NCBI GenBank assembly: GCA_964016885.1
Contig: OZ024743.1
Coordinates: 107,570,001-107,634,000 of the forward strand
Direction: 5' to 3'
DNA from: Eledone cirrhosa
Lineage: Eukaryota
Length of the DNA: 64,000 nucleotides
Shown: positions 1 through 64,000 of the stretch, piece by piece
How positions within the stretch are numbered: position 1 is the stretch's first letter
Layout of the letters: every line of letters starts with the position of its first letter
Notes under the pieces: model-generated
The model's input: only the letters and a program-made list of their open reading frames with translations
The model's database searches: none
Told to the model about the DNA's origin: nothing
Translations under genes and position numbers: made by a program

Positions 1-169
1 AAATCATCTACTCTTTACATTCTAATGTCAAATCCTGCTGAGGTCAACTTAGACATTCATCATATCAAGGTAAATAAAATATAATACACATTAAACACCT
101 CATAGATATAACAGTCCCTCACCCACGCCAAATTAGAAATCATTATTGGTTTCAAAACGGCCCTTGCCA

Positions 170-290
170 TTCTGAGTTCAAATCCCGCCGAGGGTAAATT
201 TGCCTTTCATCCTTACGGGGTCGATAAAATAAAGTACCATAATGTACTGGGTAATTGCGGCCTTGTGCCTAAAATAGAAACAATTATTGG
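170..290 (+). mobile_element. tRNA-derived SINE with Nin/Deu-like core, partial
   Basis: B box GAGTTCAAATCCC, core GCCTTTCATCCTTACGGGGTCGATAAAATAAAGTACC, tail GGCCTTGTGCCTAAAATAGAAACAATT; the same family recurs more than 10 times in the window. Confidence 0.85.
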
Positions 291-482
291 TTTCAATTTT
301 AGGCACAAGGTCAATAATTTTGGGGGAGAGGAAAGTCGATTAAATCGACCTCAGTGCATTAATTGTACTTTATTTTATCGACCCCGTAAGAATGAAAGGC
401 AAATTTAACCTCGGCAGGATTTGATCTCAGATCGTGAAGGGCTATAAAGCATGTTGTCCGATGCTCTACCGATACTTCCAAT
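283..482 (-). mobile_element. Same SINE family, near full length, tail-to-tail with the previous copy
   Basis: Reverse complement of the core (TTTTATCGACCCCGTAAGAATGAAAGGC) and of the B box (GGATTTGATCTC). Confidence 0.85.
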
Positions 483-526
483 CTAAAATTAGAAAACATT
501 TTTTGAAATATATAAAATAGTTGTGG

Positions 527-712
527 ATTGGTAGTGTCGGTAGAACGTCGGCTATGTTTTGCGGCATATAGTTAGGTTCTGAGTTCAAATCCCGCCCAGG
601 TTAATTTTGCTTTTTAACATTATGGGGTCGATAAAACAAAGTACCAGTAACTCATTGGATTGATTTAATCGAATTAATACAAATTACTGGGCGTGTGTCT
701 GAATCAGAAACC
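527..712 (+). mobile_element. Same SINE family, diverged full-length copy
   Basis: A-box-like TGGTAGTGTCGGTA, B box GAGTTCAAATCCC, GGGGTCGATAAAACAAAGTACC. Confidence 0.8.
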
Positions 713-1499
713 ATTGATAAAATATGTAACACTTAAATCTGTCAGTCGACTTAGTTATAGTTAAGTATCAAATTAATATATCACAATATTTGAGAAACTC
801 GGTACTTTAATCCAGTTTTCTACATCCACATAGCTCTGAGCACGTTTAAGCTGAGTCCCTTCTGTTACTGACATTCAGAATAGCTCTTCAGTTGGATAAT
901 TAATATGCTACTTCCTACTGCAGCAATTCACGAGTCATCTTCACTTCCTCCGTTATACCATAGAGACCATGCATACATCAAGGATAAATCTCCATCGTTT
1001 CTGTCTAACTGATTAATACACAAATATCTAACAATGCTAAGCTCATTTTTTTAGCTACGGTTTATATGATAGAAATATGATCCCGACTAGCATGACCTGT
1101 TCTAAACAGCATATATAAAGATTATATCTTTGTTTGTATCTGCACCATACAATACGATATCAAACACGGACTACCGTTAAAATAAAGAGTAAAAGAAGAA
1201 GATATTGTTTTAGTATTCTGTTATATATTCTTAAATCACATTTAGCTTCCCCAAAGTTGTAAATTAAATTTACGATGCGCCACAGAATGCAGTAAAGCCT
1301 GTGATCTGAAGTACGTCTCATTACAATATGGACATTACTTATGTTTTAAGAACATTGTATTCAACTTTCGAAATATATTAACAATAGCAGACAATTCGTT
1401 TCCAAATAGGATTATTATACATGAATCCTAATACATTTTGTCTTAGCACTCGCTAGAAAACTCTGAACGTAAGCACCATCAACTACATAAACGTGAAGG

Positions 1500-1700
1500 C
1501 ACATTGGTTAGTGGATAGGGTTTACGGCTTACAACCATAAGGTTATGAGTTCGATTCCCAGCGATACATTGTATCCTTCAGTTATTTTAGTCCACCCAGC
1601 TGGCAAAAATGAGTTACACCTTATAATCAAAGAGCGAGGCTTGTCACAGTCTGTCACGCTGAATTGTCACAGTCTGTCATGCCAATAATTACGTTAAGAT
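1500..1700 (+). mobile_element. Second tRNA-derived SINE family
   Basis: A box TGGTTAGTGG, B box GAGTTCGATTCCC, core GTCCACCCAGCTGGCAAAAATGAG; reverse-strand relatives at ~42530-42635, 12620-12716 and 47800-47935. Confidence 0.7.
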
Positions 1701-1724
1701 TATATATTTATTAGTAATTTCATT

Positions 1725-2034
1725 GACATGGGAATCCCCCCTTCGGAAGCCCTCCCTCCTGGCTCAGAAGCACCATGGGTCCAGTGGAAGACACTCAACC
1801 GCCTGAGAACAGGAATGGGGCGATCAAAAGCTACTATGGCCAGATGGGGCTACACGACCGGCCAACCATCTGCGAATGCAGAGAGGAGGACCATACGATG
1901 CAGCACTGCCTTGTTTGCCCTCTACTACCCAACCAGTGCAGCTTAAAAGATCTCGCAGATATTAATAATAATGCAAAGGACTGTGTAAAGAAATGGGAAA
2001 CTGTCATATACCCACATGCTTCGAAAAGAAGAAG
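1725..2034 (+). mobile_element. 5'-truncated Ingi/Vingi-like LINE 3' end, frameshifted
   Basis: WKTLNRLRTGMGRS...RWG, then CECREEDHTMQHCLVCP (CCHC knuckle) in an adjacent frame; (GAA)n tail; approximate TSD AGTAATTTCATT (1713-1724) / AGTCATTTCATT (2033-2044). Confidence 0.75.
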
Positions 2035-2305
2035 TCATTTCATTTACACGTTTTTTTTTAATAAGTATGCTGTTCCGTTGATCTTTGATCGAACAATTGC
2101 CACTCGTCGCTGGAACAGACGGAGGTCCAACTGTGTAGTATTGGTGGTACATAAAAATATATAAGTAAAAATGAGCTAAGTAGAAGGTGAAATGTAAGGA
2201 AAACAGAAATATTAAAAGCTATCACCTGCATGTTATAAAAATCTACTGAAATTGATATCTTTACATCTTTTCATTGTACACACACATACTTACATAACGG
2301 CACAA

Positions 2306-2337
<32 letters not shown>

Positions 2338-2593
2338 ACATACACACATACACACACACACATATATATATCTATATATATATATATCATAAACAAACGT
2401 ACGCCCACAAACCTCCTGCAATATGTTTAACTTCTTGTAATACTACTGAAAGGACCTCAGCTCCATCACCAACAACTTTATCAACAACGGCAATAACACT
2501 ATCACCACCACCATCTCCGCTCTGGCTGTTCATGCTGTTGCTCCTGCAGACATTTTCGGCAGCGACGATTGAATTGGATCTACATTTGTGAGA

Positions 2594-2677
2594 GTAGTAG
2601 TAGTAGTAGTATAGTAGTAGTAGTGATGGTGGTGGTGGTAGTAGTAGTAGTAGCAGCAGCAGCAGCAACAGCAGTAT

Positions 2678-2713
<36 letters not shown>

Positions 2714-2771
2714 CAGCAGTAATAATAGTAGCAGCAGCAGTATTAATAGTAGTAGCAACATTAGCAGCAGC

Positions 2772-2815
<44 letters not shown>

Positions 2816-2905
2816 CAGCAGCAGCAGCAAGAGCAGCAGCAGAAATAGTAGTAACAGCAGCAGCAGTAGTAGTAGTAGTAGTAGTAGCAGCAGCAGCAGC
2901 AGAGA
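2594..2905. repeat. (TAG)n/(CAG)n compound trinucleotide microsatellite
   Basis: Seen directly. Confidence 0.95.
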
Positions 2906-5900
2906 AAGAGCAATGAAGATGGAGACGAGGAAATACGAGATATATTGCTTACAAACGGTGGTTATAAAAATTATGGAAGCTTCTTAAGCGAAGATTTGAT
3001 GAAAGTAACACACGTGAGAAATGATGGATGGCTTTTATTTATTTTTTGTTTCTTTTATATTTCTCTTTTCCTAATCATGTTTACTTCTTATTTATTTCTA
3101 TATTTATTTTATTTACTTTTCGTTTTTCTTCATGTTGATATCCATCTGCATCTCTTTCTAATTTTGTTTACCTACTTGAATGATTGTTTGTTATTTCCTC
3201 CTTCTTCCTTTTTGTATTTTTTTGTCTTTGTTGATTTTGTTCTTCACTTTCTTTTATTACTTTCACTAATTTCTTTTTCTTTTTCTTCCATCTTTTAATT
3301 TTTTCTTTCGTTTTCATTATTTCTCTACTTTTCTTCTTGTATTACCCTATTCTTTCCTATATTGTTCACTTACTTTATTGGGTCCGGCTCTCCGCACATG
3401 GAGTTCAATTCATGCCGGGATTAGTTTTACCTTTTAGCATTTCGGGGACGATAAATAAAGTACTAGTCCACTACTTAGATCAAATCTTCTTTATAATTCT
3501 CAATCTCCGCCCCGTCGCTTTTTTGTAGTTTTATTGTTATTTCAATTCATATGGAATTTATTCAGGAATGCAGTGTATTGATCTGTTTTGGGACAGAAAT
3601 GACACCTATTTTTAACAGACCAATCAACTGTACATGGGCTCCTTCCTTGTTTGAAACACCAGTTCATATCCACTATTACTTACAATACTTTTCTTTGTTT
3701 ACCCGTAGCTCCTGATAAAGTCGGAGGAAGACCGGCAGAGCATAGGGTATGCAATTTAGACTTTGCATAACCCATCCCACTCCAGGTCTGGACTCAGCGG
3801 ATTGCTTCAAGAGAAGGAGAGTGAGATAAAGAGAAAGGAAGTAGTAGCCTGGGATTTCGAAATGACGAAGTTGACTTCGGATTCGTAATCAGAGTGCGCA
3901 GAACTCCAGAACTAATACCAAATCTTACAATCCAACGTTCTAACAACTCGCCAATTCGCCGCCTGTTAATAGGAAAATACAGATAGCTGAATACTTTAAC
4001 TTGGTTGGATTCAAGATATCACCATATTAAACTGATATCATTTGCAGTCGCTACTTAACTTGGATAGATATTCTCTGCTGGAATAATTTGGTGATTTAGG
4101 AAAAAATACAAATTTACATCTCTAGAGACGACAAAATCATCGGTAAATAATAAATAAGAATACGAGGAATACAATTCTCTCGTTAGTTATTGCTTGCTCT
4201 AATGTAAAATAAGCCTGATCTAACCAACCTCTACGTAATGGAGACTGCATAGCGGGGACATTTTCGTTACAAGTGTCCGTTTGCTGCTTTAATTATATAT
4301 TTAATTTGTCTGATAGACAATTTTAAACACATAGCCTGCGTTGTCGCCAGGAAACTGTTGGGAGTCGAAGCAGTTATTGTTTATCTCAATCATTTTACAT
4401 CGACAACTGTTGGACAAAAACACAATACCTGATCAAAAGAGTGTGATGAACAAAGCAAAGAAATATCATTCATGAAAGCACACATTAAGGCGTTTCACTC
4501 TAATATTGCTGAAACGTTTGGCAAGATCTTGTACATAGTCGTTGTTAATAGATATTGCATATCTTTAACCAGCGAGACACAGATGAACGAGCCTTCATTT
4601 TAAATACGATGGTCACCAAAGAGGACTTAAATAACTCCTGGCTAGGTTCATAATCATCTTACTTCGATCGTCGATTACTTCCCTCATACTTGTAAATATT
4701 GGATACATATACTCACTATTGATGTGTTAAGCTTCCCTTGCTCTGACAGGAAAAAACAGATACATGTCCTTCCGTAGCAATATTGGGAAGCATCTACAAG
4801 GTTTTCAACAATGAGTGTGCCAACTGTTCTGTTGATGGAAGAGGCTGCTCATGAAATTAATGTGTGCCTAACTGAGCATTCCGCACAAAGGTGTAACTTT
4901 AACAATTTTCAGACAAATTCTGAGTGAGACAGTATTTGACAAAGCAGTCTCTTTCTATTTTAGGCACAGTCCGTCTGGCGATTCTCCAAACAATTTCTTT
5001 CTAAACAATTTAACTGACAACGACACTTGCCCAAGATCCCACGTAGTTGGAATTGTTCTAGGACCAAATGATTGGGGAGCACGCTTCTTAACGATTCATG
5101 CAGCTTTAATATAGTTATAATATATACGAAATAAAAGATGATATGGTTACAGGTATAATAATATTTTAGTTTCTTCTATTGCTAGCATTCGCTATTTACC
5201 ATACCAGTATCAGAGTCTTGCAAAGGGTCAAAGGCTCTGTTTTTACTCCGCTATCAAAGACTTGAAGTGTAAAAAAGAACAAAAAATGCAACAACGATAA
5301 CAAGTAATCAAATAAATCAACGAGAAAGAAAAAAGCATGCATTAAAAAATAACCAAAACTGACGTAGGCAATAGCAAATATTTTAGATACAAATACCTCT
5401 TAACCTATCTTCCCATTTTTTTTCTTTTACCCTCTATTAATTAATGATGAAATGCAGATTATGTTGCTAATGTGCAGGATTCATTAAGGAAATCTGATGC
5501 TTTCTGATTATATGTGTTTAACTTGACGTATCAAACGTGGAATACCATCAGATTCCATCAGATACAGCTTTCATGTACATCTAAAGTATCGTGTTGTTAG
5601 TGGTGATATATAACCCAGAATAAAAAGAATACAGAAACACACTCCAGTATACACCCATCCACAACATATGAATATATCTCTCTATATATATATATCTATA
5701 TATATATATATATATATGCAGGGATAGAAATTCAAACACACCTATACAGATATGTATGTGCATGTATATGACTGTGTTATGTGAGTGTCTCGTGTGTTTG
5801 TATGAATTGTGTGCGTCTGGTATACACTGAGTTGGTCGGGAAAAACAGGAACTTTTAAAAATGTTACGTTATGCGTGTAGGCGTAATTGACTGACATTCG

Positions 5901-6019
5901 CGATGAAATGCATACACACACGAACTGACACACACTCATAACATATGCGCATATATTTACATACATATTTATGTATGTATAGATATGTATATATACAGAA
6001 AGATATCCGTATACTTAAA

Positions 6020-6132
6020 TATTATATATATATATACACATATATATATATATATATAATGTGTATATATATATATATGATATGTACATATATACAAATT
6101 ATATATATATATATATATAATGTGTGTATTTA

Positions 6133-6174
<42 letters not shown>

Positions 6175-6242
6175 TTTATATATATAAATACACACATTAT
6201 ATATATATATATATATGCATTTATATATATAAATACACACAT

Positions 6243-6294
<52 letters not shown>

Positions 6295-6339
6295 TTTATA
6301 TATATATATATATATACATTTATATATATAAATACACAC

Positions 6340-6391
<52 letters not shown>

Positions 6392-6455
6392 GTGTGTATT
6401 TATATATATAAATGTATATATATATATATATACATTTATATATATAAATACACAC

Positions 6456-6517
<62 letters not shown>

Positions 6518-6537
6518 GTGTGTATTTATATATATAA

Positions 6538-6577
<40 letters not shown>

Positions 6578-6618
6578 GCATATATATATATAGATGCATA
6601 TATATATATATATATAAA

Positions 6619-6674
<56 letters not shown>

Positions 6675-6680
6675 GTGTAA
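6020..6680. repeat. Compound (TA)n tract with repeated and inverted CATTTATATATATAAATACACACATT units
   Basis: Seen directly; the unit orientation flips around 6390-6520. Confidence 0.9.
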
Positions 6681-6949
6681 ATAGAAAATATATAGGAATT
6701 TATATATACAAATGTATGTGTGTTTCTGTGTGTGTATATGTATGTACATATATCACCGATATGCAAACCTGTGTCCATGTGCGTACTGGAGCTCGTGGTT
6801 TCAATAGTGCTCTCATGAAAGAAATCAAAAGACACATATTTTGAAAATAGAATATTCCGAAAATATTAGCTGGAATTTATACACTCACAGCAACCCAAAC
6901 ATACTTGAACCCATATTTGGACGTTAATATATATATATATATATATATA

Positions 6950-7053
6950 TAACAAAGGAATTGTGGTAAGGAACCAGATGGACCATAACGCACAAGAGTA
7001 CTCAATACTTAGGTTAGTAGAGTGGGAAATAGGAAAAAGTATGGCCCATACTT

Positions 7054-7060
<7 letters not shown>
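6950..7060 (-). mobile_element. Short (TA)n-flanked foldback element, same family as 59552-59763 and 31853-31918
   Basis: Shared GGAAWTGTGGTAAGGAACCAGRTGGACCATAACGCAC; terminal hairpin GAAAAAGTATGG/CCATACTTTTTC. Confidence 0.7.
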
Positions 7061-7113
<53 letters not shown>

Positions 7114-7122
7114 ATATATATA

Positions 7123-7480
7123 TATTGCAACCTCTGTCTTAGTGAGACACTCGAGATACTTCATGGCGGAACCAACCTATTAAACAGAAGGGCCGACTTA
7201 TTCGGCGCCTGCAAACACCTAAGGACGGGAACTTTCCTCAAGCTATATGGATAAACCCCGGTTATGGCATCCCACAACGCCAACCCCCTCCATCCCCGTA
7301 GGTCCCCTACACCCCGTAGCAATGACCAATGAGCAACAACACCCACCCATAGTTTGTGGTCCCTACGGTGGATTGTCCACCGGATCCTCTACTGGTTAAG
7401 AGTCAGCAAAACCACGTTTATTGAAGCTGAGGACCCCCCCCCCCGGGAGTGCCTACAACACAGGAAGAACAATTATCCTA
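7123..7480 (+). mobile_element. Penelope-like element 3' fragment (C-terminus of the GIY-YIG region plus 3' UTR)
   Basis: Manual translation CNLCLSETLEILHGGTNLLNRRADLFGACKHLR matches the C-termini of the other PLEs here (e.g. INRRTDLFGLC); begins at a (TA)n edge. Confidence 0.7.
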
Positions 7481-8169
7481 AGGTACTAACCCTATACGCA
7501 TGAATTAGCGCCCGCAACCGTGCGCTGTGTGTGTATACTGCGATTACGTGAATGTACTCACTCATGTGAACGTAACGACATACTAATACCCCAGGTTGCA
7601 TTTGAAAAGTGTTTGAGTGTATATTTAAGAGTATATTTGTATATGCTCTCTTGAGTGAACACGTGTATATAGAGATACACACGCATCCAGAGGTATAAAA
7701 GTGTGGGTGGGTATATATGTCTGTACTAAGGTATTCGCCTAAGCTCCAAAGCCCCTAAACTATTGTTGTGAAGATATATATCACACTCTACTTTTGTCTA
7801 TTCTAAACAATAACTTTTCCAAACACCCACTTTACTTTTCTTTAAAAATAACACCCACCTCGTTTTATGTCTGCCTTTTACTTGAATTCGGGGGCCTCTG
7901 TTGTATATATGTATGCACTTGTGCGTACATACATATATATACACACCTGTATGGATTCGTGTGTGTAGATGTGTGTGTGTGTTTGTGGGGGTAGGTGTGG
8001 GTGTATGTACAAATCAACCAACATAAGTCTTTTTATTTGTAAACTTTCTAAGTATTTGACTCTAACTATAATTTTCAGTATTACCACCCCACATAAATTC
8101 CTCAATTTGTATGTGTGGATGTGTGTGTGTGTGTGTCTGTGGGGGTGGGTGTGAGTGTATGTGCAAGTC

Positions 8170-8565
8170 ATCCAACATAAGTCTTTTTATATGTAAATTG
8201 TCTAGTATTCTACTCTAACCATAATTTTCAGTAGTACCACCCCACATAAATTCCCCAATTTAAGAATGACCTGTAGTATCGAATTTCATACTATAAACCT
8301 CAATTGCATATATATCTGACCAGGAATATTTTTTGTGAAAATCAGTCATATGGAACTATTGTCATCTTGCCTGTCAGTTTGAACTTTACAACAACACCTG
8401 CCTCTTTGAGGTTAAATACCAACCCTACTAGCATCTACAAACTGACCAATGAGAATTAAGATCATTCCTGCTTACAACATTAAATTATCCCTAACAAGCA
8501 CATATGTCCCTAGGCTCTGATACCATCAACAACAAAACACAGATCTGGCATATCTAAGAACTGAC
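8170..8565 (+). repeat. Dispersed repeat with an inverted homologue at 12825-13203 and a partial tandem copy at ~8015-8110
   Basis: Long matching stretches, e.g. GAATGACCTGTAGTATCGAATTTCATACTATAAACCTCAATTG and its reverse complement at ~13075-13118. Confidence 0.85.
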
Positions 8566-8662
8566 TAATTGCCTGATGGGGTCATAGCCATTCAATGGCT
8601 ATCATCAATATATATAGCAGTAAATAAAGGATTATGAGTTCATGCAATTGACTTATGTTTCG

Positions 8663-8764
<102 letters not shown>

Positions 8765-8887
8765 GGGTGTTTGCGTATGTTTAGCTCTGTGTATGTGTCT
8801 GAGACTGTGTGTATGGATGTGAGAATTTTAATCTATTTAGAGATTGAAATAGTGAGAGAGACAGAAATGATAAAAGTTCGCATGTAC

Positions 8888-8956
<69 letters not shown>

Positions 8957-9070
8957 TATATATATATATATAATTTTTATATATGTACATATCATATATA
9001 TACACACATTTTATATATATATATATGTGTATATATATATATATACATATACATACACACGCGCGAGCGC

Positions 9071-9101
<31 letters not shown>

Positions 9102-9238
9102 ATGTACATATATTTATACATATGCATGTTCACACACACACGGGCATACATATACATATATATGCATATGCATATATATATATATTTAAATTTGGGTGGA
9201 TATCTATCTATGTTATATATATATTATATATGTATGTG

Positions 9239-9282
<44 letters not shown>

Positions 9283-10042
9283 TGTTTTCCCTGGTTGCAC
9301 CGGTTGCATCTCAGCGTACTCAATAGGTAAGATTAAGTAAAATCCCAGTCTAGACACAAAGTTATTTGCCTCGTTACAACACATGTAAATGCGTACCATA
9401 AATTTATACACGTACTCGAGTTTTCCCCCTCAAGTAATGCAGTAAGAGAGCGTATAGCATCCATTGTCTGCTTTTATTATGTAATAACGCACAATCAGTA
9501 CATGTGGCTTCATCAGCGGGCTTCACCTAAATCAATAACCAATCGATCGACTGGATTTGATTCCAGCCTGTGCTGTCTATGGCAGTAAATGAGACAGGCG
9601 ACACAGTAGTATAGTAGTAACTGGAAAATCTCCAGTCATTAAAATACCGCTAACCGATTCGTTATGCTATCAGAAATTTACGTGAATCCTAGGAGTCGAG
9701 AATCTATGCTTCGTTCCTTCCATAAATACTCAACCAACATATCTCAAATCAAACACAAATTAACAAGTGAGCGAAAAAATCAGTTACTGGAGAAACATCT
9801 GTCTTTAATCACTGTACAATAGAATGGTAGCATTTGACTCTAATCTCCGAGAGGGGGCGCTTGCTAGAATTTGAATTTGGAATATTTCGACCAGCCACGT
9901 GCGCAACAAACATGAATCAATAGGTGAGTGAGAGATAAAAGATAGAACAGGTATTAGAGCGTACATTAAATAAAACACAATAAAAAAATCTGCACAGTGG
10001 TTTAACTTACTCTGATATATCTCTATATATATATATAGATAG

Positions 10043-10172
<130 letters not shown>

Positions 10173-10199
10173 ATAAAGTTGTAGTTTCTGTCTGTTTGT

Positions 10200-11580
10200 T
10201 TGATCACGAAATCCTCGTATGATTTGGAGACGTTTGAAGACTTTTGTAGACTTCTACCCGTCTATTACTCACCCTCTTTTAACAAAGCCTTAAATTTCGT
10301 TAGAAAGTTTATCAATATTTCTGATATTGAAGAGAATGTCACTTTGCATGCTAGAAACACTTTATTATTTACTAATAATGACACTTGAGTAAAAAAAATC
10401 TAACACAGAGAACCCATTCGATGTCTCAGTGCTGACGTGTGTGATTTAGTCGGCCTATTTCTCCTACACACACTTAAAGAAAAATTCTCTAACCGTACCT
10501 TTGGGCTTTATCGCGACGATGGTCTAATACTTTCCCATACCACTATAGGCCATAACTTAGATAGATTCAGGAAAGACTTAATAAAACCTTCGCTAGTTTT
10601 AATCTTAAAATTACCATTGGCACTAACCTTTCTAATGTTAATTTTCTAGATATATACCTGGATCTGCCTACTGCTTCTTATATACCGTACTATAAACCAA
10701 TGAAAATTTAAAATATATAAATAAAGGCTCTTGCCATCCTCCTATAGTTTTTTAAAATCTTACCCCTAATATTAGCCGTAGGATCTCCACTCTCTTCCTC
10801 AGAAGCTATATTAAATAAGACATCCCCCTACTATAATACAGCCCTTCAAAATAGCGGATTTAGCGAACCGATTAAATAGATACCCAACAATACTTACTCC
10901 TTTAAACATAATAATAGGAAAAGAAAAATAATCTGGTTCACACCCCCTACTCTTTAGCAGTTAAAACTAATGTACGCAAAACATTCCTAGAGCTCTTAGA
11001 TAAACATTTCCCTAGAACACATAGATACTATAAGATCTTCAATAGAAACTGTGTCAAAATCAGCTATTCCTGCGGTCCCCTATTAAATCTTATATCCTCA
11101 ATAAGAAAATACCCAGAGAACATCAACATTGCTCCTGTAGAGTCAAAAGTGAATGCCCATTACAAGGTAACTGCAACACCAAAGCCATTGTATATGCGGC
11201 TAAAGTGACAAACACCAGCAATAACCTACCAGCCACCAGCGAACGATATGTGGGTATGACACAAGACAAATTCAAATCGCGTTATTACTCACATGTCGCA
11301 TCTTTCTGACATCCTGAAAAAAGATTTACAACAGCTCTGGCTAGCAGAATATGAGATTTGAAAGACCAAGGTATCCAATATAAATTAGATTGGTCAATTT
11401 TGAACCAATCTAAAGAATATGCAAGAGGAACAAGAAGATGCGTACTCTGCATAAGTGAAAAATATTAGATTTTACAGAACCTTAAATCACCAAAAACCTG
11501 CCTAAATGCAAAAACAGAAATTTTCACCAGTTGCCCACACATGATATCACACTTGCTTTCCAGCTCATATAAACTTAAAT
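10200..11580 (+). pseudogene. Degenerate Penelope-like element: RT plus GIY-YIG endonuclease
   Basis: GLYRDDGL RT motif; downstream frames give CSCRVKSECPLQGNC, IVYAAKV and YVGMTQDKFKSRYYSH; many frameshifts and stops; next to (GT)n. Confidence 0.9.
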
Positions 11581-12073
11581 CACTTTCAGGTACTTATCCT
11601 CGATAAACTCTTGTTCTTCACTTTCCTTAAATTACCCTCTTTACAGACTTCTCTTTCTGATTTACTTTTATTTTTAATTTTAACTTTATTTTTACTTCAA
11701 ATCCACCAGTGACACCCCACCCGGCTTTTTGATTCACTTACTTTATATCTTCACAATTTTACATATTTTACTTCCCCATTTTCTTTCACCACCCGATATC
11801 ACATGTCACTTGCGTTTTCAACTCCAGATATATTCTGTTGTCTCTCAGCCGCTTTTATGTATGTTTACTTACGTATAATTTGTACTCATTTATTCATACG
11901 GTTGGTTTTTATATTGTACCTATGCCTGTGAGCGTGCATGTGTGTGTATGCGTGTTTGTATATGTATACGAATGCATTTGTATGTGCGCGTGTGTGTGTG
12001 TATATGTGTGTGTATGTGTGTTTTTATATCTGTTTTTTACATACTTATATGTATGTGTGTGTGTGTGTGTATG

Positions 12074-12110
<37 letters not shown>

Positions 12111-12619
12111 GGAAAAAATAAAACGAAATTTCATTTCCCACTCTTAGTACGGCTGTTACTTAAATATAAGTATGTACACGTACATACATATATGTATACA
12201 GACGTACAGTAGTATGTATATATATATATACATACATGCACACATATATATACGTACGTATGGATTCACCGAACATTTATTATAATGCTCGGTGTGTTTG
12301 TAATCGAACATCCCGTATTAAGCTGTAGTGTCCAGCAACCATCGTTGCTCGTTTGTTCAACACTGACAAATGAACGCTGTACTAGTTTCAAGCTTATTAG
12401 CTATCGTCAGCAACGTATACCTTCCTGCCAGATTGTTGAACATATATACTTACCTTATGCATATTAACGGCTGAGTAGCCCAATTTGCATATCGAGTGGG
12501 TTAATCGGCCGGGTGCACCGAAAACGATAAACGGAAAAAGTGAAACGAAATTTCATTTCCCACTCTTAGTACGGCTGTTACTTAAATATAAGTATGTACA
12601 CGTACATCGATATGCAGAT

Positions 12620-12716
12620 TGCTCAAGGAAACAACACATCACCCTGTCCGAGAATTGAACACACAACCTTTCGATTACAAGCGTAATGCTCTAAACAATA
12701 AGCCATGCGCTTTCAC
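12620..12716 (-). mobile_element. tRNA-like SINE head (second family)
   Basis: Near identical to 47838-47935; B box reverse complement GAATTGAAC. Confidence 0.7.
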
Positions 12717-13215
12717 AATAGATATACAAGTGGTATATGTAAATATATATATATATAGAGAGAGATAGAGAGAGAGATAAATAGATGTGTGTCGGTGGGG
12801 GGGGGGGGGGGGGTTATGTGAGTTCTTAGATATGCCAGCTCTGTGTTTATGTATTGATGGTATCAGACCCTTGGGACATATTAGCTTGTTAGAGATAATT
12901 TAATGTTGTCAGCAGGAATAATTCTAATTATCATTGGTCAGTTTGTAGATGCTAGTAGGGTTGGTATTTGACCTCCAACAGGCAGGTGGTGTCGAAAGTC
13001 AAACTGTCAGGCAAGATGACAATAGTTCCATATGACTGATTTTCACAAAAAGCATTCCTGGTCAGATATATATTCAATTGAGGTTTATAGTATGAAATTC
13101 GATACTACAGGTCATTCTTAAATTGAGGAATTTATGTGGGGTGGTACTACTGAAAATTATGGTTAGAGTCGAATACTAGAAAGTTTACATATAGAAAGAC
13201 TTATGAAAAGGAGAC

Positions 13216-13265
<50 letters not shown>

Positions 13266-13631
13266 GTGTCCTTTTACTTCATGGAAAACAGGACTGAACA
13301 AAGTCTGATTCACCGCCTTGGGTCTTATTCCCCACTTGGAGTCAACTGACCTCCTCAATTTCTCGAAACCCCGTCCATTTCACACCCCTATATTCCTATC
13401 GCTTTCTCTTGATCATTAAACATCTTCTCTTACAACTAGTACAGGCCGGCTATATATGCTCACTCCACTTTTCCCTTCACACCCTTATATTAACATACTT
13501 TGCTCATAGCTTCGTACTTACATGAACACACACTCTTTTACTCACATATACACACACATTTCTTCTTAGCTTTGTATGGACACATAATAACCCCCTCCCC
13601 CCACCCCCCACCTACCCCCCCGCCCCCCATG

Positions 13632-13725
<94 letters not shown>

Positions 13726-14197
13726 TGCTTACGCACGTGCACAAGTATACCTCCTTTTACAAAACGTTTTTGTTTTCCATTTCAGGTAGACACGCTCCAT
13801 CATCTACTTTTCAAAAAAAATAAATCATACACAAAACGCAGCACCAACAGTTTTGCAAGAGATGTCAACATGATTGGACCTATTATTTTTTTATCTAAAG
13901 AAATGTTTTCCAATTACAACCCGCCCGCCCCCTCAATCTATCTTATTTCTCATTCTTTCTTCTGATGAAGGACTAGGTTAAGAAACGTTAAGTTCCTCTT
14001 ACTGCTATATGAAGCGTTAACCTAATATGTCCCTTCCATATGCTGTACGATTGTGTTGTTATTCCTGTTTACTTTTACATACATACATATATATATATGT
14101 GTGTGTGTGCGTGTGTGTGTGGGGGGGGGGTATGTGTGTGTGCATGCGTGTGTGTGTGTACATGTGTGTAATGTGTGTATGTATATATATGTATATA

Positions 14198-14259
<62 letters not shown>

Positions 14260-14369
14260 TTTAGGTTTGTTGGTTCACCACTGGATAGAACTAGTCATTC
14301 TGTATAGTGAACCTCGATGTAATATTAGGGAGAGCACTCGAAGAAATGCAACTCACCCGTCTTTGTTTG

Positions 14370-14666
<297 letters not shown>

Positions 14667-14673
14667 AATATAG

Positions 14674-14710
<37 letters not shown>

Positions 14711-14731
14711 AATATACATATATATATATAT

Positions 14732-14779
<48 letters not shown>

Positions 14780-14787
14780 GTAAATAT

Positions 14788-14818
<31 letters not shown>

Positions 14819-14915
14819 AAGATATATATATAAATATATATATATATTTATAATATATATATATAAATATATATATATATTTATAATATATATATATAAA
14901 TATATATATATAAAT

Positions 14916-15473
14916 ATAAAATATTAAAAAAATAATGAATAAAACAATGAAACAGTTCCTTATATTAAACAAAAAAAGTTCGTTATTTAACGATCGTTTC
15001 TAGGACATATATGTGTTAGAATTGGCATGCATATTCAACAGATCTATGTACAAAATTATACAAAATTATACAAACTATCAAATTTAATATACATACCAAC
15101 ACACATATATGCCGTCTTCAGAAATAATTATTTCTGAAGACGGCATATATGTGTGTTGGTATGTATATTAAATTTGATAGTTTGTATAATTTTGTATAAT
15201 TTTGTACATAGATCTGTTGAATATGCATGCCAATTCTAACACATATATGTCCTAGAAACGATCGTTAAATAACGAACTTTTTTTGTTTAATATAAGGAAC
15301 TGTTTCATTGTTTTATTCATTATTTTTTTAATATTTTATCTTGACTCTGTATTCCGTTTATCTTTCACCGAAAGTGATTTTTGAATGCATCTCTTCTTTC
15401 CATGATATCCGGATTACATTGAGTTCTTCATACGGATTGGACACTACCGTAAACTCTTGGTAGATTTATCTAC

Positions 15474-15475
<2 letters not shown>
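14916..15475. mobile_element. (TA)n-flanked perfect palindrome (212-bp arms, no spacer, centre 15127/15128) plus a ~135-bp one-sided tail; contains an HHR-like motif
   Basis: Exact mirror around GAAATAA|TTATTTC. Confidence 0.9.
15128..15272 (+). ncRNA. Type I hammerhead-like motif with a very long stem II
   Basis: TTATTT-CTGAAGA-[~115 nt imperfect hairpin]-GAAA-CGATCG-TT-AAATAA. Confidence 0.5.
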
Positions 15476-15516
<41 letters not shown>

Positions 15517-15551
15517 ATATATATATATATATAAATATATATATATATATT

Positions 15552-15574
<23 letters not shown>

Positions 15575-15583
<9 letters not shown>

Positions 15584-15845
15584 GATACTATTTATAGTTA
15601 TGTATATTTAAACATTTTTATAGTTATGTATATTTTAAACTATGAACAGGGCAGGTCAGTAATTTATTACTACCTTATTGCCAGTAAGATAAATAGCTCA
15701 ATGTAAAAACATCAGTTGTTCTACAGAGCAGTTATATAGAATTCACAAGAATCAAAGCTATGTTCAAAGCATGTATTCACTTACATTTGTTTCATCCAAA
15801 CCTAGGCTTGGGGTCTTCGGAGCATGTTTGAATGTTTGTACATAT
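15575..15845 (-). mobile_element. pLTR-like repeat homologous to 29240-29471, with an HHR relic at 15778-15824
   Basis: Minus strand reads GCT-CCGAAGA-cc-CCAAGCCT/AGGTTTGG-at-GAAA-CAAATG-TA-AGT. Confidence 0.6.
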
Positions 15846-16346
15846 AATTGACGTCCTATCCAACGCAAGAGACATACAGATACACATATATATATATTGA
15901 TGTACAGTGGAGTGACATATATTATACTATACTATACTTGTACAGTAATTCAAATTTAAAATCAAAATTAAAATCAAAATTAAAATACAAGCGGCAGATA
16001 ACACAGATAATGCAAGAGGATAGTTCGATAATCAGATCTAGTAGATAGTGTATGCGTTAGTCATACATGGAGCATGCAAGTGTGTCTCATTTATATACAA
16101 GTATTGTGTGGCAAGGTGTTACATGTAATGCAAGCACTTTAGGCGGGTAAGCAAGAGTATTATGGTGGTTGTAGTGGTAGGGTATTTTTGAATCCTGTGA
16201 TATCATCAGGTATTCGAAATATAATAAGTGAATGTAATAGATAAAATCCAAGGGGTTGAAAATCAAAGACCCGAGGACGACCGCCATCCCGCATCTCCCA
16301 CCTTTGCCGGTCGCCCTCAAATGACATGGCTAAAGCTTACAGTGTG

Positions 16347-16800
16347 CTACTACCGGTCAAATAAAGGAAAACAGAAAGGAATAGGAACATAAGTCAGCGC
16401 TAATATCATGCCTCAAGAAAAAAGGAAGAAAGAAAGAAGAGAGAAGAAGGGGGAAGGAATAAAAGGAAGAAGAAGAGAAGTCAGGGTTAATGTCAGCTAT
16501 AAGAAGAAAGACAGAAAGAAAGGGGAGGAAAGGTCGGTATTACAGTCAGGCCAAGAATGTCGCGAAAAAACATGTTATTCTAAGGGACCCGTATCTTAAC
16601 AACTACTACCGGTCAAATATAGGCAAACAAAAAGGGGGTAGAAGATAAGTCAGCGTTAATATCATGCCACAAGGAGAAATACAGAAAGAAGGTAGAGAGA
16701 AATAAGAAGAGGCAGTAGAGGAAATGTCAGGGTTGATGGCTACAAGAAGAAACAGAAATAAAGAGGAAGAAAGGTCGATATTAATGTCAGACTACAGTCA
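16347..16800. repeat. Diverged tandem duplication, period ~257 bp
   Basis: CTACTACCGGTCAAAT...ATAAGTCAGCGYTAATATCATGCC at ~16347 and ~16604. Confidence 0.75.
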
Positions 16801-16907
16801 GACCGAAAACGATAAACGGAACAAATGAAACGAAATTTCATTTCCCGGCCGATTAACCCACTCGATATGCAAATTGGGCTCGTTATATGTGACAACTATC
16901 AACAAAA

Positions 16908-17088
16908 ATAATTGTTTCTACTTTAGGCACAAGGCCAGCAGTAACCCAGTGCATTAGTGGTACTTTATTTTATCGACCCCGTAAGGATGAAAGGCAAAGT
17001 TAACCTCGGCGGGATTTGAACTCAGATTGTAAAGGGACGTAACTATGCTGGAAAGCATCGCGTCCGACCCTCTACTGATACTGCCAAT
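16908..17088 (-). mobile_element. Full-length Nin/Deu-core tRNA SINE
   Basis: A box, B box, core and tail all present as reverse complement. Confidence 0.9.
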
Positions 17089-17117
17089 GCTAGGCAGCAT
17101 CGAATATACTATATAGT

Positions 17118-20100
17118 AACAGTGCTGTTGTTGTTAGGCAGTATTATTTGTACAACAGTGTTGTTATTAGGCAGTATTATGTCTAGATCAGTGCTGTTGT
17201 TGTTAGACAGTATTATGTCTAGAATAAAGTACCAGTAATGCACTGGGTAATTACTGGCCTTGTGCCTAAAGTAGAAACAATTATGTCTAGATCAGTGCTG
17301 TTGTTGTTGCAGCACTGATCTAGACATAATACTGTCTAACAACAACAGCTCTGATCGAGACATAATACTGTCTAACAACAACAGCACTGATCTAGGCATA
17401 ATACTGCCTAATAACAACAGCACTGATCTAGACATAATAGTGTCTAACAACAACAGCACTGATCTAGACATAATACTGTCTAACAACAACAGCACTGATC
17501 TAGACATAATACTGTCTAACAACAACAGCACTGATCTAGACATAATACTGTCTAACAACAACAGCACTGATCTAGACATAATTGTTTCTACTTTAGGCAC
17601 AAGGCCAGCAATTACCCAGTGCAAGTACCAGTAATGCACTGGGTAATTGCTGGCCTTGTGCCTAAAGTAGAAACAATTATGTCTAGATCAGTGCTGTTGT
17701 TGTTAGACAGTATTATGTCTAGATCAGTGCTGTTGTTGTTAGACAGTATTATGTCTAGATCAGTGCTGTTGTTGTTAGACAGTATTATGTCTAGATCAGT
17801 GCTGTTGTTGTTAGACACTATTATGTCTAGATCAGTGCTGTTGTTATTAGGCAGTATTATGCCTAGATCAGTGCTGTTGTTGTTAGACAGTATTATGTCT
17901 CGATCAGAGCTGTTGTTGTTAGACAGTATTATGTCTAGATCAGTGCTGCTGTTATTAGGCAGTATTAAGTCTAGATCAGTGGTGTTGTTGTTAGACAGTA
18001 TTATGTCTAGATCAGTGCTGTTGTTATTAGGCAGTATTATGTCTAGATCAGTGCTGTTGTTGTTAGGCAGTATTATGTCTAGATCAGTGCTGTTGTTGTT
18101 AGACAGTATTATGTCTAGATCAGTGCTGTTGTTATTAGGCAGTATTATGTCTAGATCAGTGCTGTTGTTGTTAGGCAGTATTATGTCTAGATCAGTGCTG
18201 TTGTTATTAGGCAGTATTATGTCTAGATCATTGCTGTTGTTGTTAGGCAGTATTATGTCTAGATCAGTGCTGTTGTTGTTAGGCAGTATTATGTCTAGAT
18301 CAGTGCTGTTGTTATTAGGCAGTATTATGTCTAGATCAGTGCTGTTGTTGTTAGGCAGTATTATGTCTAGATCAGTGCTGTTGTTGTTAGGCAGTATTAT
18401 GTCTAGATCAGTGCTGTTGTTGTTAGACATTATTATGTCTAGATCAGTGCTGTTGTTATTAGGCAGTATTATGTCTAGATCAGTGCTGTTGTTGTTAGGC
18501 AGTATTATGTCTAGATCAGTGCTGTTGTTGTTAGGCAGTATTATGTCTAGATCAGTGCTGTTGTTATTAGGCAGTATTATGTCTAGATCAGTGATGTTGT
18601 TGTTAGACAGTATTATGTCTAGATGAGTGCTGTTGTTATTAGACAGTATTATGTCAAGATCAGTGCTGTTGTTGTTAGACAGTATTATGTCTAGATCAGT
18701 GCTGTTGTTGTTAGACAGTATTATGTCTAGATCAGTGCTGTTGTTGTTAGACAGTATTATGTCTAGATCAGTGCTGTTGTTGTTAAACAGTATTATGTCT
18801 AGATCAGTGCTGTTGTTGTTAGGCAGTACTATGCCTAGATCAGTGCTGTTGTTGTTAGACAGTATTATGTCTAGATCAGTGCTGTTGTTGTTAGACAGTA
18901 TTAAGTCTAGATCAGTGCTGTTGTTATTAGGCAGTATTATGTCTAGATCAGTGCTGTTGTTGTTAGACAGTATTATGTCGAGATCAGTGCTATTGTTGTT
19001 AGGCAGTATTATGCCTAGATCAGTGCTGTTGTTGTTAGGCAGTATTATGTCTAGATCAGTGCTGTTGTTGTTAGGCATTATTATGTCTAGATCAGTGCTG
19101 TTGTTGTTAGACAGTATTATGTCTAGATCAGTGGTGTTGTTATTAGGCAGTATTATGTCTAGATCAGTGCTGCTGTTATTAGGCAGTATTATGTCTAGAT
19201 CAGTGCTGTTGTTGTTAGGCAGCATTATGTCTAGTTCAGTGCTGTTGTTATTAGGCAGTATTATGTCTAGATCAGTGCTGTTGTTGTTAGACAGTATTAT
19301 GTCTAGATGAGTGCTGTTGTTGTTAGGCAGTATTATGTCTAGATCAGTGCTTTTGTTGTTAGACAGTATTATTTCTAGATCAGTGCTGTTGTTATTAGGC
19401 AGTATTATGTCTAGATCAGTGCTGCTGTTATTAGGCAGTTTTATGTCTAGATCAGTGCTGTTGTTGTTAGACACTATTATGTCTAGATCAGTGCTGTTGT
19501 TGTTAGACAGTATTATGTCTAGATCAGTGCTGCTGTTGTTAGACAGTATTATGTCTAGATCACTGCTGCTGTGTTAGACAGTATTATGTCTAGATCAGTG
19601 CTGTTGTTGTTAGACACTATTATGTCTAGATCAGTGCTGTTGTTGTTAGGCAGTATTATGTCTAGATCAGTGCTGCTGTTATTAGGCAGTATTATGTGTA
19701 GATCAGTGCTGTTGTTATTAGGCAGTATTATGTCTAGATCAGTGCTGCTGTTATTAGGCAGTATTATGTCTAGATCAGTGCTGTTGTTGTTAGGCAGCAT
19801 TATGTCTAGATCAGTGCTGCTGTTGTTAGGCAGTATCATGTCTAGATCAGTGTTGTTGTTATTAGGCAGTATTATGTCTAGATCAGTGCTGTTGTTATTA
19901 GGTAGTATTATGCCTAGATCAGTGCTGTTGTTGTTAGACAGTATTATGTCTCGATCAGAGCTGTTGTTGTTAGACAGTATTATGTCTAGATCAGTGCTGC
20001 TGTTATTAGGCAGTATTAAGTCTAGATCAGTGGTGTTGTTGTTAGACAGTATTATGTCTAGATCAGTGCTGTTGTTATTAGGCAGTATTATGTCTAGATC

Positions 20101-23100
20101 AGTGCTGTTGTTGTTAGGCAGTATTATGTCTAGATCAGTGCTGTTGTTGTTAGACAGTATTATGTCTAGATCAGTGCTGTTGTTATTAGGCAGTATTATG
20201 TCTAGATCAGTGCTGTTGTTGTTAGGCAGTATTATGTCTAGATCAGTGCTGTTGTTATTAGGCAGTATTATGTCTAGATCATTGCTGTTGTTGTTAGGCA
20301 GTATTATGTCTAGATCAGTGCTGTTGTTGTTAGGCAGTATTATGTCTAGATCAGTGCTGTTGTTATTAGGCAGTATTATGTCTAGATCAGTGCTGTTGTT
20401 GTTAGGCAGTATTATGTCTAGATCAGTGCTGTTGTTGTTAGGCAGTATTATGTCTAGATCAGTGCTGTTGTTGTTAGACATTATTATGTCTAGATCAGTG
20501 CTGTTGTTATTAGGCAGTATTATGTCTAGATCAGTGCTGTTGTTGTTAGGCAGTATTATGTCTAGATCAGTGCTGTTGTTGTTAGGCAGTATTATGTCTA
20601 GATCAGTGCTGTTGTTATTAGGCAGTATTATGTCTAGATCAGTGATGTTGTTGTTAGACAGTATTATGTCTAGATGAGTGCTGTTGTTATTAGACAGTAT
20701 TATGTCAAGATCAGTGCTGTTGTTGTTAGACAGTATTATGTCTAGATCAGTGCTGTTGTTGTTAGACAGTATTATGTCTAGATCAGTGCTGTTGTTGTTA
20801 GACAGTATTATGTCTAGATCAGTGCTGTTGTTGTTAAACAGTATTATGTCTAGATCAGTGCTGTTGTTGTTAGGCAGTACTATGCCTAGATCAGTGCTGT
20901 TGTTGTTAGACAGTATTATGTCTAGATCAGTGCTGTTGTTGTTAGACAGTATTAAGTCTAGATCAGTGCTGTTGTTATTAGGCAGTATTATGTCTAGATC
21001 AGTGCTGTTGTTGTTAGACAGTATTATGTCGAGATCAGTGCTATTGTTGTTAGGCAGTATTATGCCTAGATCAGTGCTGTTGTTGTTAGGCAGTATTATG
21101 TCTAGATCAGTGCTGTTGTTGTTAGGCAGTATTATGTCTAGATCAGTACTGTTGTTATTAGGCAGTATTATGCCTAGATCAGTGCTGTTGTTGTTAGACA
21201 GTATTATGTCTAGATCAGTGCTGTTGTTGTTAGACAGTATTATGTCTAGATCAGTGCTGTTGTTGTTAGACAGTATTATGTCTAGATCAGTGCTGTTGTT
21301 GTTAGACAGTATTATGTCTAGATCAGTGCTGTTCTTGTTAGACAGTAATATGTCTAGATCAGTGCTGCTGTTGTTAGGCAGTATTATGTGTAGATCAGTG
21401 GTGTTGTTGTTAGACAGTATTATGTCTAGATCAGTGCTGTTGTTGTTAGACAGTATTATGTCTAGATCAGTGCTGTTGTTGTTAGACACTATTATGTGTA
21501 GATCAGTGCTGTTGTTGTTAGACACTATTATGTGTAGATCAGTGCTGTTGTTGTTAGACAGTATTATGTCTAGATCAGTGCTGTTGTTGTTAGACAGTAT
21601 TATATCTAGATCAGTGCTGTTGTTGTTAGACAGTATTATGTCTAGATCAGTGCTGTTGTTGTTAGACAGTATTATGTCTAGATCAGTGCTGTTCTTGTTA
21701 GACAGTAATATGTCTAGATCAGTGCTGCTGTTGTTAGGCAGTATTATGTGTAGATCAGTGGTGTTGTTGTTAGACAGTATTATATCTAGATCAGTGATGT
21801 TGTTGTTAGACAGTATTATGTCTAGATCAGTGCTGCTGTTATTAGGCAGTTTTATGTCTAGATCAGTGCTGCTGTTGTTAGACAGTATTATGTCTAGATC
21901 ACTGCTGCTGTTATTAGACAGTATTATGTCTAGATCAGTGCTGATGTTATTAGGCAGTATTATGTGTAGATCAGTGCTGTTGTTATTAGGCAGTATTATG
22001 TCTAGATCAGTGCTGCTGTTATTAGGCAGTATTATGTCTAGATCAGTGCTGTTGTTGTTAGGCAGCATTATGTCTAGATCAGTGCTGTTGTTATTAGGCA
22101 GTATTATGTCTAGATCAGTGCTGTTGTTGTTAGACAGTATTATGTCTAGATCAGTGCTGTTGTTGTTAGGCAGTATTATGTCTAGATCAGTGCTGTTGTT
22201 GTTAGACAGTATTATTTCTAGATCAGTGTTGTTGTTATTAGGCAGTATTATGTCTAGATCAGTGCTGCTGTTATTAGGCAGTTTTATGTCTAGATCAGTG
22301 CTGTTGTTGTTAGACACTATTATGTCTAGATCAGTGCTGTTGTTGTTAGACAGTATTATGTCGAGATCAGTGCTGCTGTTGTTAGACAGTATTATGTCTA
22401 GATCACTGCTGCTGTGTTAGACAGTATTATGTCTAGATCAGTGCTGTTGTTGTTAGACACTATTATGTCTAGATCAGTGCTGTTGTTGTTAGGCAGTATT
22501 ATGTCTAGATCAGTGCTGCTGTTATTAGGCAGTATTATGTGTAGATCAGTGCTGTTGTTATTAGGCAGTATTATGTCTAGATCAGTGCTGCTGTTATTAG
22601 GCAGTATTATGTCTAGATCAGTGCTGTTGTTGTTAGGCAGCATTATGTCTAGATCAGTGCTGCTGTTGTTAGGCAGTATTATGTCTAGATCAGTGTTGTT
22701 GTTATTAGGCAGTATTATGTCTAGAAATAAAGTACCAGTAATCTACTGGGTAATTTTCTGGCCTTGTGCCAATAGTAGAAACAATTATGTCTAGATCAGT
22801 GCTGTTGTTGTTAGGCAGTATTATGTCTAGATCAGTGCTGTTGTTGTTAGGCAGTATTATGTCTAGATCAGTGCTGTTGTTATTAGGCAGTATTATGTCT
22901 AGATCAGTGCTGTTGTTGTTAGGCAGTATTATGTCTAGATCAGTGCTGTTGTTGTTAGACAGTATTATGTCTAGATCAGTGCTGTTGTCGTTAGACAGTA
23001 TTATGTCTAGATCAGTGCTGTTGTAGTTAGGCAGTATTATTTCTAGATCAGTGCTGTTGTTGTTATACAGTATTATGTCTAGATCAGTGCTGTTGTTGTT

Positions 23101-24857
23101 AGACAGTATTATGTCTAGATCAGTGCTGTTGTTGTTAGGCAGTATTATGTCTAGATCAGTGCTGTTGTTGTTAGGCATTATTATGTCTAGATCAGTGCTG
23201 TTGTTGTTAGACAGTATTATGTCTAGATCAGTGGTGTTGTTATTAGGCAGTATTATGTCTAGATCAGTGCTGCTGTTATTAGGCAGTATTATGTCTAGAT
23301 CAGTGCTGTTGTTGTTAGGCAGCATTATGTCTAGTTCAGTGCTGTTGTTATTAGGCAGTATTATGTCTAGATCAGTGCTGTTGTTGTTAGACAGTATTAT
23401 GTCTAGATGAGTGCTGTTGTTGTTAGGCAGTATTATGTCTAGATCAGTGCTTTTGTTGTTAGACAGTATTATTTCTAGATCAGTGCTGTTGTTATTAGGC
23501 AGTATTATGTCTAGATCAGTGCTGCTGTTATTAGGCAGTTTTATGTCTAGATCAGTGCTGTTGTTGTTAGACACTATTATGTCTAGATCAGTGCTGTTGT
23601 TGTTAGACAGTATTATGTCTAGATCAGTGCTGCTGTTGTTAGACAGTATTATGTCTAGATCACTGCTGCTGTGTTAGACAGTATTATGTCTAGATCAGTG
23701 CTGTTGTTGTTAGACACTATTATGTCTAGATCAGTGCTGTTGTTGTTAGGCAGTATTATGTCTAGATCAGTGCTGCTGTTATTAGGCAGTATTATGTGTA
23801 GATCAGTGCTGTTGTTATTAGGCAGTATTATGTCTAGATCAGTGCTGCTGTTATTAGGCAGTATTATGTCTAGATCAGTGCTGTTGTTGTTAGGCAGCAT
23901 TATGTCTAGATCAGTGCTGCTGTTGTTAGGCAGTATCATGTCTAGATCAGTGTTGTTGTTATTAGGCAGTATTATGTCTAGATCAGTGCTGTTGTTATTA
24001 GGTAGTATTATGTCTAGATCAGTGCTGTTGTTGTTAGGCAGTATTATGTCTAGATCAGTGCTGTTGTTGTTAGACAGTATTATGTCTAGATCAGTGCTGT
24101 TGTTGTTAGACAGTATTATGTCTAGATCAGTGCTGTTGTAGTTAGGCAGTATTATTTCTAGATCAGTGCTGTTGTTGTTATACAGTATTATGTCTAGATC
24201 AGTGCTGTTGTTGTTAGACAGTATTATGTCTAGATCAGTGCTGTTGTTGTTAGGCAGTATTATGTCTAGATCAGTGCTGTTGTTGTTAGGCATTATTATG
24301 TCTAGATCAGTGCTGTTGTTGTTAGATAGTATTATGTCTAGATCAGTGGTGTTGTTATTAGGCAGTATTATGTCTAGATCAGTGCTGTTGTTGTTAGACA
24401 GTATTATGTCTAGATCAGTGCTGTTGTTGTTAGGCAGTATTATGTCTAGATCAGTGCTGTTGTTGTTATACAGTATTAAGTCTAGTTCAGTGCTGTTGTT
24501 GTTAGACAGTATTATGTCTAGATCAGTGCTGTTCTTGTTAGACAGTATTATGTCTAGATCAGTGCTGTTGTTGTTAGATAGTACTATGTCTAGATCAGTG
24601 CTGTTGTTATTAGGCAGTATTATGCCTAGATCAGTGCTGTTGTTATTAGACAGTATTATGCCTAGATCCGTGCTGTCGTTGTTAGACAGTATTATGTCTA
24701 GATCAGTGCTGTTGTTGTTAGGCAGTATTATGTGTACAATAGTGATGTTGTTGTTAGGCAGTATTATGTGTACAATAGTGATGTTGTTGTTAGGCAGTAT
24801 TATGTGTACAACAGTGTTGTTGTTGTTAGGCAGTATGTGTACAATAGTACTGTTGTA
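17118..24857. repeat. 36-bp minisatellite (~200 units; consensus GTCTAGATCAGTGCTGTTGTTGTTAGRCAGTATTAT) with higher-order duplications, an inversion and embedded SINE tails
   Basis: 12-aa periodic ORFs on both strands (MSRSVLLLLDSI / SNNNSTDLDIIL); SINE tails at 17224-17282, 17624-17680 and 22726-22787; inverted block 17310-17623. Confidence 0.98.
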
Positions 24858-25442
24858 CTTTCTGTCCGGGATAGGTACAACATCGAAGGGCTAATTCCTT
24901 CGCCAATAGAATTTTTGACCCAACTTAGTCAAGTAGACCCATTTTTACTTGTAGCTAATAAGTTAAATTGCTATGAACAACTCGATAATTATAAGTTACC
25001 TTCCCTACATTGTCTCTCAATTAAAAAATTTAAAAATTAGCACATAACTATAAACACTCACAATTTCTAATCTATCGAGAAGTTAGTTCCCCTGAAACCA
25101 CCCTCTAATTAGTAAGGTAAATATGCCCTTTGGCAGCCATCTTGTTACCCATAGGCAGATCTCACACAATGCAGCCTCGACAGATGAATACTGCTTGATT
25201 ATGGCTGACAACTGATGCAACCAAGACACCATAGTAAAAACCAATATATGGAACATTATATTATGTAACATTATCCCATTATTTTAATTTATATTCCTTT
25301 GAAGATCCGATGAGCCACTCTGTTTTTTAAGTATGTTAATTATTTTCAACTGAACCAGATCAATTATGATATATAATCATCTGATCCAGAAATATTATAT
25401 GGAGTAGCGAAACAATTGTAAACGGACATTATTATTATTAAT

Positions 25443-25555
25443 AAGTTCAAATCCCGCCGATGTTAACTTTGCCTTTCATCCTTATGGGGTCGATAAAATA
25501 AAGTACCAGTAATACACTGGGTAATTGCTGGCCTTGTGCCAAAAGGTAGAATCAA
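25443..25555 (+). mobile_element. Nin/Deu-core SINE, 5'-truncated
   Basis: GTTCAAATCCCGCCGA...GGGGTCGATAAAATAAAGTACC...GGCCTTGTGCC. Confidence 0.85.
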
Positions 25556-25894
25556 TTAATATTAATATTACTATTAATATTCTCTACATTCCTTACATCA
25601 AACTAAAATACGTTGACAATCTTTTAATAATGTCTTCCTTGTTAAGTTTGTGGCCTGGTTTTGATTAACTAATGAATATTTCCAGCTCTGCGCACCTAAC
25701 TTCAGCATGAACCCAGCCACCTAGCTGCTTTCTACTGCATATTGCACATTGAGCCTTTACGCTTTGGCTTCTAACTAACTCACCAATCTCTCCTCTCATA
25801 TCTCCTCTACTATCTCCATCTCTCTCTTTAAGATTGGTTACTCTTGAACTGTGTATATATTTATATATATATATATATTTATATATTTATATAT

Positions 25895-25925
<31 letters not shown>

Positions 25926-25938
25926 AATATATAAATAT

Positions 25939-26015
<77 letters not shown>

Positions 26016-26125
26016 AATATATAAATATATATATATAAATATATATATATACCTATATATATATAAATATATAAATATATATATATATATATAAATACAT
26101 ATATATATATATATAAATATATATA

Positions 26126-26354
26126 TTGTTATACTTTGGGAGGGTCATGTTGCCAATAAGAAACACACGCACCAGCTGCTTTCACTTCAATTTATTATAT
26201 ATTTATAAATTTATAAATTTAAAAATTTCTGGTTCGTTGGTTGGTTCCACAACCAGATAGTTGTTTATATATAGTCATTGTTCTTTCGTCACACACTCTG
26301 TGACCTCTTCAGTGACTGGGGATTCCTTTCTTTGTTTCCGTGCCTCTCCTTTGT
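26126..26354 (-). mobile_element. PLE 3' terminal segment (pLTR with HHR), near identical to 33001-33234
   Basis: Sequence identity to the PLE end; abuts (TA)n; HHR motif at 26273-26317. Confidence 0.9.
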
Positions 26355-27417
26355 ATTTTAGTATGTTAATTTTTTTGTTTGTTCTTTTTATTTTTCTGTT
26401 TTGGGGGATACTGCACTTGGTTTTGTTCACAGGTTTTGGTGGGGTGTGTTTTCTACATATATTTGTGACAGTGTCTACAAAGATCTGCCAAGATGTTTTG
26501 ATGTTGGTCGAAGTGTGTGCGTGTGTAAAAGACCAGTCGATATGCGATAGTTCGTTCATAATTGCATCCCAGTTTGCATTGTGGAGATCCATGTTATCAA
26601 ATGGGTGGGCTTGATGGAGGACCCTGGGATTAGCTTTCGGCTGGTGGAATCTCAGGTTACAAAGAACCATGTCATGGTCTGAGAGAAGGGTTTTTTCCAC
26701 TCTAATATTATGTATAGTGTTAGTGTAGTTACTAAACACTAGATCCAGAATGTTCTTCTGATGCCTCGTTGGAGCAAGGACAAGTTGGGACAGGAAAAAC
26801 TCATTCATGAAGTCAAGAAGTGACTCGACAGCCTCTTTGTCAGTGGTTGAGGCTGTGGAGCCTGGTTTCAAACTACATGTAGACCAATCGACACAGGGTA
26901 GATTAAAGTCTCCTATCAAAAGTATGTTGCTAGAATGGCACTGTTTAATAAAGCATTTAAAACTGTTCAGGCATTCTTTGAAACAGAATATGGGTGTTTG
27001 TGGCGACCTATAGAGCCCAACTAATGTCAGGTCATTGGCTTTATTGTGCACAGTGACTGATTCACAGTATCCATTATAGAATGTTGTGTTGCCATCTGCC
27101 GTAAAGGAATCATGCAGGAAAATGGCAGTTCCACCCCTCCTTCTGCCAATACGATCCGCACGGATGGTTGTAAAATTTCTCACTCTTACTTCGGCCTCCA
27201 AGTGGGAGTTGTCAAGGTGGGTCTCAGTAAGAATGAAGAAGGGGATGTGAAATGGATAGTTACCAACCCAATCCTCAATGAATTGAATCTTCCATTTCTG
27301 TGCATTGATGGATGGGCTGATACCTTGTGTATTGAGTAAGAATGTGGAGGCTAGTGTGGTGGCTGGTTTTGACTGTTGCAGAGGGCTTGTTTTGTGATTG
27401 TGTGTTAGTGACAGCAA
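26275..27417 (-). CDS. LINE ORF2 N-terminus: apurinic/apyrimidinic-type (EEP) endonuclease, truncated before RT and reading into the PLE pLTR
   Basis: Motifs LLNTQGI, LTETHL, RADR..RRRGGTAIF, GLYRSP, IGDFNLP, PTR..NILDLVFSN, SDHDMV. Confidence 0.9.
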   Translation of the reverse strand: MLSLTHNHKTSPLQQSKPATTLASTFLLNTQGISPSINAQKWKIQFIEDWVGNYPFHIPFFILTETHLDNSHLEAEVRVRNFTTIRADRIGRRRGGTAIFLHDSFTADGNTTFYNGYCESVTVHNKANDLTLVGLYRSPQTPIFCFKECLNSFKCFIKQCHSSNILLIGDFNLPCVDWSTCSLKPGSTASTTDKEAVESLLDFMNEFFLSQLVLAPTRHQKNILDLVFSNYTNTIHNIRVEKTLLSDHDMVLCNLRFHQPKANPRVLHQAHPFDNMDLHNANWDAIMNELSHIDWSFTHAHTSTNIKTSWQIFVDTVTNICRKHTPPKPVNKTKCSIPQNRKIKRTNKKINILKYKGEARKQRKESPVTEEVTECVTKEQ

Positions 27418-28614
27418 GGTTGGTGTTGGGTGATGGCTAAGATGTTTTTCTCTATCTCTTTTGCCAGGTTCATGTCTAAAAAAGAAAGAATTTTTTTTTG
27501 TTCAGGGAGCAGTTTTTGATTGGATTTGTAGTTACAACATTGGATAGAGTTGCAGTTCCCTCTTTTCTTGTTGTTGTTGTATTTGTTGTAATTGTGTCTT
27601 TGTGAACAGACTGGAGCAGCGTTATTTTTGTTGTATTCGTTGTTGTTGTGATCGTGTCTTTGTGACAAGACTGGAGCAGCATTACTTTTGTTGTTTTTGT
27701 TGTTGTAATCATGTCTTTGTGAGGAGACTGGAGCAGCATTACCGCAGCAGGGGGTGGTTTTATTTGGCATGAAGCCCCTTTTCTATTCGTGCGTTGTGTC
27801 CCAGGAAGATGAGTGAAAGGACAGTCAGGCAGCAGACATAGCCTCTCACGTTGGGAAAGTTGGAAGATTTTGGGACTGCGACCTATACGTGCAGGCAGCG
27901 TGCTTTGGTGATGGCTGGCAGTGTTAGTGCGCCTAGTACCCGGTAAATGGGTAAATATACAGTCGCTACGTGTGCATAGCCTCTGACGTAGTGAGTAGCG
28001 GCATATTTGGGGGTTTCTAGTATGTGTAGTGGGGGTGCATACAGCACCATAGAACTTTTTTTTTAATAGTTTTTTGACTATGGCATGGTTGTGGTGGTGA
28101 TGTGGGGGAAGAAAGCATTGGTGGTGATGATGATGATAACTGTGGTGGGAGAGAGAGCAGTGGTCCATTACTAGCAGTTGGTGTGGCAGGAGATGGTGAC
28201 GGTGCTGATGGCGATAATGATGGCCGAGTGAGTGGCTGAGTGATACTGTCATTTAGAAGTTCAGCGATTGTGCTTGAATTCAGTAGTGGTCGGTCCTGGC
28301 TTTCTGACTGTTATTGTTGTTGTGGCTGTTGTTGTTGTTGTTGTTGTTGTTGTTGTCCATTAGCGTAAATATGTCGAAGTTTTTTCAAAATGGTTTTGAA
28401 ATAATTTGAAAGAGACTTCGACGTGTTTTAGTTTGTTGTGTATCCGCTTAGCAGATCTCGTCGTAAATGTTTGGGCTGTTTTTTCAGCAATTTCATTCAG
28501 AAATGACGCGTTAATGTTTGATGTTTGTGACAGAGAAAACCATGTGTTTATTAAGAGGTCAATTTCATTTTCAGACCAAGTTCGTCCGTTGTGGGCTTGC
28601 TGGTCAGTAGTCAT
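27405..28614 (-). pseudogene. LINE ORF1, frameshifted: N-terminal Myb/SANT-like (trihelix) domain, Pro/Thr-rich linker, tandem CCCH zinc fingers, 3x 60-bp repeat
   Basis: RTWSENEIDLLINTW...EIAEK...RSAKRIHNKLKHV (28360-28614); CRYSLRQRLCTRSDCIFTH and a degenerate second copy LCLLPDCPFTH; lies directly upstream of the APE. Confidence 0.65.
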
Positions 28615-29175
28615 ATAGTTTTTTTTTTATTATTATCCTTGTGTGCGTTTTAAGATATTTGTTATTTGATACGTGAGTAAGACTTTGGTTATTTGAAGAA
28701 ATTAAAGAATCGCGTATATATATATATTTTTTCTCTCTTATGGATGTGAATTTGGTTGTTTGAGGATGTTAATAGTTTTTGGTTATTTCGTTGTTTGAAG
28801 ATATCCAAGGAAAAACGAGTGTATATAATAGCTTGTAGTTAAGACGACATACTTGCAAGTTTGTAGGGAAAGCACGTGTATTTGTATATAGTTTCCTTAT
28901 GTGAGTGAGGCTTTGGTTATTTGGTTGTTTGAAGATATTAAGAGAAAAACGAGTGTATATAATAATCTGTAGTTTAGAAAACGTACTTACTCACGAGTTA
29001 GTAGGAAAAGCACGTGGTTACAAGTATATATATACAAATATATGTTCGGTCAAATAGGCTTAAAAGCTGGGTACCTGGCAACTGACTTGGTAGAGAGTAA
29101 TATAAACACGTCTATTCACCTCAACAGTCAATATATATATATATAAATATATATATATAAATATATATATATATA

Positions 29176-29471
29176 GATTACAATAATCAAAGTTCAGTTT
29201 AAATCATTTATTTGCTTACAATTGTTTCCTCCAAACCTCGGTTTGGAGGAAACAATTGTAAGCAAATAAATGATTTAAACTGAACTTTGATTATTGTAAT
29301 CCCTATATAACTGCTCTGTAAAACAACCGATGTTATTACATTGAGCTATTTATCTTACTGTTAATAAGATAGTAATGAATGACTATCTTTCACTATTTGG
29401 GGTTTGTATACAAAATATATAACCATAAAAGGTTTTATTATATACATAACCATAAATAGTATCCTTAATAC
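29176..29471. mobile_element. (TA)n-flanked foldback element (62-bp perfect arms, 2-nt loop) plus a 170-bp tail
   Basis: Arms 29176-29237 and 29240-29301; right arm carries GAAA-CAATTG-TA. Confidence 0.85.
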
Positions 29472-31173
<1,702 letters not shown>

Positions 31174-31215
31174 TAAATATATATATATATAAATATATAT
31201 TTATAAATATATATT

Positions 31216-31261
<46 letters not shown>

Positions 31262-31384
31262 TAAATATATATATATAAATATATATTTATAAATATATAT
31301 TTATAAATATATATATATATATAAATATATATATATATAATAATATATATATATATATATATAAATATATCTATATATAAATAT

Positions 31385-31415
<31 letters not shown>

Positions 31416-31483
31416 AATATATATATATATAAATTTATATATAATTAAATATATATATAATTAAATATATATATATATATATA

Positions 31484-31515
<32 letters not shown>

Positions 31516-31554
31516 AATATATCTATATATAAATATATATATATATATATAAAT

Positions 31555-31585
<31 letters not shown>

Positions 31586-31637
31586 AATTTATATATAATT
31601 AAATATATATATAATTAAATATATATATATATATATA

Positions 31638-31669
<32 letters not shown>

Positions 31670-31692
31670 AATATATCTATATATAAATATAT

Positions 31693-31727
<35 letters not shown>

Positions 31728-31782
31728 AATATATATATATATGTAAATTTATATATAATTAAATATATATATAATTAAATAT

Positions 31783-31835
<53 letters not shown>

Positions 31836-31914
31836 AATATATATATATATATTACGAAGGAAATGTGGTAAGGAACCAGGTGGACCATAACGCACCAAAG
31901 GGGTCCTACTCGTT

Positions 31915-31952
<38 letters not shown>

Positions 31953-32457
31953 TATTAGAATTGGTGCTCTGAAATAGCTATATATATATGAATGTATATA
32001 TAGTGTGTTTTGCAATACACTGTATGCTTAATTAAAAGCATTTCGAAGACCTTATGCTATTCTTTTAGAGTAGTGACAGACTCACTTACTTTAATTTTCA
32101 GCAAACAGGGGAGATAAAGCTGACAAGGCTTTTTCGCATTTATTGATGCTTATCAAAGCCAACTACTCCTCCTGTTTGATGAAATCATGGATGTTTGATT
32201 CTTATAGAATTCTAGTAAATAATCAGGAACTGATTATACCGAGCGGTTGCCGGTCATGCAGAAATTGAAAATTAGAATTGGTGCTCTGAAATAGCTATAT
32301 ATATATGAATGTATATATAGTGTATTTTGCAATACATATATACATAGCAATTTCAGAGCACCAATTCTAATTTTCAATTTCTGCTTGACCGGCAACCGCT
32401 CTGTATAATCAGATCCTGATTATTTACTAGAATTCTATAAGCACCAAACATCCATGA

Positions 32458-32548
32458 TTTCAGCAAACAGGAGGAGTAGTTGGCTTTGATAAGCATCAAT
32501 AAATGCGAAACAAGACCTTGTCAGCTTTATCTCCCCTGTTTGCTGAAA
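32458..32548 (+). ncRNA. Type I hammerhead ribozyme, U3-A8 core variant
   Basis: Long stem I TTTCAGCAAACAGGAGGAG-tagtt-GGCT / AGCT-ttat-CTCCCCTGTTTGCTGAAA; core TTGATAA; stem II GCAT-caataa-ATGC; GAAA; stem III ACAAG-ac-CTTGT; GUC site after 32522. Confidence 0.8.
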
Positions 32549-32780
32549 ATTAAAGTAAATGAGTCTGTCACTACTCTAAAACAATAGCATAAGGTCTTCG
32601 AATTGCTTTTAATTAAGCATACAGTGTATTGCAAAACACACTATATATACATTCATATATATATATATAGCTATTTCAGAGCACCAATTCTAATTTTCAA
32701 TTTCTGCTTGACCGGCAACCGCTCGGCATAATCAGTTCCTGATTATTTACTAGAATTCTATAAGAACCAAACATCCATGA

Positions 32781-32871
32781 TTTCAGCAAACAGGAGGAGT
32801 AGTTGGCTTTGATAAGCATCAATATATGCGAAAAAAGGCCTTGTCAGCTTTATCTCCCCTGTTTGCTGAAA
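32781..32871 (+). ncRNA. Second tandem U3-A8 hammerhead
   Basis: GGCT-TTGATAA-GCAT-caatat-ATGC-GAAA-aAAGGCCTTG-TC-AGCT; predicted site after 32845. Confidence 0.7.
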
Positions 32872-33397
32872 ATTAAAGTAAGTGAATCTGTCACTACTCT
32901 AAAAGAATAGCATAAGGTCTTCGAAATGCTTTTTATTAAGCATACAGTTTATTGCAAAATACACTATATATACATTCATATAAATATATATATATATATA
33001 TTGTTATACTTTGGGAGGGTCATGTTGCCAATAAGAAACACACGCACCAGTTGTTTCACTTCAATTCATTATAATAAATTTATAATAAATTTATAAATTT
33101 ATAAATTTCTGGTTGGTTGGTTGGTTCCACAACCAGATAGTTGTTTATATATAGTCATAGTTCTTTTGTCACACACTATGTTACCTCTTCAGTGACTTGG
33201 GATTCCTTTCTTTGTTTCTGTGCCTCTCCTTTGTTCTGTCCTACGCCATTTTGTTTCTGTGTGTGTGTTGTGTGCTCAGTCTGCGCATGCGCCACATCCG
33301 GGTGTCTGTGTGTGTTTGTGTTCATTTATTTATTTGTTTATTTACATGTTACTGGTTGGTTGTTTGTTCTATGTGTGTGTGTGTTTTCATTTTGTCC

Positions 33398-34609
33398 TTA
33401 ATTGTAAGTTGTGATGTTGCTGTTCCACTCATATTTTCTATTTAATTTTGGTTGTAATTCTTTTATGTTTATTGCCTCTGTAATTTGTCTAAACATTGCG
33501 TCTTTTCTGTGTGTAGATTCTATTTTTATTTCTATGTTCTCTAATTTACCCTTGTGTTCTATTTTAGCATGTTGGTAGAGTACAGATGATTCTTTATTAC
33601 CTAGAAGGTCTCGCCAGTGTTCATTTATCCGTTCCCCTACACTACGAGCTGTCTCACCTATGTACACTATATTTTTGTCTCTACATTGTCCTTCAGTACA
33701 TCTTATGCTATACACTACATTCCTAGTTTTACAGTTAATATGGGGGCTTATTTTACAGGTTATACATTTCTTATCTATACATGAGGGTCTTTGAAAAGGG
33801 TATGTCTTGCTAATAAGTGTTTTTACGGAGGTACCTGGTCTTTCTACTATCTTAATATTGAGTTTATGTTTATTTAGGGCCCTTCTAAATTTGTAAGCTA
33901 ATTCACCTCTAGGGGTTGTATCGATGAACATTACACTCTGGTATTTATTGCTATCATACCATGAGTTTATTCTATTAGCCTTGTTCCTAGTTCTTCCTAT
34001 TCTATTCCAAAATTTGCTCCTATACAAGGGGCAGGTCCCATTTATGTCATTATTTACCATTTTTTCCCATTTGGTTCTGGCTCCTCTATACACTCTGATT
34101 TTATCTCTCTGATTGTAGCCAGAGAACTGCATACGGTGGATGAAGTGTTGTATGTGTCTCTCTAGTTCTTCGGGGTTGCACATGCGGGACACATTTCTCA
34201 TCACCCGTACCAAATCCGCAATCAGTATGTTGATTTTGGTATGGTCCGAAACGGCCGAGTTTCGGTGGATCAGATGTTTGGAAGTCATGGGTTTGGCATA
34301 ATGGGAATGGGGGATTTGTTTTTTGTTGTTAATGGTATCTAACCAGAGCTCTGTGTCTAGTACAGGTAATCGATGGTTGGGGTGTTTACTTGGGTAGTCT
34401 ATAGTAACTCTAATGCTCTGGTGGATGGAGTTTGCTATTTGCTGGATGCTTTCCATTGTGTTTTTTTCTAGTTCCTGACTGTTCTCTAGTGGGGGTGTCT
34501 TAACTACGATGTTTATACCATCTACGTAGCGGGAGTACATTGTCAGGGTTAAGGGGTCTTCTAATTGTTCTTTAAGTTTAAGTTTAAGTCTACTGTCCCA
34601 CCATACCAT
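33398..34609 (-). pseudogene. PLE RT thumb plus GIY-YIG endonuclease (catalytic YVDD mutated to YVDG)
   Basis: Provided 403-aa ORF; continues upstream through a frameshift near 34695 into ORFs 34621-35190 and 35631-37190. Confidence 0.9.
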
Positions 34610-37502
34610 GAATAAGTTAGCTATGTCGCCTGCAATGCTAACACCAATGGCTGCTCCTTCCTCTTGGGCATATGTTTTTCCATTAAATTTAACATATGTT
34701 CCTTAAGGGTTAGTTTTATGCTGGCCGCTACCGCATGTGCAATCATTTTCTTCAGTTCATCGTGGTTTTCGGGTGTCCGTATGGCTCTGGTCCACCCGTT
34801 CCATCTATCTGTGTGGGTTTTCTTGGCTATTGAGGTAATGGTAGGTGGTCTGCCTCTTGCTGGTCTTGTAGGGCACAGGTTGCTAAGGTCATATGTGTCT
34901 AGGTAATTATTACTATAGGTAAGCTTAAGTAGAAGTCCCAGCTCACTGGTATCAATCCCACGGAACACAACCTTGCTCTCACTGATCATTTCTACGCATT
35001 TCTCCACAGCAAAATCCACGTCAATAGATGGATACAGGGACACAACATCCATACTGCCTATTATGTAGTTTGTTAGGTCCTCAGATCGGTTACCCACGCC
35101 GATTCTGCTGAGGAGGTCCTCCGTGCTGTCACATACATCTGGGGACATTTCAATGATGGGGCGTATGATCAGGGAGAGGAAGTAGGACATTCTGTAGTTA
35201 CTAGCAATGTTAGCTCCACAGACTGGCCGTGTTGGTGGTCACGCGACAGGGTCACAGCCCGTGTTATGGTCTTTTCGAAGCCCATACAACGCCGGCACGT
35301 CATTGTTCCAGGCCTGGAAGATGTTGGCAGTCCTTTTGTTGGGCTGCATTATATTCGTCCACATCACCATATGGGCATTGAGGGCTTTTTCTCTATCCTC
35401 ATGCTCCTGTGGTGTTACCTCTCTTGTGTTAGTGATGTGGGGTTGCATTGCCTGGATGTAGTTTGGCAGGCTGTCAACTGACATTGTTGGAAAGCATGCT
35501 ATCTCTCCATTACGTGAGCGCTGCATGAGCTTACGCAAGCCATTTGCAGATTTTTCTCCCAGTTGCTGGGCCTCCATTCTATTATGCTTCTTGCTATACT
35601 GTTCTATAATATTTCTAAGTTCGGATCTAGCTATACTAAATTGTGCTTCTGTTTGTTCATCGACCTGCGACGGCTATTGCGTGCGTTTGTTAAATGGTAA
35701 AGTCGTGGCGTGGACTCGTCGCAGGTCGAATGATTTATCGGAGGGATTATAAAACGTAGAGTTCCAGGCTGCTGCTTTATGTGTACTAGTGCTATTGTTA
35801 TTGTTAGTTGTGTTGTTTCTATTTCTATTTCCACCAACAGCCTCATGGTTGTTTCTATGTCTCTCACAATGTTAGCTCCACAGAGTGGCCGTGTTGGTGG
35901 TCCTGCGACAGGGTCACAGCCCGTTTTATGGTCTTTTCGAAGCCCATACAACGCCGGCACGTCATTGTTCCAGGCCTGGAAGATGTTGGCAGTCCTTTTG
36001 TTGGGCTGCATTATATTCGTCCACATCACCATATGGGCATTGAGGGCTTTATCTCTATCCTCATGCTCCTGTGGTGTTACCTCTCTTGTGTTAGTGATGT
36101 GGGGTTGCATTGCCTGGATGTAGTTTGGCAGGCTGTCAACTGACATTGTTGGAAAGCATGCTATCTCTCCATTACATGAGCGCTGCATGAGCTTACGCAA
36201 GCCATTTGCAGATTTTTCTCCCAGTTGCTGGGCCTCCATTCTATTATGCTTCTTGCTATACTGTTCTATAATATTTCTAAGTTCGGATCTAGCTATACTA
36301 AATTTTGCTTCTGTTTGTTCATCGACCTGAGACGGCAATTGCGTGCGTTTGTTAAATGGTAAAGTCGTGGCGTGGACTCGTCGCAGGTCGAATGATTTAT
36401 CGGAGGGATTATAAAACGTAGAGTTCCAGGCTGCTGCTTTATGTGTACTAGTGCTATTGTTATTGTTAGTTGTGTTGTTTCTATTTCTATTTCCACCAAC
36501 AGCCTCATGGTTGTTTCTATGTCTCTCACAATTACTCCTGTCTCTTTCCACTGGCTCATTGTTGTTATCTATCCTATTTTGTGTGTCTGTCTGTTCGTCT
36601 TGGTTATTCTCTTTGTCCTTAGTCTCCCTTCTCTGTTGAATGTTATTACTTGCCCCTATTTCTGTGATTTCTGTGCTACTGTTATTACTTGTTTTCTGTG
36701 TCTGTGTGTTTGTTAAGATTGTGGTGGTGGTGAGAGGCATTGAGTGTGTGAGTGTTGTGTTTGTTGGTGTGTGCTGTTGTTGATGTGTGTTGTTGTTGTC
36801 TCCGTGTGTGTTATTGTTGTTGTGTGTGTTGTTATTGTTGTTTGTGTCTGCGTGTCTGTTGTTGTTGTTTCTGGGTATGTTGTTATTGTTGTTGGTGTGT
36901 GTGTTGTTTTTATTGTTGTTTGTGTCTGCGTGTCTGTTGTTGTTGGGATGTGTGTTGTATATGTGTGTGCATATATTGTTGCTTTTGTTTTTGTTTTTGA
37001 GGCTCCAGCGTAGTTTTGTAAATGATTTTTCTATTTCTGACAGACAACTAATTATATTTACCTTCTTGAATGTCGCAAATTTCGGGGGTAAACATAACAC
37101 AGACTTCTTATCGTCATCTATTCTTGTGTTATCGTATATATTTGTGTTGTTTTTGTTGTTGAACTCTTCTGTTAATGAGGTGTCGGCCATATTTATACCG
37201 TCAATTTTGTCGGGATATCTATTGGTATTCTCTATAGTATCCTGATTTAGCTTTATCTGCTTAAGCCACTTTAGTTTCTTGTTAAAGTGCTTATCACATT
37301 CTTGAGTAATGAACTGTTCTTCAGGGCGTATAAGGCTTATAAATATTAGTTTCTCTCTTGGTGTGGTGATCCTAGCTATTTCTTGTATTAGGTTACGCTT
37401 ATGTTTTTCTTGATGACTTAATTCTCTATAGATCTTCTTTTTTATGTTTAGAATTAATGTTCGTTTTAGCCTATATGCTTGTTTTTTGGTGAGTTGTAAT
37501 CT

Positions 37503-38232
37503 GTTCTCTGCCTACAATCAGAGAGATAAAGTGAGAATGTATAGAGGAGCCAGAACCAAATGGGAAAAAATGGTAAATAATGACATAAATGGGACCTTCC
37601 CCTTGTATAGGAGCAAATTTTGGAATAGAATAGAAAGAACTAGGAACAAGGCTAATAGAATAAACTCATGGTATGATATCAATAAATACCAGAGTGTAAT
37701 GTTCATCGATACAACCCCTAGAGGTGAATTAGCTTACAAATTTAGAAGGGCCCTAAATAAACATAAACTCAATATTAAGATAGTAGAAAGACCAGGTACC
37801 TCCGTAAAAACACTTATTAGCAAGACATACCCTTTTCGAAGACCCTCATGTATAGATAAGAAATGTATAACCTGTAAACTAAGCCCCCATATTAACTGTA
37901 AAACTAGAAATGTAGTGTATAGCATAAGATGTACTGAAGGACAATGTAGAGACAAAAATATAGTGTACATAGGTGAGACAGCTTGTAGTGTAGGGGAACG
38001 GATAAATGAACACTGGCGAGACCTTCTAGATAATAAAGAATCATCTGTACTCTACTAACATGCTAAAATAGAACACAAGGGTAAATTAGAGAACATAGAA
38101 ATAAAAATAGAATCTACACACAGAAAAGACGCAATATTTAGACAAATTACAGAGGCAATAAACATAAAAGAATTACAACCAAAATTAAATAGAAAATATG
38201 AGTGGAACAGCAACATCACAACTTACAATTAA
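37503..38232 (+). pseudogene. Inverted duplicate of the PLE GIY-YIG region with a premature stop
   Basis: ORF 37444-38058 is nearly identical to the C-terminal half of the 403-aa ORF; CAA->TAA at 38056. Confidence 0.9.
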
Positions 38233-38433
38233 GGACAAAATGAAAACACACACACACATAGAACAAACAACCAACCAGTAACATGTAAATAAACAAATAA
38301 ATAAATGAACATAAACACACACAGACACCCGGATGTGGCGCATGCGCAGACTGAGCACACAACACACACACAGAAACAAAATGGCGTAGGACAGAACAAA
38401 GGAGAGGCACAGAAACAAAGAAAGGAATCCCCA

Positions 38434-38476
38434 GTCACTGAAGAGGTAACATAGTGTGTGACGAAAGAACTATGAC
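38434..38476 (+). ncRNA. Minimal type I hammerhead in the PLE pLTR
   Basis: GTCA-CTGAAGA-g-GTAACA-tagtg-TGTGAC-GAAA-GAAC-TA-TGAC; the copy at 26273-26317 has a perfect stem II GTCACA/TGTGAC. Confidence 0.7.
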
Positions 38477-38669
38477 AATATATAAACAACTATCTGGTTG
38501 TGGAACCAACCAACCAACCAGAAATTTATAAATTTATTATAATAAATTGAAGTGAAAGCTACTGGTGCGTGTGTTTCTTATTGGCAACATGACCCTCCCA
38601 AAGTATAACAATATCGGTTTCAACACACGATTTCAGATAAAGAATCTTGCTAAACAAATTCAGAAACGA

Positions 38670-38779
<110 letters not shown>

Positions 38780-38814
38780 AAAATGAAATAAAAGATGGTT
38801 ATAAGAGTTCCATA

Positions 38815-38882
38815 TATTTCATTATACGTATTCCGAATACAAAGTCATCCTGGGACAGATATTGTGTTCTCTTCAGATAAAA
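38815..38882 (-). ncRNA. Hammerhead relic (GAAA mutated to GGAA)
   Basis: Minus strand TTTTAT-CTGAAGA-GAACACAA...TTGTATTC-GGAA-TACGTA-TA-ATGAAA. Confidence 0.5.
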
Positions 38883-39064
38883 AATAAGGTACAATGATAT
38901 GAGGCACAATAGCACATGTTTATAGAAAAGTGGTATGTCTACATATGACAGAAATATATGTGTTAATACTATAGTAAGAAATAGATAGGAAAATAGAAGA
39001 AGAGGAAAGAAGAAGAGAAAAAAGGAAAAAGAAAGGGAAGAAAGTAAAAAAGAAGGAAGAAGAA

Positions 39065-39156
<92 letters not shown>

Positions 39157-39223
39157 TGAGAGAGAGAGAGATGGAGGGAGAGACTTTTGATCAGGAACGA
39201 TGTCAAATTGAAACAGCTGTAAA

Positions 39224-39405
39224 TAATTGTTTCTACTTTTGGCACAAGGCCAGCAATTATTCCAGTGCATTACTGGTACTTTATTTTATCGACCCCGTAA
39301 GGATGAATGGCAAAGTTAACCTCGGCGGGATTTGAACTCAGATCATAAAGGGAGGTAACTCTATGCTTCAAAGCATGGCGTCCGACCCTTATCGATACTG
39401 CCAAT
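39224..39405 (-). mobile_element. Full-length Nin/Deu-core tRNA SINE
   Basis: As for 16908-17088. Confidence 0.9.
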
Positions 39406-39948
39406 CCACAGCTGTAAATAATGGTTAAAAAATACATTTCAATGACCGGCTTCATACTGAAACCGTCATTCAAATGTTCATAGTACAATAAACCTTTAAG
39501 GAATTACACCAGACCGGCCTCCTGTTATTTTATAATAATTAACTCCGTACTCGCACCAAATACTAACATTTGGTTTAAGAAGTGTATAAATGTATTAATA
39601 AAATAAATATAAAAGATTTTTATAAAATAAAATAAGAATAGTCTATCTATGTCAAAATTAATAATTTCTAGTAAAAATATATATGTGGGTATACTATTTA
39701 ATTTTTATTTTATATCAACAAGTAATCAAAGGAAATTGCTAGAATGATTTAAAAACGTAGAAAAACGTAGAGAAAATCTATTATAAAATGACGTCCGCAT
39801 TTGTTTACAAAATCTACGAAGGTTTGAGCGAAAATCTAAGGCTATAAAATAAAAGATCGAAGGCTTAATATATAATGACAAAACCAAAATAATACATTGT
39901 AGAATATAATGGAAGATGTGTAAAGATAACAGTGACTCATGGAATATG

Positions 39949-40680
39949 TTATAGGACATCAGCTTTGTGAAAGGTCTTGTAGGATTTATGATTACAAAGT
40001 CCAAATAAATCGGTTCTTCGATTTATTATTGTGTTAAAATTTGAGATAATGGTACATTTTTCAACTAGATATAAATTACAAACACTAGATATGGAAGCTT
40101 TGGAGTATGGAGATGCGTTGTAGATTTTACGCCAAGAAATTTCGTAATTTATGTTTTTGTCTTTTAAGGACCAAATAAGTTCTGAGAGTGCGGTGCTGGT
40201 CCTTTTAAGTGGACATTTAAATGTAGAAGAATGATTATAGAATCTTGCTTTAAAGGAGGTAGAAGTAGAGCCAATGTAGGTATAGAAATTGGTACTAGTT
40301 ACCACTTTACATTCGTATACTAAGTTTTTATCGAGACAGAAATTACTAAGAGGACAATTAGTTCTAATAGGGCAGTTGCATTTACGATTTACATTATTTA
40401 CAGAGTTATTGGCAAGTGGCCCAGTATTAATTATATTAGGATCAGGAGTGGTGGAATTAACTAAAGGAGGTGCTAGAGTTTCTAGATTTACATTACTATT
40501 AGATGTATTCCTCAAAGTTACGTATGACGTCGTATTTATCCTCGTGTTATTTTGCCTAGAGTTTACATTGACGTTGGGCCTTATACTGTTATTATTATGA
40601 CTCTCATGGTTGGATGCATATGAGTTATTATTTAATTTTTTAGAATTGTCTTGAGATAATTTTTGAAATGTTCAAAGAAG
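39949..40680 (-). pseudogene. Penelope-like GIY-YIG endonuclease fragment
   Basis: CNCPIRTNCPLSNFCLDKNLVYECKV...YIGSTSTSFKARFYNH...INRRTDLFGLC. Confidence 0.88.
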
Positions 40681-40681
40681 A

Positions 40682-40712
<31 letters not shown>

Positions 40713-40749
40713 TGTATGTATGTATGTATGTATGTATGTATGTATGTGT

Positions 40750-42074
40750 ATGTTCTTCGGTTTTTATAATTTCACAAAGTTTTACCAATAGAGAGAGAGA
40801 GAGTCGGTTTCTAACATAGACACAAGACTCTCTCATTGGAATATACACAACATCAAGTAGGTAGATATGTATGTATGCATGCGTAGATATGGATGTTATT
40901 GTATGTGTAGATGTGTATGTTTTGAGTTGTATGTGTGTAAGTGTATATGCTTTGCATCTGTATATGTGTATATACAGTTATTAGATGCAAACTTTTTGGA
41001 ATGTTTTACATATTTATACTGTTCCATTAATGGATTGTACTTGTAATTTCCTAACTAGTGTGTTCTTTCTGTTCCTGTGAAGCCCTGCTTCTGAAGATTT
41101 GTATTGAGGCAGTTACTAACATACCCCAGTGTCCCAAGCATCACAAGCATAAATCTGAAGGTGTAATCAGGGTGGAGTATCTGCAGATTTCTCAGCAGTT
41201 CTGCATAACTATTCTCCTTTTTCACTAATCTTTGATATTATATTGGCATCTGCTGGGCAATTAATTTCCACTACTGTGCATTCTTTCTTCTCCCTGTCCC
41301 ATATCATAATATCTGGTCTGTTATGCCTGCATTTTATTGAGGTTTTTACTGGAATATTCCACCAGTACTCTTTCATATTATGTACATGGATGTCTTCCAC
41401 AACGCTGTAGCTTTAATGTGTTTATTATCGGGGCTATCTGTTTTACGAACTGCATTGTGCAGTGTTTTGGCCACTACATCATGCCTCATAGGTAGGTTGT
41501 ACCGCGATGACATCTTTGGACAGCTGCTGATGACATGGGTGATATCCTCGATGTTTGTTCTGCAGAGTCTGAACTTATTATCACATCTAGGTGTTTTGCC
41601 TGCATTCCTATCTCTTTTGTGAATCAGGTATTTCGTGTTAATCTCTTGTTCTTGGATTGCAAACGCATATCCTTCAAAGTGGGAGCCAATATAGCGGTTG
41701 TTGGTCCAAGATAGACTACTTTCCTTATCTATATTACTCTCACTCTAGAGCTTCCTGGCGACATATCCATGCATAATTTTTTGCTGATAAGTATGTAGTT
41801 TTTCATCCATGGATTCAACGCGATACTGCTGAGCGACTTCCCTGGGTGTGAGATTTTGATTATCACACAGAGAATATCTCTCGAGGAGTTCCTTCCCAAC
41901 TCTCATGATCTTATCTGTTTTATGCAGATAGACTTGCTCGAGAAACGGGCTCCTACGCTTCAAGGTTCGTAGATGTTGTCGGAGAGATATGATGCGACAT
42001 TCAAATGCTGTCTGGACTGATGTTAGGCTTCTGCCTCCCTGCTTACGTTTCAAGTAAAGGCCGTCTATGTCCCT
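40750..42074 (-). mobile_element. 5'-truncated R4/Dong-like non-LTR retrotransposon with restriction-like endonuclease, inserted in (CATA)n/(TA)n
   Basis: [12 protein letters not shown]; manual translation AFAIQEQEI, RLC...HVISSC, RHDVVA; NRPDIMIWD...VVEINCP (PD-D/ExK-type); microsatellite on both sides. Confidence 0.8.
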
Positions 42075-42081
42075 GTATGTA

Positions 42082-42179
<98 letters not shown>

Positions 42180-43591
42180 CGTATATATATATACATATGT
42201 ATATGTATATACATATAAGCATAACTATACATATAAAGGAGATTCAAAGAAATATACAAGAATGTATTTATGTTATAACATATTATAAAGTTACTAAATA
42301 TGTGTATATACACATACGCATGCAAGATATGTGACGTGCATCTAAACCAAAACACACACACACATTAATTATTCAATTTAGGAATTGATTAATTAAATAG
42401 TTGGGAATATATAATTTATGATGGATGAATCAGTGAGTGGTGGCGGGGTGGTCTTGATGTTAAGTAGATATGTAACATATAACTGATGGAGATATAGCTA
42501 CGATGTAGGTTAAGAAAATTATGGATCCAGTTCATTTTTGCCAGCTGTGTGGATAATAAATGTGTAGTAAAGTGTCTGGCTCTAGGATACAACGCACCAC
42601 TTGCAAAATATTAACCACTAAGTCAGGCGCTTCCACATTCTCTATACTATCATGTAAGTTTTAATCAAACTCCGGCTCTGCGACAGTTCTGATCAAACGG
42701 TACTGATCAAAGAGATTCCTGCGAAGACCATCAAATCTTTCTTTTTTAAGGCGAGGCTCTACAATATTTAAACTCAGCTAAAATGGCAATGAGTAATTTG
42801 AAGAAAATATGGACCAAATTGGAAGTCGATAGAACACCCGATAGAGGGTTTAGCTGTATTCTTTCTATTACCGAGTCCTCTGGGTTCAAAATATGTCATG
42901 GTCTAATTTGTTATTCATAATTTCGTCGTCAGTAAAAAAGTAAGGTCTAGTATTAGAGTCGATTCTTCCTGCATAACTATACTCCACTTCCTCTCTATCC
43001 AATTCTCTCTTTCTCCGAAAGAAATTTTCTGGGTTCAGTCATGGGAACTGAATGGGCTCGGGTAGATTTAAATGTTCATGACTCGCTGTATATCACTACA
43101 ATTCTGCTATAACCTCGTCAGGAGTTTCCGTCCCATACATACTATTTCAAGAATATTCCAAAACTATTTTAGTTGCGGATGCTTTCATGCCAACATTTGT
43201 TCATTGATTCGTAATACCTATGTTGGACTCACCATTGACTGCTTGTGTTAAAGACGGTTTAAACACTGCCATCTATTTATACAGATTATACAGTGGCTAC
43301 CTAATGCTATTATGTATGTCCACTAAGCATTATATGAATCCCAAATCACGCTTCATTCTCACTCGGGAAAGAAAGAAATATGTGCAATATAACAATTTGA
43401 ATTAGCTGTTTGGTGTATGGAAACAGTAAAAACCAAATTGTATTATAGGTCATTATATAATAGTGTAAAACTTTTAAACAAGAACAAAAACAAAATGTAT
43501 TTATCATTGCTACGAATTTAGAAATTTGTATGAAAAATCAAAGTTCAAATGAACTTCTTGGAGCCGAAAATAACAAGCAACATACATACAA

Positions 43592-43717
<126 letters not shown>

Positions 43718-43720
<3 letters not shown>

Positions 43721-44075
43721 TTGATTTTACTTTTGGCACAAGGCCAGCAATTATCCCAGTGCATTACTGTTTTTCTATTTTATCGACCCTGAAAGGATGA
43801 GAGGCAAAGTTAACATCAATGGGATTTAAATTTAGAACTTAAAGGGCCGTAACTCCATGCCCCGAATAATGTTGTCGGACGCTTTACCAATATTAAATAA
43901 TGATTTCTGATTTAGTCACAATGCCAGCAATTTCAGCGACCCCACTGCATTACTGGTGCTTTATTTATCGGCCCCGTAAGGATTAAAGGCAAAGTTAACT
44001 TCGGCTGGGCTTGAACTCAGAACGTATATGGCCGTAACTCTATGCTGCAAAACATGTTGTCCGTCACTCTACATT
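43718..44075 (-). mobile_element. Two tandem diverged Nin/Deu-core SINE copies
   Basis: Cores TTTATCGACCCTGAAAGGATGAGAGGC (~43780) and TTTATCGGCCCCGTAAGGATTAAAGGC (~43965). Confidence 0.85.
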
Positions 44076-44772
44076 AATAATAGCAATAAGGTATTAGTAG
44101 CGAAAACATCAGCAAAATCACTAAAATAATTTTTTTAAATTATAAGAACATCTAAAGTAAGCACAAGATCAATATCATCATCATCATCATCATCATCATC
44201 ATTATCATCATCATCAGCAGCATCGTCATTATAAACACCATTAACACCAATAACAACAACAACGTCCAGTAATTGGAAATAAAAGAGACAGAAAGGAGGA
44301 ATATAGAAGCAGTAAAACCAAAATGGATGGTTACCAAAGTTTCATTAATTCTAAATGTTTTATTAAATCGAAACTGTCAAAATCTTCTCAACCTCAAGCT
44401 CCAATTTTCAATAATGAGTTAGAAAACATTCGCTTGCTTTTATATAAAAGAAATCATTATTATTATTGTTATTATTGATGATGATGTTGATGATGATAAT
44501 GTTCATGGTATTATTATTGTTGTTATTGTTTGTTTGTTTTGTTTTTTTTCGTGCTGATGGCATTTTTTAATATATTTTATTACAGTGCTTCATGTAAGTT
44601 TGTTAACGTATTTTTTAAAAATATATTAGCCGCTAATTGTTTGGAATATTCTTTTTTGTGGTTGTTGTCTTTCTTTTAGATAATTTATTGGATTTTATTT
44701 TACGTTTTATAAGAGCGCATTTATTTATACTCTTCTTTCATTATATTTTTTTGTTCATTATATTATTTGTTA

Positions 44773-44773
<1 letters not shown>

Positions 44774-44803
<30 letters not shown>

Positions 44804-44837
44804 CTTCTTCTTCTTCTTCTTCTTCTTCTTCTTCTTC

Positions 44838-44895
<58 letters not shown>
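44774..44895. repeat. (CTT)n followed by (ATT)n microsatellite
   Basis: Seen directly. Confidence 0.95.
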
Positions 44896-44897
<2 letters not shown>

Positions 44898-47604
44898 GGT
44901 TGTTGTTGTTATTACTATTACTGTTAGTAGCAGCATTAGTATTCTTATTTCTGTTTTACTTTGTCGATTTCCATTGATTTTAAATTTTATTTTGATTATT
45001 TACTTTTATTCTTTCGGTTTTTGTTAATAAAGCAAATTAATGATGTTAAGTTGGAAAAATGTGAGAGCTGTTGTGTGTTACTTTAGAAGTAATGGTGGTG
45101 TGTTCACGAGGACTTCAAAACTGCACATGTTAATTGCTGTTTCTCATACACAAGCTACTGGTTTCCTTTGAAACTTGAAGCCGTTGACTTTGCAACTCTT
45201 ACACTTAGATAAAAAATATACTAATGAAATACAATATGTAACATATATATATGTAAGATATACTAATGAAATACAATAATATGTAACATATATATATGTA
45301 TTTATGTATTTATGCATGCATATATATATATGTGTGTGTGTGTGTGTATATATATACGTGTTTGTATGTGTATGTATGCATGTATATATATATAAACTTA
45401 TAAATTTGAGCATGAACATACACATATATATATTATATGATTGTATAAGGTATATTTTATCACATGTATATTCATACATACATACTTACGTACATATATG
45501 AATATAATCGAAAGTTACATTCAACATTTAAAATTTCAACACATGTTCAATATAAAGATTTACCTAGTCAAATATAAATCTTAATTCCACGAATAATTGT
45601 TCAGCGAATTTTGAGGAAACTAGAAACGAAAGAACTGAGTAAAAAATATATAAATTTTAAACAGGAAGCCATGTTGTAAATTTAGTTGCTATCTTTGATG
45701 AAATCCAATACTTGTATAACGAGCCTAATATTTCTACAAGTTTTAATAATGATTATAGTGTTTGTTTTTTGTTGTCTGTTTTTATTAAGTTTTATATTCT
45801 CGTGTTGTCGTTGTATTTGGACATTCCACAGTTAACTTGTATACTTAATTCTTTAGCTGATGCATGAACATATTCTTAGCAGCATCTGACATTTATTCAT
45901 TTCTAAGAGTATTTAATTGTGTTAATGACGTTGAGAATTAAAACTAAACTTAAGTTACTTTTCCAATTATTTTGATTGCACATTTATCTTTGCTGTATTC
46001 CTCATATCTACCTATGTTTCTACAAAACCGGAGAGACAGAAAATCTGGTTGCCTTTTGTAGTATTTTGTATTTTGTTATATTCAACTTCACTCATTTTTA
46101 CTTTTGCTACTTCAATCCACTAGAAACCTGCGCAGAAAGACCCAATTTATGTTTTGTTATGTAAACACTCCTTCAAGTTTGACATTCCCTTTCACCACAC
46201 CATTATGTATCAATTATAAACCGATTTGCACAAATGTCAACCATAAACTCCAAAGTATTGTGATCTTGTTTCAATATAAGTATTCATTATTTAATTTGAT
46301 TATATTTGAGCGAGTTTTAAGATTAAAGACGCTTCTAATACTTATCTATTATTATTTACGTAAGACATCTAGTCAATTGAGTTAAAGGTTATATTAAATA
46401 ATGCAATTATTATATCCTAGGTAGATAATTTCCTGTCAGGTGAACCAGGAGTTAGCTATCATTAGTGAAGATGATCTAATATTCTCAGCTCTAAAGTTAG
46501 AACTAATACTACAATACATAATTTATCAGGTATATATTTTGCAACATACTTGAGAAAACTATTTAAAAAAGAATTCAGTTCAACTGCGTTTCATACTCCC
46601 TGACTCGCACGATCAACATTGTCACACTTACACTGTATCAGGTACACAATCTGAATTAATGCCTTACGTAAAAATAGTAGAATTATTGGAAGAAAAACGC
46701 TAAAGTATGTACTTATTCCGGAAACCCTTCAGAGCTGATCCAAGTTACGTTAGCATTAGGCGATTGAGAGTACAAGCCCACCTATGGATAGGTTGCCAGT
46801 CTATTGAAGTATAAACCCCGCAACATTTTCATCTGAGTTGGGTGGACCAACGTAAAATGAAGTAAGTCTTTGAAGACCACAACATTTCATTACCGTTTGG
46901 GCCATTACACTTCACCTGACTGTTATATCTAGAATTATAACCTTAGAATGTTGCATACGAATGTATATACTAGCACTATTATATATGTTTAAATTATTGC
47001 ATTTGTGAAAATCTCTTATGCTCATCTAATGATATAATTTACAATTGCTAAAAACATATTTCAAAAGAAAAGATTAGAGACATAATTATTATATATGAAC
47101 TCGAGCTGAAAGATCATCAGATAACGTAGCTAAATGCAGGTATCTAAGAGAGCGTGATCTTAGCACTGCAAAATCAGGAATGAGTCTCTGATTTCAAGTC
47201 ATTTGGAACTTCGTAGAAGAACCAGATCTATCCCTATTTATTATATTCAGTTAAATAGAACTAACGAAATTGTATACAATAGATAGATAGATATAAAGAT
47301 AGATACAGCGAGTGAGAGAGGAATTCAGGTATAGATAGGTTGAGAGAAAGAGAGCTTTTGTTTGAGTGTGTGTATTTGTGTCAGAGTAAAAGGGAGAAAT
47401 TTATTGATGTAATGCTACAGATTATTTCAATCTTTTGAACTATTTCAAATATCAATACAACGCACCCAGAAATTAATATAAGCAATACACTGCTAACATA
47501 CATACATAATCACATGCGCGTACTCACACACACACACATGCACATGTACACGCACACACACACAGGTACACCCACACACACACACACATATATATATATA
47601 TCTC

Positions 47605-47935
47605 ATCATCATTTTACGTCCGCTTTTCCCTGCTTGCAAGGGTGGGACGGGAACTGATTCTGGCTTGATTTCTACAGCTGGATGCCCTTCCTAACACCAA
47701 CCTCATTTACAGTGAGTGCTGGGTGCTTTTTTGCCGTGGCACCTCCACGACCACTTTACAGTGGAATGATAGGGACCCCAGTCCCTATCATCTCATTTCT
47801 ACAGCTAAGTAAACTGGAGCAATGGGAAATAAAGTGTCTTGCTGAAGGAAACAATACATCACCCGGTCTGAGAATTGAACTCACAACCTTTCGATTGCAA
47901 GGCCAATGCTCTAACCACTAAGCCATGTGTCTCCA
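47605..47935 (-). mobile_element. tRNA-derived SINE (second family), probably with a LINE-derived 3' part ending in (GAT)n
   Basis: Minus strand A box TGGCTTAGTGG, B box GAGTTCAATTC, core AGCAAGACACTTTATTTC...CTCCAGTTTAC. Confidence 0.75.
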
Positions 47936-48176
47936 TTAATATATATATATATATATATCGAAATATACAATAGTGCTACACTTCATTTGAAATCAGTCAA
48001 CGAATCGCCTTTTGAAGGATATCACTGATGAAGGAAGGTCAAACTTGCTGGCTCTACATGTTGCTTAAGTGCGTGGGATACATATTGTGATTATACATGC
48101 AATCACATACATACAAGTATATGTAATCATACATGCATACATACGTTCATCCATTCATATTATACACTCACATATA

Positions 48177-48260
<84 letters not shown>

Positions 48261-50812
48261 TGTATGTATGTATGTATGTATGTATGTATGTATGCATATG
48301 TGTGTGCCTAGCGAAATGGAATAGAAATACTGACTGTTGAGTAGGAGCAGACGTTAAACTAATTGTAAATCATGAAATTCTAAACGTTAATGTTTTATAC
48401 TACAACGCGAAGGAACTAAATAGAAACGCATTTACATCAACAAACAGACACATATTAACACAAACATGTCTTCATATTACAAGACAAACGTAAATATGGT
48501 CGATTCCAAAGCAAATATTTTTTCAATCGAAACGGCAGATATTTTAATTATGGAATATAACTAAGAGTAACATAAAAATTTAAGAACAAAAGCTGGTTAG
48601 GAGTAAACAATATTTAGTTAGTAAACAATATTTCTAAATGAGAGAAGCAATTGATGGTGGAATCAACATAGTCTCATACAAATTATTTGGCTTCATGTTC
48701 GTGGAATTAAGAATTTTACTTCGCAGTTATATGGTTCTCTGTTTGATTCTACTCGGCAGCTATGTGATCAAATGAATTCTAGAATAGATCCTGGTTGACT
48801 AATTATTTTCTGATTGAAACAGGGTGGACAGAAAATAGACAAAATCTCGCCGGATGAAAGGTATCTGTTGTTTTCGATATTTAGCGCTAGCTCAGTTGTG
48901 GCTATCCGACTAATTTTCCTAAATGCTTGGTTATCGAATATGCTATTTTTAAAACGGTAGTGTCTTGTTGGACGGCGATCTCAGTGCTACATATCTAGCG
49001 TCAAGTGATTCAGTAGAAGTTTTTTCGGGATTGGTAGTTTTAATAGTTGGGTGCCTTTAACGGTGTACCTTCGTTTCTAAGCATTTATTCAAGTGATGTC
49101 GTGTATTATTCCATTCTTCCCACAAGGGTGTGACCTTAGTAAAGTGCCATGGCCTCTGACATTACAACCTGAAATGGCAAAGCTGTAATATAAGAAAAAC
49201 GCATTTCCATACACATTGCGCTCATATCCCGTGGTGGAGTCTTTTCACTTATTTGGAAGTTAAAATACCAAATCTTATAAAGACTAACCGAGAAAATATG
49301 TTGCGATAATTAGATCAATTTATTTACGTGGTTTTATTTACCACATACGGTGCCTTTCAACCTGCTCTCATATATCGATACATACAGGAGTTAGTTTAAT
49401 CAAGTACAAATCTTGCTTATCTTGACGCTTATGAAACAATGAGAGAAATCAGTTTGCTGGATTAAAAGTTGACATACATTAAATGTTGACATACATTAAA
49501 CATTTTAATGTATTTAGTGCAATATTTTTAATTTTAGGTTCTGATTTTAAATTCCTGTTTTAAAAATATCTAAATATAAATCTACATCGAAAGATTTGAC
49601 AATCAAAATAGGAAACATCCGAATTTAACTTTGTATCAGACTGTGATCGATGAAGTAAGTATCTCAATTTTCAATCAAATCGATCAAATATTGTATTCTC
49701 TCCCAATGTTTTCAATTTCTCATATGGAAGTGAAAAATCAATATTTACAATTAAGCTGGGGAGTGCCAGAGAGCAAGCAATACTTTTCTCAGGAAAACGA
49801 CACCGTAAAATGGATCAATCATCGTTTGAAGACATTTCACTTGACTTGCGTGGCTAATTAATCACTGCAAAAAGCATGAATGTCAAAGCATTGCTCTTAA
49901 AACATAAGCCAATAAGGATGCCTTCACGTTTTCGCTCACCCGGCTAGAAATAGCAGTTACACTGACTTTAAAATACACACAACTGTCTAATAAAAGAGTA
50001 ATTTGCTTACAATTTAACGATGTTATAGTATTCGTGGAAGAAGTTGGGAAAATCCATTTGAACATCAGTTTTCCTCAATCATGGGTCATCTCGAGCTAAA
50101 CGACAATATAAACATCTTTGTGCCTTGACAATTATGACAAAATGTTAACTTACAATCTTCCAGTGCTGCAATTACATGAGCCGACCAGTGTGTGGTAGTT
50201 CTACATTATCAGTACACCTGCGAGAAAAGTAATGAAACCTATCTAGAATCATATTTCGTATTTGAGAAATGTTCACTGGTACGACATTCTAAAACATTTG
50301 TTTTCGCGAATGGAGATGATCTGAATCAAAACAAATGTAGCAACGACAACAACAATAGAAGACAGCATGGTATGTACTGGTAGATAGAAAAACATTTTTT
50401 TACGCATTGTATTATTTTTTCTATATATCTAGTTTTTAAATAACTGCCATATTCTTTTGATAATTCTTAGCGGGATTCCTGGATGTGTAATATATGCCAA
50501 TACAGTTCTGTATAGCACATGAGATGAAGAGGTATTCTTGAACATCTAGCACACAGGTCGATTTTTTTAAGCATCTGCAATGTATCGCATTCCATGGAAA
50601 AGTAGAATTCAAAAATCTTCAGTTGGAAGAGTGGACTTGGGGCTGCAACTCTGCCAGCACTAACACAATTCTCATAAAATCAGAGTGTATGTATAAGTGT
50701 ATAATTATATCAGAAATACGTAACGTATGATGTGTCACTTTGAACTTCTATATGTGCATATTTATTAGCATATAAAAATGTTGAGTAAATATATATATAT
50801 ATATATATATAT

Positions 50813-51379
50813 CAAAAGTATATTTTGAGTTAAAAACTCACAAAAGTCCCCTATAATTAACTTAGCTGAAGGAGAACATTTGTTACCAAGCCTTATAATA
50901 CGGTAAAGAGAGACGAACTCAGATATATAGTTCTATGTGTTCAAATCAAAAGGGACAGAGACAGCAAGGGTAAATAAAATATTGACTAACATAGTATGAT
51001 TCATGGAACCCAATCAAAAGGATAAATTGAGAAAACAAAACCTACCATGATAACTATCATGTACCCGGACATTTTATGGGTAGAGCTGTTTCGCAAAATT
51101 CATTGAGGAGAATTATTGTGGCGGTGATTCTCAACGGGTGCCCACATCAATATTCACTCAACAACTATGTTTGGTATAAGACTAAATAACACGTGCGTTA
51201 AAAGCGAGAGCCCATCGAAATATTGTACCAGGCGGACCGAATAGAACGTAAGGTTACAAGAAAAAATAGCACCCAGGATCATTTCTCAAAATTATGTATA
51301 TATTGAGTTTAAAACTCACAAAAGTCCCCTATAATTAAAATAGCACAAGGAGAAAATGTTTTCCGACCCTTATAATGAG

Positions 51380-51380
<1 letters not shown>
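50813..51380 (-). mobile_element. (TA)n-flanked non-coding element with ~85-bp diverged terminal direct repeats
   Basis: AAAACTCACAAAAGTCCCCTATAATTAA at ~50833 and ~51311; minus-strand GCGAAACAGCTCTA resembles an HHR 3' half. Confidence 0.6.
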
Positions 51381-51411
<31 letters not shown>

Positions 51412-52078
51412 GGGAGGGGGTGTGCTGTTGTGTGATAATATATATATATATATATATACTGCTACTTAATATACGTGGAAACTAAGCATATATATTTCTT
51501 TGTAATCAGAGTATTATGATTGGAATCTGAATAACCGTAGATTGATCTAGCGTGCACATCAATCGTGACTCTTTGTGAAAATATAGATATATCCAGGTTC
51601 TTGTCTACTTTTTCATTCAAAAGAAGGCAACACATGTGCGTAAACATGTTTTTTGTCAAACATCCAGATGCATAACCCGAGCTGCCTGTCTGGTGTCGGT
51701 GTTCTGGTGCCCCAACGCGGTGGGTTGATGCCCATGTGATGCTCATGCTGTGATGTGGGTGCCTTGATGCATGCCAGAAGCGAAGGACGAAATTTATGCA
51801 GTGCAGGAAAGGTTTTCATAGATTGATTCTTCAATTATAGCAGGCGTTTCAAGCTAATCAAGCTCACAATCAACGCTACAGAGTCTACAATTCATGGGTT
51901 CTTGGATAATGGGTTTGCATATTTCTGCAATTTTCTAGCAGATTTTGTGGAACAAAAATTCCGCTTTCAGTTTTCAGTTGTAGTTGGACAATAGTGATTT
52001 TTTCATTTTCTCCAGGTATTGGGACAGCACCGTTTTATTATTATAGCATTCTGTCAACTGCCGAATCCGACATAGCGC

Positions 52079-52140
<62 letters not shown>

Positions 52141-52180
52141 CACACACACCCACACACACACACACACACACCCACACACA

Positions 52181-52280
<100 letters not shown>

Positions 52281-52727
52281 GTTATAAACAGAAATAGAAA
52301 AATGTCACAGGGGTGGATAATTGAAGGGAGGCACTAGCAAAATAAATTCGGAGAAGAGTAAATTTATATTCACGTCGATATTCACTTAGTGCAGTTTCAA
52401 AGTCAAATATTAATTATTTAAATTGAATAAGACATTTAACATGCGAGACACAATTTTCATCTGAGCCCTTACATAACAAGAGAAATCTATTCACCATGCC
52501 AGCAATACATGAGATTTCTCTTACCAAAGCAGCGCATACGTGGTGGTCATGATAAACTTGACAACAGAGAGGCGAGTGAAAGGCTCGAATGAGCGCTAAG
52601 AATAAGACACCAACTAGTCACTCAGATTTAACTCAACCGTTCGGGAATATGAAATAATCAGAAACATATAGGGAAATGGCCAGATGCAGCATGAATAATT
52701 TTAATATATATATATATATATATATAT

Positions 52728-52786
<59 letters not shown>

Positions 52787-52886
52787 CGTGCACTCATGCA
52801 CACTCACACACACACATACACACATATATATCATTATATTTGGGAACATTAACAAAGATTAGGAAAAAATATTCAGCTATTAAATT

Positions 52887-52956
52887 GTCCCGACTGCAAT
52901 TTCGCTGAGTAATCGGAGATTTTCAGCACTGTGAGAATCCCATCTCATCAGGGAAC
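52887..52956 (-). ncRNA. Hammerhead-like motif with an insertion in domain II
   Basis: GTTCC-CTGATGA-[17 nt]-GCTGA...TCAGC-GAAA-TTGCAG-TC-GGGAC. Confidence 0.5.
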
Positions 52957-54298
52957 TTCTTAATCAAGAAACATTCTTCCGAATTATACGCTACCAGCAA
53001 TAATGTCGAATAGGAGAATAATAACGAGATTAACTGTCAACAGAAGTGAAGCGGTAAGTGGACAATGGAAAGTAACGGGGCTGCAAAAACAAGCAGGCTG
53101 ATTCAGCCAAATTGTATACTCTACCATAAAGGAATAATTAACAAATTAATTAAATATATATATATAAATGTAATCTGAGTTTTTCGAATATTAATAATAA
53201 TATTCGATTCACTTGAAATTATGCAAACAGCCTAGTTTTATAAGCCATGTCAGTAGAATGAGCCCCTCATTCTCGCTAGATTTTCTACCTCTGTTCGGAT
53301 CTAACTGTCTAGACGGCCGGAGCTCAGTTGTCGGTCTCCTGACTCTTTTCTTTTGAATAGATATATATATGTGTGTGTGCGTGTGTGTGTGCCTGTGTGT
53401 GTGTCCGCCCGTGTGTGTGTATGTTTGCGCATGTATATAGTTTTATCCGTACGAACATAATATATCGCGAGTTGGCATGTCCGACAGTGAGTTTGGCCCT
53501 ATACAGGGAAAGTTAATTTATTTTAAATCTTTTATTATACGATCAATTATAAAGACTCATTATACACAATAAACAACTATGTCGGAGTATGATCTCATCA
53601 TACTCACAGGCACACACATTTAAGATCACCTACACTGACTAATATGCGTTCATATTAGAGAATATATAAGCTTCTTTATCTTTCTCACGCTCTGTTCTTC
53701 TCGCCGTCTCTTTCCCTCTGTGCGCGTTAGTGTTTGCGACTGCATATTTGTGTATAATTGTTTCGTAATTCATTTCTCTCGAAGAATGTATATCTAGTTA
53801 ATATAATGATTACGATTTGAAAACTTTGCTGAACTTTAATGAATAGCCATAATATATCTACAAGTTATATTATGTAAGAGTAAACATAGTAAATTTGTTA
53901 AATATAGCTTTGAAATTACAATATGCATGCATCGATGAACAAGACAAGGTAGCTGGAAGGTATATAATGTGATAGATGAAGCGACAAAATAGCAAATTCC
54001 TATTAACATAAAAAAATAAAATTATAAATATGGTCTCTTAATTGATATTATTTTTTTTTTTGTTGCTAATTATTTGCTTTTGATTTATTTGATCATTGTA
54101 TGTGTTATCTTACACTGCATATTTAAAATATATTTAGTATTGCCTATCTTTGTATGACTTATACGCATGTCTGTACAATAAGCTTAATAAGTATATGTAT
54201 AACATTATGTTATACAGAAAAGAAAAAGCAGAAGATGTGATAACCCCCCCCCCACACACATATATATATATATATACACACACTCACATTTATATATA

Positions 54299-54350
<52 letters not shown>

Positions 54351-54433
54351 TTTATATATATATTTATATATATATATATATATATACACACACATTTATA
54401 TATATATTTATATATATATATATATATATTCAC

Positions 54434-54479
<46 letters not shown>

Positions 54480-54595
54480 TTATATATATATTTATATAGA
54501 TATATATATACATACAATTATATATATATATATATATACATATATATACATTTATAAATATATATATATATATACATACATACATATATATATAT

Positions 54596-54626
<31 letters not shown>

Positions 54627-54842
54627 CATACATATATATCTATATCTATATAAATACATATATATATATACATACATATATATCTATATCTATATAAATA
54701 CAAATATATTTATATATATATACATATTATATATACATACATACATACATATATATATATATACATACATATATATATAAATACATATATATTTATATAT
54801 ATATACATATATATATATATATAATTACATATATATTTATAT

Positions 54843-55011
<169 letters not shown>

Positions 55012-55035
55012 CATATATATATATATATATGAATA

Positions 55036-56191
55036 TTGTTATACTTTGGGAGGGTCATGTTGCCAATAAGAAACACACGCACCAGTAGTTTTCACTTCAA
55101 TTTATTATAATAAATTTATACATTCAGGAATTTATAAATATCCGGTTGTGTTGATTTTGCAGCAGGTCAAGGGAGGTAACTCTGGCCGGTGTTAGGGCAG
55201 TCTTTACGGAAACTTTTTTTTTTGTACGGTTTCACTCCTCATGTACGGTTTCATTCCTCATCCTTAACCCATCTGAAGAAGGATATTTTTAAGCGATGTG
55301 TTCAACTCATCGCTGTTTCAGCTCTGCTGTTGATGAGCTTGTGGGGTGCAGTTATGATGTGGTAGAGCTCCATGAGGCAAAGATCGCATTTCCTTTTGAA
55401 GTTGTACAGTGCAGCCCTACCGACAATTTCCCAGTGCGTGGATAAGCTGATGTTTAAGTCCTTTAGTGATGTGATGTAGTCCGCGAGCGAAGTGGAGTGC
55501 CTTAGTTTTCTATTTGTGAAAGAGTGGAGATGTGTTCGAAACCTAATTTTGAACGGGCCGGAGGTAGCCCCTATATAATGTTTAACGCTATTGTGGCTAG
55601 TAATAGTGCATCTATATATAACCCTATCAGTCAAGCAGTATCCTCTAAGTATCCTCAAGCGTCCTCTGTCACGGTAGTTGCAATTTCTGTCGCTGTTCCA
55701 TCTATTTCCCACGGTAAGGCTATCATTGTTGCTGCCTGAAACAGCGATAAGTTGTACACATCGCTTAAAAATATCCTTCTTCAGATGGGTTAAGGATGAG
55801 GAGTGAAACCGTACACCGGATCTCCCTGCAACAAGTCTTAACACCCCGGCGGGCAGGCGCTGCAAAATAACACCCAGAAACAATCCTTACATACCAGACC
55901 CAGCCTCATACAAACAGATGCGGCTAAAAGAAAAAAAAAAATTGTCCGGGAAAGACTGCCCTAACACCGGCCGGAGTTACCCCCCTTGACTTGCTGCAAA
56001 ATCAACACAAGCTATTTTTGCGAGCAATGAACCACCTTGATGTGGATTTAACCCCCAAAACTCTTTCCGAGCAATATAAGGAACACTTTTCATTATTTAT
56101 GCCCTTGAGAAGCCCAACTGGGCGAAACGTACGTAGGTGCTGTTTTAAATAAACATGTTTTAACGGTCTATTCTCAGATTTTTTACTTTCC

Positions 56192-56194
<3 letters not shown>
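55036..56194 (-). mobile_element. PLE 3' fragment (GIY-YIG, 55302-55736) with an inverted pLTR (55737-56194 +), joined on the left to the terminal cap of the 33001 family
   Basis: CNYRDRG...CLTDRVIYRCTI...HYIGATSGPFKIRFRTH; inverted repeats 55146-55224/55931-56010 and 55242-55321/55736-55814. Confidence 0.85.
56101..56140 (+). ncRNA. Degenerate minimal hammerhead in the pLTR
   Basis: gccc-TTGAGAA-GCCCA-ac-TGGGC-GAAA-CGTACG-TA-ggtgc; palindromic stem III; the core could be read as U3-A8. Confidence 0.55.
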
Positions 56195-56262
<68 letters not shown>

Positions 56263-56305
56263 TTATATAGATATATATATATGTATTTATATAGATATAT
56301 ATATG

Positions 56306-56366
<61 letters not shown>

Positions 56367-56850
56367 TTATATTGATATATATATATGTATTTATATATAT
56401 ATATATATATGTATTTATATATATATACATATATATATATATGTATGAATATATATATATGTATGTATGTATATATATATATGTATGTATATATATATAT
56501 GTATGTATATATATATATGTATGTATATATATATATATATTTATAAATATATATATAAATACATATATATATATATATATATGCAGAGGTTATATTTAAT
56601 TTGTTGTGATTCAACAAGCTTAAACATTTTTCATAACTGATATAAAGCACTCAACAATTTATTGGAGTAAATATACAATTTAAATAAACCGTTATACCTT
56701 TTACCTTTCGGACACTCATTTGCATACTCAATCATAATGTTCTATCACCCTCAATAAATGTAATGTCTCCACTATCCAGGAAGCTCAAACGTTAAGGTTG
56801 TCTTTTTTTCGGGGTATATCAATATTTATTTATAAAACAAATCTGTATTG

Positions 56851-56916
56851 TATTTTTTCTGATGAAAGCGCACCATAATTTGCCTTGGTGGCCCTTGAAA
56901 TATGTATAATAAAATA
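56851..56916 (+). ncRNA. Minimal type I hammerhead-like motif in a (TA)n-flanked island
   Basis: TATTTTTT-CTGATGA-AAGCGCACCA...TGGTGGCCCTT-GAAA-TATGTA-TA-ATAAAATA. Confidence 0.55.
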
Positions 56917-56954
56917 AATATGGTTTTATAAATTTAGTTTCCATTTGTTAATAT

Positions 56955-57030
<76 letters not shown>

Positions 57031-57034
57031 CATA

Positions 57035-57076
<42 letters not shown>

Positions 57077-57078
57077 CA

Positions 57079-57122
<44 letters not shown>

Positions 57123-57124
57123 CA

Positions 57125-57171
<47 letters not shown>

Positions 57172-57423
57172 TTATATACATACATATTTATATATATATA
57201 TATATGTGCAGTCATATATATATATACATGTATTATATATCTATTTGCTTGTTGGGGTCTGATTGTGTACGTAATATATCAAATAATGTATCTCTTTCTC
57301 TCTGAATATTTCTCTCTATAAATAAATAGATAAATAAATAAATACACATACACACACGCACACATAAATATATATACATATGTATGTATATATATGATAC
57401 ATTGTATATATATGTATATATAT

Positions 57424-57488
<65 letters not shown>

Positions 57489-57829
57489 TGTGTGTGTGTA
57501 TAATGTTTAAGCATGTATATTGTAACAGGAAAAGTGAGATTGATGAATATATAGATAGAAAGATATATATCAACTTCTCGCATTACCTTTTCATTTTAGC
57601 GTAGATTTATGTTTGTGTGCGTGTGTGTTTGTTTGTGTTCATGTGCGTGTGTACGTGAGTAAGTGTGTGTGTGTGTGTTTAATCATTTTGCGTAAAAGTT
57701 TACCCTTTCATTATCCTTTCCATTTTAATTCCATTTGCTGAATGCTCGATTACTTATATATTATATAATGTAATATATAATACATATTATATATGCATGA
57801 TGTATATATACATGTGTGTGTAGGTGTAA

Positions 57830-57906
<77 letters not shown>

Positions 57907-58134
57907 TGATGTATATATACGTGTGTGTGTGTGTATAGGTGTAAATATATATATAAATATATTGATTTCCAATCTAAACTCAACAACTGCTCTCAAATAT
58001 AAACATTTATGAACAATAGTAAACACGCAGTGGATGATAAATATGTGGCGAGTCATATATATCATCAGTACACACATAAATATATATTAATATTGATAAA
58101 TGTATAATATGCATACATGTATATGTATATATTT

Positions 58135-58228
<94 letters not shown>

Positions 58229-58321
58229 GCATGTATGTAAAGAGTGAAACGTGCGTTTATTTGCTTAAACTTTAATCTGTTATTTTAATATATATATTTA
58301 ATATATATTTAATATATATAT

Positions 58322-58366
<45 letters not shown>

Positions 58367-58490
58367 GTATATATATATTTATATATATGTATATATATAT
58401 ATATATACATACATATATATATTTATATATATATATTGAAGTATGTCTGTATGTGCGTGTGTGTGTGCACCAGTTCAATTACATTGATTC

Positions 58491-58558
<68 letters not shown>

Positions 58559-58673
58559 AAATATATAGGCTGGAAGTAAAATTATATACTTTTCACCTAT
58601 ACCTTCATACATACATCCACACAAACACGCATCCTCCCACCCATCAAACACACTGTCACACACACACACACAT

Positions 58674-58741
<68 letters not shown>

Positions 58742-59086
58742 ACATATATATATATCGATATAAGTATGTATGTATATAAATGTATGCACATAAAGTAATC
58801 TATTGCACGTTTATTATCGACATAGCAAAATATAAATTAGAATTGGTAATCAGTTGGAAAGAAAGTTTAACCCACCTGGAAAATATCCATTACCGTGATA
58901 CTAATTTACCAATATTGGAAGATTGTTTTCTCTATTGATGTTACTACTATTGAAATAGCAATCAGTTTCAGACTTTTTATTGTCTTTGTCCACTTATATA
59001 CACGTATATTCATCGCAATTTAGTTATATCTACATAGATAGATACATAAATACATAAATACATATACATACATACATATATAGATT

Positions 59087-59134
<48 letters not shown>

Positions 59135-59141
59135 CACACAA

Positions 59142-59172
<31 letters not shown>

Positions 59173-59365
59173 CATATAGTTATATCTACATATATAAATT
59201 CAGTATGTATATATATATATATATATATGTATATATAGAAACATGCTAACATGCTTACGTATATAGATATATGTGAATAGGTATCAATTCATGTATATTT
59301 GAAGAGATATGCAAATGCAGGTATGTATATATATATATATATATATATGTGGGTGTGTGTGTGTG

Positions 59366-59480
<115 letters not shown>

Positions 59481-59513
59481 TTATGTATGTATATATATAT
59501 ACATACCTGCATT

Positions 59514-59550
<37 letters not shown>

Positions 59551-59551
59551 C

Positions 59552-59761
59552 AACGAGTAGGACCCCGACGGCTGAGCTCAAGCCGTTTCGACGGCTAATT
59601 CTGGACTAAAAATAGTCCAGAATTAGTCCAGAATTAGCCGTCGAAACGGCTTGAGCTCAGCCGTCGGGGTCCTACTCGTTCCTATTACCCACTCTACTAC
59701 TCTAAGTACTATGTACTTTGGTGCGTTATGGTCCATCTGGTTCCTTACCACATTTCCTTCG

Positions 59762-59763
<2 letters not shown>
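59552..59763. mobile_element. (TA)n-flanked foldback element (57-bp arms) plus an 83-bp tail; right arm carries an HHR 3' half
   Basis: Arms 59552-59608 and 59624-59680; GAAA-CGGC-ttgagctca-GCCG-TC. Confidence 0.85.
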
Positions 59764-59835
<72 letters not shown>

Positions 59836-60079
59836 GAAATTTCTATACATATTGTATTAAGTTATGCTTTAAATGAAATCTTATTTCTTTTCATATGTAT
59901 ATATATATATATTTAGAGGGAGAAAGGGGGGAGAGAGAGAGAGAGTGTGATGCGGCGACAAAAGAGACAACTAATCATGGGATTATACAATTCGTGGGGA
60001 GATGCGGTTCCGACCTGTATGTTGAGCATGACTATCTGACCACATAAGCCGAATATGCTTGGCGACGCAGTCGTGATTT

Positions 60080-60115
<36 letters not shown>

Positions 60116-60159
60116 ATACTTGGGGAGGGTCATATTGATGTAATAATATTGCCAGAATT

Positions 60160-60343
60160 AATAACTGCTTCTAGTTTTTGGCACAAGGCGAGCAAATACC
60201 CAGTGTATTACTGGTACTTTATTTTATCGACCCCATAAGGATGAAAGGCAAAGTTAACCTCGGCGGGATTTGAACTCATAATGGCAAGGGCCGTAACTCT
60301 ATGCGTCAAAGCATGGCGTCCGACCCTCTACCGATACTTTGCC
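60160..60343 (-). mobile_element. Nin/Deu-core SINE
   Basis: Core, B box and A box present as reverse complement. Confidence 0.9.
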
Positions 60344-60444
60344 AGAAATAATAACAGAACACAGTCACTGTTTGGTTGGTTTTCTCTTCTGTATAGACTA
60401 TATATATATACCTATATATGTGTGTGTGTGTATGTATGTGCGTG

Positions 60445-60547
<103 letters not shown>

Positions 60548-61188
60548 TCAGTTCGCCTGACTTTGTACTACCCTCACACTGCTCCAATTTCCTGCGTCAC
60601 TCCCCTACCTCCTTTTCTATTTTCGTTTTTTCAATCTGTTAACTTCCTATCCTAATTTTTCCAAACTCTTCGTATGTCTATCTGTTCTTTTCCGAACTTT
60701 CCTTAACTTTGACTTCTGTCTGAAACGCTGAAACATTCTCTAAATCTTCCAAGAGTGAACCTAATATAAGTGTGTAATTTTGCTACGTTTACATACGCTC
60801 ATACACTGTGACACTCAGACATGGAAAGAAGCCACGCAGCTGCTCACGCTCACACTCTCTCCACAAACACTCAGGCACGCACACATGCAATGCCTGCGCA
60901 GTCACACACACTTATTTATATGGACAGAATATTTTCGCAATTTTTTGAAATTTTTATTCACTTTCTTTTAATATGTGTGTTTCATTATGAGAAAGAAATT
61001 ATGCTAATTAGATAGTTAATTAGCTAAGTAAGTCTATCATAACTCATTCATGTACAAGTCTTAAAATAAACTTCACTTATAGCCTTTTCAAGGAAAATTC
61101 AAATAAATTTACTCGTTTTGTAAAATAGCGTCTACACCGAAGTAGTCATTTAGCCAAATATGATCATGCATAAAATTGTATGTCTTAA

Positions 61189-61380
61189 ATAATTGTTTCT
61201 ACTTTTGGCACAAGGCCACCAATTATCCCAGTGTATTACTGGTACGTTATTTTATCGACCCCGTAAGGATGAAAGGCAAAGTTAACCTCGGCGGGATTCG
61301 AACTCAGATCATAAAGGGCCGTAACTCTTTGCTGCAAAGCATGGCGTCCGACCCTCTACTGAAACTGCCAATTCACCGCC
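61189..61380 (-). mobile_element. Full-length Nin/Deu-core SINE
   Basis: Minus strand starts GGCGGTGAATTGGCAG; B box GAGTTCGAATCCC. Confidence 0.9.
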
Positions 61381-62188
61381 TTGCACGTCCTAAATAATGA
61401 AAGCTATTAACAACAGCAAGACGGACTCCATCAACAAAAAATATTTGAATCTTGATATGCATTGCCAGTTTGTCGAGTAATTCTAACTTGTGACATTTTC
61501 AAGCTAAATTTTAAATTACGTTACTCAAGTTACCTTAGAATCTGTCACTATCCTCGATGTGGAGGAGATCACGAGCGATCGATACAAAATATCTACTCTT
61601 GACAGAAAAATGGTGCAAATTACATAGCTTTCCTGCAGTCCTATACATCAGGCATGTCAAACTGAGGGTCCGCCGAGGGTCTAATAGGTCACATATGTGT
61701 TGTGTGAGGGCCACACCCGGCACTAATTGCGCACATTACAACAAATATTTTAAATTTTATATTACGAAGATAAAACATGCACAGAACCCACACTAAGACC
61801 AGCTTATTACATAACTGACAAGATTCTCAGTAAATAACGAATATCACTGAATAGATCATAAATATATTTCATGTATTTACATTTGTACAGTGAGACCATA
61901 ATTGCATCTTTCTAATCCAGTGACACTGGGTACCATTTCAAATCGAATCAAATATGTCATATAGCAGCTGCTTCCGTATATATATATATATATATATGTA
62001 CACGTATACATACACATATACCTACATACATAACCACAAACACACACACACACACACACACACGCACAGACACACACACACACATATATATATATATAAT
62101 AGAAAAAAACGAGGAAGTTTCGTTTACATTGTGTATCGACCCGTTAAGCGCGCTTCACCGAGAATTAGCACATGACATATCTTTTGTC

Positions 62189-62292
62189 GTATCACGAGTC
62201 TGAGGAGCAGATCGATACTGGAGTTGGGTTCATAACTCCTATGGGCGACATTGAGCCAATCCTCTGCGAAATGCGCGTACCATGTCGATACA
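62189..62292 (+). ncRNA. Hammerhead-like motif with an expanded stem II
   Basis: CTGAGGA (62200)-GCAGA-[51 nt incl. GGAGTT/AACTCC hairpin]-TCTGC-GAAA-TGCGCG-TA; stem I degenerate. Confidence 0.55.
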
Positions 62293-62405
62293 CAATAAAT
62301 ATTTGTTCATATTATATACACTCTGCTTGTGCACAGCGTGCTTGATTGGTACTAACACCAGTACTTCCCTGTACTACCTACTATATATATATATATATAT
62401 ATATA

Positions 62406-62644
62406 TTGTTATACTTTGGGAGGGTCATGTTGCCAATAAGAAACACACGCACCAGATGCTTTCACTTCAATTTATTATAATAAATTTATAAATTTAGGAA
62501 TTTATAAATTTATTATAATAAATTGAAGTGAAAGCAACTGGTGCGTGTGTTTCTTATTGGCAACATGACCCTCCCAAAGTATAACACTATCCGTTTCAAC
62601 GCACGTTTTCAGATAAAGAATCTTGCTAAATAAATTCTGAAACG

Positions 62645-62647
<3 letters not shown>
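62406..62647. mobile_element. Minimal foldback derivative of the 33001 PLE: two inverted caps plus a 60-bp tail
   Basis: Same left end and same right tail (TTTCAGATAAAGAATCTTGCTAAA...GAAACGAA) as 33001 and 38612-38670. Confidence 0.9.
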
Positions 62648-62688
<41 letters not shown>

Positions 62689-63229
62689 AAGAGGAATAGA
62701 AAATGCAACTGGTCTTTTAAGAATATTTATTTATTTAGTTTACCGGTTTCACATTTCTTATGCTTTTCAAAAATAAAATTGAGATGGATGGTTTGTGTTT
62801 CTTTTGTGGTTTGTATATTTTCGGCTGATAGCAACACAGCCACAAGATCTGATATTTAGTTGAATAAACAACCCTAGACAAACAGCAGTAAATTACTGGG
62901 GAAAATGGTGCAATGGACGTCACTGATAGATCCAAAAAAGCTCTCGCAACCTAGCTGGGAGGAAATCTGTAAAGGCTGCCTCGAAAAAACATACTTTTCT
63001 TGGGTCTGGCGTGCATCATTGCAATATGATCGAAAACAATAAAGGAATCATATCGCATCGTCTTTCTCGTAGGATAATAAGAGCTGCGTTCAGGCTTAAT
63101 ATACAAAAAACATAATGCACTCACAATCCAACGGTGCAAGGAATGGCAATGGGCTTGCACCTTGTGTTCAAATGCATCGAATGGATGCACACATGCTGCG
63201 AATTCCAAGAGCCCACAATGGGCCCGGAT

Positions 63230-64000
63230 ATGAGTAAACCTTGACAATTAGTAACTTGTAAAGAACAGGAACTAGCAGAGGAGGCCAGATGCTAACGGAT
63301 ATATGTAGTCTGTGTTTCCTAAACATGGTTCTGTGGCTCTTTTACTGTAGATTTGGATGCAAGTTCAAAATTCCACTATTTTGGTGCGGTGGCAGAAATG
63401 ACTGCACAAGCCCGCAACAGTCAGAATGTGTCATACGCTGGATTCCATTTGGCGGGGAGGTCCTCATGTAGCTTAGGCTGAGAGAAAGATCCCTATAGGT
63501 GGTGCAGGTTTATGCGCCAAACACAGCGTATGAATACAGATCTTTCCTTGGTGCAGTCACTTCAATGTTATATGTAGTTAAGGATGAGTGATAAATCCAA
63601 ATAGGAGACATCATTCATTATGTTGGATTTGATTAGCTGATATGAAAAGTAAGTGATTGGAAGGAACGGCGATGTCGATCAAAATACGAATGGAGAGGCC
63701 TTATTAGAAATGCGTTGAAGTAATGATCACCTTCTATCACAAAAATATCCATTAATACCCATGGTATTAGGGCAATCAGGTATTGATCGATACTTAATTT
63801 GTTTTATTATCTCTGATTTCTTTGATTCTGTGCTGGTTGTTAGTGATAAAAGAAGCGCTGGCAGTCTACTAATCACCATCTAGTTATCTGCAGCCTCAGA
63901 ACACTTAAAGTGAAGAAAATGTATAAAATGTACAGGTGCTGCTTGACTAACCTGATACGACTAGGTTCGTGGATTCTATTGCACCCAAATTTAGTGAGCC
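63230..64000 (+). pseudogene. Degenerate RTE-clade LINE APE endonuclease
   Basis: Manual translation KEQELAEEAR, VVQVYAPN, VIGRNGDVDQNTNGEALL and STNHHLVIC, with many stops. Confidence 0.75.

Follow-up and report, generated by a model that had tools for sequence, protein, structure and literature searches.

A LINE–Penelope fusion in a (TA)n tract of the Eledone cirrhosa genome, probably formed by deletion between neighbouring insertions

On the minus strand of a 64,000-nucleotide stretch of contig OZ024743.1 (the window; positions 107570001–107634000) in the 3.0 Gb Eledone cirrhosa assembly, the 5′ portion of a LINE passes directly into the pseudo-LTR (pLTR) arm of a Penelope-like element (PLE), and the resulting chimera is bordered by (TA)n at both ends (Table 1). 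We infer that two neighbouring insertions into one TA tract probably gave rise to it, with a deletion joining them during or following integration of the PLE. As most likely read, it is one inert fusion among many, arising where microsatellite-targeting elements crowd the same TA tracts and deletion then trims them.

The LINE portion (29129–26353) aligns to positions 7–2896 of a natural full-length copy, L062 (4905 bp), and switches without filler or poly(A) into the 229 bp PLE terminus (26126–26354), the two parts sharing only the dinucleotide AC. The first-pass annotation had described a LINE with a 5′ end, ORF1 and APE but no RT, changing at ~26354 into ~230 bp of PLE without a TA spacer, and the alignment to the intact LINE, which also defines the 2-nt microhomology, and the domain matches bear this out. 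Full-length siblings hold ORF1 plus an APE-RT ORF2 and end ~2 kb past the chimera's break; the RT lies in this final 2 kb, which is missing here and present in the sibling L066 (PF00078, E 3e-28). We take the family to be CR1-like from its APE and C-terminal motifs. Searching the window together with 50 kb below and 30 kb above it did not recover the missing 3′ half. The described 5′ end is nearly complete but slightly shorter than that of the longest copies, and ORF1 is present but broken; the AGACGTG noticed near the TA edge is there, and is retained in 8/10 other LINE 5′ ends. The LINE ORF does stay open across the join, for 26 codons before a stop, a read-through that calls for no explanation (chance about 0.3 by our estimate). 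There is no second pLTR at the LINE 5′ end of the chimera. The repeat that shares the TA tract on the PLE side (25570–25853) is followed by TA in 11/11 of its other copies.

Table 1. Coordinates of the chimera, its flanks and the neighbouring PLE in the window
Feature	Position	Strand	Remarks
LINE 5′ UTR	28615..29129	-	~6 nt short of the family's longest 5′ end; AGACGTG at 29113-29107
LINE ORF1, disrupted by stops and frameshifts	27476..28614	-	Myb/SANT-like N-terminus, two CCCH-like repeats
Myb/SANT-like domain of ORF1	28372-28614	-	PF13837, E 5e-6
Two CCCH-like repeats of ORF1	about 27810-28010	-	PF22683, E 0.001, below cut-off
LINE ORF2 start: APE endonuclease and linker	26355..27501	-	PF14529, E 2e-13; cut at family position 2896
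Junction, AC microhomology	26353..26354	-	Single genome-wide match
PLE pLTR arm, tail-less form	26126..26354	-	Contains the start codon of the PLE ORF at 26148
Minimal type I hammerhead motif	26273..26317	-	Stems I and II of 5 bp each; an additional G precedes stem II; A in place of U16.1 at 26279
(TA)n tract at PLE end	25854..26126	.	Also terminates another high-copy repeat (25570-25853)
(TA)n tract at LINE 5′ end	29131..29175	.	Followed by another repeat, 29176-29471
Larger separate copy of the same PLE family	33001..38670	-	RT, CX4CX2C linker, C-terminal GIY-YIG; family reference, not donor
Inverted arm with tail of the PLE at 33001	37503-38614		Part of the 33001..38670 element

The PLE sequence, annotated at first as the 3′ terminus of the element at 33001, is indeed a PLE end, but it is a pLTR that carries the first codons of the PLE ORF (MTLPKYN) and in other arms continues into an optional tail of ~57–59 nt. 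It belongs to the same family as the element at 33001 but is not a copy of it: identity to that element is 92%, against 98% to distant copies, so the neighbouring PLE was not the donor. This anatomy matches that of Penelope pLTRs in PMC3846280 and PMC11167929, and the extra G before stem II of the hammerhead has a counterpart among the ribozymes of PMC4209133. The hammerhead motif was called by pattern, pairing and conservation; Rfam returned no hammerhead match, and folding of the region as a monomer fell short of significance (z −0.66), as a minimal motif would be expected to do. Core positions are retained in 80–82 of 82 other arms. The motif reported here is thus present, but U16.1, which is U in 80/82 other arms, is A in the chimera, and because of this core change the ribozyme is predicted to be inactive. 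With no RT, a broken ORF1 and a mutated ribozyme core, the chimera's product is predicted, from sequence, to be inert.

By the same lines of evidence the PLE family, whose arms number 5,668 or more by exact matching of a 27-mer, is characterized by a pLTR with a minimal type I hammerhead, an ORF start and an optional tail. In the 33398–34702 ORF, CX4CX2C precedes a GIY-YIG-like motif (PF01541, E 0.004, below cut-off). The element at 33001–38670 has head-to-head inverted arms, a 666-bp internal tandem duplication (35205–36532), a long N/T-rich stretch in its ORF and a left-arm hammerhead without G12. Immediately upstream of the region in which many PLE arms terminate, it contains AAAATGGCG and GCGCATGCGC (33255–33300, minus strand), which we take to resemble YY1 and NRF1 sites and which suggest a pLTR promoter.

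In the two-insertion reading, a near full-length CR1-like LINE and a PLE would each have inserted, in the same orientation and in either order, into one (TA)n tract flanked by two other repeats. End-joining on the 2-nt microhomology would then have removed the roughly 2 kb separating the two elements: the final 2 kb of the LINE, the TA spacer and whatever PLE sequence lay upstream. The loss could have occurred as a target-site deletion during formation of the PLE 5′ junction, or later, for example by collapse of a head-to-head inverted pLTR pair. The first-pass annotation had named such a microhomology-mediated deletion between adjacent insertions as its alternative; here it becomes the preferred explanation. 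What the annotation favoured, a switch of the PLE RT from its own end onto a LINE mRNA, started from the premise that LINEs lose their 5′ ends and not their 3′ ends.

That premise is false for this family in this genome. We sampled 89 LINE copies through an internal 25-mer that has 192 matches genome-wide at ≤1 mismatch, setting aside, of its 98 exact matches, 7 on small contigs and 1 local duplicate, together with the 94 matches that had one mismatch. The 3′ end is reached by 62/89 copies, with 3 more within 50 nt, one local duplication and one inversion. A further 22/89 are short of 100–2400 nt at the 3′ end, and at least 2 kb of sequence beyond contains none of it, although some of these breaks could be large later insertions and not deletions; six 3′-broken copies from an earlier sample, traced for about 25 kb, showed no remainder either. 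There are also 19 internal deletions of ≥50 nt in 18/89 copies, many with 1–8 nt overlaps. End loss by deletion thus appears routine in this genome for the LINE and, from the arm ends described below, for the PLE. The chimera carries a corresponding caution: 3′-truncated LINEs are common in such genomes. The 5′ end is the one rarely kept, being reached within 30 nt by only 7/89 copies and within 250 nt by 19/89.

The sequences abutting the 22 breaks show no sense bias. They include (TA)n (five), PLEs of other families in sense (two, L071 and L233), three antisense partners, namely a PLE (L180), an APE-bearing LINE that is broken as well (L173) and what we take from its motifs to be a Helitron-like helicase (L230), and also non-coding repeats. 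The joins of L071 (at LINE position 3940) and L233 (at position 2957) to 5′-truncated PLEs are direct and in sense. L027 (position 3770) joins directly, also in sense, to a 3′ end that we presume to be RTE-like; all three parallel the chimera's join at 26353. Six copies (L069, L075, L181, L187, L191 and L005) break internally, straight into (TA)n, several at AT microhomology; either a deletion reached into the tail or priming took place internally on a TA target. L068 and L077, which seemed to repeat the chimera's junction position, were query artefacts.

TA adjoins 57/62 intact LINE 3′ ends and 49/88 LINE 5′ junctions, and on the 5′ side is equally frequent in broken (9/17) and intact (36/64) copies. 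Because the LINE family is itself (TA)n-flanked, the TA at 29131 is uninformative about the inserting enzyme. ORF1, with its Myb/SANT-like domain (PF13837, at cut-off) and two CCCH-like fingers, is less broken in another copy (L068:7085–8251, minus strand). A literature search found no ORF1 of this composition and the ESM Atlas gave no usable match for it; as a speculation, the Myb/SANT-like domain could plausibly aid targeting to TA repeats.

Turning to the PLE side, we examined two samples of unselected arms (30 and 40, of at least about 214 nt), the second of which skipped obviously paired arms; the 5′ end was unresolved in 9/30 and 5/40, and one arm (L285) was reclassed as TA. Among the resolved arms, 3/21 and 7/35 (10/56 overall) have a foreign 5′ junction. 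Several of these arms retain 19–40 nt of an inverted arm before the foreign sequence begins, and in two (L268, L284) the partner is coding and antisense. An inverted partner is present for 15/20 resolved tail-less arms, which makes a lost partner arm plausible at the chimera. The chimera's PLE break falls within a 50-nt zone where 12/56 resolved arms end; a stronger hot spot had appeared among similarity-selected arms (about 13/29) and weakened in the unselected set. By extrapolation we expect roughly a thousand foreign 5′ junctions family-wide, and that one of them should land in this LINE family is unremarkable. Separately, exactly one arm is tailed in 20/21 inverted pairs with both outer ends seen (L260–L299, window:33001 and 38614), which fits two RT start sites, one on each target strand.

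The junction is real in the assembly and unique in it. A junction 26-mer has one genome-wide match at ≤2 mismatches, and the 39 further scored hits all fail to cross the join, so that a genome-wide junction search, proposed earlier as a way to reveal an amplifying chimeric family, yields none. No LINE join like the chimera's occurs among the 29 closest and 70 unselected PLE arms, and none of the 89 LINE copies (about half of the 192 matches) is joined directly to this PLE family. Of 2709 columns in the LINE part, 69 (2.55%) hold rare substitutions, and none of 100 LINE copies shares more than 4 of these alleles. Three k-mers that contain them are unique at 0–1 mismatch, and there is no second copy of the locus in the assembly. 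Because these alleles are unshared, capture from a decayed transcribed copy is disfavoured, unless that copy is missing from the assembly; capture from an active master is left untouched. Within APE the rare changes (7 synonymous, 16 non-synonymous) are as expected under neutrality (27% synonymous).

Measured against unselected arms, the chimera's arm has 5/229 rare changes (2.2%), and only 3/68 arms have 5 or more. Two candidate sub-family alleles are shared by only 2 other copies, so that 4–5 changes in the 229 nt are private, placing the arm among the oldest 4–10%. Although the family medians differ (2.2% for the older LINE, 0.8% for the PLE), the LINE part at 2.55% and the arm at 1.3–2.2% are indistinguishable in age (Fisher p 0.17–0.49). 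The ages are therefore neutral, with a rough likelihood ratio of two steps to a single event of 0.5–1.4 for 4–5 changes, and this is the main result against the two-insertion reading. An apparently older LINE (0–1 rare arm changes, p 0.04–0.09) was an artefact of similarity-picked siblings and vanished when unselected arms were used.

The main rival, which we regard as possible but unlikely, is capture of RNA in one event: the PLE RT would have primed at (TA)n, copied the pLTR, halted about where arms normally end and gone on along LINE RNA to the LINE 5′ end. The jump could have been onto the RNA of an active LINE, internally or at a premature poly(A) site; alternatively, the LINE's own RT could have primed on a broken PLE end, with the same result in sequence. 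The premise of the original proposal fails, as described above, but several observations fit capture, some of which also weigh against two insertions, as does the fact that no allele with an intact LINE was seen. Both parts lie in sense, the direct join has a 2-nt microhomology (ACAAA, we infer, if the RNA was polyadenylated at the join), the break falls in the common arm-end zone, the LINE is complete to its 5′ end and AATAAA is located 34 nt before the join. The ages of the halves are compatible with one event, no source copy would be expected if the donor was an active master, and L071 and L233 are two further sense LINE–PLE joins. Against capture stand the lack of a poly(A) remnant, the single copy, and the finding that antisense and DNA-transposon partners are as common as sense ones. 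No AATAAA or ATTAAA occurs in the 90 nt upstream of any of the 22 other LINE breaks, and only 1/52 long PLE copies has reached the divergence of the LINE part. The broader proposition that PLE RTs jump from the end of the pLTR template onto unrelated RNAs, so that single-pLTR retrocopies of foreign transcripts form in vivo, strikes us as slightly more doubtful again; if it were true, the chimera, L071 and L233 would be examples.

It is very improbable that a mis-join or collapse over TA tracts and repeats deleted 2 kb in silico. The locus does consist of nested repeats and TA tracts, and no junction-spanning read was seen: when short-read contigs (four runs from one study, at most two samples) were compared with 26240–26700, no piece among the matches listed bridged the join (there were 6275 further pieces), and the window's allele at 26616 was in no contig, a comparison that tells neither for nor against the join. 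The join, however, is set in complex sequence, with the TA tract 229 bp away, and two shared letters should offer an assembler no overlap. Rare alleles specific to each part continue up to the join itself, and the rare-variant loads of neighbouring PLE arms are normal (0.8% and 1.4%). A replicating, PLE-mobilised non-autonomous family that combines a LINE promoter with a PLE cis end is hardly tenable given the unique junction, for all that the chimera has an apparent promoter end and a PLE terminus.

The interest of the chimera lies less in this single locus than in a census of the PLE family's foreign 5′ junctions. Thousands of young PLE arms would permit a proper test of template jumping, and if such jumping occurs, the roughly one thousand foreign 5′ junctions expected would make it testable genome-wide. 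RNA capture, if it took place here, would be in vivo evidence that a telomerase-related RT, about whose cycle little is known, jumps end to end between templates. Elsewhere in the window, a satellite of 36-bp units occupies 17118–24836 (about 199 copies in the main array, 92% match), and many long fold-back palindromes lie between TA tracts (29168–29309, 31954–32992, 14620–15635 and 62403–62590). The palindrome at 62403 consists of two arms of the chimera's PLE family and the others of other repeats. A 240-codon ORF (39949–40671, minus strand) resembles the GIY-YIG end of another PLE family (tblastn match to L180).

Insertion-mediated target deletions and microhomology end-joining deletions are documented mainly for L1 and Alu. 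As most likely read, the chimera resembles them in its short microhomology, kilobase loss at the 5′ junction and lack of a TSD that could be seen in the TA flanks, though no pre-deletion allele has been seen at this locus. Set beside a non-autonomous PLE or retrozyme family, it has one junction match and a hammerhead core that is not intact.

The closest precedent, from Arkhipova et al. 2013 (PMC3846280), is Pen2_Av, which inserted into a non-LTR element without a TSD, its 5′ end joined directly to the LINE by microhomology. Its pLTR of ~200 bp, with the first ORF codons and an optional tail, is also like the arm described here. The chimera differs in keeping only the pLTR arm, in a LINE that lacks its 3′ 2 kb and in its (TA)n setting. 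The same source attributes solo pLTRs to recombination or deletion. It also describes PLEs that moved foreign sequence in trans (Pen3a-NRPS and the Pen1 spacers), placing such sequence beside a pLTR as in the chimera, and this speaks for RNA capture; in those cases, however, the cargo sits between pLTRs with a TSD, whereas the chimera has one arm and no second pLTR, which speaks against it. Mobilization of foreign sequence by PLEs is thus already published (PMC3846280), even if RNA capture were true here. For a PLE template switch onto LINE RNA, a literature search that most subscription papers lay beyond found no report.

The bipartite chimeric retroelements U6-L1 and MINE (Gogvadze et al. 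2007, PMC2104539) share with the chimera a direct same-sense join with a 5′-truncated retroelement as the 3′ part. In the chimera, by contrast, the 5′ part is not a full-length RNA, stopping at 2896/4905, a difference that counts against RNA capture; it is also a single copy, its 3′ part is a PLE and not a LINE, and any TSD is not visible in the TA. Its PLE family is nearest, by domains and pLTR anatomy, to the Neptune/Nematis-type EN+ PLEs, which, in Craig et al. 2021 (PMC8557442), likewise have inverted pLTRs with a tail at one end, a microsatellite bias, a hammerhead in the pLTR and, C-terminally, a GIY-YIG preceded by CX2-5CxxC, although the tail of ~57–59 nt exceeds the published 30–40 nt.
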